A stretch of 64,000 nt of DNA from Eledone cirrhosa (taxonomy: Eukaryota): assembly GCA_964016885.1 (NCBI GenBank), contig OZ024741.1:381672001-381736000 (forward strand), in the 5' to 3' direction. Shown here piece after piece: positions 1 to 64,000 of this stretch. Position numbers and translations under genes: made by a program. The number at the start of each line of letters is the position of its first letter. Position 1 is the stretch's first letter. The notes beneath the pieces are model-generated. The model was not told where the DNA came from. It saw only the letters and a program-made list of their open reading frames with translations, and did not search any database.

Positions 1-682
1 CTCGTAATGAAGATCTAACACTTCGTAAATATTAATTGAGAATCTATTAGTATTTTGTACATTTATACATAATAATTAATGTATAAGTACTGTATACTTA
101 CATCAAGCTGGTAACATAACTAAAGTGCCTTAGATGTGCTTCTGGAAATCAAATCGATGACGCAAATCATCGATTATAGTGAGTACTATTAATCACTAAT
201 TAACTGATGACCAAATTGCACAAAATTACCAGTCACTTACACGGAAGAACTTTGTAATATTCTCCACATGGTGATGAACAAAATCCTTTAAAACAACATT
301 TAATATAGATGAATACATATATTTATGTACACATACGCATATATATGTGTGTGTATATATACACACACCCCGATTGATCACAGAAATATTCCATTATACA
401 ATATAAATTGGAGTCATTATTCAATAAAAATTGAAAAGTAACAAAGTAGGCGATTAATTTCATAAAATGAAGAGGCAGCTAATTAATGTCTCTAATCATT
501 TTTTATTGAACCATATGGCTATTTTGTTTTTGCATGAATGAATAATTATCTGCTCCACTAAATAACATTTATTCACCTGTATATTTTAACTATATGTCCA
601 CGAAAGATCATTATTATGTCACTTGTCCAAACGATATTGCAATTATTTAAAAACATTTTATAATTATTATTATTGTTATTAT

Positions 683-877
683 TTGACAGTATCGGTAGAG
701 GGTCGGACGCCATGATTTGATGCATAGAGTTACGGCCCTTCCCAATCTGAGTTTAAATCCCGCCGAGGTTAACTTTGCCGTTCATCCTTACGGGGTCGAT
801 AAAATAAAGTACCAGTAATGCACTGGATAATTGCTTGCCTTGTGCCAAAAGTAGCAACAAGTATTATTATTATTATT
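683..877 (+). mobile_element. tRNA-derived SINE (main family of this window), slightly 5'-truncated, with (ATT)n tail
   Basis: A-box-like TTGACAGTATCGG, B-box-like GAGTTTAAATCC, conserved core ACTTTGCC..TCATCCTTACGGGGTCGATAAAATAAAGTACCAG and TTGTGCCAAAAGTAG 3' end. Matches copies at 16287, 33814, 45448, 50974, 57722 and 60849. Confidence 0.85.
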
Positions 878-1090
878 GGCGACCTACGTAGGAAATCGTA
901 TTATCGTGAGCTCCGCAAAGGTTTGTTGTTTTCAGTTGCTTCAAATTGCCAGTTATGAACAATGTTTGTTGTTAAGTGTTTATAAGTGCACATATATTGC
1001 TTTCTGAAAAGGACACTCAAAAAGATTGAGGCTTGAGCCCCAAATTTAAAATTTTATAATTATCAAACAAAAACTTTCTTTGAAAAAATC

Positions 1091-3080
1091 ATGGACGGCT
1101 CTCAACCACACAAAGCTGCAAGCCTTCCTAACAAACCAACACCTCCCACCCCACCATTGTAGACATTACTACGCTAGCCAACACTAAACATATAAGCAGT
1201 GGCAATAATTTAAATTTGTCACATACAGACATTCATTTCCCGCCATTACCAATAATTGCAAATCTTAAAGCTGCCATCCTCACCACCACGATGTCAAACA
1301 GAACAACCAAAAACACTGATACCATCACCACCACCAGTACAGCGACAAAAGAAAAAAAATTATCTCGTAACATCGAAATGGATTTACCCAGAATCGACTC
1401 TTCCATGCCGAACACCACTGGCACCACAACCACCTCCACCACAACTGAAACTAAAAATAACAATAACAACAACAGCAACAACAACAACAACAACAACAGC
1501 AATGAGAATAACAACAACAACATCAACACCAGCGCAAAACAAAGTGTGTCATTTGCCAAAGCAGCCAAGAAAAACGAAACAATCGAGGTAGGCCAGGAGG
1601 AATTAAATGAAGCCAAGAGAATGGTAAAAGAAGATGGGTAAAGGGTCAGCCTCACCCCCCACCCTCTTCTAATAAAATGGAACATCGACGCCTATGCACC
1701 GTGTCATATCGGACGGACGTTAAACACAATATGACGCCGAGTGGAACGGGCATCTGAGTCCCAGATACAAAAAGCTTTGGGACATGTGTGGGCGAAAAAA
1801 ACAGAGATCAGACGTGTGCAGAAATAGGGAACTGTGGACTTGTTATTTGGAATCCCACAGGAAGCCAGAGAGCACTCCATGGCCCCATTAAGAAGTGACG
1901 AGTTCACGCTCGTCTCAAGCTATTTTGGTCAGAGACTCGTTAAGATCAGGGAGACCCACGTTCCACCGGCCATCGAAATTCCCAGGCTAATGTCTGCCGT
2001 CTTCGCCGGCATCGAGGCAAACACGAAAATAATGGAGGTAACAAAGGAAAAGCAGGAGAACTGGTCCGGATCTGGGATGGAGCTCCTGATCCAAGCGAAC
2101 CAAAAAAGCATTGAGGTAATTCCAGAGGTGGTAGACCTCAATGACGGCAGCCACCTCACCGTAATAGTTGAGGGTAGAAGGTCTAGGTGTGTCGTTTGTG
2201 GCGAAGGAACCCACCTAAAGGCTTTCTACCCTCATGCTAAAAAGTTGAGGCCACCTCTCCTACCCATCCCAGTGACTCAACCATCAAAACCACCAGCAGC
2301 AGAAATGGCAGGAATAACTGTATCAGCAAAAAGAGAAGCAACTAGAGCAGCAACAACCCCAGCAACAGTAGCAAAACCAACACCACCACCATCCACCGCA
2401 CCAGAATTAGCACGAGCGCCTCCACCATCCACCCGCCGCAACCAAAACCAACGCCTATGGAGGATTTTCCACTCCCCGACCTATCGCAACTGGAGTCAGA
2501 TTGTGACGACGAGGAGGAGTGGGAAGGGTATCCGGAAAAAAAAAAGAAAAAAAGAACCCCAAAGAGAAAAAGACTTCTTCCTTCGCACCCCAAAAAGAAA
2601 ATGCAGAAGGAAACAAATAAGCAAACAAACAAAAAAGTTAAGACAGCTATGCCACCACCGACATTAGCATCACCAGCCCCATCACCACAAACACCAATAC
2701 CATAACCATCATTAACCCCAACACCACCATCAACAACACCACAACAAAAACGAAACAGAAACAAACCCACAACAAACGCAAACAAAACAAAACCACCAAA
2801 ACGATACAGACTACACAGCAATAAATTTGAACAACAAACTTACATCCAACACAACACTACATCCAACACAACACCCCCAAAATAAACACCACCTCCACAC
2901 ATACAAATCACTCGCATCACACAGAAAACGTACACAACATTAAAACAAAAATTCCCCAAGGACATCGGAGACTTCCGACAAACACTCTCCAGGAGGATTT
3001 ATAAGGACATCCTTCTGGAGGAGGCCACAAGCAGTGAGAAGGGTGGAGAAACCATCCTTCCTTTACGAGATTTGATGTAA
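1091..3080 (+). pseudogene. LINE ORF1 (gag-like nucleic-acid-binding protein), with stops and frameshifts
   Basis: ORF pieces 1216-1641 and 1834-2667 show a poly-N tract, an SFAKAAK motif, a degenerate zinc knuckle CVVCGEGTHLKAFY and a Pro/Thr-rich C-terminus. Homologous to ORF1 of copy B. Confidence 0.8.
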
Positions 3081-3113
3081 GTGGTCTTTCTCATCTTTTC
3101 CCCTCCTTAAAAC

Positions 3114-6100
3114 TTGACTTCTCTCAGAATAGGCAGCATAAATGCGCGTGGCCTGGGGTCTTCATTGAAGCAGGGCCACCTTCTCAACGACCTCAGGTCA
3201 CTAAACATAGATGTGCTGGCCATCAGCGAGACCAGAATCTCCGAAGCAGGAGCCTTTGCATCGATCTTCGGCGGCTACGATGTGTACGCATCTCCCAGCG
3301 GTCCTGGATCGGGGGGAGGGGGGCTGCTGTGCTTTTTCGGATAGGTTTGGATCTCGCCATACGGGCCATCTTCCTGGACCCAGAAGGTAAGTTGGTGGTG
3401 CTGGACGTGACCAGCATAGACGGGCCAGCTTCAGGCTAGTGCCCGTCTATGCGCCGACAGGTACAGGACGGCCTGATTTCTTCCGGCGTCTGGAGACCTT
3501 TCTTGGAACGTCCCACTCTTTAGTGTTAGTGGGCGACTGGAACGGGATCTTAGATGCACGTTGGGGCTGTGTCGGATTAGCGGATAGGGGAGGAGGGTGT
3601 AAAAGCCTCGCAAACATTCTCAGACGGTTTTAACTGTCTGACAGGTACTGTCTGTATTTCCCGAATGTGCCAATGTCGACATGGACAAACCGCATAGGGT
3701 CATCCATATCATATATATATAGGGTATTTTGTAGGGAAATAGATAGGTCTAGCATAGGCTGTCCACTATTTAAAATAGTCGACTACACGGACCACAAATT
3801 CGTGATCTGTGAGTTTGGCTTAGATAGGCTTCATAGACGAGGACCCGGCTACTGGAAGCTAAACGCGCCCTTACCAGCTCACAAAGCCTACAGAGACCGG
3901 ATTACCGAACTAGTTAATCGGGCGTTGACGGGGGCCATCGTCAACAACAAGTGGTGGTTTGCTCTGAAAAGAGTCATTAGAATAGAGTCCATTAGGTTTA
4001 GTAAGGCTTTAGATATAGAGAAAAATAGAGCAGAGGGAGACATAGTTAGAAAATTTGACGAGGCGGTTAGCAAAGGCATCGCGACTGACGTACTTGCGGC
4101 GAAATTGGCCCTTGAAAAATTCTTCAATGCAAGGCACGAAGGCTGCGTTGTCAGAGCTAGGGTGCGTGCTCTCAGACACGAGGGACGAAAGCCGTTCAAT
4201 GGGCCCGAGTGGCGGAGGCGCGTCGTGGCAACAAAGCCACGATCCGGTATTTGGTGGACCACGACGGGCGAATGCTACACGAATCCGGGAAAATGTGTGA
4301 AGCTTTTCAGCGACACTCCGCACAGCTGTTCGGGGGTAGCGGCGGGGCGGATCAAGGGATGTACTTTAGTGTCTACATCGACGAACTGCCGCAGCTCTCG
4401 GCCACTGAGGCGGTGTGTTGCGAAAAGCCCATAAAAGCCGCTGAAGTACGGGAGGCAATGACTGGCTGCACAAGGGGTAAATCACCTGGTTTGGATGGTC
4501 TGCCCAATAAACTTGACGTATAGATGCCAGACTTGTTCGGAGGACTCTTGGCGGTCGTCTACTGCAAATGGCAACAAAACGGGAGAATTCCCAGCTCTGT
4601 GAGCCGAGGAGTTGTGGCGCTGCTGAGAACGGATCCGAACAAGGGGGGTAACATAGATAATGTTAGACCCATATCTCTGCTAAACACAGAGTTCAAGATT
4701 TTGGCCAAGCTGCTAGCAAAGAGGTTGGCACTTGTCGTTGGTGGTCTGGTGGGAGAGGCACAGACATGCGCCATTCCCGACAGATCCATCCACGACAACC
4801 TCCACCTCATGCGATACATCGTAGAGAGGGTAGCTAGGGTACCTGGCACGGGTGGGTCTTTGATTAATTTAGATCAGTCGAAAGCCTTCGATAGGGTCGA
4901 CCATAGTTACCTAGCGGCGGTCCTGAGGGCGGCTGGCTTTGGGCCCGTCTTCAGAGGCTGGATCGCTGCCATGCAGAGCGACATCTGCTCTGTGGTAAGA
5001 GTGAACGTTCACCTTTCGGAACCGTTCAAACATCATGCGTTCAGTCCGCCAACGATGTCCCCTCTCGTCCCTCTTGTACTTATTGACTCTCGAGCCATTA
5101 CTGCACAAACTGGAGACGTTGAGGGGGTTCCCGCACGAACTAGGATGCGGAAGATCCGTGTCAGCATATGCGGACGATGTCATCGTAGTGGTGCCGAACG
5201 CCAAACACATCGAGGCGATCGGCACGACACTAAGAGAATACGAAGCGGTGACTGCAGCTGGCACCTGGAGAGGCAGGTCCATGCCGTCCAACAGCGTCGT
5301 CGGGCGCTGGACGGACGGACCGTTTAAATTGCTAGGGTTCTGGTTCGGTCCAGACCTTCAGACGGACAAAAATTGGAAGGAGGTGGCGAGCAGGGGGGCT
5401 TCTCTCACCCAGAAATGGGCAGAGATGAAGTTATCCCTGAAATGTCGAGCGGAGGTGGCTTACGCGTACATCGCGTCCGTCATCTACTACCGCCTGACCG
5501 TCGTACCTTGTCCTAAGCCTCGCCTGACTGCGCTGGAGCGTTTGCTCTTTCGCTTTTTGTGGAAGGTACGCGCCCCGATGGTCAGGCGGTCCATCTGCTG
5601 TCAACATCCGCTACGTGGAGGGCTGGGCATGCCGTGACTGATGATGCGTAGACATGCGCTCAGGCTACGACAACCCTCCGCCTCTTCCTCGACGGTGATC
5701 AGGTGTGGTCGCCGTTTGCTAGACACTCCTTTCCACAGCTCGTCTCCTTGACGGAGCTGCAGTCCAGGGTCAAGCGAAGACCGAGAGGGAGCGCTTGGAG
5801 ACTGGAAGGTTTCCAGGCGCTCACAGCCCTCGATCAATCGGGCAATGTGATCGGTGGAAACTCCACCTCGGCGTTCTATAGAGGATTAGTGGAGGGGAAG
5901 AGCGACGACGGACTTGGAGAAATTCTAGGCGTCGACGAAAATCAACTAGCCAATCTCTTCGGAAGGACTTTCGGGCCGGGGCCTATCGACGACTTCCAGA
6001 AATCTCTGGCCTGGCAGTGCTACCGAGGAGCCTTGCCAGTTCGGGATAAACTCTACAGGCATGGAGGTGCCGTCAGCCGGGCATGTACGAGATGCGCACA

Positions 6101-6500
6101 GGTCGATGAAACCGTCCTGCACGCACTCGTCCAGTGTCCGAGCATTGCTGATTTGTGGGTTTATGTCGAACACCTGCTGTCACGAGTTGGACGGATCCAG
6201 CTATCAGCTGAGTCCATCGTGAGGATTGACCCGCCCTCTTCCTTTAGCCGGGAAGGGCAGGCAATTTTTATCTGTCTGGTGGCCATGGCGAAAGAGATAG
6301 TATGGTGGAAACGTTTTAAAGGGCTGAAGACGAGCACTTACCTCTTCGGTGATGCCCTGATTAACTTTTTCAAGTTTCATTTGAAAAGGAAAATCAGGGT
6401 AAAGAGGGGAGTGCTCTCTTCCCAGCATTTTGTTGAAATATGGGTGAGAGAAGCAAGTATGGCCCGAGTGAATGGGCCTACTCTGCGTATGTGTCTCTAA
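3114..6500 (+). pseudogene. LINE ORF2 (APE endonuclease, reverse transcriptase, C-terminal Cys-His domain), disrupted
   Basis: SINARGL, ISETR, GDWNG, YTDH (APE); RPISLLN, DQSKAFDRVDH, YADD (RT); CTRC..ETVLHALVQC. Multiple frameshifts and stops, and a short deletion near 5250 relative to copy B. Confidence 0.92.
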
Positions 6501-6774
6501 ATTAAAGGTTGAAAACTGGGAGAGGGCACTTACCCTGGTGGTCAAGGTAACTGTGGCTTTTTAATGGGCTTTGTCCACAAATGTGCCTCGGAAGTCTCCC
6601 CCCTATTGGGAAATTTTTCGTTGTTATTTTTTGTTACATCCTGTTTTTGTTTTTTTTACATGCAGAAATGCCCATTTGTACCGTCCTGCATTGTCCTGTA
6701 CTGTCCTTAATGTCTACTTTATGTAAACCTTTGTGGTTAATAAAGGAAGTATTATTATTATTATTATTATTATT

Positions 6775-9700
6775 TGCATTTATCTTGCTTTATGTTCATA
6801 CGAGTTATCACCAAGTCACAACCAGTGACCTCAAGAGACAACAAGGTCCGCCATGTTCAAGAAAGAACATACATATTCACACATGCATCCTTAGTGTTTA
6901 GACTTGTGATGTACTTATATTGATAGGATCTTCCTTAGTATATGGGCAGTTCCCATTAGTACTATCTTTTGTATTTCTCATATACGCGGGTTTCCTGGGA
7001 TTTGCGATAAGTAGTTGTTAGACCCCTTAGGTATCATTCCCAGAGCGCCTACAACCACTGGTATTGTTTTAGTTCTCAATTTCCACATTTTTCCAATTTC
7101 TATCTCCAGGTCCTTATACTTGCTCAATTTTTCAAATGTTTTTATAGATACATTCTTGTCTATTGGAACAGACATATCAATTAGCAGGCATACCCTCCTT
7201 TGAAAGTCCTTCAATATTATATCAGGTCTATTTGCATCTATTTTTCGATCTGTTTGGATGCTAAAGTTCCACAAGATTGAGATGTGATCTTTTTCAAGTA
7301 TGGAATGTGGTTGATGCTCCCACCAATTCTTTTGATGGGGCAGGTCAAAATGCTTACACATTATCCAATGAATGTATTGTGCAGCTCTGTCATGCCTGTT
7401 TAGGTATTCGGTTGGAGCTATAGGACTGCACATTGAAATTATATGGTCAATGGTCTCTGGTTGTTTTTTGCATACACGGCATAATGGGCTGCACCCATTT
7501 TTTATTATGTTGGCTTGGTAATTTTTTGTTGGCAGACACTGATCTTGTGCCGATATAATCAGTCCTTTAGTCTCCGATTTCAGTCCAGAGGATGCCAACC
7601 ACTGATGGGTTAAAGTTTTGTCAACATCGGGATTGTTAGCTCGCTCTGGGTATTTTCCATACAGAGGCTTTTCTTGCCATTTCTTAGCCACTTTCTATAG
7701 CCGTTCTTTCTTTGCAGTTACTTTTACCTGCTTTGCTTTTTCTGTGTTTTCCATTTCAGCAGTAAATGGGACTCCTGAAATTTGTAGTCCATTACTGTAT
7801 CTTTGTGCATCTTTTGTAATGGAATATGATCTTTTGGTGCTTTCGTGTTTCAAAACGAGTTTGATCATCCAATCATGTGATTCCCTTAGATATGTGGATA
7901 ATCCAATTGTTGCAGTTTTCAACGCAATGTCTAACTGGATTAACCCACGTCCTCCTTCTTTCCTAGGGAGATATATTCTATCTATGTCTGCCTTAGGGTG
8001 ATGCATTCTGTGCATGGTTAAGAATTTTCGGATTTTTGTATCGAGCCTACGGATCTCTGTGCTTTACCAGTTGATGACATTGTAACTGTAGGTTACTACT
8101 GGTATGGCAAGCGTGTTTATGGCATCGATCCTATTCCTTGCATTCAATTCCGTTCTTAAGATTGCTCTGACTCTGCGGTAACATTCCTTCCTTATCCTTT
8201 CCCTCATTGTCGAGTGCTTGATTCCGTTTCCTTCACAAACACCTAGATATTTGTAAGTTTTTTCTTGATCAAGCTCTCTTATCCCGTTCCCCCGATCAAG
8301 ATTAATGTCTGAACTCTTCAGCAGCTTTCCTCTGGTGAACGTTGCTTTGGCGCATTTATCCAGTCCAAACTCCATTTTAATGTCATCACTGAACTGCTCC
8401 ACAGTGGATAATAGCCCTTGCAATTGTTTATCATTTTTTGCAAATAGTTTCAGGTCATCCATGTAGAACAGGTGATTAATGGTTTTGTCATAGACTCTAT
8501 ATCCATGTTTTGTTTCATTGAGCATTTTACTTAATGGTATAAGTGCGATGCAGAATAAAAGCGGTGATAAAGAGTCACCCTGAAAAATTCCACAATTAAT
8601 ATTAACTTCTCCAGCTTCCAGTGATTTTGTTTCACTATTCAAAAGGAGTGTCGTTCTCCATGTTTTCATACTGAATGACAAAGACCTCCTGACAACGGGG
8701 GATATTTTGAAAATCTCTAAATATTTTTCAATCCAACTGTGTGGCAAACTATCGAATGCTTTTTTATAATCTATCCAAGCAATCGATAGATTTTTGTGTC
8801 TATTATGACAATTTTCCAGTATCATTTTGTTAACCAGAAGCTGATCCTTACAGCCATATGAGCCTCGTTTACACCCTTTCTGCTCAATGGGAAATAGGTC
8901 ATTTGTTATCAGGTGGTCATATGTGTATTCAGTTAGGACTGATGTTAAAATGTTATACATTGTGGTCAAGCAGGTTATCGGTCTGTAATTTTTGGGATTG
9001 TTTGTCTCATCATTCTTCCGTAGTAGGAATGTAATGCCGTTAACTAGCCATGATGGTATCTTTTCTGGCTCCTTAACTATTTCACTGTAAAGTTGGGCTA
9101 ACAGCTCATGAGACTCTGTGAAGGCATTTATCCAAAAGTTTTGTATTTTGTCTTTTCCTGGGGATTTCCATTTGCTGGTTTTTCTTAGAGCCAGGCGCAA
9201 CTGTTCAACTGTTATATTTTCCCATATTTGTTCCTCAAGGTGAGCTGTATCTTTCATTTTTCTGTCTATCCATGGGGCATGTATGTTATGAACTTTTTCT
9301 TCGGCCCAGATCTTTTCCCAGAATTCTTGCACTTCCTCCTTGGGTGGTATTGATTTAGCAGTTATTGTTGACTTACCAATTTTTCTGTAGAAGTTTCTTT
9401 GGTTGTTTTTGAACATATTATTGTCCTTATAGAATCTAGATCGTTTTTCAAAGCGCCTTATACGAGCAGCTTTGGCCGACACTTTTTGCTTGATTATTTC
9501 TATCAGCATGTCTATGTCACGTGTTGATTTTATACTGTACTTTTTTTTCAATTTTCTAAGTTTAGTTTGTTTAACATGTTCACATACTTTATAGTTTGTT
9601 AACATTTCTATGTCAGATCGGAGAAGGTTTATTTGGCGATTGATGTTCTCTTGCCAAGTAGATTTCTTGTGGGAATTCCTTTGTTTTTTCATCTTCACTC

Positions 9701-10179
9701 CACATAAGTGAGTGGTGACTTTAGCCGATGCATAATAGAGATGATTTAAATCAGTAATGTTTAGTTTGTTTGTGATGATAATGTTTTTGAGAATTATGTT
9801 AGTCTTGTGTATTATCTTTTGGTTCTGTTTGGAGTTCTGGATCTTAGGGAGGGTGTCTCGTTGCCCCATGTCAGATTCTTTCATTTCATTCCATTCGATC
9901 ATAATTTCATCCTTAAAGTTGGCAAGTTCATTCTCATTCATTTCTTTATCATTTACGATCTCATTATTTTCATTTGCGGTTTCATCCTGAGCATGCATTC
10001 CCTCCACTTTTTCGATCCTTTCTTTAATTTGATCTGTTGCCAGTGATTCCGCCCCAACCCTGGGGTTCGAAGTGTTACAGTTTACCTCATTTTCACTGAC
10101 ACATGTTTCATTTTCCCTTCGCCGACTTTGTGCTAATAGCTTGATCTGATCAATTTGTGCTAATAGCTTGATCTGATCA

Positions 10180-10180
<1 letters not shown>
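6775..10180 (-). mobile_element. R4/Dong-clade non-LTR retrotransposon (RT plus restriction-like endonuclease), 5'-truncated
   Basis: Single long reading frame, ~140-nt 3' UTR running into a (TAA)n tail, and (TAA)n also at the 5' flank. Dong elements are established TAA-repeat targeters. Confidence 0.88.
6915..10007 (-). pseudogene. R4/Dong ORF (RT-RLE) with three in-frame stops
   Basis: NYRPITCL, DYKKAFDS, GIFQGDSLSP, YMDDLK; CRVC..ETIDHIISMC, RHD, NRPDIILKD, LIDMSVP, KLSKYKDL. ORFs 8064-10007, 7695-8015 and 6978-7691 share one frame, which continues to TAA at 6915. Confidence 0.9.
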
Positions 10181-10213
<33 letters not shown>

Positions 10214-10428
10214 GAATGCTATGGTTGATGGAGGCTCGGCTCTGTAAGGTACTGTAAATTTTGAACGCTTTAACAATTGTAAATTGTTTAAAACTTAGAC
10301 CAACTTGTAGACAAAAACACCCTCCTCCTCGTGAGAGGGGTCTTTCTGCCCGTTATTTGGCCCTTCGGGGTTAAATAACTGCTTATTGGGGTTTTGTACC
10401 CAATATTTATTTTTAACAAAAAAACAAC

Positions 10429-12526
10429 ATGGCTACGAAAAAGAATTTGCAGAGGTCACTCCCACTCATTCCGTCTTCTTTTTCCTCAATCGTCACTACA
10501 GCAGAGAGAAGATTGTCTCTCTCCCTCCCTTCTTTAAATGTGTCTCTCTCCCTCCCTTCTCTTTCGCAAGCGACGAAAGAAAATAAAAGTCTCGTGCAAA
10601 GCGTGCAAGGTTTCTCCACGACGACGACGACAGCGACGAAACAGGTGTGCGGGAAATACGAAAACCCAGTTCATTCGTCTGACGCCAGGAATAATAGCAG
10701 TAGCAGCCGTAATAACAACAGCAACAGTGACAATGAAAACAACAGTAGCAGCCGCAACAGCATCACCAGCAGCATAAACAACAACAGCATTAGCAGCAGC
10801 AACACCAACAACAACCACAGCAACAGCGGCGGAGGCAGTAGTCGTAGTACCTGCAGCAACAACAAAAGTACCAGCAGCTCTGACGACAACAACAACAACA
10901 GCAGCAGAGAAAAAACAATCTCATTTGCAGGTATTGCGAAGAACCTGGAAACAATCCTCATAACAAATGAGGAATTAGAGGAAGCGAAGAAGATGGTGAC
11001 AAAGAATGGACACCGAGCAATCTGCAAGGCAGCGGAAAAATGTTTCGAAACCCAACAGCACTGTACGGTCACGTACCGTACAGTAAGTACAAAATCCCGT
11101 AGGGTGGAAAGAGCCACAGAGGCTCAAATACAAAAAGCCTTGGGGTCTGTGTGGCAGCGGAAAACGCACATCACCCGAGGCAAAAAATATGCCACCGTAG
11201 ACGTACGTTTTGTCACACCCCAGGCGGCAAAGGCCCAATCCGTAGTGACCCTAAGGAGCGAGGAAATGGTGTTGGTGCCATCCTACTGCGGGCAAAAAAT
11301 TGTGAGGGTCAAACTGACCCACGTCCCCCCCCGGAATGGCCCCTTCTTGGCTGGCCGCGTCTGTCCTCGACGGAATCGAGGACAAAACAACTGTACTGCA
11401 AGTACAGAAAAAAGTAAGAGAAGATTGGCTCGGCACCTCCATTGAGATGCTAATCCAAACCAACCAGGAGTGCATCGAAGCTATCCCGGACGTGATAGAC
11501 TTCGATAACGGCACTCACCTGCCCATAAGTGTTGAGGGAAAACGCCCGAAATGCTTTCGCTGTGGATCGAAGACTCACCTCAGGGCCTTCTGCAACGAGA
11601 AGACCCTGAGAAAGGAGAAACCCCCCCTCTTTCCGAAACCGGCTCCACGGCTACCAGCAACAGGACAAGCGGCAACCAGGAACGATAGGTCCGTGGCACC
11701 CATACCCACGCCACGGAAATCAAAAACAGCAGCAGCAGTGGAAATATTAACAACAACAACAGCAATACCAAATGCAGTTGCAACAGAGACTCCAGTGCAA
11801 ACATCACCAACAACAACAACTGAAAGAGTGGAGCTGGTACCCCTCCCCGACCTCACAGAATCAGACATGGAGTGTGAGGTGGGAGAGAGATGGCAAAAGG
11901 TCGTAAAAAGGCACAAACGCAGAAGCAGCGCATCGTCGCCTTTGAAAAGGGAGGAAAGAAATGAGAAAAGGGTAAAGTCTACTGCAAAGAGACCCACAGC
12001 AGCAACACCACCAACACCATCACCACCCACACTAGCACCACCATCACCACCGGCGACACCCCCACCGCCAACAACACCTTCAACACCACCACCACAAGCA
12101 CCAACATCGCAAACACAACAAAACACACACACCCAGCAACAACGACAAGAAAATAGCAGAACCACACCCCACCCCCAGAAAAACAAATGCACGGCAATAA
12201 ATACACACAACAAGAAACTAATGACTTACATAATTGAACACACAGACATTTCACAACACGACTACATAATACAAGCACCAATCAAAACGCCAACTAACAT
12301 AAGACTGCTAAAAATAGCACAGAAACAATACACAAACATTAAAACGAAATTCCCCAACGCAGTTCGAGATTTCAGGGACCTAGGAGGAACTATCAATCGA
12401 AGAGTATATTCAGACATTCTCTTAGAAGAGCCGACGACCAGCCGAAGGGACGATTCAACGGTCCCTTCACCAGACGAACAAGTGAAAAGGGATGTAAAAA
12501 CCATCCCTCTACCAAAAGTACGGTAA
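10429..12526 (+). pseudogene. LINE ORF1 with zinc knuckle; one frameshift in a C-run near 11330
   Basis: ORFs 10429-11445 and 11336-12526 overlap at the C-run. CFRCGSKTHLRAFC CCHC knuckle; N/S-rich and Pro-rich tracts. Confidence 0.85.
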
Positions 12527-12561
12527 GTGGTCTTTCCCATCTTTTCCACTCTATTTTAAAC

Positions 12562-15500
12562 ATGACCTCACTCAGAATAGGCAGCATAAATGCGCGTGGC
12601 TTGGGGTCGTCATTGAAGCAGGGTCACCTGCTCAACGACCTCAGATCACTAAACATAGATGTAGTGGCCATCAGCGAGACCAGAATCTCCGAAGCACGGG
12701 CCTTCGCACCGATCTTCGGCGGCTACGATGTGTACGCATCTCCCAGCCGTCCTGGATCGGGGGGAGGAGTTGCTGTGCTTTTTCGGATTGGTTTGGATCT
12801 CGCCATACGGCCATCTTCCTGGACCCAGAGGGTAAGCTGGTGGTGCTGGACGTGACCAGCGGAGACGGGCAAGCTTTCAGGCTAGTGGCCGTCTATGCCC
12901 CGACAGGAGCAGGGCGGCCTGATTTCTTTCGGCGTCTGTAGACCTTTCTTGGAACGTCCCGCTCTTTAGTGTTAGTGGGCGACTGGAACGGGATCTTAGA
13001 TGCACGCTGGGACTGTGTGGGATTAGCGGATATGGGTGGAGGGTGCTAGAGCCTCACCAACCTGCTCAGGCGTTTTGAACTGTCTGACAGGCACCGATTG
13101 GATTTCCCGAATGTGCCAATGTGGACTTGGACAAATCGTATAGGGTCATCCAGATCATATCTAGATAGAGTATTTTGTAGGGAAATAGATAGGTCTAGCA
13201 TAGGCTGTCCACAATTCAAGATAGTCAGCTACACGGACCACAAATTCGTGATCTGTGTGCTTGACTTAGATAGGCTTCATAGACGAGGACCCGGCTACTG
13301 GAAGCTAAACGCGTCCTTACCAGCGCGCAAGGCCTACAGAGACCGGATTAGCGAACTAGTTAAGCGGGCGTTGACGGGGGCCATCGTCAACAACAAGTGG
13401 TGGTTTGCTCTGAAAAGAGCGATTAGAATAGAATCGATTAGGTTTAGTAAGACTTTAGCAATAGAGAAAAATAGAGCAGAGGGAGAACTAGTTAGAAAAT
13501 TAGACGAGGCGCTTAGCAAAGGCATTGCGACCGACGTGCTTGCGGCGAAATTGGCCCTTGACCAATTCTTCAAGGCAAAGCACGAAGGCTGAGTTGTCAG
13601 AGCAAGGGTGCGTGCTCTCAGACACGAGGGGACGAAAGCCGTTCAATGGGCCCGAGTGGCGAAGGCGCGTCGTGGCAACAAAGCCACGATCCGGTATTTG
13701 GTGGACCACGACGGGCGCATGCTACTCGATCCCGGGCAAATGTGTGAAGCTTTTCAACGACACTTCGCTCAGCTGTTCGGGGGCAGCGGTGGGCCGGGTA
13801 GAGGGATGGACTTTAGTGTCTACCTCGACGGACTGCCGCGGCTCTCGGCCACTGAGGCGAAGTGTTGCGAAAAGCCGATAACAGCCGCTGAAGTAAGGGA
13901 GGCAATGACTGGCTCAACAAGGGGTAAATCGCCTGGTTTGGATGGTCTGCCCTATGAACTTTACGTACAGATGCCAGACTTGTTCGGAGGACTCTTGGCG
14001 GACGTCTACTGCAACTGGCAACAGAACGGGAGAATTCCCAGTTCTGTGAGCCGAGGAGCGGTGGCACTACTGAGAAAGGATCCGAACAAGGGGGATAACA
14101 TAGATAATTTCCGGCCCATAACTCTGCTAAACACAGAGTTCAAGATTTTGGCCAAGGTTCTAGCAAAGAGGTTGGCGCTTGTCATTGGTGGTCTGGTGGG
14201 AGAGGCGCAGACATGCGCCATTCCCGACAGATCCATCCACGACAACCTCCACCTCATGCGATACATCATAGAGAGGGTAGCTAAGGAACCTGGCACGGGT
14301 GGGTCCTTGATCAATTTAGATCAGTCGAAAGCTTTCGATAGGGTCGACCATCGTTACCTAGCGGCCGTCCTGAGGGCGGCTGGCTTTGGGCCCGTCTTCA
14401 GAGGCTGGATCGCTGCCATGCACAGCGACATTTGCTCTGTGGTGTGAGTGAACGGTCACCTGTCGGAACCGTTCAACATCGTGCGCTCGGTCCGCCAAGG
14501 ATGTCCCCTCTCGTCCCTCTTGTACGTATTGACTCTCGAGCCATTACTGCACAAACTGGAGACGTTGAGGGGAGTCCCGCGCGAACTAGGATGCGGAAGA
14601 TCCGTGTCAGCATATGCGGACGATGTCACCGTAGTGGTGTCGAGCGCCAAACACATCGAGGCGATCGGCACTACACTAAGAGAATACGAAGCGGTGACAG
14701 GAGCAATGATCAACCAGGAAAAGTCAGTGGGCCTGCAGCTCGGCACCTGGAGAGGCAGGTCCATGCCGTCCAACAGCGTCGTCGGACGCTGGACGGACGG
14801 ACCGGTTAAATTGCTAGGGGTCTGGTTCGGTCTGGACCTCCAGACGGACAAAAACTGGGACGAGGTGACGAGCAGGGTGGCTTCTCTCACCCAGAAATGG
14901 GCGGAGAGGAAGCTATCCCTGAAAGGTCGAGCTGAGGTGGCTAACGCGTACATCGCGTCTGTCATCTGCTACCGCCTGACCGTCGTACCTTGTCCTAAGC
15001 CTCGCCTGACTGCGCTGGAGCGTTTGCTCTTTCGCTTTTTTGGAAGGGACGCGCTCCGATGGTCAGGCGGTCCAACTGTTGTCAACACCCGCTACGTGGA
15101 GGGCTGGGCATGCCGTGGCTGATGATGCGCAGGCACACGCTCAGGCTACGACATCTCCACCTCTTCCTCGACGGTGATCAGGTGTGGTCGCCGTTTGCTA
15201 GACACGTATTTCCCCAGCTCGTTTCCTTGACGGAGCTGCAGTCCTGGGTCAAGCGAAGACCGAGAGGGAGCGCCTGGAGACTGGAATGTCTTCAGGCGCT
15301 CACAGCCCCCGACCAATCAGGCAATGCGATCGGTGGAAACTCCACCTCGGCGTTCTATAGAGGATTAGTGGAGGGGAAGAGCGACGACGTACTTGGGGAA
15401 ATTCTAGGCGTCGACGAAAATCAACTAGCCAATCTCTTCGGAAGAACTTTCGGGCCAGGGCCTATGGACAACTTCCAGAAATCTCTGGCCTGGCAGTGCT

Positions 15501-15979
15501 ACCGAGGAGCCTTGCCAATTCGGGATAAACTCTACAGGCATGGAGGTGCCGTCAGCCGGGCATGTCCGAAATGTGCGCAGGGCGACGAAACCGTCCTGCA
15601 CGCACTCGTCCAGTGTCCGAAAATTGCTGACTTGTGGGTTTATGTCGAACACCTGCTGTCGCGTTTAGGACGGATCCGGCTATCATCTGAGTCCATCGTG
15701 AGGATTGCCCCGCCCTCCTCCTTTAGCCGGGAAGGGCAGGCAGTTTTTATCTGCCTGGTGGCCATGGCGAAAGAGATAGTATGGTGGACCCGTTTGAAAG
15801 GGCTGAAGACGAGCACTTACCTCTTCGGTGATGCCCTGATTGACTTTTTCAAATTTCATTTGAAAAGGAAAATCAGAGTAGAGAGGGAAGTGCACTCTTC
15901 CCAGCATTTTGTTGAAAGATGGGTGAGAGACGCAAGAATGGCCCGAGTGAATGGGCCTACTCTGAGTATATATCTGTAA
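12562..15979 (+). pseudogene. LINE ORF2 (APE-RT-Cys/His), disrupted
   Basis: MTSLRIGSINARGL start, GDWNG, SYLDR, YTDH, KSPGLDG, FRPITLLN, QGCPLS, YADD, CPKC..ETVLHALVQC; several stops and frameshifts. Confidence 0.93.
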
Positions 15980-16286
15980 GTTAAAGGTGGAAAACTGGGA
16001 GAGGGCACTTGCCTTGGTGGTCAGGTTCATTGTGGCTTTTTACTGGGCTTTCTCCACAAATGTCCCTCCGAAGCCTCCCCCCTATTGGGGAATTTTTCAT
16101 TGTTATTTTTGTTACATCCTCTGGTTTTTTTTTTAAACGCAGAAATGCCCATTTGTACCGTCCTGCATTGTCCTGAACTGTCCTTAATGTCTACTTTATG
16201 TAAACCATTGTGGTTAATAAAGAAATCATTATTATTATTATTGTTGTTGTTATTCCTTGAATCTCAGTCATTGAATAACCATATAA

Positions 16287-16472
16287 GGGCGGTAGATTGG
16301 CAGTATCGGTAGTGGGTCGGGCGCCATGCTTTCCAGCATAGTTACGTCCCTTTACGATCTGAGTTCAAATCCCGCCGAGGTTGACTTTGCCTTTCATCCT
16401 TACGGGGTCGATCAAATAAAAGTACCAGTAATGCACTGGGTAATTGCTGGCCTTGTGCCAAAAGTAGAAACA

Positions 16473-16510
<38 letters not shown>
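16287..16510 (+). mobile_element. Full-length tRNA-derived SINE with (ATT)n tail and 28-bp flanking direct repeat
   Basis: GGGCGGTAGATTGGCAGTATCGG head and GAGTTCAAATCC B box. TTGTTGTTATTCCTTGAATCTCAGTCAT occurs at 16244-16271 and 16510-16537. Confidence 0.88.
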
Positions 16511-16511
<1 letters not shown>

Positions 16512-18149
16512 GTTGTTATTCCTTGAATCTCAGTCATCGATGTTGGTTAACTGGAAAGTCCGTTGGAATGAATATCAAGCCACTACCTGCAGCCTCAGAT
16601 ATTCAGGACGTATCGGAGGGTTCTTGCTGTTCCCAGCAAGCATGCCTTTTGAAGCGTTCCAAAAAGCGTGAAGGGGCCGATTTTCTTTAACCATACCTGG
16701 AAACTTTTGGAGTTAGTCCCCAGTGCGCCTATGACAATCGGGATCACTTTGACTTCATGGCAGTTCCAAATCCTTTTCACCTCCCACTTTAGGTCCTGGT
16801 ATCGGTTAATTTTCTCCCTCTCCTTCTCTTGCACTCTCGTGTCGAAAGGGCAGGCCACATCCACAATCAGACACGATCTTTTTTCTTTGTCCACAACCAC
16901 CAGGTCAGGTCTATTGTGTTTCAGTTTTTTGTCCGTCTGTATCCTAAAATCCCACAGCACCTTCACCTGATTGTTCTCCATCACCGCCTCTGGTCTATGC
17001 TCATACCATTTCTCAGAATGTGTTAAATTGTTTACTTTGCACAGGTGCCAGTGGATCACCCTGCCCATCACATCGTGTCTCCAGCCCTTATAGTGGGTCT
17101 GGGCTAGGTGTTTACACTCGGACACAATGTGAGCCACAGTCTCCTCTCTCTCTCCACAGATCCTGCACAGTGGGCTAGCCTCCTCCTTGTAAATATGGTG
17201 CTTGTACCACTTCGTTTTGAGGGCCTGCTCCTGCGCAGCCATTAGCATTCCTTCTGTAGCCTTTTTGAGGTCTCCTCTTCTCAACCAGTTCCATGTCTGT
17301 GGATCTCTAAATTCAGTTTTCTCAAAGAAGGTACTATGAAGGGATTTTCCCTTAAGGCTGCTCTTCCTCCTTGATGTTATTTCCTCCTTGGACAACCCCT
17401 GGCCTACTGTCCCCTCCTTCAGTACAGTTCTGAGCATTGGCTCCTTACTATAGGTCACGTATTTGTATAGGTTGTTTTTCTCCATCTGAACACAGTCCTC
17501 TATGCTGATAAGACCTCTTCCACCCTCAGATCTCCTTAGGTAGAGTCTATCGACATCACTCCTCTTGTGGAACATGTTGTAGATAGTCAATAGCTTCCTA
17601 GTCTTCCTATCCATTTCTTTTTGTTCAGCAACATTCCATCTCAGAATTCCCGCACTGTACCTAATAATAGACACAGCTCGGGAATTTACTGCGCTTATGG
17701 CATTTCTGCTGTTCAGATGTGACTTCAATACGCTCCTTACTCTCCGAATGTATTCAGTTCTTAACAATTCCTTCATTTTTTTGTTCTTTATGCCATCAGC
17801 CTCCAGAACGCCCAAATACTTGTATCCTTCCTCAGAGTCAATTTCCTTTATCATCTCACCTGTTGGTATCTGGATCCCGTTACTTCTGCTCAACCTACCC
17901 CTCCTCATCACAATGACTCCACATTTACTAATACCAAACTGCATACATATATCACTGCTGAAAATACGGACAGTGTCAACAAGCACATCCAACTCCTTCT
18001 CACTTTTCCCGAAGAGCTTAAGATCGTCCATGAAGGGGAGGTCATTGATGGTAAGCTCTCCCTTTCCCAACTTGTATCCTGCTCTCACTTTTCGCAGCAT
18101 AATGGTCAAGGGCATCAGGGCAAGGACAAACAACAGAGGGGACAGGCTA
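16511..18149 (-). mobile_element. Second R4/Dong-clade element (different family), 5'-truncated inside RT; remaining 512-aa frame open
   Basis: LSPLLFV, FMDDLK, YKYLG, CRIC..ETVAHIVSEC, RHD, NRPDLVVVD, IVDVACP. (TAA)n at both ends. Confidence 0.9.
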
Positions 18150-18186
<37 letters not shown>

Positions 18187-19539
18187 TGATTTTTAAACAG
18201 TTTACAAACAGGTAAATGATAATAACATTTTCATGTTTTAATAAAGACTCTTCATAGTCTTTAGACTCAACTTCGAACACGTTATAAAATTGTATTCGAT
18301 ATACACTATTTTATGGTTGAATGAATAATCATGAAACATTTGTAGAATCAATTTGTAGTCAGGAAAATATGTATTGGCAGTAATTTGTATTGTATCTATC
18401 TAAGTAGATTTACATTTACTTTTGTCTCCCCAGTGTATTTTTGTACATAATATCGTTCACCTAGCGTTGCTCTATACGACATTCCCCAGTCCCATGTCTG
18501 GAAGATCTAGTATCATCCCCACCACATTGAATAACCATTATAGTGGCCGTAAACCATCATCATCATCATCTAAATGGCCATTTGCCCTAGTCCTACATTC
18601 TTCTTCCTCATTATTCTATCATTTAATTGGCAGATACTCTGCTATTCCCACTAGGCTCTGAAATATACTCATCCTGGCATTGTTAACTGACCTAAATTTG
18701 CAAGTCCTTGGAATCACAAGAGGGATATTTTTTATTCAGACACCCTCTGACCGGTCAATTTTAGACACAATCAATTATCTTGAATAAACTTTTGGAGGTC
18801 AAATTCAAATGGACTAACTCTCCCTTGGAACCCAATATTTTGAATAAAATACACGCATGCAGAGACATACATACACACACACGCCCTTAGCTTCAAGTGC
18901 TTTAAACATGCACATTTATACTGTGCTTTTACTGATGTTGTGCACTAACATAAACTGTTAGAGGTATATTGTTGGAAATGTTTACAATCTAATAAAATAT
19001 GCGAGTATGTGAGAGAAAATAGTAGTAGAAAATAAACAGGCATTTCTTCAGAAACCACGGAATCATATTTTGGGTTACTGCTAAATATCAGCAAGTTTTA
19101 AATTATAAAGTAGGCTTTCTTTTAGCATTCATCAGATATGCACCCTCTTTGAATTTATGAAAGACAATTCCAACTTGTTACAGGAAATCGAAACTCGTTT
19201 CCACTAATGTATATTTAAACATACATACATATGCATACATCCATAAATACATACATACTACCGACCTATTGCATGATGGTATGTAATGTATTAATTGAAT
19301 ACAAACTTTATGAATGAATTCTTCTAGGATAATTGACAATGAGAAATCATCACAGATGAGCAAGCAGCTATGAAGAACGGAGATTAGGGTGGTGGTGGGG
19401 TGGTGCTGAGCATCCTCTAATTATCAAAGCTGCCACGACATAGGAAGAGCGTGATTACAATTTTTCTGGTATGCAGGAAATATTCGATTTTGTTCCCAAC
19501 TGTTGGATGCTAGAGGTCCTTCGATATGCTACACTACCA

Positions 19540-19990
19540 GATACAATTAATAGAGGCATAGAAACCCTATCCTCTGCCTTGCCCAATATCGCGTAATTAA
19601 ATGCGGAGAATGGGGACTATATTTTAACTGATAAAATTGGATACAGTCTCTCTGGGATGCTGTTTATACTCTGAGTAAACTCCTTGTCTATTATGCTGAG
19701 GAAATATGAAGTATATGTAATCGGTTCACTGGATGCTAGAATCACAAACCTAACACATAGCTTAGTTGTGAATGAACTGAAACATTCCCAGAATATAAAT
19801 GGTATGAAGAAAACCCTTGACCTGGTCACGGCAGTCTCAATGGGTATAGAAATGGAGAGTAAAAGCCAATCTTTGCAACATCTGTATCAATCCTACTAAC
19901 TGCCATTCTAATTGGCATTCAACATCAGCTAGTGACATAGATTGCCTCTTCTTGAAACGGGAACAGGGGGGTACTGGCTTACACTCAGAC
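19540..19990 (+). pseudogene. Highly decayed non-LTR RT fragment (R4/Dong-like)
   Basis: Hand translation near 19636-19705 gives GYSLSGMLFIL*VNSLSIMLRK, resembling GDSLSPLLFVLALMPLTIMLRK of the Dong elements. Boundaries approximate. Confidence 0.4.
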
Positions 19991-20109
19991 CAAATATATT
20001 TTGAGTATCACATTATATATATCTTGGATAACATGTACCAACTGATATGTTTGTGGTAGTAGAAACATCTCACATCTCCGCTTTGGCAGATGGTTACTGA
20101 ACTGGCTTC

Positions 20110-20386
20110 AGAACAGTAGAATTCCCAGTTCTGTGGGCCGAGGAACGGGAGAGCTGCTGAGAATGGATCAGAAAAAGAGGGACTACATAGAAATGGCAGG
20201 CCTATAAGTTGCACTACATATAATTCAAAATTTTGGCGAAAGTGTCGGGAGTCTGATGGAAGAGGTGCAGACATCCCCCACTTCAGACAGAGCCATCCAA
20301 GACAACCTCAAGCATATGCGACACTTGGATCAGTCGAATGTATTCGAAAGGGTCGATCATCGATTCCTTGCGGCAGTCCTCAGGGC
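20110..20386 (+). pseudogene. Old fragment of the same L1/Tx1 ORF2 (RT region)
   Basis: GAATTCCCAGTTCTGTGGGCCGAGG, CCATCCAAGACAACCTC and GATCAGTCGAA..GGGTCGATCATCG match 14030-14380. Confidence 0.75.
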
Positions 20387-20800
20387 TTCTAACTCTAAGT
20401 AATTGAAAGTTATCCGGTTCGACACGACAGCCTTGGATCATTCAAAGTATTGTAATAGACAGAAATTGTACAGTGGTATGTTGGATGTGTGCAATGTTAC
20501 TGTAATTCAAAAATCTACAGCTTGATCACACACTCTGGTATGTTAATTCGTTAAGGCTACATAGGTTAAGGCTATATAGGTCAGTAGTATATTAACCTAT
20601 TTAAGTGATAATTCATTCAGTTGGTAGTTCAGTTGATGAAACAATTGCATATTCATCGTCGAAATTGACATATATCCCTTCAGTTATGCTCTAATAAGAA
20701 AGAAAACCACCAAATTTAGATTATATGGAAGTTGTGTTAAATGCCGTATGATTACCTCCAATAAATTTTGAGATGTCTTCTACGTTGATTGATGTAGCGT

Positions 20801-20855
<55 letters not shown>

Positions 20856-23510
20856 GTACCGACCACCTATGTTAATTATAACTAATATCTCACTTAATTG
20901 ATAGTTTCTCTTCAATGAACATAACATTTTGGGGTACAGAGAAACAATATTTCACACATATCGTATAAGCTTCATTTCCTTGTATTACATTCACACAGAT
21001 CCTAGGATTATTGGAACAAAGCTTGAATATATATAATTACACGATATCCTGCGGCATTTCTTGCATGTATTATTGAGTCACAGCACAATAATAAATTCAC
21101 AATCTGAAAGCCTTTCACCTGCCCTTGCCTCGTATTCATATTCTATTATTGGGAAATCTGACGGAGTAAATTGTGGAATTTCTCTAGAGTAAGCTGATTT
21201 GTTACAATTGCCCTTATGATTGATATTAATAGCATTATAATCTTCTTCATGATAATAATACACTCTTTTATAGTAATCTATATTCATATATCTAATAAAA
21301 AAAATATTAGCTCGTTTGAGTATAATAGTAATACTATATCTTCCATCACTATTTTCTAGTCTTATATTTTGTAATTTGTATTTCCCTCCAAATAATAATA
21401 CTTTATTTTTACTGGTTTCATTTTGTCGCTGTTCTATATCTTTCTTAATTTGCATTTTCTGTTGAAGTTTATGTATAAATGTACATAGGTATACATACAC
21501 ATATATAACTAATTGTGTGAATGAGTGTGTGTTTGTATGCGTGTATGATGTGTGTGTGTATGCATTGTCACGAGGACACTGTTCAACGGAGTAGAAAGTG
21601 GAACGTACGATATGATAACATAAAACAGTTGCTATTCGTTTGAAGAAAGTGGAGTTTGCCATTCGATCAATTATTCTTGTTGTTGCAGGTTGAGTTATTA
21701 TAGACGATAAAACGAGATTAGTGGATGTGACTTTGTTGGCTGAATTCGTCTATTTCGTCTTCTATATTATTTATACATTCATTATTGTTCTTTTCAACGT
21801 TGCGATTATTGTTGTTGCTCAAAATGTTCCGTTTGATTTTGTTATCGTGTTTGATGTTACTAATGTTTTTTTGTTGTTGCTGATGCTGTTGCTGTTGGTT
21901 TTGTTTTTGTTTTTGCTGCATTAGACGTTTACATATTCGAACAAGTACAGCTTAGTATTCAGATACATAAATATAATTGGAATTAAACGGGAAGCTAATA
22001 GGCTTGTGAATGCGTTCGTTAGAATCAACACGTTAACAACTTGATTGTGTGACTAATATAGAGAACAGATAACAATGTATTGTAAAGAGTGGCCCAAAAT
22101 TCACTAAATCATTTTAGAATATGATAAACCTATTTATCTATTGAACATTAATTGTATAAAAGTTATTAACATTTAAAAGAGTCTAATGATATTCGGCAAG
22201 CCTGTACAGCAATCGAAGTTTTACACTGATCATCTATATTCAATTATTGCTGGATCAGTGTATTTCACTGCAATCATTCTATAAAAAAACTACACATCTT
22301 ATAAGTGAACATTTGACGCGGATTTGCTCTGTACTGTTTCCTGGAAGTTGTATTCTGGTTGACCTATCGTTAACAATAACTTTGAATGAGTTAATATGAA
22401 TATTGTCTTCCTCATGTGACGAGGTACTTTTAAGCATCTGCAGTAATTTGACCCCGTAATGTCAACTTCCAACAAGTCATGACACAGCTTTCACAAATAT
22501 TAATGTGTTTACGATTGAGAAGATCCGATATTGTTATTAAGAATGACATTTCGGTGATATTATTTGCACTTTTGAATGCTTTAGTCATAACTTTATTATT
22601 CACTTTAGTATGTATTGTTCATAAACAACATTACCTATAATGAACATAAGCAACAGTCGTTTAGCGATATATTCTTAATTCATTTTGATTGACAAGCTAG
22701 TTCACATCATGAAATATAGTTATGATAATCAAATATTTCATTTTCACAAAACAAATCTAAAATATGAATAATTGTCTTGTATAAATAAGAAATAAATATT
22801 AATCCTATTTTAATCATTTCGTGTTGAGGCTGTACATGAAACCCCAATCTATCGGCATACGAGTTTAAACGTTTAGTATATACTCGATAGGGTTGTGAAT
22901 GACGAAACAAAGTAAATTGAGAAATAAAAGGAAGACATTTACACTGTCATATTAACTGCTAAATATAACAGTTATATGTCTCTGATACTAGACAATATTA
23001 CGTTAAATAAAGAACGACAAGAGGCACCTTGTTAAATAGTCTATTAGAAACATGATGTTTTAAAACTATGGACTATTTACGGTTTGTCGTTCTTCGGAAA
23101 ATATCATCTCAGGTAATATGTAACTAAACAACACCTACAACATGTAAACGAGGAACCAACGAATACACTATTGTATATTTGCTAATAATGTTAGTAATGC
23201 TAGAAGCAACAGCAAGTGTACTCTCAAATTCATATAAAAATAAAAGGCCAGTTTTCATCATGTAGTTTATGATGATACAAAATGGGTAGAACTCCACGTA
23301 GACACAAGCCGAACTGGATAATAACTGGCATAACGCTACGAAGACTGTTATAAAACTTGTGTCTTTTCAGACCACATTTTCACCAATGTACGGAAGTTTA
23401 ATGTGTCACACTTATACAAAAAGATTACAAATTGCAAGATATTCTTAATCGATAAAACCTAAACTTACTTATATCATTTATTCTTGAATCATAAATCCAA
23501 TTCCAGCATC

Positions 23511-23562
23511 GATTACTGATTATTGTTTAGCATACGCAACCCTGTCTAGTCAATATATCTTA

Positions 23563-23616
<54 letters not shown>

Positions 23617-23668
23617 TAAGATATATTGACTAGCCAGGGTTTCGTATGCTACACAATAATCAGTAATC
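23511..23668. repeat. Palindrome of ~55-bp inverted arms around a (TA)n core
   Basis: GATTACTGATTATTGTTTAGCATACGCAACCCTGTCTAGTCAATATATCTTA is mirrored by TAAGATATATTGACTAGCCAGGGTTTCGTATGCTACACAATAATCAGTAATC, with few mismatches. Confidence 0.9.
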
Positions 23669-23972
23669 TATATAATACAAAAAATGGTGTGATTGCTTGC
23701 TTGTCTGTAATGTAATGCAGCCAACAGAGTGCATAATCGGAAAATACTTTGAAGGAATCGACCCTGAAATGGGAATACAAATGAAATAAAACAGGTTTCG
23801 CGTAAATCGGAGCAGGGTTTCCCGAGATATGGGGTCTTTCCGAGTAAGTTCCTAAATAAAGAGAGAGAAATGTAGCGAGGAAGAGATAGTGGTTATGAGA
23901 GAGGAGATTGAAATAGGGACATAGAGAGAGGGAGAGGAGACAGAGAAGGAGAATGGACGAGAGCTGGTGGGT

Positions 23973-24026
<54 letters not shown>

Positions 24027-24300
24027 ATGTTTGTGTGTGTGTGTATGTGTGTGTATACATATATGTTTGTGTGTGTATCTATGACCAGTGTATATAGATC
24101 ACAGACAACCACGTATATGTATACAAACACACATATTTATATATATATACATACACCCATGTATGTATATATATATAAATGGGCCTTCCAGTTTCATTTC
24201 ACATTATATACATGTCTATGTATATTTTAATTATTTAAACATTATTTTTAATTGAACATGATTTTAAAAAAACTATTTTGAAGTAAACGTCACCCAATAG
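23667..24300 (+). mobile_element. Non-autonomous Helitron-like repeat (family shared with 37330-38613)
   Basis: Starts TCTATATAATA. Both halves match 37340-37670 and 38495-38600. Confidence 0.6.
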
Positions 24301-24577
24301 TTTATTATAAATTCCGGTTGGCTGGTTGGTTCGATAACCTGATTGTTGTTTATATATTGTCAAAGCACTTTCGCCACATATTTTGTGACCTCCTTTGTCC
24401 TACGCCATCTTGTTTCTGTGAGTTGTGTGCTTTGTGTTTGGTTCGTGCATGCGTTACATCCGGATGTGTATATGTTTTTATTTATTTGTTTATGTGTTTA
24501 TGTACTTGTCACTATTTGGTTGTTTATTTTATCTGTGTATAGTTTGTAGTTTATGCATGTCTTCATTTTATCCTTAA

Positions 24578-25726
24578 CTAGCAGCAGGACCCGACGTTGC
24601 ACGGGGTAGTAAACTTGAAATAGCAACACGCATATGCAATAATTGAGGAATGTAGCCGTGTACTTTTTGAATTCCGTTATTCTCAGGGAATGATTGTTCA
24701 TCTACTGGAAACGTAGAACACCAGCAGGCAGAATCCAGTTGTAGCGGTGTTAGTGGGCTGTATGCGAAAGGAGTAAGTAAATGTTGTGGGGCGATGTATG
24801 TCGTAAGTCTGTTCACGAATTACGTCACAGATGGGGAACACACGTCAGTCTGACGGAGTGACGTAATATATTTGTGAAAACCAAGTAGGAATGCACGTTT
24901 AAGTAGGGATTTTGAGATGACGAAATCAGCGTGGCAACACAGCTGCAGCAGAAGGGGTCATAGTGCAATTAGCACAAACACTGGGCGGCACTGGTTGCAC
25001 TGCATTTACACAGCAACAAAGGTGCGAGAAAAGGTGTTACTGCGGAATTAGCACAACCGCTGTTCAGCGTACTTGCGCAGGACGTTCTGACTGCAGTGTA
25101 GGTGCAACAAAAGGGGTCTTAGTAGAAGTAGCACAGACGTGAGTTTTACGGTGTCAATAACACGGCAACGTACAAAGGGCCCGGATTTGTGCGTGATGAA
25201 AGTACGAAGCGTCGAAAGGGCGCCGACAAATATTTTAAGGTCCTCCTCATTTCCTCAACCCCAAGAAAATGATCCTGGTAAGAAGTAAGTAAGTGAAGTG
25301 TCCTCTGTTAAATAAACCAATTTTTTTAACGAAATATTATATGTTACTTACGATGTTTAAGTAGCGTTTATAATGAAAATTAAAAAGGCTTCTAATGCCC
25401 AATGCTAATTCGTAAATTTCCTAGAAACCATTAATGGAATCGGAAATCTTTTTGTCCACATCAATGTGAGGGGACTAACTAATGTGTGCTACAATTATTG
25501 AGGAAATCGGTAGGATTATCTTTAAGTGAGACCTCCAAAATTATTTTTTTTAAATGCCTAAACAATGCGGTTTTTCGCTTAATGCGAACCCTAGGGCAGA
25601 AAAAGTTAACCTTTTTTCAGCCTATTACACTTCAAGAAATATAAGTAACGTATGTGTAAAGTTTGAAAAAATTCGGTTGGGTACTTCTTGAGATTTAGGG
25701 ATTTACACAGACAGAGAGACATCCTT

Positions 25727-25740
<14 letters not shown>
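24578..25740 (-). mobile_element. Non-autonomous Helitron
   Basis: The minus-strand 3' end CCCGTGCAACGTCGGG hairpin followed by CTAG|T resembles the end of the RepHel Helitron at 56960. The 5' end TATATATAAAACAAAGGATGTCTCTCTGTCTG lies in (TA)n. Confidence 0.7.
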
Positions 25741-25768
<28 letters not shown>

Positions 25769-25867
25769 GTCCAACTCTTGCTAGCAGGGAAAGTCGACAT
25801 TTAAAACAACAACATGCAACATTTTATATAGAATTTACTCTATTTCCATGCCAGTATGGATTGAAGA

Positions 25868-25916
25868 GTGTCACTGATGAAATATTAACAAATCTTGAAA
25901 CAACACTGCCTGGCAT
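25868..25916 (+). ncRNA. Degenerate type-I hammerhead ribozyme motif
   Basis: GUGUCA-CUGAUGA-AAUAUU(AACA)AAUCUU-GAAA-CAACACUG-CC-UGGCAU. Stem I is 6 bp; the cleavage triplet reads GCC instead of GUC. Confidence 0.55.
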
Positions 25917-26746
25917 CCCTGAGTGGACTGGCAACTCTGTTATATATTATTAGAGGAAAATAGAGACAAATAAATTGCTTTGTTACGAAAAAATAATATT
26001 CTTTGATAGCAAGTCTACTAAAATGAACATGTTTTCATTTGCACCCCTATAATGCTTAAAAACGTAAGATATAAATCTGATTTAATTTTATTGCTCTCTC
26101 TCCCTCTCTTTTTCGTGCTCCATCTCTCCTCTCTCTCTCTTACTTGCTGACTCTCTCTCCCACTTTTACTCAATGAATTCCTATACAAGGTTCTCTTATT
26201 CGATTGTTTACTTTCAACTATTCCCAGTATGTTAGTGGCCAGAAGTAAATAAAAGTTTGAGAAACTTGTTGAAACTAGAAAACGAATAAAATGGTAAAAA
26301 TGCATTACATAATGGAGTTGTGAAACAAAAACTATATTTTAAACGACACTTAAGACATTTTAAACATCAAAATATTAAAACTTCATAAATATATTTAATA
26401 CGCATGAGTATTTCAAAACCACACCATCTAAACATAATGTGTTGATTAGCTACCTCAGCTTATAAACGGCTTTGCGATTTTTGCCCATTTCTCAGTCATA
26501 AAATAGGAGTTTAGATTATATTTAGATCAGTTGATATTTGAGTATATGTCTCTGTTCTGTCTAATTTAAGGAAAAGAGAAAAAAATAGAGAGGATAACAA
26601 AATATTATCAAATTCTGGATATCACTATATATGATTACCACATTGCTCTAGATTCAGCAACCCTAGAAAAAAGAAAAAAGATGTACCATTATATAAATGA
26701 CTTTCTGTTTCTATTTCAAATGACATAAACTCATTAAGCTCGAAAT

Positions 26747-27360
<614 letters not shown>

Positions 27361-27844
27361 TATTGGGTTGAAATACTAAAAATTGGATTAAGAAGTGTAA
27401 AAATGTATTAATAAAATAAAATAAAATAAAAATAAATTAAATTAAAATAAGTATAAAAAGACTTTAATAAAATAAAATAAAATTAAAGAATAAAAATAGT
27501 CTATCCATGTCAAAATAAAATATTTCTATTAAAAATCTATATATGTGGGGTATACTATTTAATTTTTATTATATATCAACAAGTAAGTAAAGGAAATTGC
27601 TAGAATGATTTATAAACGTAGAAAAACATATGACATCATAATTTGTTTACAAAATCGACGAAGGTTTGAACGAAAATCTAAGGCTACGAAAAAAGGTCAA
27701 AGGCTTAATATATGCTGAGAAACTGAATTAGTACATTGTAGAATATATTGAAATATGTGTAAAAAAAATTATTCGTGGAATATGTTATATGACATTAGCT
27801 ATATACTTTGTGAAAGTATATATATATATATATACTCACCTCCT

Positions 27845-27898
<54 letters not shown>

Positions 27899-27903
27899 AT
27901 GTC

Positions 27904-27965
<62 letters not shown>

Positions 27966-27969
27966 TATA

Positions 27970-28003
<34 letters not shown>

Positions 28004-28291
28004 CTATAAAGTATGTCCATAGAATCATTTGATAATATATATACACCATTTCCTCTCCCAATTCGCATAATTAACCACAAAAAATAAATTAGACCAGGCT
28101 ATAAGATTAAAAGGCACCTATGAAGAAATAGTAGATAAATAAACGACAGCAATCACTTCACGGCCAACCGCCATAGAATATTTACCCAACAGTTCAACAG
28201 CACGTGGAAATCGATTAAATATACCGTCAACCATACACAATTAGGTATAAAATTAAAGTTAGAAGAAATGCTTATACACATACCAGGATTA

Positions 28292-28373
28292 TATCCCTAC
28301 CCTCGGGTTTCGGTCGCATTTTGATATATCCTCTTAAGGATAACATCTCGAGCTTCGAACTCATCAGGAGACA
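28292..28373 (-). ncRNA. Type-I hammerhead ribozyme with extended stem II
   Basis: UGUCUC-CUGAUGA-GUUCG...CGACC-GAA-ACCC(GA)GGGU-A-GGGAUA; predicted cleavage after GUA, between 28298 and 28297. Confidence 0.8.
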
Positions 28374-29000
28374 AACTCGTTAGGACAGATTATTTTCTAA
28401 AGTGGTCACCGCCAGACACGAATTCAAAATGGCTAAGAATTGTGAGTGGAAGTGGTCAAGTCAGAAAGAATGTGATTGGTTGCTTACGGCGAATGGATTG
28501 GTTGCTAGAAAGCGCAGCCCAATATTGCCCAAATTGCATCTTAACCTTATGGGAGATTATTAACTATAAAGATTTACATATACACAAACTAGATAAAGTC
28601 ACAGATATATATGTGTTTTGGCAACCACTCACGATGTGGCTCAATGAAGTATTAAATTTAAATAATCAGAGCAATATACTATAAAGTATGTCCATAGAAT
28701 CATTTGATAATATATATACACAATTTCCTCTCCCAATTAGCATAAAATCAATTAGAAAAAAAATCACTTAGACCTAGCTATAAGATTAAAAAATCAATTA
28801 GACCTGGCTATAAGCTTAAAAGGTACCTATGAAAAAATAGTACATACATAAACGACAGCAATCTCTTCGCGGCCAACCGCCATAGAATATTACCCAACAT
28901 TTCAACAGCACGTGGAAATCGATTATATTATACCGTCAACCATACACAATTTGGTATAAAATTAAAGTTAGAAGAAATGCTTATACTCATACCAGGATTA

Positions 29001-29082
29001 TGTCCCTAACCTCAGGTTTCGATGGCATTTTGATATATCCTATTAAGGATAAAATCTCGAGCTTCGAACTCACCAGGAGACA
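29001..29082 (-). ncRNA. Hammerhead motif, mutated copy
   Basis: UGUCUC-CUGGUGA-...-GAAA-CCUGAGG-UUA-GGGACA; paralog of 28292-28373 with a core substitution. Confidence 0.65.
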
Positions 29083-29199
29083 AACTCGTTAGGACAGATT
29101 ATTTTCTAAAGTGGTCCCCCGTCAGACACGAATTAAAAATGGCTAAGAATTGTGACATGCCAGTGTTCAAGTCAGAAATAATATATATATATTCACGTC

Positions 29200-29234
<35 letters not shown>

Positions 29235-29252
29235 GATATATATATACATACA

Positions 29253-29343
<91 letters not shown>

Positions 29344-29467
29344 GACATGAGTATATATATATATATATTAAAATAACTGATTACAGTTTAAGCAAATAAT
29401 CACTGCTTTCACCGTTAAGCAGCGATTCTTTGCTTAAACTTTAATCTGTTATTTTAATAAATATTAT

Positions 29468-29788
29468 AGCATCTACTTATTCGGATAAGAATCGAAATAT
29501 CTAATCGTCTGCAAGTGGTGGAAATTTGTTAACGTCTTCGCATTCCATAAAAGGGAAATAACTCGTCTCTCATCTCTATTTATACATTTGAACTGAAAAA
29601 TCAATACATTACAAATTCGATTTTTGCACTTGGCGTGGGTCGAATTGAAATTTTTTTGACCGATGTCTCCGCCGGACTTTCATCTATAAGTGTAGCTATT
29701 TCAACGAAATTTGAATGTACGATTTAAGAGGAGATGTGTGCCGACCGTTTTATTAGACAGACAGACAACCTCAGTTTTATATATATAG
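29468..29788 (-). mobile_element. Possible short non-autonomous Helitron-like repeat
   Basis: Minus strand starts TCTATATATATAAAACTGAGGTTGTCTGTCTGTC, like the other Helitron 5' ends here; no clear 3' hairpin. Confidence 0.4.
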
Positions 29789-30238
29789 AGTAGTAGTTGT
29801 GATGTTGCTATTTCACTCACCTTTTCTCTTTAATTTTGGTTGGAGTTCGTTAATGTTCGTCACCTCTGTAATTTATCTGAGCAAGATGGTTTAGGAAGAA
29901 ACAAAGACACAAAATAAAAGCCCAGTCACTGATGAGGTCACAGATTGTGTGAGGAAAGATTTTTGATATAAAACAACTATCCGTGTATCAAACTAACAAA
30001 CGAAAAGTCTATAATAGATTGAAGGAAAAATCGACAGGTACGTGAGTTTTTACTGGCAGCATGACCCTCCCAAAATATAACGATATCTATTTCAACACAT
30101 GTTTTCCGATAAGAAATCCAAAACCAAGTATATATATATATATATGGGGGGGGGGGGGGTATATGTGTGTGTATCTGTGCGTGTGTGTGTCTGAGAGAGA
30201 AAGAGAGAGAGAGAGATGTTTGTATGCATGCGTATATA

Positions 30239-30495
30239 CGAGGTGGGTCAGAAAAGTTCCAGGACTGATGTCACAAAAGATTTATTTCAAACCCAAATTC
30301 ACACTAAGAGTTTTCTCCCTGAAATAATCCCCCTGGAATCTAATGCAACTTTTCCATCCTTTTCTTCCAGGCTTCCATGCACTGCTGGAAATATTCCAGG
30401 GGGATTACTTTGTGGGAGAAAACTCTTAGTTTGAAATTTGGGTTTGAAATAAATCTTTCATAACATCAGTCCTGGAACTTTTCTGACACACCTCG
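30239..30495. mobile_element. Tc1/mariner-derived MITE (257 bp)
   Basis: ~80-bp terminal inverted repeats CGAGGTGGGTCAGAAAAGTTCCAGGACTGATG / CATCAGTCCTGGAACTTTTCTGACACACCTCG, with a TA target duplication on both sides. Confidence 0.9.
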
Positions 30496-30826
30496 TATAT
30501 TACCGAGTATCTATATAGCGGTTGCCACTTTAATTAGAAGGACACGAAACTTTATACGACGTCGAAAATATACTATATATCATATTAAAATTAATATGAT
30601 TCATTAAAGAAAGGTTGTATTCGCAACATATGTCTAAGTATATGTTCAAGTATGAAGCCTAAAGTCTTTACGCTTGAACAAATGATTAGACAATCCAAGA
30701 AATTATACATTAATCTATCTAACTACACAACGGATATATTTACACCCACACAAATAAACTTACACGCAAAGACACATACATACACAAACACAAACACAAA
30801 CACACACTCACACCCACACCCACACC

Positions 30827-30864
<38 letters not shown>

Positions 30865-31304
30865 GAAGGTGAGTAATATTGTAGAACAGTAAAACTATGC
30901 ATATATCAGATAAGTAGCACTCAACAGTTGGTAGAACTGGAGTATATATAATAAAGAAGAAATTAAAAGATGGTTAAAAACTTTTTAATCCAATTTTTTG
31001 TATATTTAGACCTCTAATACTTGAATACCGTCTATAATATTCGCACATACACCTCATCAATTTACTTTTTAACCTTTATTTACAGCTGTTTTCATTTTGT
31101 CAGCGTTCCTGATCAAAAGTTTCTGTCTCTTTTTCTCTCTCTTTATCTCTCTCTCTCTCTCTTCCTTTTCTTCTTTTTTTCCTTTCTTCTCTTTCTTTTT
31201 CATTTTTCGCCTCTTCTTTCCTTTTCTTCTATTTTCCTATATATTTCTTACTATAGTATTAACACTTATATTTCTGTCATATATAGGCTTAGCACTTTCC
31301 TAAC

Positions 31305-31395
31305 TTTGGCGGGATTCGAACTTAGAACGTTAAGGGACGTAACTCTAGGCTACAAAAGCAGGGTATCTGACGCTCTCCCGATTCTGCCAATCGAC
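31305..31395 (-). mobile_element. SINE 5' half
   Basis: Reverse complement GGTCGATTGGCAGAATCGGGAGAGCGTCAGA...AGTTCGAATCCCGCC matches the SINE head. Confidence 0.7.
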
Positions 31396-31865
31396 CAAAA
31401 TTAATAATATAAAATTATAGTCTAGAATTGTGTATGTATCACTTTTAGCCCTATTGGAATGTTAGGTAATATTACAAATATAAATACAGGTCTTATAGAA
31501 AAATAAAAAAAACATATACATGCTAATCTATATTAAGAATAGCACTTGTAATATACTCCTCAAAGTTATTGTTGACATATAGGAAGGAAATACAGATAAA
31601 GTAAAAATGATGTTAGAGATAGATTGTCATTAAGTAAACATAACATGCATAAATTAAATGCGACGAATAGAAACAAACGGCATAGAAAAAGAAACCTCGG
31701 AAAACAACAAAGCTAAAAACCTGGAGAGCATATATTTGGGTATGAGGAAAGTCCTTGCATTGGACTCTGCTAATGCATATCACACTATATATTTTGTGAG
31801 ATTACGCTGAAGATTCTATTTCTATTTCAACACTAATCTTTACCAGGCCGGTTCCAAATATACTT

Positions 31866-31929
<64 letters not shown>

Positions 31930-32496
31930 TGAATTAAAAAATAGAGCAAGAAACCAGGACTATCCGTAATCAGTGATCTTCTGACTATCATCGATATTTC
32001 TTCGCATTAAAGACCAGATACCTCAAGACAGTGCGAGCAATAACTAAATAAGTTGTTGGGATAAAAATAATTGGGTGGAGAGACATGTAAACAAACAGAA
32101 ATGTAAGGCAACGTAGAGAGAGGAAGATGTGAAAACATGTCAGTGATATATTGTGAGGTTAAGTTCTAGCAAATCAATGACGAGAAGAGAAGACGCGTCC
32201 AAACCTAGCGAAATGTGAGCGAGAAAAGGCTTTCACACAGGTCAGACGGGAGGAAGTGAGAGAGGGGGGAGTAGCAGAGAGTGAGTGAGTGAAAGTGTGA
32301 GGAAGAGGCCAGCCGAGAGAGGGTTACCAGCAGAGGGGGTGAATGAAAGTAAGAGATACAAGGAGAGAGAAGGCGGAGAGAGAAACAGGATACAGTAAGG
32401 TGGTATAAACAGACAGGTCACAGCGGAGGGAAAAAATATATATGAATGAAAAATGGCGTGCCTTTACACCATTACACCAACACATCACCCGCGGGT

Positions 32497-32567
32497 GATG
32501 TGTTGGTTTAATGGTAGCACAGTGGTTTAGATAACCAAAGATATGGGTTCGACTCCCGTGTACGTCA
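32497..32567 (+). ncRNA. tRNA-like cloverleaf within a repeat (tRNA pseudogene), followed by TTTTT
   Basis: GATGTGT/GTACGTC-A acceptor stem, D arm, TGGT(TTAGATA)ACCA, ATGGG(TTCGACT)CCCGT; T5 run about 10 nt downstream. Confidence 0.7.
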
Positions 32568-33560
32568 ATACTAATCTTTTTCCATTTTTCCGAGGGTTCT
32601 TAATATATATATATATATATATTATTCTCATATATATATATAACCCAACCAGGAGATGGGCCTATCAGAGTATTGACAAAGTTAAACACCTCAACAACAT
32701 GTGTACTCGTCTCTACCACACTAATTCGGAGTGCCTGCAGAGGTCACAGCCAAAGATGGCTGTCACCGAAATATATATAGCAGTGATAAACGAAGCGAAA
32801 TTTTAAATATTTGACATATTTATTTTAAATTTATTTTATATATACATATATACATGTATATGTTTTAATGTATGTGTAGGTATTTGTGTATATATGTATA
32901 TATGGGGGGGGGGGGGCATATGTGTATATGTATGTGTATATACGTGTATATGTGCGTGTATGTGTGTGTACATGCCCGCACATATACATTTGTGCGAGTG
33001 TGTGCGCGCGCGCGTAGGTGTGTGTGTGTGTGTCTGTGTGTGAGCATGTATATGTGGGAAGTAGGAAGTGTGAGAATGGTAAAGTAGTAATAACTGGCAA
33101 ACAGCTATAGGTGGTGACAGGTGACGCATGAAATAATACGGCATTTTGACCAGCCAATGTACAAACGCCAGTGGACAGAAGGATGATGGTGATGGGACTA
33201 TTGAACCAATGAAAAGGCCGAAATGACAGGATGCTAATATGTACTACAGATAAATAACAGGTGAGATGTTTGACCACACAACATATATCTGAACATCATT
33301 TGAATGCAGAGTCGGGCTCGATCTGTAACAGATCTTGCCTCGAGCTGATCGACGGTGAAACATATGTAATATGTTAATACATGTGATATGATGTAACACT
33401 GATTCTTCGTTCTTTATAATAATATATATATATATATATATATACGTATGTGTGTGGGGGGCGCGTGTGTGTGTCTATTTAAAAGGAAAACCGAAATAAC
33501 AACACAATCGGTATATGGAAGGAATATATTAGGTTAACGCTTGAAATAGCAGGAAGAGGG

Positions 33561-33595
33561 TCTTAACGTTTCTGAGCTAGTCCTTCATCAGGAGA
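33561..33595 (-). ncRNA. Minimal hammerhead motif (imperfect stems)
   Basis: UCUC-CUGAUGA-AGGACUAGCUCA-GAA-ACGU-U-AAGA; intact core boxes and a palindromic ACGU stem III. Confidence 0.55.
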
Positions 33596-33813
33596 AATAA
33601 TGAAAAATTAGATAGATTGAAGGGACGGGCGAGGTGGAATTGGAAGAAAAATGTCTTTAGATAAAAATAACAGGTCCATTCATGTTGCCTTAAATTTGTT
33701 GGATATTCAAATTGGATTTTCACTCTGAAACTGGATATAGACTCGGAGTTTTCCTGACTTTCCACCAGGAAATCTTTGCGTATCACTGACATTTGTTTAG
33801 CTTCTTGCATTAT

Positions 33814-33958
33814 TTGGCAGTATCGGTAGAGCATCGGACCCCATGCTTTTTGGCACAGAGTCACGGCTCCTTACGGTCTGAGTCCAAATCCTGCCGTGGA
33901 TAACCAGTAATGTAATGGGATAATTGCTGGTCTTGTGCCAAATAGTAGAAACGATTAT
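33814..33958 (+). mobile_element. SINE with core deleted
   Basis: TTGGCAGTATCGGTAGAGCATCGGA head joined to the ACCAGTAATG..TTGTGCCAAATAGTAGAAAC tail. Confidence 0.8.
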
Positions 33959-34464
33959 ATATATATATATATATACATTTGTGTGTGTGTTTATGTTTGT
34001 GTATATGTGTGTATATGTATATATAAACATACATATACACACAGACATTTTTATGTGTGTATGTGTCTGTACATTGATACATCCATACATATATAACATG
34101 ATAAACATTAGAAAGGTGCGTTTCGTGAAGTTATTTGGAAATACATTCAGTATGGATACCTTACATTTCAGGAAGTCAGCTTCAACACCTTATGAATGAA
34201 AATTCCTAAATAATATATTTTAAACTTATTTTCTGAATTGTCTGATATTATTGATTTTACCTTCCTTTCATCTAATCATTTACACACTTCAGTTCCGTTG
34301 TATTCCTTTAGGAAAGAATATATAATTAGATAATTCCACACATACACCTACGCACATACATACACACGCATATGCACACACACACATATATATGAATGTA
34401 TGTATATATATATATATGTATGTACATGTATATGTATGTACACTCACGCACTAACACACACACC

Positions 34465-34548
<84 letters not shown>

Positions 34549-36457
34549 CATACATATATATATATATATATCCGAGTTTCCCTATTGTTTTCACTTCATC
34601 GCCCACTTTTAAATGGAGAAAAAAACATTCATTTCCAACGCCCACCTGTATAGTAACAATTTAAGGGCATATATTCAGAGCCACTTAACTTTGTTGAGAT
34701 GACACCGACTATATTTAGGCGCTAGCATCTCACCTCCTCTGGGAGGCTTAATTAAGTGCAAGAATTGCAGGAGCTGGTGCACTAATGCGCCAACTTCCGC
34801 ATTCAGTAATAAAAAAAAAAGTGAGGTAGGCGTAAAACTAATCTCGCTATCTTCAATTCGGTATTCGTGCCAACCCTTACATATGGTCACGAATCTTGTG
34901 TAATGACTGGAAGAATACGAAAGCGAATAGAAGTGGCATAAATGGGTTTCTCCGAAGGGTCTTTAGAGTAACGTTACTCGATAGTGTGCGTAGCTCGAAG
35001 ATGAGAGCGTCAGCCCAGGTAGAGCCGCTAATTCTCCGAATTGACAGATCACAGCTACAATACTATTGACATGTATTGAGAATGTCTCAGGAAATAATCG
35101 TTGAACAGATTTTACGAGCAAATACAACCAGCAGCATAGCCAGTGGTAGAGCCCGAGCAAGATAATTGGATAACATCCATGGGCTTGGCTTGTCTCCTCC
35201 CTTGGGGATCCAGCCGGATCAGTTGGAGATGTTTTTTTTCTGACAGGCCCGATGGAAGGAGTGTTTGAATGTTCGATCCACATGACCGTCTGGGTAATAA
35301 GTGCGTGAAGAAGTAATCTTAAATCTGCCGTCGACAAATGTTGTTTGTGAGTCACACAGTGAACTGTTAAAGCAAGATGCGAATTTTGAAGTTTTAAGAT
35401 GGTATCCGCCTACCATCATTGGCGCTGCATCACAGGCGCAAGTAGCAATAGTGTTTAATGAGAGTTAATGTTCATTAGAAATAGCTTTAATACATCTAAA
35501 ATAGATGTACCATTTGAATCAATCAACAGCATCTCACAAATGCATATATATTTCATAAAAAGAAAAGAATATACACCATCATTTACATCTTTTAGTTGCC
35601 AACTTTTATTGAACATTCATAACTCCGCAGACTATACAAAAGGTGACGTCGGTGGCCATTTCATATAGTCGTTTTGACATTGTCTTGTTATTAAGTGGAA
35701 TTGTCTTGATATTTGTGTCATGAATGTTATGTATAATATTACAACCGAGAGAACTACATCAATAACAAATCGAAGTAATTTCTATCCTATAATGTGTGAC
35801 TGACCGGCCTTTGTGACCAGTAATGCAATGTTGTACACTAAAATCATCCCGTTATCATGATGCGTTGTTTACCTCTGAAATTCCGAGATCAATGATATTC
35901 TTTTTCGAATGAGGTCTTAAGTTGTAGGAAATATGATACAGATTTTCCTTGTGCTCTGTAAGCTTAGAATATAAAAGGTATATTAACAGCGAAGGCTTCG
36001 TGGCTTGGTTGCTAAATTTGGATACACATAAGACACATAGATAATTGACCACTATACGGAAAATCGATAAACCAATGCTGAATTGACGGAACATTTTATC
36101 AAACGGAAGCATTCCTGCGTTTAAAAATCGTGCAGTGCACTAAGAACATGGTAGGAGCCATAGACAACAAAAATTCTCGTTCAACTAGTTATGTTGTTAC
36201 TCAAAGACCCTTTTCAATAATCCACAACTACGTTGTAAATACTCGGCTATCATTACAATTGAACAACTTAAACTGGTTGTTTGTGTATATATGATAGAGC
36301 TATTGTGCTATGAACATGTCCTATCTTAGGGTTCCCATATTTTGTCAGGCAAGATTCCTTGTGTATGACATGTCTTCATAATTGTTAAACCTCACAGCAT
36401 GTGTCAAATTTATGATATCTCGATGCATGTGGCATTAACAAGTATGTATGTATTTAT

Positions 36458-36503
36458 GATCGTCCTGACGAAGACCAGTTGAGTTGAAAATGCATCGATG
36501 ATT
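36458..36503 (+). ncRNA. Type-I minimal hammerhead motif
   Basis: GAUCGUC-CUGACGA-A-GAC(CAGUUGA)GUU-GAAA-AUGCAU-C-GAUGAUU; 7-bp stem I, palindromic AUGCAU, one extra A. Confidence 0.7.
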
Positions 36504-36830
36504 GTCCCCCTTCTACTACCAGCCACAGCCTGGTGGCGATAGCTAACAGTGTGTTATTCATAGGTATGACTTTCTAAGTGTGTATTTATAAACATACCTC
36601 ATTTCTTTGGAAATACGAATTTCAAATACATATTTGAAACTAATGTCTAATTCTCTCTATCTATCTATCTACCTATCTATATATATATATGTGTGTGTGT
36701 AATTATGTTTTGAAACAGTGAGCGAGTTTGAAATTAGAAATATAAGCTTTCACCGTATTTTTTACTAAAGAAATGTGTTAGCCTGATAGTGGGGTTTAGA
36801 ACCCTCAGAGAAATGGGAAAAGATGAGTAT

Positions 36831-36901
36831 CAACGTACATGGAAGTCGAACCCACATCTTTGGTTATCCAGACCACTTTGATACCATTACAACAACACAT
36901 C
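36831..36901 (-). ncRNA. tRNA-like cloverleaf (pseudogene; anticodon position GGA)
   Basis: Reverse complement of the 37142-37212 motif, with GGTTCGACT B box. Confidence 0.6.
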
Positions 36902-37141
36902 ACCCATCTCCTTCAATTTAAATTAGAAGCTACAATCTTAGCAAGTAAATGACAAGTAAATATGTTTTGAAACATTTCTCTGATGGTTCTAAACCCCACT
37001 ATCAGGCTAAAAAATGTCTTTAGTCAAAAATACGGTGAAAGCTTTTATTTCTAATTTCAAACTCGCTCACGTTTTCAAAAATAATTACTTGTCTTTTACT
37101 TGCTCAGAATGTAGCTTCTAATTTGAATAGAATGAGAGGGT

Positions 37142-37212
37142 AATGTGTTGGTGTAATGGTAGCACAGTGGTCTGGATAACCAAAGATATGAGTTCGACTC
37201 CCATGTACGTCA
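37142..37212 (+). ncRNA. tRNA-like cloverleaf (tRNA-Gln-like D arm; anticodon position GGA) with Pol III terminator
   Basis: TGGTGTAATGGTAGCAC A box/D arm, TGGT(CTGGATA)ACCA, AGTTCGACTCC B box, TTTTT downstream. Confidence 0.7.
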
Positions 37213-37306
37213 ATACTCATCTTTTTCCATTTCTATGAGGGTTCTAAACCCCACTATCAAGCTAACAAATTTCTTTAGTAAAAAATACGGTGAAAGCTTA
37301 TATTTC

Positions 37307-37341
<35 letters not shown>

Positions 37342-37678
37342 CTAAGTCTGTGTGATCGCTTTCTTACTTGCTTGTCTGCAGTGTAACAGAGCCAAAACGG
37401 CGCATGATAGGAAGATACTTTGAACGGAACTTACCCCTGAAACGGAAATGCAAATGAAATAATACTAGTTTCGCGTAAATCGAAGCACGGTTGTCCGAGA
37501 TATGGGGCTTTCTTCGTACCCTCTTAAACAGAGAGAGAGAGTGAGAAAGTGAGAGAGAGAGAATGATAGAGAGAAAGAGATAGTGGTTGTGAGAGAGTAG
37601 ATTGAAAGAGAGACATAGAGAGAGGGAGAGAAGACAGATAAGAAGAATGGAAGAGAGAGAGCTGGTGATATTGTTACG

Positions 37679-37710
<32 letters not shown>

Positions 37711-37744
37711 AGTGTGTGTGTATATATATATATATGCGAGTGTG

Positions 37745-37780
<36 letters not shown>

Positions 37781-37834
37781 AATGGAATAGAATGAAACGA
37801 AATTTCATTTCTCACTCTTAGCACGGCACTTACT

Positions 37835-38260
37835 TAAATGTAAGTATGTATGTATACGTACATACATATATGTATACAGACGTACAGTAGCATGTATATA
37901 TATACATACAGGCACACATATATATATGCACGTATCAGTTTACCGAACATTTATTATAATGCTCGGTTTGTTCGTTTGTAAACAAACAAACAGCCTGACG
38001 GTGCTGACGATAGCTAATAAGCTTGAAACTAGTACATCGTTCCTGTGTCAGTGTTGAACAAAAAGGTGACGTGGTTGCCTAAATACTGTACGGCGTAATT
38101 CAGGCTGTTTGTTTGTTTACAAACGAACAAACCGAGCATTATAATAAATGTTCGGTAAACTGATACGTGCATATATATATATGTGTGCCTGTATGTATAT
38201 ATATACATGCTACTGTACGTCTGTATACATATATGTATGTACGTATACATACATACTTAC

Positions 38261-38265
<5 letters not shown>
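37835..38265. repeat. Near-perfect ~165-bp inverted repeat with ~100-bp spacer
   Basis: 37835-37998 is the reverse complement of 38100-38265, differing by one TA unit. Confidence 0.95.
37998..38040 (+). ncRNA. Minimal type-I hammerhead ribozyme
   Basis: ACGGUG-CUGACGA-UAGCU(AAUA)AGCUU-GAA-ACUAGU-A-CAUCGU; 6-bp stem I, palindromic ACUAGU stem III, GUA cleavage triplet. Confidence 0.85.
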
Positions 38266-38305
<40 letters not shown>

Positions 38306-38354
38306 AGTGTGTGTGTGTGTCTGTCTATGACTTGTGCATATATATCACAGACAC

Positions 38355-38409
<55 letters not shown>

Positions 38410-39340
38410 ACCACATACATATATATATATATATGCATACACACACAGACACAGTTATATATATATATATATACATACACACACGTATATATATCTGGAC
38501 TTTCCAGTTTCATTTCACATAACATTCATGTCTAGTTATTGAAAAATTATTGAACATGATTTTTATAAAATATTTTGAGGTGGAAGTGGCCCAATGGTTA
38601 ACGGGTGGTCTAGTAAACATTATATATCCGTCATTATTATAATCATCATCATCATGATGTTTAGTATCCTCAACATCATAATCATCACCGTATTTTATAC
38701 AGAGCTTACACTGCGGGGAACTTTATTCAACCGCTTTAAAGTGAAGACCATCATGGTTTTGCCATATTTGGACAGCATATCTTCGTTTACTATTAACCCA
38801 CATAAATGTTCTGTCAAGAGAATGACGTGGGCCTTTTGAGTTACACTGATGCTCGAATATATACACTCCACCATCCAATAATGACCACTCAGATTGCGTG
38901 TTGCTCAAATATTTTAGGCCATGCAGTAAATTATTTGTTCTACTGCTGGCTGATAATTTGATAAATGCTACCCTGCTTTCTTACTGTTCCCAAGTCGGAA
39001 GCCAGCCAGTATGACGTCAGGATCTAGTTATAAATCACGTCACCAAACTTAGTGAACGTACGAGTGTGTTCTACTGTCTCTCAGACTTCCATAAACACTT
39101 CATAATTTACACACTTCACAACCAGTATATTTTGCTTTGTCAAAACTTCATTACGTTAAAAACCGGACCTTTTCTAATTTAATGTTAATGAGAGCAGTAA
39201 CTATGCCATGACAGATATGTGGTACCATTGTGGACTGCAACATTTACTGACTTTATCTTCATCAGCAGTATCTGAACTCTTTTTAACATGCAATCAACAT
39301 CTATTTCAGGAACGCCCGGAAGCAACATATCCACGTACAT

Positions 39341-39404
<64 letters not shown>

Positions 39405-39563
39405 AGGAGGTTATAGTTCACTTGAAGCATTGTGTAATGAGGTATAAACGTTTGTATATGTATAATAAAGCCAAAACAATGCAGGTATGGACATAGAATA
39501 AAGAATGCAAATGCAAAAGATATTGTTAACAATTTGTCTTTTACCTTAGATTTATTTAAATGT

Positions 39564-39598
39564 CCTAAATTTTCGAGATAATATCTCTTCTTCAGAGG
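39564..39598 (-). ncRNA. Minimal hammerhead in PLE pLTR
   Basis: CCU-CUGAAGA-A-GAGAU(AUU)AUCUC-GAA-AAUU-U-AGG, at the expected position between the ORF end and the repeated ORF start. Confidence 0.75.
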
Positions 39599-40000
39599 GA
39601 ATAAAGTTGTCAGACGAGTGTTCTAAAAAGCTAGCCAAGTCATGCTGACAGGAAATGGTATAGAGTATCTGTTCTATCTCTAATTTCAAAGAGTTAAGAT
39701 TAGGTGGATAAAGAGTAGTCTCCCTTTAAGAGGGGTTTGTTTATGTTTTTTTGTTGTTTTTTTTGTACATGCCTGTTTAAGTGTGTGGGAGAATGCATGA
39801 AGGTGTAAGTATGTGAGTGTGTGTGTGTGAGTGTGAGAAGATATGTCTATACGTAAATGTGGGTGATAGATGTTATTTCGTGTTAGAACAGGTTTAGTGT
39901 GTGTATGTGTGAGAGAGAATAAGTGGAGGTGTAAGCGTGTGTGTGTGTGTGCGTGCGTGTGTGCGTGTGGGGGTGTGTGTAGATATGGGGCTAGAAGCTC

Positions 40001-42585
40001 TATAAAGTTATAAATTGGTTGTTGAGTTCTAGTCTATTATTAATTGGTGGTAGTGTTTTGTCTATAATTAGTGCTTCCTTAATTCTAAGATTGCCGAGGT
40101 TTCTTTCCTTAGTTTCTATTCTAACTGTTATGGTTTTGTCGGTGTTTTTGCATTTAACTAGGTGTTTCTTAAATGAGGAAGCGTTAGTATTGAGGTGTTC
40201 TTTTATTCTTATGTGGAGTGGTCTGGTGGTGCTACCTACGTAGAAGTTGTTGCATTTGTCACACTCTAGTCTGTATACGACGTAAGCCTGGTGGCATAGG
40301 TCTGTGTCGTTGATGGGGCAGTTGGCTAGTCTGCAGCAGTTGTCATGTCTGGTGGAGTGTCTTTTGGTTAGCTGACCGCGTAGAGAAGGACCTGAGTGGG
40401 CCAGTTGGATATCTAGTCCCTCTCGTCTGATAGCTCTGCGGATGGCTGTTGTTGTTTTTTCACTGAAGTGTGGGAGCTTCAGGAAGCAAGTGTTAGTGCT
40501 TCGGGTGTGGTGTCCTCTGTCTTTCTGGCACGGTTTGTGGTGGATGTCGTGTATCCGTTCAGTTTGAGTACTTCCAGGAAATGCGTGGTGTGTGTGTCTC
40601 GGTCTCTAGCGTCGGTGCATTTGTTCCGGATACGTGCCAGTTCGTTCCTTATGTATCTGAACTTGGCACCGAGTGGGAGGGCCGATCTGAAATGTACGAA
40701 CAGGTACCTGCTGGCGGCTTTTTTATAGAAGCAGGTGTGGATGTTGCCTTCCTCTGTTACCCTGAGTTGGAAGTCCAGCAGGGATAGGGATCTGCGGTCA
40801 TCGGGGTGTTCTATGCTGAACTTTATACTGGCGTCCATGCTGGAGAATGTTGTGTATATTTTATCTGCCTCCTCACGGGATGATGTAAGGATGAGTATGT
40901 CATCTACATATCGGGTGAAGAAGTTATGGGAATGGCAGGTGTTGAGGGCTCGGCACTCTAGCTGGTTCATGTAGGTGATGGCCAGCAGGCCCGATAGGCT
41001 GGATCCCATGGGTAATCCTGTTGTCTGTCTGTATGTGTGGTGGTGGAAGGTGAAGTACATGTTTTCTACTGTGAAGGACAACAGCTGGTGTATGTCTGTC
41101 GGGTGGAGGCCGTAGCAGTGGATGTCCTCTGCTACCACGCAGTCCGTCAATAAATCGACAGCTGGGTGAGCGGGGACTGTAGTGTAGAGGGAGACAACGT
41201 CGAGGCTAAAGGCGTAACTATTTAGTTTAAGTTGTTCTGGCTGGAGTCGGTGTTGTCTACGTATAACTTCGTCGGAGCTACTGACATGCCCGGGAAAGGT
41301 GGAGAGTAGAGGCTTGAGGACCTGGGAGAGGAGCCAGGAAATTGTGTATAGGGGTCCTTCTATGCTAGAGATGATGGGTCTTATTTGCGTATTAGTGCTA
41401 TTCTTGTGGGTCTTGATGAGGTGGTAGAAAGTGGGCAGTCTGCTATTTTCTAGTGGTGTAGTTGAGCTTAACTTTATTAGGGAGTTGTCTTCTCCTACAT
41501 ATATCGAACCAGATGGAGTTGGTCTGTTTTTCGATCTGGGCTGCGGTCATGTCCGGGATCTCTGTGTATAATTCATTGTCGCTTAGGTGTTCAAAGGCTA
41601 GGTTGTTGTATGTGGCTTGAGAGATGACGCAAAAATCTTTACCTTTGTCGGATGGTAAGTATATAAGTTCCCTATTCGGTAGTTTCTTCAGGGCGAGTTG
41701 TTGTGTCCTGAAGAGTGTTGGGGCTATCTTCTTCTGTTTCCGTAAGATGTTAAATACGGAATGTTTTAGCCTCGAGAGTTTTTCTTCAAGCTCGCGGTTG
41801 GCAGGCGGTGGACAGAGTGGGCGATCCAGTTGGTATATCGGGAATCTGGGTTTGATAGATTCCGTGGTGTTGTTAACGAGAGTCGATATCCATCTTAGTT
41901 GGTAGGCAGCCCGACAGAAATTCGTTTCTATGTCGAGCCATACTTTGTCGTCCAGTCTCTGTTTCAATATGAACTTGGGGCCAAGGTTGAGGAGGTCTAA
42001 TTCCTCTCGGGAGAGGGATCCTGTCAAGTCTGTGACGAGGCGTTTTGCGTCAGGTGTGTTGTTGGTCGGGGCGCCGCTAGGTTCGGTGTTGGTACCGTCT
42101 TGTTCGCCTCTGTTGGTGTTTAGAGTTGGGATGGTGTTAAGACAGTTGGCCGTCCTGAGTTTGAGAAATTTTTGCGTTAGGCGTATTTTCTCGTAGTCTC
42201 GGCGATGATGGTATGACCTGTCTATAGCGGCGGAGATGACTCTGGACAGAGGTTCTGGGGTTTCAGCGAGTTGTGGTACAAGGCTGGAAATAGTCCGTAT
42301 GTGTTGTTGTAGCGTGCGGTGTAGGTGTTGTATGAATTTTCTTAGGCAGAATGTTTGTATGTATTTAAGTGATCGTTTGAGGCCTGGTGATTTGAAGCAT
42401 GTTAGTAGGTGCAAATTTTTGATAGTTTTGGGGATGATGTTGTCATTCAGGCATCGTTTTAGGAAGTTTATTTGGCAGCCGGCTTTGGCGCGCTTTTCAG
42501 ATAGCTGGAAGAATTTCTTTACAGTTGTGAACTGGGCCTGGCTCAGGCGTAAGGAAAGGAGGAGGTTATAGTTCACTTGAAGCAT
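40001..42585 (-). pseudogene. PLE ORF (RT plus GIY-YIG endonuclease), with frameshifts and stops
   Basis: LNLGPKF, PSDKG, FSLDVVSLYT, GLPMGSSLS, RYVDD, VVYRLECDKCNNFYVGSTTRPLHIRIKEH. Confidence 0.9.
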
Positions 42586-42660
42586 TGTGTAATGAGGTAT
42601 AAACGTTTGTATATGTATAATAAAGCCAAAACAATGCAGGTATGGACATATATATATATA

Positions 42661-44160
42661 GGAACGAGTAGGACCCTGACGGCTGAGCTCAAGCCGTTTC
42701 GACGGCTAATTCTGGACTAAATGAAAATTGTTATCCTGGTATATGAATATCCGAGCTTCTCAGGGGGTAATTCCATATATGGTAAAAGTGATTGTCACAA
42801 AGATCGGTCAAAAGTTTGTTGTTGATACACATAGTTCTATCATAGCAATTTGTGGAAGGAAGGGGTAGCTGAACCTGCCAGTAGAAGAAAGGCGGAGAGG
42901 GGGTGGAGGAAACCCTGAAATGCGTTGATAGTGCCAACTGCAGCAGGGCAGGAGGTCAAGGAAGTATACTAGGGAGGGGGGAGGAAGTCGAAACAATAAG
43001 TAAAACAATATGGGTTAAATATATAGAAAAATACCGAGAATGTTAAAAAAACAATTAAATATATAAAAAAAACAAAAACAATTTCTGGTTACTATAACCT
43101 AAGGACAGCTATCAAGTCTCACACTGGTACTGCGAGACTAAAGAAAGGTTTACTAGGTGCGACGGAATTATAATGAGCCCCTTTTAAGAGGTAGTAGTAA
43201 TTAACCGAGTATATCTTACGGTGACGGTTCAACAAGTGGGGGGCCAAAATACTAAAGAAACTACCACGAAATAATAATTCAGATTCCCGAGACTAATACG
43301 AAATAATGGGTTCTACCCTAGGCACAAGGCCAGCAACCACCCAGTGCAAAAAATAAACTAATACAAAATAATAATTCAGAATCCCGAAAAAGAATACTAA
43401 TACTATCTTTAAGGGTGCCGCTACGATACAAAAATTCTAGTACTACAAACTACATAAATGCTCGTACGAAGTATATGTAAAATTTGATACGGAAAATTAA
43501 TTCAGAAATACCCCCCCCCCCAAAAAAAAAATACTGATATACGAGAAATTAAAGCAAAGATACCACTAAGAAATGTAGAAAGCACGGAAAAGGGGCAGCC
43601 ATCGGATAAGAAGGCAAGTGTCCAGGGTCTATCACATCTGCTATAAAAAGCGGAGTCGGCCAATTCTATCATAGAATAGGGGAAGGGGGTGGGGGTACTG
43701 AGGCTACAAAGGACCGAGGGGCTGCCTCGAGTGGGCGAGAAAGTGAAAAGGACGACGACGAAAAAAGAGGACTGGGTTGGAAGGAGTAGGGAGGGATGGG
43801 GTGAAGAAGGAAATATAGAGGAAGCGATAAAAAGATATAAAAGAAATCTTACGTCTACCTTTGCAAGCAGGGCTTACCCATTACAAAGTCGGCAAGTGGG
43901 GTGTTACAGCCCTTGTCTACCCCCCGGGTCATTATGGGGTTTGAGGGCCAGGTAAGTCCAACGCAATCTGTGTTTGCATCCAGTTACCATTCATCTTTCT
44001 TGTTTAGGAGTTGGTCCGTCGAAAACAGCATTTGTAAAGTTTCCTCCGAGCATAAATTGCACGGACGGCGTCCTCCCGTGTAAGAGTTGGCTCTGGACAG
44101 TAAGCTCCAAGTGAGATCATAGGTAATATTGTTATCCTTGAGGTTCCAGATGTGCCTTGT
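42661..44160 (-). mobile_element. 3' fragment of a second PLE type (endonuclease C-terminus plus 3' region with degenerate HHR at 42673-42768)
   Basis: Translation HIWNLKDNNITYDLTWSLLSRANSYTGGRRPCNLCSEE..LLNKKDE; GAAACGGCU..AGCCGUC half-hammerhead. Confidence 0.75.
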
Positions 44161-44504
44161 AAACGGTTACATATCTAAATAAATTACAATAAATCTTATT
44201 TTGAAAACTTCATTTCATTTAAAGAACCTAACATTATTAGAGAAATAGCATAATTGCAAAATAAAACAAATTTGAAAATGCATATTGATTTCTTGAAATG
44301 ATAAATGAATGACTAAACGACAAATAAGAGAAAGTATATTTTACCTAAACTTTCATAATGTGTTTTACCAGAATACTATTTTCTGCTAATTAATTTAAAT
44401 TTAGTAAATAATCGGATTTCCTAAGGCTATGAATATTATTGCCAGTATCTTTTAGAATAAAACTTCCGTTAATGTTTATTTACCAGCATTTTAAGATATT
44501 GAAA

Positions 44505-44712
44505 GTGGTGGTGTGAGAGAAACGTTGGTAGATGGGACGAACAACATTCCTAACAACATTCTACATGCTTTTGTTTAAAATCCCACCAATGTCACAGTTG
44601 CAGTCCATTCGTAGGTGGTCGATAATACAAAGTACTAGACAAGTACAGGTTTAGTTATCATCGATGTTCCTTTCATACAAATCCCTCGTATTGTACTTGC
44701 GTTAGAAACTAA
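44505..44712 (+). mobile_element. Old, diverged SINE copy
   Basis: TTTAAAATCCCACC, GTGGTCGATAATACAAAGTACTAG and TTGTACTTGCGTTAGAAAC resemble the SINE boxes. Confidence 0.5.
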
Positions 44713-45447
44713 TATATCTGTTAATAACTATAATAGCAGTCTGATAATGATACAATGGAGAAATAAGGCTTCTATTCAAATCCATTAGTCGTTTGTGTTT
44801 ATGTAAGCTAACCATAAAATTTAAGTTAAATCATAGTAAGTATCATTAAAGGGCTAGCGGACATTTGTAGCTATTTTCAGTCATAAATGAATTCTGTGAA
44901 AGAACACTTGCAGTTTCCAGATGTCAATCATGCCACACGGCCAGCAAATAATTTGCTTGAAAAAATGCAACTTTGATATTGAATTCTTCATTGCCAAGCT
45001 AAAAAATGATTCATACCACCAATCGAACCATTGAACTAATCAGATGACACACCGGTGAAAATCTATTTAAAATAAATACTTTTGTAAGTTTCAAACATTT
45101 TCAAGCTAAGCATGACAATATAACATGTGGTTAAATATAAAAAATTGAAATGTTGACATGGCATGAAGGATGATATATAATTCAAAGTGCACTTCAGTCC
45201 TGAGGATGGTAGTGTTAACTGATCTAGTTGTTGTCTATATACAACTAGAGAAAGAACCTACAAACCTATAATTGCAGATGGACCCATCCCTGGCCCGTTG
45301 GATAATATTGTATTAGACATTCCATGCCCGAATACATAACGGTATGTTTACTGGTGAAGTATATTTTATCATTCAACAGCTTGAGTAACAATAACAATAT
45401 AACACCAATACATATCCTCAGTTATGTATAAAATCAACTATCATTAT

Positions 45448-45633
45448 GTGGATTGGCAGTATCGGTAGAGGGACGATGCCATGCTTTGACGCATAGAGTA
45501 ACGGCCCTTACCATTCTGAGTTCAAATCCCGCCGATGTTAACTTTGCCTTTCATCCTTATGGGGTCGATAAAATAAAGTACCAGTAATACACTGGGTATT
45601 TGCTGTCCTTGTGCTTAAAGTAGAAACAATTAT
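45448..45633 (+). mobile_element. SINE
   Basis: Matches 16287-16472 along its length. Confidence 0.85.
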
Positions 45634-46749
45634 ATTTATCAACTATAGATATACTAATACATGCTTCGGAACTTTCATTAATTTCAGTTTAATTAAGGCT
45701 ATTTTATAATCCATATAAAGAATACATATTTCGGTCAGTCGATAAGCTAATGCATCTGCGTATGTAAACGAAATTTTAACTTATTATTATAACTACAAAT
45801 AACTTGGCTAATTTCGTTTTGGTTTGCAGGTGTAATTTCCAAACCCTTTATTAATTATATGATCACGTTCTGCTTGGACTCCTACCGTTACAAAATGTTG
45901 ATATAATATACTTATTTTCATTACTTGCTTCACTAACGTACGTGATTTAAAGGGAATTTGATTAAATCTGTTGCATGATCGATATTATATATAGTGTTAA
46001 TTGCTTTTACATCTCAAAGCTAATTTAATTGTAATAATTTGCATATTGTCAGTTACGTTATTCCTCGAAATATTTCACCCAAAAATTGATTATGGATGAT
46101 TTACTTTAAACAAATCCTATGGTGAAGTACAGGTGTTGTATAATTCCTTGCTGGAATAACAGAAATAAGGATGGTACAGTCAGACAATAAAGGAACACGC
46201 ATCTATAACTGATGATCAACAAAGTGTCTTAGAGATACGAAATGGAGATACATATTTGATAGTGTAATATTTGATACAAAATGACTTTAAATGAGTAAAA
46301 GTCATATACTCATAGCTAGAACATCATTGGTAATGGGTTTGCTCTGTTAGAGTCGACAAAAGATGAAACATTGAAAGGCACACTTAAATTACAAAATAAA
46401 TCCTACGTGCACTTGCCAACCGTCCATCCATTACTTCCCTTCTTGTAAACTATATACCCCGTGATGAGTGTCCTTTTCAAAAACATCAGTAGTAGCGCGC
46501 ACTAGAAAGTTCACCTAATATGAGAAAGTTGCCTGAAGAGCCAATTCTCCTCTTTAAGATATTAGTTTTGTCTTTACAGCGAAACTGCAGTTGGGATCAC
46601 GACATATTCGAGGTAATTCTTTATCTTAATTGTTTTAACTATTCATGATTACCATAATATAAACAATATGCAGGGACATTTGAAGAAATAATAAAGCAAC
46701 ACTCACCCAGTCACCCCTCCGTCCCAGCTACTCAGTTTACTCTTGCTGT

Positions 46750-47030
46750 AAATTTGTTCTTTGATGTTTGCGCTAATCGTTTTCACACATATTCCCCTCC
46801 CTTCAATAATGAAGCATTCCCCGCTCCGCTATCGATTCCCTTTGTCCTTCCTATACAAAATGCCAGTCAAGTAGAACATGGTGGATTTAGCTACATTCTC
46901 ACGGCATTCTATCCCTACACTACATAGCCCTTCTCTTGAATAAGCTTTGCAGATGTAAGTTTCCTCTTCATTGTGGAGAAGATTATTCAACTTTATATCC
47001 ATACAACCACGCCCTCACACCGTCTCTTCT
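46750..47030 (+). mobile_element. Probable decayed CR1/L2-type LINE 3' end
   Basis: Degenerate C-terminal pattern (PF.LPI..C.., F...TA.L...L, LQ..K) read across frameshifts. Confidence 0.35.
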
Positions 47031-47804
47031 CTTACCTTTCAATTTTCTCTTATGTTCAAATTCCGACAATCTAATTTCTAGTCTATATTGTAATTAAGGA
47101 ACTTCATATTAAATTGTCTGCTTAACAACCGAACTATATAATATAGTTATATTTGTATAGCGCACTTAATATATATCTTAATTAGCTACCAGCATAAATG
47201 CTAATGATATGGAAGTTAGTACGTCCATTTCAAGGTATTACTATAAGTGATGGGTTATAGAATATCCTCGTTTACGTACTTCCTACTGGGCGTATATATG
47301 ATATGTATGCATTTTAATGTATCTGTAACTAGGCTTGGAAACGTGTTAATGGTGTTTAGCCTTTACTCAGATCACAGGAAAATGCTTAGATTTGGCATAT
47401 TTACATGTCTATATACTAAAAACTGTGTATATTTAGGAACAACTCCAGGCATCCTCGGATATTCTATTATGTATAAACGTCACCATATACTTCGTCTTCT
47501 TAGCTCACAACTTAATGTATATGAAATAATTAAGTACTAGGTTAAAATAAATTCTCCAGTAGCATTACTGTGGGTGTCCTCCAATGATTAAATCCAGGAA
47601 AAATATTAAAAAATATCCTTTTTATGTTTATTCAAGAGGAAATATTAATATTCTTTTTATTAAAGAAATGCCCATTTCTCATGACAAATAAAAACTTTAT
47701 GATTAAGAAAGTTTCATTCCAATAATATATAAGTAGAGTAAAGCTGTGTGTTGCTATTGATAGTCAGAAGGTGACGAAAACGTAATTGATTTTGATAAAT
47801 AATA

Positions 47805-47930
47805 TGCAGCTGATATGATGGTGAGTAGGATGTTGCGCTCATAATCGTGGGTTCGATGCTGGTACCAGGCTGCGCGTTTTCACCTTGACGAAGTCATATT
47901 TATTTGACTCTAGTCTCCCCAGTTAGAGAA
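47805..47930 (+). mobile_element. Decayed tRNA-derived SINE of a different family
   Basis: GTGGGTTCGATGC B-box-like motif followed by CCTTGACGAAGTCA..TATTT. Confidence 0.4.
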
Positions 47931-48762
47931 CTATATTATTGAGATACTGGAGCCAAGCTCTATCCGCTTTTGCTTTTCCTTTGATCAATTTTAATCCCAT
48001 GGGTGACTGTTGCACTTTTATAACACATTACCCAGACTTTAGATACGAAGGGGAACATTTGAGCTTTAAATCCATAGTCAAGCTTGAGCGAAAAGACCTA
48101 TTTCATTTGCCGATCATGCCTATGTCCTATCCCTATGTTCATCCTTTCCGAAGATATCTATGAGCAAAATCAATCCCACCTTCATGAGTACATACTACAT
48201 TTAGACAGTTAAATCAAATAAGTCCATTTCTTATTCAGAGAATATTGTTATATGAGACAGTTGCTCCAACGCTGGCTATGATAGTAGGATTTAAAATGAT
48301 CAACTAAAAAGAATGTATAAATAAACCAGAGGCTCAGTTTACAAACGAAATTTATGAATTACTTTTCTCTTCAGTCACATTTTTTACAGTGATATAATTT
48401 CATTTGGCGTTTTGCTGATATAATATTGATAATATTAATATGATATAATATTAATATGATATAATATTAATATGATAATGTCAATTTTATCTGAATAATA
48501 ATATTTAGAATGTTTTTCTTCTGCTGATATATTTATAAAATAACGCATATAAAAGTACAGGTTTTAGATTTACTCACATTGAAGTGTTATACTGAGGCGT
48601 CTATAATATTAATATAAACGTTTCTTTCTATGACTATCTTTACTTATATTATCATGAAATCAATATTTGAATGTCTACGTTAAAAGGTGCATGCGTTGTT
48701 AGTTCTGAGATAATACACTCTCTTCATATCTCTCTTTCTCACCTCCCTTCTCTTTCCTATCT

Positions 48763-49653
<891 letters not shown>

Positions 49654-49706
49654 TAGATAGAGAGAGGGAGAGAGGATAAGAAAATGCGAAGTAGTTATAT
49701 ATATAT

Positions 49707-49769
<63 letters not shown>

Positions 49770-50973
49770 AGTGTGTGTGTGTGTTGTGTATGTGTGTGTG
49801 TTGTGTATGTGTGTGCGTATGTGTGAGTGTTTGTGCATATATACATATATGTAGATATATCTACACAATGTGGGGAGAAACAGAGAGATGTAAGGTTGTT
49901 TGATGTGCGTGTCGTTTTAGTAAACTTTGAAATTTAGATTCTGCTGTTAAATTACAATTGATATCCATCCTGTGATCTAAAAGCAAATATCAACTGGAAT
50001 AGTTTCAAAAGTTTCTGAAAGGAGGTTTACTAGATTTTCTGAAAAAACGTAATACTAGGATAGAGTTAGCTATGAAGTTTAAACATTTATTTACACTAAA
50101 TCCCTTCTGTATATCAATTGTTATCAATAAATACGGCTTTGAAAATATGCCATGTGTAAATATTTAACCCATCAACAAGAAGATAATATGTTGTATTGCG
50201 TGTTCTTGCTATTGTATACAACAACATGTAATCATTTCACTTTAAACAAAAAAAGTGTTTTCAAATTGTATATATTGCATGGCGTTCATATCATCACATC
50301 GGATACATGTCGGATACATATGAAGGTAATATTTGTCGATGATGGTTTTCGCGATGATGGTGGATATCATAACAGCAGGTTATTGGTAATGCTCTCATTC
50401 TGAAAATAAAAATGCATATCTCCTCTCCAAATATTTCGATATATCAATTGTTACTGATAAATACAGCATTGTAGATATTTTGAATGTGAATATGTATATC
50501 ATTAAAAAAGAAATAGCATATTTACATTGCCTCTTCATGAGGTGGCTCACATCAGCATATATTTGTTTAATTTTAAAATTGTTAAGCAGGTGGAAATTTA
50601 GCATCTAAAAAATATATTGTTTTCTTGAAGATGATTGTGTTGGCAAAGATGGTTATAATAGCAGCAGTTTATCTGTAATGTTTCTAACCTCTGCTGTGGC
50701 ATACATTGTATCTTTTTAAACATTCCAGTGGCATTGAAAAGGTTGTTCGAGCACTCATCATATGGGACATCCAGTATTTTCTCACTAAAATAATTCTTGA
50801 CATCAAAGTTGTTTAGCTGTCGTGTTCATTTCCTTCCAGTAATTCTTGAGCTAATTGTTATTAGTTTATTAAAATAGAATGACTTAGCAAGGTTAATTAT
50901 CTACATATTCTCTTAAGCATTTTTCACAGGTGTGAAAGTATTCTGTTTTTTGTTGTCATTATTACATACACAG

Positions 50974-51152
50974 AGTGGTGGATTTGCAGTCGGACGCCAT
51001 GCTTTGTAGCATAGAGTTGCGAACCTTTATGGTCTGAGTTCAAATCCCGCCGAGGATAACTTTGCCTTTGATCCTTACCGGGGCGATAACATAAAGCACC
51101 AGTAATGTACTGGGATAATAGCTGGCCTTGTGCCAAAAGTATAAAGAATTAA
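50974..51152 (+). mobile_element. SINE
   Basis: GAGTTCAAATCCCGCCGAGGATAACTTTGCC core and TTGTGCCAAAAGTA tail. Confidence 0.8.
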
Positions 51153-52096
51153 TTTATAGATGTGCGTTTGTTTTTATGTAAACAAGTAATTGGGTTTCCA
51201 TATCGCATGTGCAAAAATAAAATACACTAACGACAATAACGTTTGTTATAATTTCATTAGATGGAGAGGACTTTCACGTTACTATAACGAGAACGCGGTG
51301 GGATTTTAAAAGGGCATGGGATGTAACCACGGCTTCTTGGGATAATTAGATTGTATTAACATTCGACACGAACAAAATGAAAAAAAAATGGAAAGAATAT
51401 ATTATACGTTGTTGTAATTTCCGTGTTAATATACTTGTTTGATCAGTTCAGAATTACAAAAATGTATTTGCGTCTCACTTTTAGCCTAATCATCAATTAA
51501 CACTTGAACAAACTTTTAATCCTCTGCATTTCCAAATATGTGTAAACCATATATATAATTATAACTTCAGTATTATCGTACGTATCTACTGTTTATTAGT
51601 AACCTAGAATGAGGTTACATTTAAATTACATCAACAATTTAAATATATCCTTGGTAAAATAATCAGCAACAATGACATGAGGAATAAATACAACTGTAAC
51701 ATGAATTATAATGTAAATAAAATTAATAACATAAAACAGACCAATTCACAATAGAAACGGTATTTTATGAGTATATCAATAAATATATACATTCCAATCA
51801 TAAATACAAACACGATGGTATGCTGCAGCATGTCCATTACCATTATCGTTACGATATGGGGGAAAGTGGAAATGTTAGACTAAAACTATTAATAATATGT
51901 AGATATATCACAAGCAATAAAAACATACAATAGATTCATGTGCAGTGTAAGTAGTATAAATGTCAACGTCAAATTATTCCCAAAACATGAAATGGATAAA
52001 TTCGTTCAGATTTACATAAGGAGCAGTAACACCATCTTGCGGCACTTAGATGCACGTGCACACATACACACACAGAACTCCACCTATATATGTATT

Positions 52097-52214
<118 letters not shown>

Positions 52215-52563
52215 CATCTACGTAAGATAGGCCACCAGTTTTCTTTGAGAAAACAACACCATACTCCGGGACTGTTCATAACAAAAGATCGAAATAACAG
52301 AGGTAAACCGTGTTCCATCATTATGTTTGTCTGTTTTTTTCTATTCAAGTTCTAGCAGTCTGATAAAGTCATAACTGTTGAATATTGATTATCACTGAAA
52401 TATGTATAACAACATATATGAATAAACGAAGTAAATTTTAATCTGTTCACTTACAATTCTTGTTTTTATTAATTACTTCGGAGTAAACATACCTACCTGT
52501 GCACTTCGTTGAGTGCTCTACCCTACATACTGCAGTGTCGGTAACTAATCAGCCCATATTCAA

Positions 52564-52655
<92 letters not shown>

Positions 52656-52659
52656 ATTT

Positions 52660-53270
52660 GACGATTAAAATACAAAGAGGGCTCGATAAGGATAAATATA
52701 TATCAAATATATAAGAACCGTAGAGCAAATATCTTATATTGGGTGTGGTTGTCTAAACGACAAACAGCCACACACAATATAAGTTACGCTGGGAGATCCT
52801 AGCCAGGGCTAGATCGTATAACGGAAATAAAAGCCCATGTGACCTCTGCGCCGTTGAAGCTCTGGAAATACTCTACGAAAAAAGACCACATCTTAAACAA
52901 AAAATGTGAGGCAATTTAGGCTTGTAAACATAAATTGTACAAAACTTTCCTGTATTACAGCCCCACATTTTACCCTAACGGATAGTACGAACTATAGGCG
53001 GATATTTTACATCTTGTATATGTATATGTTATTTCTATACCATTACTTATTTGTATAGGTATGTATATATTACCTGTATGTTTTGTGAAGGCAACGTTTC
53101 CACGAACCAAAGTATCGTCTTCCTGTCTTCCTTCGGATGCAACGTTTTTCGAAATATTTACATCTGCGTTCACAGATTGATTTTTTTAGTTTCAGAAGAT
53201 CCCGTTAAGGGTGAAAGCAGCGATTCTTTGCTTAAACTTTAATCTGTTATTTTCATAAATTAATTAAGTT
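52660..53270 (+). mobile_element. 3' fragment of a PLE (endonuclease C-terminus plus pLTR)
   Basis: WEILARARSYNGNKSPCDLCAVEALEIL..LNKKCE..CKH; degenerate HHR-like CAGAAGA-UCCC(GUUAA)GGGU-GAAA near 53193-53216. Confidence 0.7.
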
Positions 53271-53272
53271 AA

Positions 53273-53317
<45 letters not shown>

Positions 53318-53327
<10 letters not shown>

Positions 53328-56300
53328 CTGAGGATGTGTGTGTTAAGGTTTGTAACGGATTCACGTCCCCAATTTCCAACGGATTCTATTCAATGTCAGG
53401 ACAATTATTGCTTTTAGTCAGGGATAGGTCATGAAGCAAAAACATCTTAAATCCATCAACAATAAGGCCAAAGATCGATCATGATCATTCCCCCTCTCTA
53501 TAATTTAACTGATTTACTCTCTCTGTCGCTCTTCACTCCCTACATGACAACACTGCAGAGAGAGAAACAATGTGTATGATCAAATGGAGCGTTCTGTATA
53601 TCCCCCCTCTCTATAATTTAACTGCTTTACTCTCTCTGTCGCTCTTCACTCCCTATATGACAACACTGCAGTGGAGCGTTCCCTATTGAGCATTCCGTAT
53701 TGACATAGGGCTTATCTGGGGAATTTTCAATCGGCTTATTGCAAATAACAACCCGCAAAATAACACTTGATATAATAGATTAATGATATAGACATATGAA
53801 TCGGAATGTAACCCGTGAACTTTTTCCTGGGCCGAATCATTCGAACAGACATGACCTCATTGCCAGTGTGTTCAGACTGAAACTGACTAAACTCATGGCT
53901 TTAATGGAAAATGGTCAGGTATTTGGGGCCGTAAAATGTGACATGTTCACCGTCGAATGTCAAAAACGAGGGCTGCCACATGCTCACATTTTGATTCGGT
54001 TAGCTGATGAAATCAATTCAAATGCCATAGACAGCTTCATTTCGGCTGAAATCCCTAACCCAGCTACTGACCAGGAATTACATGACATCGTCAAAGCTAA
54101 CACGGTCCGTGTGCGTCGGGTCCTAATCACACGTGTCTGAAAAGAGGATCGTGCAGTAAGGGATACCCAAAAAAATGTGTTGACGAGACTCAGACTGGTG
54201 GCACCGGGTACCCCTTGTACAGGCGGAGACGGCCCGAGAACGGTGGCTTCCCCACAACAGTAAAGGGAGGTCAAGTCGACAATAGATGGGTGATCCCTTA
54301 CTGCCCGCTTCTCTTGAATATGTTCAACGCCCACATCAACGTTGAGTTTTGCAACTCCGTCAGTCGATAAAATACATATGCAAATATGTAAATAAGGGCT
54401 CTGATGCCGCAATGTTCGCATTTCAAACTGAAAATAGCAGGGACGAGGTCACATAATACCTGGCGGGGCGGTACATCAGTAGCAATGAAGCTTTTTTGGT
54501 GCCTATTTGGTTTACCCCTACACCAACGGCACCCCGCCATCGTACAGCTTGCGATACATTTGGAAAATGGGCAAAGGGTTTACTTTACGGACCAAACCGC
54601 CGCCAAGTTAGCCGCCGATCCGAAATAGACCCCTCTGACTGGTTTCTTCGAACTTAACCACTTCGATACATTTGCGCAAACAATTGTGTACCCCAAGGTT
54701 CCATCCTACTTTATATGGTCGAAAAATACTTGGGTGCGAAGAAAGTCAGGTCGGGCTGTAGAAAGACATCTTGGTGTAAAATTGAGTGCTTTCATCTCCT
54801 TCTTCTGCATGAAGTTGTAGCACCACAAAGTTTTCAGAACCTCAAAACTGTTGATGGAGAAATATGTGATACGTACCGGGATGCCTGCTTTAAGCGTGGT
54901 CTTTTGTAAGATCATTCGCAAGGGAATTCCACATTAGCAGAGGGTGCTTTGTTGAAATCACCTAAAAGTCTACGGGTACTCTTTGCCATTTTGCTTCAAA
55001 AGTGTGAATTGGGTTATTCCAAATCTTTATGGGTCAAGTACAGAGACTTCATGTCTGAGGACTTCCTGCTTTAGCTCATCTGCAGTACCCTTCAGTGGAA
55101 GTTGGTTACAGTGACATTATCTACAGCAGGGCGCTCATTGATATCGAGGACGCCCTCCTCAACATGGGTGGGGGTGAGTTGGCGACGTATGGCTTGCCGT
55201 CAACCGTCAGAGAGGAAGCTAACACGTTGGCCCCTGATTTGTTGTGGGAAACATAATATGACATGGAATCTCTTTCCCAATACTTAGAGTAAAATAAGCC
55301 CAAACTCTGTCGGACCAAAGGTTGGCCTATTTAAATAACATTGACGCGGTTCAGAATCAGACTGGGGCTATTTACTTTCTCGATGCTCCTGGGGGTACCG
55401 GAAAAACTTTTGTAACGAAATTGATTCTAGCTAAGATTCGTCAGGAGAAAAATGTTGCGTTGGCCGTTGCATCGTCCGGAATCGCTGCTACTTTGCCTCC
55501 GCGAGGCAGCACATCACATTCACCCTTTAAACTCCCCTTGAATTTAGGAAAATCTGAGACACCAACATACAATATCAGCAAGAGCTCACACGAAACTCTG
55601 GTTCTCAAATATGTTGCCTCATTGTTTGGGATGAGTGCACAATGGCACACAAGGGAGCCCTTGAGGCATTGGATAGGACCCTGAAGCCTTTAGGTATTCT
55701 ACGGCTCCTATGAGTGGCGTAACCACCCTTCTGTTATCATGGGATTTTCGGAAAACGCTGCCTGTCATCCTCAAAGGGACAAGAGCTTATGAAGTGCTTG
55801 CCTCCCATAAGTTATCCATGTTGTGGCTCCAGGTGAAGAGTTTGTATCTGAGCACAAATATGCGTGCCCATTTGCATGATGACAACATGTCTGCAGCATT
55901 TGCTCAGAATAGCACTTGGTGAGGGCAAGGACCCTGCGGATGACAAGGGCGGCATAGCAATCGACTCCCTGTGCCACATTGTGAGCAGCCCTTCTGACTT
56001 TTGGGAAGCAGTTTTTTCCTAATGTCTCATCTAACTTTAAAAACCTCGATTGGTTCAGCGAAAGAGCCATCCTTGCTCTAAAAAATGCCATGGTTAATTT
56101 TATTAACCAGCAGCTGATTGAGAAGATTCTCGGTAAAGAGCACATCTTCAAATCTATCGACCGGACGTCAGACCCCGACAATATCGTTAATTATCCGGTT
56201 GTTTTATTAAATTCTCTTGAGTCCCCAGGGCTCCCACCTCACATTATAAAGCTTAGTGTTGGCTGTCCCATTATGCTAATAAGGAACTTGTGTCCGTCAA

Positions 56301-56983
56301 AGCAGTGCAACGGTACTCGCATGGTCATCAAGTCACTGACGCCCCACTTGATTGAAGCCACCATTGTAACAGGGTGCGGGAGAGGGGAGAATGCTTTCAT
56401 TCGAAGGATGAACCTTTTCCTATCGAAGTCAGATATCCCGTTCGATTTCCGGCAATCCCAATTCCCGGTGAGAGCATGTTTTGCCATGTCCATTAAAAAG
56501 TCACAAGGGCAAACATTGTCGGTGGCGGTTTCCATTTGGGGGAGTAATGCTTCTCCCATGGCCATCTTTATGTTGCCTGTTCCAGCGTAGGGAGCAGGAA
56601 TGGACTTTTTGCTTACACTCCTCAAGGGATGACACGCAATATCGTCTACAAAGAGGTGCTATACATGTTGGTGCAGGTGTTGGAGGTGCTGGAGCTATGC
56701 CGTCTGGAAAACTATTTCCTGGTAGGGTCAACCATGGCGGACAGATCTGACACCCAGCGGCATCAGGGCCACCATCTTGCAACTTTGGTCTGCTAAATTC
56801 GCTATTGGAAGATTATTAACCCATCATTGATTGTCCAAAAGGTTAATTGGTTCGTAACTGTTAATAACCGGTTCAACTGCTTTATGCACTTTATTGATAA
56901 GCTTATTCGCTTTCAAGCCACGTTTAACTGTATTTAACTTTTCATAGAAAATGAACAAACCCGAGCAACGCCGGGCTAAATTG

Positions 56984-56987
<4 letters not shown>
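53318..56987 (+). mobile_element. Helitron (decayed autonomous-type, internally deleted) inserted in (AT)n
   Basis: Rep and helicase remnants; 3' hairpin CCCGAGCAACGCCGGG then CTAA|T (CTRR); internal ~70-bp direct repeat at 53490 and 53602. Confidence 0.92.
53796..56650 (+). pseudogene. Helitron RepHel (HUH Rep plus Pif1-family helicase), many frameshifts
   Basis: VECQKRGLPHAHILI (HUH), LAIHLENGQRVYF, FLDAPGGTGKTF (Walker A), VASSGIAAT, MLIRNL..CNGTR, QFPVRACFAMSIKKSQGQT. Confidence 0.93.
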
Positions 56988-57040
<53 letters not shown>

Positions 57041-57721
57041 ATATATATACAAGTAGAACTCAAATAAAATGTAGAGATATACACTCATATACTCTGTAAT
57101 AATTAAGCTCAAAGTAAAAATACTGAGCATTTTATAATATATATATATAGGAATAAACACAGTAAATTGTGCGTTTAGAATTACTAGGGTAGTGAGACCA
57201 CGTTGGTTTCACGACTATAATCTATGAATCAAACGGAAAATACAATTTAAAATTCAAATGTACTGACCGTTTCAATAACTATTATCTCCCGGACAAATTA
57301 GAGATTAATCTATTTCACGCTGAAAAGTTTTTTAACAGATAACCCGGAGGCAGTCCTCAGCAGGAGATGAGATTATGTGCGACAAACACCTATGAGAGTA
57401 GGTATGCTAAATAAACACATGTTATTACAGCTCAAAATATGAAATTTGTTCAGTAAACTACTCAGATGGCTACATAAAATTCTACCTGTATGAAATACTT
57501 ACTTTAAACGTGTACAGTAATTCATAGAGCATTGAAAAATGAAAGACCAAAGACTGCCAATTATATAATATTTTAACTAACGTACGTTTCTTAAGCAGAC
57601 ATATTATCAATTATTGTTTAATTAATTATATGAACAAAAGAGTGGGTTCATCAGAATAAATGAAAAGAATACAAGAATCATGTTTTCAATATATATATAT
57701 ATATATATATAATTGTATCTA

Positions 57722-57899
57722 CATTTGGAACAAGGTCAACAATTACCCCAGTGTATTACTAGTATTTTATTTTATCGACCCCGTAAGGATGAAAGGCAAA
57801 GTTAACCTCGGCGGGATTCGAACTCACATCATAAAGGGCCGTAACAATATGTTGCAAAGCATGGCCTCCCAGACTCTACCGATACTGCTAATCCGCCCC
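57722..57899 (-). mobile_element. SINE
   Basis: Reverse complement of the main SINE consensus. Confidence 0.85.
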
Positions 57900-58366
57900 T
57901 CACCGATACTGTTAATATATATAATGCAAATGAGGTTACTCAGCCGATGTGTATTTAAGAAAATACTATCCATTTTCAACCGTTCAACAGATTGGCAGAG
58001 GTATACAGTCCTGAGGAATGGTAATGACCTAAAAACATGTTGATTGTTCCTCAATGCCAGTGTTGAATAAACGGCTGACGATTTGTCATCGGCACAGTAC
58101 CGCTTTCATCATGCATTTGTTTATAAACGAATTGAATAGTATTACTAATGTTCGATAGAACCCATAGTACATATGTATATGTAAATATGTGTGTATATAT
58201 ATATATATATATGCGTGTATTTATGTGTGTGTGTGTGTTTGTGTGTATGTGTGTGTACGTATATATATATATAAGAGAGTATTGAAGTTTGCTTGAAGTA
58301 TTGTGGTACAGGCTCAGGTGTAAGGATAAGAGAGTTCGCATGGCGTATCGGGCAGTCTCTGAGGGA

Positions 58367-59910
58367 ACACATCAACTCCGCCTGGACCAACATCTGCGAC
58401 CGGCGGAAGCTCCCGAAGAAGCTGAGATACAACCTCCTCACGAGGAACAGCAGACTACACGCCTTCTACCACCTCGTGAAAACACACAAACAGGGACCCG
58501 ACCTGAAAATCAGACCCATCGTATCGAGCGTGGAGGGACCACTCTACAAAATTTCATGGCTCCTAGCCAGAATACTCAAACCCATCTTAGACACCTTGCC
58601 GGGACACGTTAACAGCTCCGAGGAGGTGTTGAAGCGCCTGCATCAAATGGATCCCGACACCAGAAGGAATAACAGATATGCCTTTAGCCTTGATGTAGTC
58701 GCTCTCTACACCTCGGTCTCGGCACTCCCGGCCGTCAATATACTGATGGAACGCGTCCAATCCACCGAGCTACACTGCTTCGGGCTCACCACCACTGACA
58801 TCCACCAACTCCTATCCATCGTCGTCGACAACACCTATTTCGGATTCCTTGACCAAATATACCAACGAATCTCGGGATTGCCCATGGGATCAAGCCTATC
58901 AGGTGTGCTAGCGATCTCTTACATGGACAACCTCGAACGCAAGGCACTCAACGCCTGCCACCCCAACGCCGTAGCCTTTTTTTCAAGGTACGTGGACGAT
59001 ATCCTCATCCTCACATCTTCCCAAGACACGGCGAACAGAATCTATGAGACGTTCAACAACACGGACGAGAACATTGACTTCAGTGTTGAACACCCCAACG
59101 AAGACGGGTCACTTGACCTCCTCGACTTCCGAATCAACATCACGGAACAGGGAAGGATACACTGCAACTTCTACCGAAAGGCAGCCTGCAGGGACCTATT
59201 CGTTCACTACAAGTCCGCCCTCCCTAACAGTGCCAAAAGAGGATACATCACGAACGAGATCGCGCGAATCAAAAACAGATGCAGCGATCCCGCGAATGGT
59301 GTCACTCATACCAAGCGATTCCTCGAGGTGCTGGAGACGAACAGGTACCCTACCTCGATCACAGACAGAATAGGAGACACCAGACGCAAGAGACAGAGAA
59401 GCACCCAAGGCAAGTGCTTCCTTAAAATGCCACACCTGGGCGAGAAAACCACCAACGCTATCCGCAAGGCTATACGGAGGGAGGGACTCGACATCCACCT
59501 GGCCCACTCGGGCCCCTCCCTACGAAGATGCCTCTCCAGGAAACCCGGAAAATCTACAGACGCATGCTCCCTCAGAGACTGCCCGATACGCCATGCGAAC
59601 TGTTGCCTACGCACATACGTCGTGTATAAGATAGAATGTGACAGGTGCAACCAATACTACATAGGTAGCGCAATTCGACCTTTGCACATCCGGATCAAGG
59701 AACACATTAAAACCAGGGCCTCGCCTTTCCGGAAACACATAGACAAATGCGGAAACAAAGACGGAAGGCCCATTTTTCACAATTCTAGCGACTGAAAGAA
59801 ACGTCGGCACGTTACGTATCAAGGAAGCGCTTTTTATCAAACGACTGCAACCGCAAATAAACAACCGATCAGAGAGAAGCGAAATGAGATGGCTGGTTTA
59901 AGTTAACAAG
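58367..59910 (+). pseudogene. PLE ORF (RT plus GIY-YIG), long open frame, frameshift near 59770
   Basis: FYHLVKTHK, IRPIVS, FSLDVVALYT, GLPMGSSLS, RYVDD, VVYKIECDRCNQYYIGS..RIKEH; IKEALFI..LQPQIN in the shifted frame. Confidence 0.92.
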
Positions 59911-60307
59911 CGATGCAACAACACACAACACACGCACACACACACACGCAAACGAAACAACTACACACACACACGCACACACACACAGTAGCATTCCACC
60001 ATACGAACATACTACACTGCCAATGCAGAGGAACAAGGCAACAACACACGCACACACACACACACACTCAAGCGAGACAACAACACACGCACACACACAC
60101 AGAGTAACATTTAACAAACAGGCAGAGAATGGACTAACAGCTAGCGCCATCCCACTCCCTCATTCGGCCGCTGACCTCTGTACGACCGACCCCATTTCAC
60201 GCGCACGCGCGCTCTGCCGAATACCTCAGATATTCAAAACAACAAACAGTGAAGGACGCGTTCCGGACTTGTCCGACAGACAACCTTTTCCCCCACCCCG
60301 GAAAAAA

Positions 60308-60343
60308 CCCCAGTTGATGGATGTGAATCCGAAATATATAGGG
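60308..60343 (+). ncRNA. Degenerate minimal hammerhead in PLE pLTR
   Basis: CCC-CAGUUGA-U-GGAU(GUGA)AUCC-GAA-AUAUAU-A-GGG; stems intact, two core substitutions. Confidence 0.6.
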
Positions 60344-60557
60344 ACTATTAAATCTCTCCCAAGGTAACTCTCTCTTGTGTTGTTATTTTTATTTTATCCT
60401 TTATACTCTTCCCTGCATTCTACACATCTCACACATCTTATACACACCACGCATCTCAACGTACACCCACTTACATCTCTCTCTCCACCACCGGACCTTG
60501 TTACCCGGAGATTTACCCATTTGCATTGTCGAGGCTTCCAAACGACTTAAAGATATT

Positions 60558-60619
<62 letters not shown>

Positions 60620-60848
60620 TATCAAATGTAGAAACGTAACACATGAGTTGATTTACATAAAAACAAATAGTAGAAAGGAAACAGATTATTTCAGTAGAAC
60701 ATTCTGAAGAGATTCTTTCAGTGTAATATCAAAACATATATTTATTTATAAAGACGATATATCCGCATTTAATAATGGTACCCGTTTCAGCATTATATCC
60801 ATTGTCAACTGCGGATATTCATATGTTTAAGCTCCATATTTATACAAA

Positions 60849-61029
60849 TAATTGTTTCTACTTTTGGCACAAGGCCAGTAATTACCCAATGCATTACTTG
60901 TACTTTACTTCATCGACCCAGTAAGGATGAAAGACAAAGTTAATCTTGACGGGATTTGAACTCAGACCGTAAAGGGACGTAACTCTGCTGGAAAGCATGG
61001 CGTCCGACTTTCTACCGACACTGCCAAAT
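60849..61029 (-). mobile_element. SINE
   Basis: Reverse complement of the main SINE consensus. Confidence 0.85.
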
Positions 61030-61543
61030 AATAATAATAAAAAAGGGGAAGAAAATTTGTTAAGTTTTACATACGTGTTTTGAGAGGAGAGTTCATATCT
61101 CTGTCTGTGTTTGTCCTTCTTTCTCTGTTAGTTGGCTAACAGAAGTAAAGGTATCGTTAAAGGTAGAGCTTATGTGTACTCTGTATCCAAGATAATTTTA
61201 CGTACGGCGTTGTTGACTCAACAAATATTTATACATATCTATGTAAATTTTATTTGGGAAAACGAAACAAGATAAAGACAGATTTACCTATTTACGTAGA
61301 ACGCCCCTATTTGATTACATGTGTCCCCGATACAGGATCTAATAGTGTTGTTGTTTTTACGGTATATTTATATACTATGGCACAATCCGCGAAGGGGGCA
61401 ATTATTAGGATCTCTACAGTTACGATCTATATTAGAGATATCCCTAGAACTGTGCAGAATATATATTTGAAGAATTATTTATGGTAGTGGAGTGTTTATT
61501 AGGTGGTTGATGTTGTAATGAATAAATGAAGCTAGATTTTCGT

Positions 61544-61587
61544 TTGGAACGTTTCTGTTGCTTGATGAATGCAATATCATCGGCCAA
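61544..61587 (-). ncRNA. Minimal hammerhead motif in a probable inverted pLTR
   Basis: UUGG-CCGAUGA-UAUUGC(9 nt)GCAACA-GAA-ACGU-U-CCAA; one core substitution. Confidence 0.6.
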
Positions 61588-61863
61588 GTTACGGCTCGTA
61601 GATGATAACTTAACCGTATTTTTATTGATTTACGGCCTAGTGGGAAATGATTATCTGGAATATCAAAGAATACTTTAGGTATATATTAGAGGCCACATTG
61701 AGGCGATGCGGTGGATTAGCTCATGAATCTTTTCGTCTGCGTGAGTTAGTTTTTCTGGGCAATTATTGTCAGGTATTTATTTGTTATCATGTTAAGATTG
61801 TTCTTATAAATTTTGCGATCAGTTGGCTTTACTTAATAATTAGTATATTTATATATATATGTA

Positions 61864-64000
61864 TTGTTGAGCGCTTTATATTATAACTGGAAAATGGAAT
61901 TCTTTAAGATCTCTTCTTCTCTAAAAGACATACCTCTACCTAGGAATAAAGATTTTATTAAACAATTAATAGAAAAATCAGACTCTTTTAGAAGAAGAAT
62001 CAGGTGGCGTGCTTTCCACTTCGATAAATCTAATCTAAATGAAAATGTTTCAAATCTGGATAAAATCTTCAAATCTAAAAAAAATCCACCCCCCAACAAA
62101 CTACTAATGGATTTTGAAAATGATATCATATCTATCATCCAAAGCATCAAATTCAAAAACAACTTCAAAGGCCAAGATTACTTAAGAAATATTAAGGATA
62201 ATATTGAAAACTTGGAGAAAATTCTAGTCAAGTCGGACAAAACCAATAATCTTTACGGAATACAAAAGGACATTTATAACGATCTTATATTAAAGGAACT
62301 AAGGAAGAAATACAAAGTAGCAAATAAAGACGACCTTGGAAAACTGAATACAGATGCCTCTTGTATAATGCATGAACTAGACATTGAAAATAAAGCACAA
62401 CCCTTCATGCCAAGGAAACCTAAGATTAATATGAAGGATCATAAAAGAAACTTCGAAACTGATTTACCAGTCAGATTAATTGCAGCATCTAAATCTGACC
62501 TTGGCAGATTAGCAAAAATATTCTAGACAGAATAATACCACAAATTAAGAATTTACCTAATTTATCTTACTTAAAATTATGGAAAGGGACTAGTGAGGTT
62601 ATCGATTGGTTTAAAGAAATTAAATATAACTATAATAATAAGTTTATTCAGTTGGATATTGCTAACTACTACTTATCTATCACTCTTAATCTACTGAATA
62701 AGGCACTAACTCACGCATTTAAACATACATACATAACTAGCAATGAAATGCACATTATATTATCGGCACGGAAAACATTAATAGAATTTAATAACCAACT
62801 CTGGACTAGGGCAGATAGAAATAATAATTTCGACATAACTATGGGATCTTCAGACTCAGCTCAGGTAACGGACCTTGTGGGCCTATTTATAATTAATTCT
62901 CTACATAGAAAAATACCACGTGTAACCGGAGGTTTATATCGTGACGACATGCTTTTACTTATAAAAAATAATAGCTGTGAACTAAAGGGAAAAAGAAAAC
63001 AAATTATACAATTTTTAAATACCTTAATCTAAAAGTAGAAATAGAGAATAACCATAAAATAGTCAATTTTCTAGATGTAACACTAAATCTTAACACATGT
63101 CTTCATTATCCATTTCACAAACTAAATGAGAACTTAAATTAATTATGTCAATTTTAACTCTAATCACCCCAGATCCGTTAAAAATACTATAGTGAACTCT
63201 GTACAAGAACGAATTTCGAGAATTTCATCTAATAAGAATATATTTGATGAAAAAGTGCATTATTACAACGAAGCGTTAGGTAGAGCTGGGTATAGAAATA
63301 AAATTAAATACATCGATAATAATAATAATTTAAAAACTAACCAAAATAACAATTTTAACTATGGTAACAATTTTAACAACTATAATAGAAAACATTACAA
63401 TAATTCCGAAAGCCGAAAAATAAATAGAACTAGGAACATATTATTGTTCGCTCCTCCTTTCTCACTAAATATTAAAACCCCTATGGCTAAACTATTCTTT
63501 AAAGCTCTTGACAAACGCTTCCCTAGAACACATAGATATTACTCAATTTTTAATAGACATACTATAAAATTAACTTACTCTCCATCAAAAATTTAGCGCA
63601 AAATATTAATAGAATTAATAATAGAAATTTAAAACCTAACCAAAATACCAATAATAACCCAAGCAATATTCAATCGAATAATTGTAACTGTAGAAATAAA
63701 TCCAACTGTCCGTTAAATAACAATTGCTTAGCTAAAAACGTAGTTTATAATTGTAATGTAAAAACTAATTTAAATTCATTTAATTATGTCGGTTCTACCA
63801 CCACAGAGTTTAACTCCCGCTTCAATAATCATAAAATTCTTTTACAGATCCAAACAAAAAATCTTCAACTTCGCTATCTAGCCTATTATGGGACCTAAAA
63901 CGAGATAATGTTGAATATTTGCTGATTTGGAATATTATTTCAAATGCTACTCCTTTTAATTCCTCTTCAGAAAATTGCGATCTTATATAGAAGACCAAAC
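61864..64000 (+). pseudogene. PLE ORF of the YRDD / CNC-x5-C type (possibly Naiad-like), disrupted, runs off the window
   Basis: SLKDIPLP..LIEKSDSFRRRIRWRA, VKSDKT, VRLI, DIANYY, TMGSSDSA, GLYRDD, FLDV, CNCRNKSNCPL, VVYNC..YVGSTT. The clade call rests on recall of motifs, not a search. Confidence 0.88.

What the first reader, a model, noticed from the sequence alone, without database searches (positions are those of the whole stretch)
36700..37310. tRNA-carrying ~255-bp unit arranged as tandem plus inverted copies, unlike an ordinary SINE
Seen: each unit has a complete 71-nt cloverleaf (A box, B box, paired acceptor stem) with TTTTT ~10 nt downstream, and also ~150 bp of conserved upstream sequence that a Pol III SINE transcript would not carry. 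The D arm TGGTGTAATGGTAGCAC resembles tRNA-Gln, but the anticodon position reads GGA (two copies) or AGA (32497 copy) with a short variable loop. Units are circularly permuted, inverted at ~36972, and sit in (TA)n. Inference: a non-autonomous element copied from a circular or multimeric template with PLE-like inversion, in which the tRNA-like domain may act as promoter or as an RNase P/Z processing signal in place of a ribozyme.
Basis: partly seen in the sequence, partly recalled or inferred. Interest (0 to 1): 0.72.

Follow-up and report, generated by a model that had tools for sequence, protein, structure and literature searches.

The report
tRNA-headed hitchhiker of Penelope-like retroelements
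This is one insertion of an abundant 256-base non-coding repeat that carries a tRNA look-alike and lies in a TA repeat as two head-to-head copies, the layout left by Penelope-like jumping genes, so it was most likely copied by their enzymes, with the tRNA part probably acting as its own transcription start signal.

Summary
Window 36699-37311 is one composite insertion in a (TA)n/(TG)n microsatellite. It has a minus-strand arm (unit positions 116 to 1, then 254 to 98) and a plus-strand arm (1-256, then 1-83), joined head to head at 36972-36974. Each arm carries a tRNA-like cloverleaf (Rfam 34.6 and 39.3 bits, threshold 29) followed by TTTTT.

The 256-nt unit is a high-copy family: one 22-mer occurs 1481 times in the 3.0-Gb genome. 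In 81 sampled insertions:
- 53 are two-armed, and all have their 3' ends pointing outward. Over all samples, 117 of 117 junctions are head to head.
- 3' ends are fixed (about 82 or 116-119), while 5' ends vary.
- 40 of 47 classifiable pairs have one end about 35 nt longer than the other; no pair has two long ends.
- 54 of 134 arms exceed one unit.
- About 75% of flanks are (TA)n.

This is the published insertion signature of endonuclease-bearing Penelope-like elements (PLEs), and GIY-YIG PLE copies in this genome show it too. The largest 5'-end class among tRNA-containing arms maps to the tRNA start, which fits a Pol III head as in SINEs. RNase P/Z processing is not supported, and no autonomous partner was found.

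I read it as a new variant: a tRNA-headed non-autonomous PLE passenger. The scan noted a tRNA-bearing PLE-type repeat before, in another genome.

The parts
36678..36698 (.). left target microsatellite, (TA)n followed by (TG)5
   Evidence: read
36699..36974 (-). left arm, 'long-end' type: unit positions 116 to 1, then 254 to 98 of the preceding unit; the outer end carries the ~35-nt tail
   Evidence: 96.6% and 93.6% to the family consensus
36831..36901 (-). tRNA-like cloverleaf of the left arm (anticodon position GGA)
   Evidence: 34.6 bits, gathering score 29
36972..36974 (.). head-to-head junction of the two arms (5' ends at unit 98 and about 1), 2-nt overlap
36973..37311 (+). right arm, 'short-end' type: one full unit (1-256) plus 1-83 of the next; ends in ...TTTCTAAT(T) against (TA)n
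37142..37212 (+). tRNA-like cloverleaf of the right arm (anticodon position GGA)
   Evidence: 39.3 bits; alignment shown
37222..37226 (+). TTTTT run 9-10 nt after the tRNA-like 3' end (Pol III terminator-like); conserved in the family consensus
37239..37251 (+). small conserved hairpin-forming motif (5-bp stem, 3-nt loop) in the 3' body; also at 36792-36804 on the minus arm
   Evidence: predicted only
37311..37339 (.). right target microsatellite (TA)14.5
32468..32490 (-). second insertion of the family: 23-nt inverted mini-arm (unit 167-189)
   Evidence: (D10)
32493..32603 (+). second insertion: arm starting 4-5 nt before the tRNA-like 5' end (palindromic junction CCCG|CGGG), running to about unit 22 and then into (TA)n; tRNA-like part at 32497-32567 (AGA)
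   Evidence: (37.5 bits)

Best explanation
The stretch 36699-37311 is a single insertion of a 256-nt, protein-less, tRNA-like-bearing repeat family. It was most likely reverse-transcribed into a (TA)n microsatellite by the RT and GIY-YIG endonuclease of a Penelope-like element (PLE), not by a LINE.

Shown directly:
- The family is abundant.
- Every arm has a fixed 3' end (about unit 82, or 116-119) and a variable 5' end.
- Two-armed insertions always lie head to head with their 3' ends outward.
- One outer end is about 35 nt longer than the other.
- Many arms run over more than one unit.
- Flanks are (TA)n.
- The two arms of one insertion carry the same subfamily alleles.

Inferred: two cDNAs are primed from the two sides of a break in (TA)n on RNA of the same source. 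One would be primed near the RNA 3' end (long end). The other would be primed by TA-type microhomology further in (short end). Their 3' ends then pair, often through 1-5 nt of microhomology, and are filled in. Arms longer than one unit would come from multimeric templates or from repeated template switching.

Inferred: the tRNA-like part likely serves as an internal Pol III promoter that sets the RNA 5' end, as in SINEs and in tRNA- or 5S-bearing non-autonomous LTR elements. It is not a decoding tRNA.
For: Abundance:
- 2873 first-look candidates for the 339-nt query.
- Exact words occur 1481, 514 and 261 times, with 0 in reversed controls.

Architecture in 81 insertions sampled by position along contig 1:
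- 53 are two-armed, all '-+'; 28 are single-armed.
- The commonest 3' ends are at unit 82 (29 arms), 119 (18), 116 (10) and 75 (10).
- Of 47 classifiable pairs, 40 are long+short, 7 short+short and 0 long+long (chi-square p = 4e-7).
- 54 of 134 arms exceed 256 nt.
- (TA)3 lies within 14 nt of 59 of 81 left and 64 of 81 right flanks, against 4.5% of window positions.

Junctions over all samples:
- 117 are head to head and 0 tail to tail.
- 50 show 1-5 nt of overlap.

Source of the arms: the two arms of one insertion agree at 10.1 of 11 subfamily sites, against 7.2 for arms of different insertions. None of 74 pairs agrees at 6 sites or fewer, against 33% of random pairs.

Long array: a 6.5-kb, 25-unit arm with a 377-bp inverted arm has canonical outer ends, and its units are equally diverged at all lags (0.81-0.84).

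Published PLE signature (Craig et al. 2021, PMC8557442, passages read): 5' truncation, partial tandems, an adjacent inverted 5'-truncated copy, a 30-40-bp tail often at one end only, (TA)n bias in Naiads, and no canonical hammerhead.

Same-genome control:
- There are 10,595 GIY-YIG candidates, and all 150 scored pass the Pfam cut-off.
- Locus L157 is a 3266-bp, 99.7% palindrome of two PLE 3' parts lying head to head in (TA)n, with about 59 extra nt at one outer end.

tRNA head:
- 42 of 134 arms have 5' ends at unit 160-179 (p = 2e-15).
- 35 of 91 anchored arms end there.
- Blunt perfect palindromes at 170|170 occur in L099 and L135.
- Common variant sites avoid tRNA columns 171-221: 0 of 51 columns against 15 of 137 elsewhere at 15% or more (p = 0.012). 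The only two at 10% or more lie in the anticodon loop.
Against: - No autonomous partner was identified. 30 GIY-YIG loci of 3.3 kb and 20 of 10 kb gave no meaningful similarity to the unit: blastn matches of 26 nt or less, nhmmer E of 4.8 or more, or nothing. All 20 of those 10-kb loci have the endonuclease at the C-terminus, so Naiad-type elements were not sampled.
- PLE dependence therefore rests on architecture alone.
- A TTTTT run 9-10 nt after the tRNA-like part is conserved. It should stop much Pol III transcription before the 3' region that every arm contains.
- In samples anchored outside the tRNA, only 4 of 32 arms that reach the tRNA 5' end stop there. The commonest stop, 23 of 88 arms, is at unit 229-236, where CATG, GTAC and ACGT offer self-complementary microhomology.
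- The 5'-end profile therefore depends on subfamily and on how the sample was drawn.
- Target-site duplications cannot be read in (TA)n. One 8-bp candidate was seen at L021.
- No RNA evidence was obtained.
Confidence: 0.7

Rival explanations
1. It is an ordinary LINE-dependent tRNA-derived SINE whose partner LINE targets (TA)n. The inverted copies would come from twin priming of the L1 kind.
For: About a third of tRNA-containing arms begin at the tRNA 5' end. The A/B-box region is intact; the box consensus is recalled. The window's own insertion fits twin priming on one RNA: the short arm ends at 83 and the long arm starts at 98. Other notes of this scan report microsatellite-targeting LINEs in this genome; I did not test them.
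Against: Twin priming predicts that the long arm starts just past the short arm's end. Only 10 of 40 pairs do, against 10.3 expected by chance (p = 0.60). 53 of 81 insertions are inverted pairs covering the same 3' region, with a one-sided tail of about 35 nt and frequent multi-unit arms. To my knowledge none of these is a feature of LINE-driven SINE insertions. There is no A-rich or LINE-like tail. GIY-YIG PLE copies in the same genome show the same layout.
Confidence: 0.08
2. It is a retrozyme-like element. Unit-length or circular RNA would be released from tandem transcripts by RNase P and RNase Z at the tRNA-like part, in place of a hammerhead, and then copied round and round.
For: 54 of 134 arms are longer than one unit. 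One 25-unit arm has star-like divergence. No ribozyme family matched at E of 1 or less, so some other means of processing would be needed. Animal retrozymes are argued to be non-autonomous PLE derivatives (bioRxiv 10.64898/2026.07.22.740005; abstract and passages read).
Against: 5' ends do not mark the cleavage sites: none falls at unit 171, they spread over 162-178, and only 3 of 88 fall at 240-242. Multi-unit arms always keep the tRNA. No arrays with a 185-nt period and no tRNA were seen in about 170 loci. 3' ends lie at 82 and 116-119, not at a tRNA boundary.
Confidence: 0.1
3. It is a DNA-level repeat: a satellite, a fold-back or MITE-type transposon, or palindromes formed at fragile (TA)n tracts. 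The tRNA-like part would be a passive passenger.
For: A 6.5-kb tandem array exists. Long inverted repeats are present. The RNA fold energies are no better than those of shuffled sequence (z = -0.26, +0.34 and +1.45).
Against: Both outer ends are the same end of the unit, with discrete end classes, and the inner ends show a 5'-truncation spectrum. There are no terminal inverted repeats of fixed extent. Array units do not grow more alike with proximity. More than 1400 copies are dispersed on many contigs.
Confidence: 0.04

Closest known systems
Insertions of endonuclease-bearing Penelope-like elements, especially Naiad (Craig, Yushenova, Rodriguez, Arkhipova 2021, PMC8557442; abstract and passages of sections 6 and 15 read)
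   Same: 5' truncation, partial tandems (pseudo-LTR), an adjacent inverted 5'-truncated copy, a tail at one end only, (TA)n target bias, and no canonical hammerhead.
   Different: No RT or GIY-YIG ORF. The unit is only 256 nt. It carries a tRNA-like part with a terminator-like T run. No sequence similarity was found to the 50 PLE loci sampled here.
Non-autonomous PLE derivatives: Chlamys MRC1-type elements (PMC8557442, section 10 passage) and animal non-LTR retrozymes (Li, Clavereau, Pollet 2026, bioRxiv 10.64898/2026.07.22.740005; abstract and passages read)
   Same: Short, protein-less, often multicopy head-to-tail elements, thought to borrow PLE enzymes.
   Different: Those share 3' ends or pseudo-LTR (pLTR) sequence with autonomous PLEs, or carry type I hammerheads. 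This family has neither and carries a tRNA-like head instead.
tRNA-derived SINEs (general knowledge; SINEBase paper PMC3531059 seen only in a search listing)
   Same: A tRNA-related part with an intact box A/B region, high copy number, and many copies that begin at or a few nt before the tRNA start.
   Different: No LINE-type or A-rich tail. A T5 run lies directly after the tRNA. About 50 nt of conserved sequence precede the tRNA in every tandem unit. The insertion architecture is that of PLEs.
TRIMp3: Cassandra, Helenus and Ajax, non-autonomous LTR retrotransposons with a 5S- or tRNA-like sequence in the LTR (Kojima 2024, PMC10886601; abstract and passages read)
   Same: [quoted passage not shown]
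   Different: Those have LTRs, a primer-binding site (PBS), a polypurine tract (PPT) and fixed 4-5-bp TSDs, and depend on LTR elements. This family has PLE-type ends and a microsatellite target.

Membership tests
tRNA (Rfam RF00005) | Covariance-model score at or above the gathering score | tested here: met
   39.3, 37.5 and 34.6 bits against 29. ARAGORN made 53 calls in 42 of 60 family loci.
Functional tRNA-Ser | A Ser anticodon together with a long variable arm, and a constant anticodon | tested here: not met
   The molecule is 71-74 nt with a 4-nt variable loop. Anticodon positions vary: GGA 30, CGA 15, other 8 of 53 calls. That tRNA-Ser has a long variable arm is established knowledge.
SINE (LINE-dependent, Pol III) | Internal Pol III promoter in a tRNA-related head at the 5' end of copies | tested here: inconclusive
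   The box region is intact and constrained. 35 of 91 anchored arms start at the head, but only 4 of 32 do in other samples. A T5 run follows the head. There is no transcript evidence.
SINE (LINE-dependent, Pol III) | 3' tail shared with, or recognised by, a LINE (A-rich, simple-repeat or LINE-derived) | tested here: not met
   Ends at unit 82 or 116-119 abut the target (TA)n. There is no tail of the element's own. No library of LINE 3' ends was compared.
EN+ Penelope-like element insertion | 5' truncation with fixed 3' ends | tested here: met
EN+ Penelope-like element insertion | Partial tandem copies (pseudo-LTR) | tested here: met
   54 of 134 arms exceed one unit. The window's plus arm is 1.33 units.
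EN+ Penelope-like element insertion | Inverted 5'-truncated copy adjacent to the 5' end | tested here: met
   53 of 81 insertions. 117 junctions are head to head and 0 tail to tail.
EN+ Penelope-like element insertion | 30-40-bp tail, often at one end only | tested here: met
   End classes lie 33-37 nt apart. 40 long+short, 7 short+short and 0 long+long of 47 pairs.
EN+ Penelope-like element insertion | Microsatellite, (TA)n, target bias (Naiad) | tested here: met
   59 and 64 of 81 flanks against a 4.5% background. Only 6 of 81 insertions lack (TA)3 on both sides.
EN+ Penelope-like element (autonomous member) | ORF with PLE RT and GIY-YIG endonuclease | tested here: not met
   The 256-nt unit is too short to hold such an ORF, and no ORF was sought in it. 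It could only be a passenger.
Non-autonomous PLE derivative | 3'-end similarity to an autonomous PLE family of the same genome | tested here: inconclusive
   None was found in 50 GIY-YIG loci, out of 10,595 candidates. N-terminal-endonuclease (Naiad) loci were not sampled.
Metazoan non-LTR retrozyme | Type I hammerhead ribozyme in each tandem unit | tested here: not met
   No ribozyme family appears among 101 Rfam matches at E of 1 or less over 31500-38500.
TRIMp3 (Helenus-like) | LTRs flanking a PBS and PPT, with 4-5-bp TSDs | not tested
   The head-to-head arms and microsatellite ends do not look like LTR structure, but I did not search for a PBS or PPT.

The most novel reading that the evidence does not exclude
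This would be a SINE class that depends on Penelope-like elements rather than LINEs. A Pol III tRNA head is fused to a PLE-recognised body. Its roughly ten thousand insertions record how PLE enzymes integrate: two cDNAs from one RNA source, primed on both sides of a (TA)n break at two set distances from the RNA end, then paired head to head by microhomology.
Probability: 0.45. Interest if true: 0.72.

Novelty: new variant of a known kind. Interest (0 to 1): 0.6.

Why it matters
SINEs are defined by their dependence on LINEs. Non-autonomous partners of PLEs are known only as ribozyme-bearing retrozymes and a few algal elements. A tRNA-headed passenger of PLEs would extend the 'small-RNA promoter plus borrowed reverse transcriptase' strategy to a third retroelement class, after LINEs (SINEs) and LTR elements (Cassandra, Helenus).

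The family is short and abundant, so its junctions give numbers that autonomous PLEs rarely allow:
- strict head-to-head polarity;
- the rule of one long and one short end;
- the shared source of the two arms;
- microhomology at the inner junction.

These numbers constrain models of the still unsolved PLE integration cycle. Repeat annotators are also likely to misfile such elements as tRNA genes, unclassified SINEs or satellites.

Tried and rejected
1. Partner search. blastn (word 7) and nhmmer (--max) with the unit or a 26-copy profile were run against 30 GIY-YIG loci and then 20 10-kb loci with long ORFs. Nothing usable came back. The small hairpin motif was absent from those loci except for one unrelated hit in L047. 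The 3' ends of 18 PLE loci, read by eye, were unlike the unit.

2. Is the tail shared with something more abundant? The tail 24-mer is rarer (514) than the tRNA 22-mer (1481), and all 30 loci it returned were family copies.

3. Chimeric insertions (a family arm joined to a PLE arm). None was seen among 28 single-arm insertions. Neighbouring repeats were target context.

4. Twin priming on one contiguous RNA. Not supported: 10 of 40 pairs, p = 0.60.

5. RNase Z and RNase P end signatures. Not seen.

6. RNA structure by free energy. There is no signal above shuffled sequence, and the window's tRNA-like copy does not give a cloverleaf as its minimum-free-energy fold.

7. The two Rfam MIR7533 matches (60.7 and 58.4 bits, gathering score 230) over 36877-37166 are far below the gathering score and reflect the long inverted repeat.

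8. TSDs. Only 6 of 81 insertions lack (TA)3 on both flanks, and none of the six shows a convincing duplication.

9. Expression. No RNA holder is listed for L097:1419-1823.

10. 5' ends inside the tRNA fall mostly in loops (20 of 27, p = 4e-4). I do not build on this. The strongest internal hot spot (229-236) coincides with self-complementary tetranucleotides, and four apparent ends at 211 were alignment artefacts.

11. Literature. Searches found no description of a tRNA-bearing or Pol III-driven non-autonomous PLE. Subscription journals, Repbase and Dfam were not searchable.

Full report
**What is in the window**

- ARAGORN finds three tRNA-like genes: 32496-32568 (+), 36830-36902 (-) and 37141-37213 (+).
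- The Rfam tRNA model scores them 37.5, 34.6 and 39.3 bits against a gathering score of 29.
- TTTTT lies 9-10 nt behind the plus copy, at 37222-37226.
- The repeat finder gives an 84-nt direct repeat at a spacing of 255 and inverted arms of 174 and 108 nt at 93%.

I built a 256-nt family consensus from 26 full units in a script. Against it, the window reads as follows:

| Window | Strand | Unit positions |
|---|---|---|
| 36699-36815 | - | 1-116 |
| 36818-36974 | - | 98-254 |
| 36973-37227 | + | 1-256 |
| 37228-37311 | + | 1-83 |

The locus therefore holds two arms joined head to head at 36972-36974, each with its 3' end pointing outward. It lies between (TA)n(TG)5 on the left and (TA)14.5 on the right.

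A second, smaller insertion lies at 32468-32603. A 23-nt inverted mini-arm is joined through a CCCG|CGGG palindrome to an arm that starts 4-5 nt before the tRNA-like part.

No ribozyme family appears among the 101 Rfam matches at E of 1 or less. The MIR7533 matches are far below threshold and reflect the inverted repeat.

**The family in the genome**

The window's own genome is 3.0 Gb; the window is contig 2, 381,672,001-381,736,000.
- The 339-nt plus arm found 2873 first-look candidates. 80 matches were scored, at 82-93% identity apart from the query's own locus.
- Exact words of the unit occur 1481 times (unit 222-243), 514 times (92-115) and 261 times (53-72). Reversed controls gave none.
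- Copies are about 90% identical to the consensus at the median (range 81-97%).

**Architecture in a positional sample**

I took the first 100 listed places of the 22-mer along contig 1 (30 loci, the rest). These gave 82 distinct clusters that contain the word. Clusters without the word and duplicates from overlapping loci were dropped. One long array (L115) was set aside, leaving 81 insertions.
- 53 are two-armed, all in the order minus then plus, so 3' ends point outward. 28 are single-armed.
- After refining ends, the commonest 3' ends are at unit 82 (29 arms), 119 (18), 116 (10), 75 (10), 118 (8), 117 (7) and 126 (7).
- Of 47 pairs in which both ends could be classed, 40 combine one long end (105-130) with one short end (40-92). 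7 are short+short and none is long+long. Independence would predict 8.5 long+long (chi-square p = 4e-7).
- 54 of 134 arms exceed one unit.
- (TA)3 lies within 14 nt of 59 of 81 left flanks and 64 of 81 right flanks. The background is 4.5% of positions in the window and 13.9% in 24 other loci (20 PLE and 4 array-flank).
- Only 6 of 81 insertions lack (TA)3 on both sides.

Over all family loci held (L001-L030, L061-L146, L171-L270):
- 117 distinct inner junctions are head to head and none is tail to tail.
- 50 show 1-5 nt of overlap, 5 are blunt and 45 carry filler.

**Comparison with Penelope-like elements**

Craig et al. 2021 (PMC8557442, passages read) describe the following for Naiad and other endonuclease-bearing PLEs:
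- strong 5' truncation;
- partial tandems that form pseudo-LTRs;
- an inverted 5'-truncated copy next to the 5' end;
- a 30-40-bp tail, often at one end only;
- (TA)n as the preferred Naiad target;
- no canonical hammerhead in Naiads.

Each of these was met here.

The same genome is rich in PLEs. The Pfam GIY-YIG model found 10,595 first-look candidates, and all 150 scored pass the cut-off. All 20 loci with long ORFs that I fetched have the endonuclease at the C-terminal end. One of them, L157, is a 3266-bp palindrome (99.7%) of two PLE 3' parts lying head to head in (TA)n, with one outer end about 59 nt longer than the other. L156 is similar, at 97.2%. The protein-coding elements of this genome thus leave the same footprint as the 256-nt family.

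**How an insertion is probably made (inference)**

The strict polarity is what two target-primed cDNAs give when they start from the two 3'-OH ends of a double-strand break.

The two arms are not independent draws from the family. At 11 subfamily-diagnostic sites they agree at 10.1 on average, against 7.2 for arms of different insertions. None of 74 pairs agrees at 6 or fewer, against 33% of 2000 random pairs.

They are not mirror copies either. Their 5' ends usually differ, and their 3' ends obey the long/short rule.

I tested twin priming on one contiguous RNA. It predicts that the long arm starts just past the short arm's end. The window's own copy fits (83 and 98), but only 10 of 40 pairs do, as chance predicts (p = 0.60).

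My reading is that two cDNAs are made from RNA of one source. One starts near the RNA 3' end. The other starts further in, where UAAU- or AUAU-type sequence can pair with the TA primer. Their 3' ends then pair by microhomology.

Recurrent symmetric junctions sit on the self-complementary words CATG, GTAC and ACGT at unit 231-239 (L173, L179, L180, L187, L196, L197 and others). This fits, because two identical cDNA ends can only anneal to each other through a palindromic word.

**Arms longer than one unit**

One insertion on contig 1 (131,458,928-131,465,827) has a 377-bp minus arm and a 6.5-kb plus arm of about 25 units, with canonical outer ends (unit 66 and 126). Its 24 full units are 0.81-0.84 identical pairwise at every lag from 1 to 8, and 0.89 identical to the array's own consensus. 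This suggests that they arose together rather than by stepwise local duplication.

Repeated template switching through the terminally repeated part is an alternative. Neither result shows a circle.

**What the tRNA-like part does**

It is not a working tRNA. The anticodon position reads GGA in 30 of 53 ARAGORN calls in 60 loci, CGA in 15 and something else in 8. All have a short variable loop although the anticodons are 'Ser'.

It is nevertheless constrained at the level of source copies. Among 137 copies, common variant sites (15% or more) number 0 in the 51 columns of unit 171-221, against 15 in 137 columns elsewhere (Fisher p = 0.012). At 10% or more, the only two lie in the anticodon loop. 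The 22 columns used as a search word were left out.

Where arms begin depends on the sample.

| Sample | Arms | Main 5'-end result |
|---|---|---|
| Arms anchored on the tRNA 3' part | 91 | 35 end within -11 to +9 of the tRNA start |
| Arms anchored at unit 53-72 | 88 | 37 stop before reaching the tRNA-like part; of the 51 that reach it (about unit 239), 23 stop at 229-236 (4 were first miscalled as 211) and 4 near the anticodon loop; 2 of the 24 that reach the tRNA start stop there |
| Arms anchored at unit 92-115 | 23 | 8 stop near unit 226-235 (the same 229-236 hot spot); 2 of 8 that reach the tRNA start stop there |

- In the first sample, 19 of the 35 ends fall 1-9 nt upstream of the start, none falls exactly at the predicted first base, and the modes are at 170 and 173.
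- Blunt perfect palindromes at 170|170 occur in L099 and L135.
- Starts a few nt upstream of the tRNA fit a Pol III start site better than RNase P cleavage.
- RNase Z cleavage (unit 242) has no peak: 3 of 88 ends fall at 240-242.

Against the promoter reading, the conserved T5 run should stop much Pol III transcription before the 3' body.

I therefore rate 'Pol III head, as in SINEs and in Cassandra/Helenus-type LTR elements' (Kojima 2024, PMC10886601, passages read) as the likeliest role. It remains open.

**What was not found**

No autonomous partner was found. No RNA run was listed. No target-site duplication can be read in (TA)n; one 8-bp candidate was seen at L021. Free-energy folding gave no signal.

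**Limits**

- End positions come from BLAST plus ungapped or banded extension and are good to about 2-3 nt.
- Sampling by exact words favours younger copies and particular subfamilies.
- The consensus rests on 26 units.
- Similarity of the D arm to tRNA-Gln, the box A/B consensus and the L1 twin-priming model are recalled, not tested.

**Novelty**

Seven literature searches found retrozymes and algal MRC1-type elements as non-autonomous PLEs, and tRNA- or 5S-bearing non-autonomous LTR elements. They found no tRNA-bearing or Pol III-driven PLE passenger. Repbase, Dfam and subscription journals could not be searched.

Earlier notes of this scan describe a 406-407-nt tRNA-bearing PLE-type repeat in another genome, and several PLE-type hairpin elements in this one.

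I file it as a new variant of a known kind.

Noticed in passing
window 37835-38265: A palindromic structure of about 430 bp, unrelated to the 256-nt family. Arms 37835-37927 / 38173-38265 are 100% complementary and arms 37895-37998 / 38100-38203 are 92% complementary. The arms include microsatellite-like sequence around a unique centre of about 100 bp.
   Followed up: no
L157 (contig 1: 97,883,900-97,893,899), locus positions 3360-6625: A 3266-bp, 99.7% perfect palindrome made of two 3' parts of a GIY-YIG Penelope-like element lying head to head in (TA)n. One outer end is about 59 nt longer than the other. L156 holds a similar 97.2% palindrome.
   Followed up: partly
contig 1: 131,458,928-131,465,827 (L115, L167, L168): One insertion of the family has a 25-unit (6.5-kb) arm. 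Its units are equally diverged from each other at all distances, so it looks like a satellite block born in a single event.
   Followed up: yes
L094, L123 and L019, flanks of the family insertions: A different, abundant tRNA-derived SINE, ending in an AT-rich ...AACAATTA(TTA) tail, directly abuts 5'-truncated copies of the family. Its tails may seed the AT-rich microsatellites that the family lands in.
   Followed up: no
L149-L153 and L156, 3' flanks of the GIY-YIG ORFs: One PLE family ends about 200 nt after its stop codon, in a compound (CA)n(TA)n microsatellite. PLE families here therefore differ in the repeat they adjoin.
   Followed up: no
contig 1: 263,150,884-263,165,516: Ten occurrences of the family's 20-mer lie within 15 kb in four clusters of two or three. 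This is probably a local segmental duplication that carries an insertion.
   Followed up: no
family-wide, unit positions 201-207: The anticodon loop is the only part of the tRNA-like region with common variants. Two of the three versions seen form 6-nt palindromes.
   Followed up: partly
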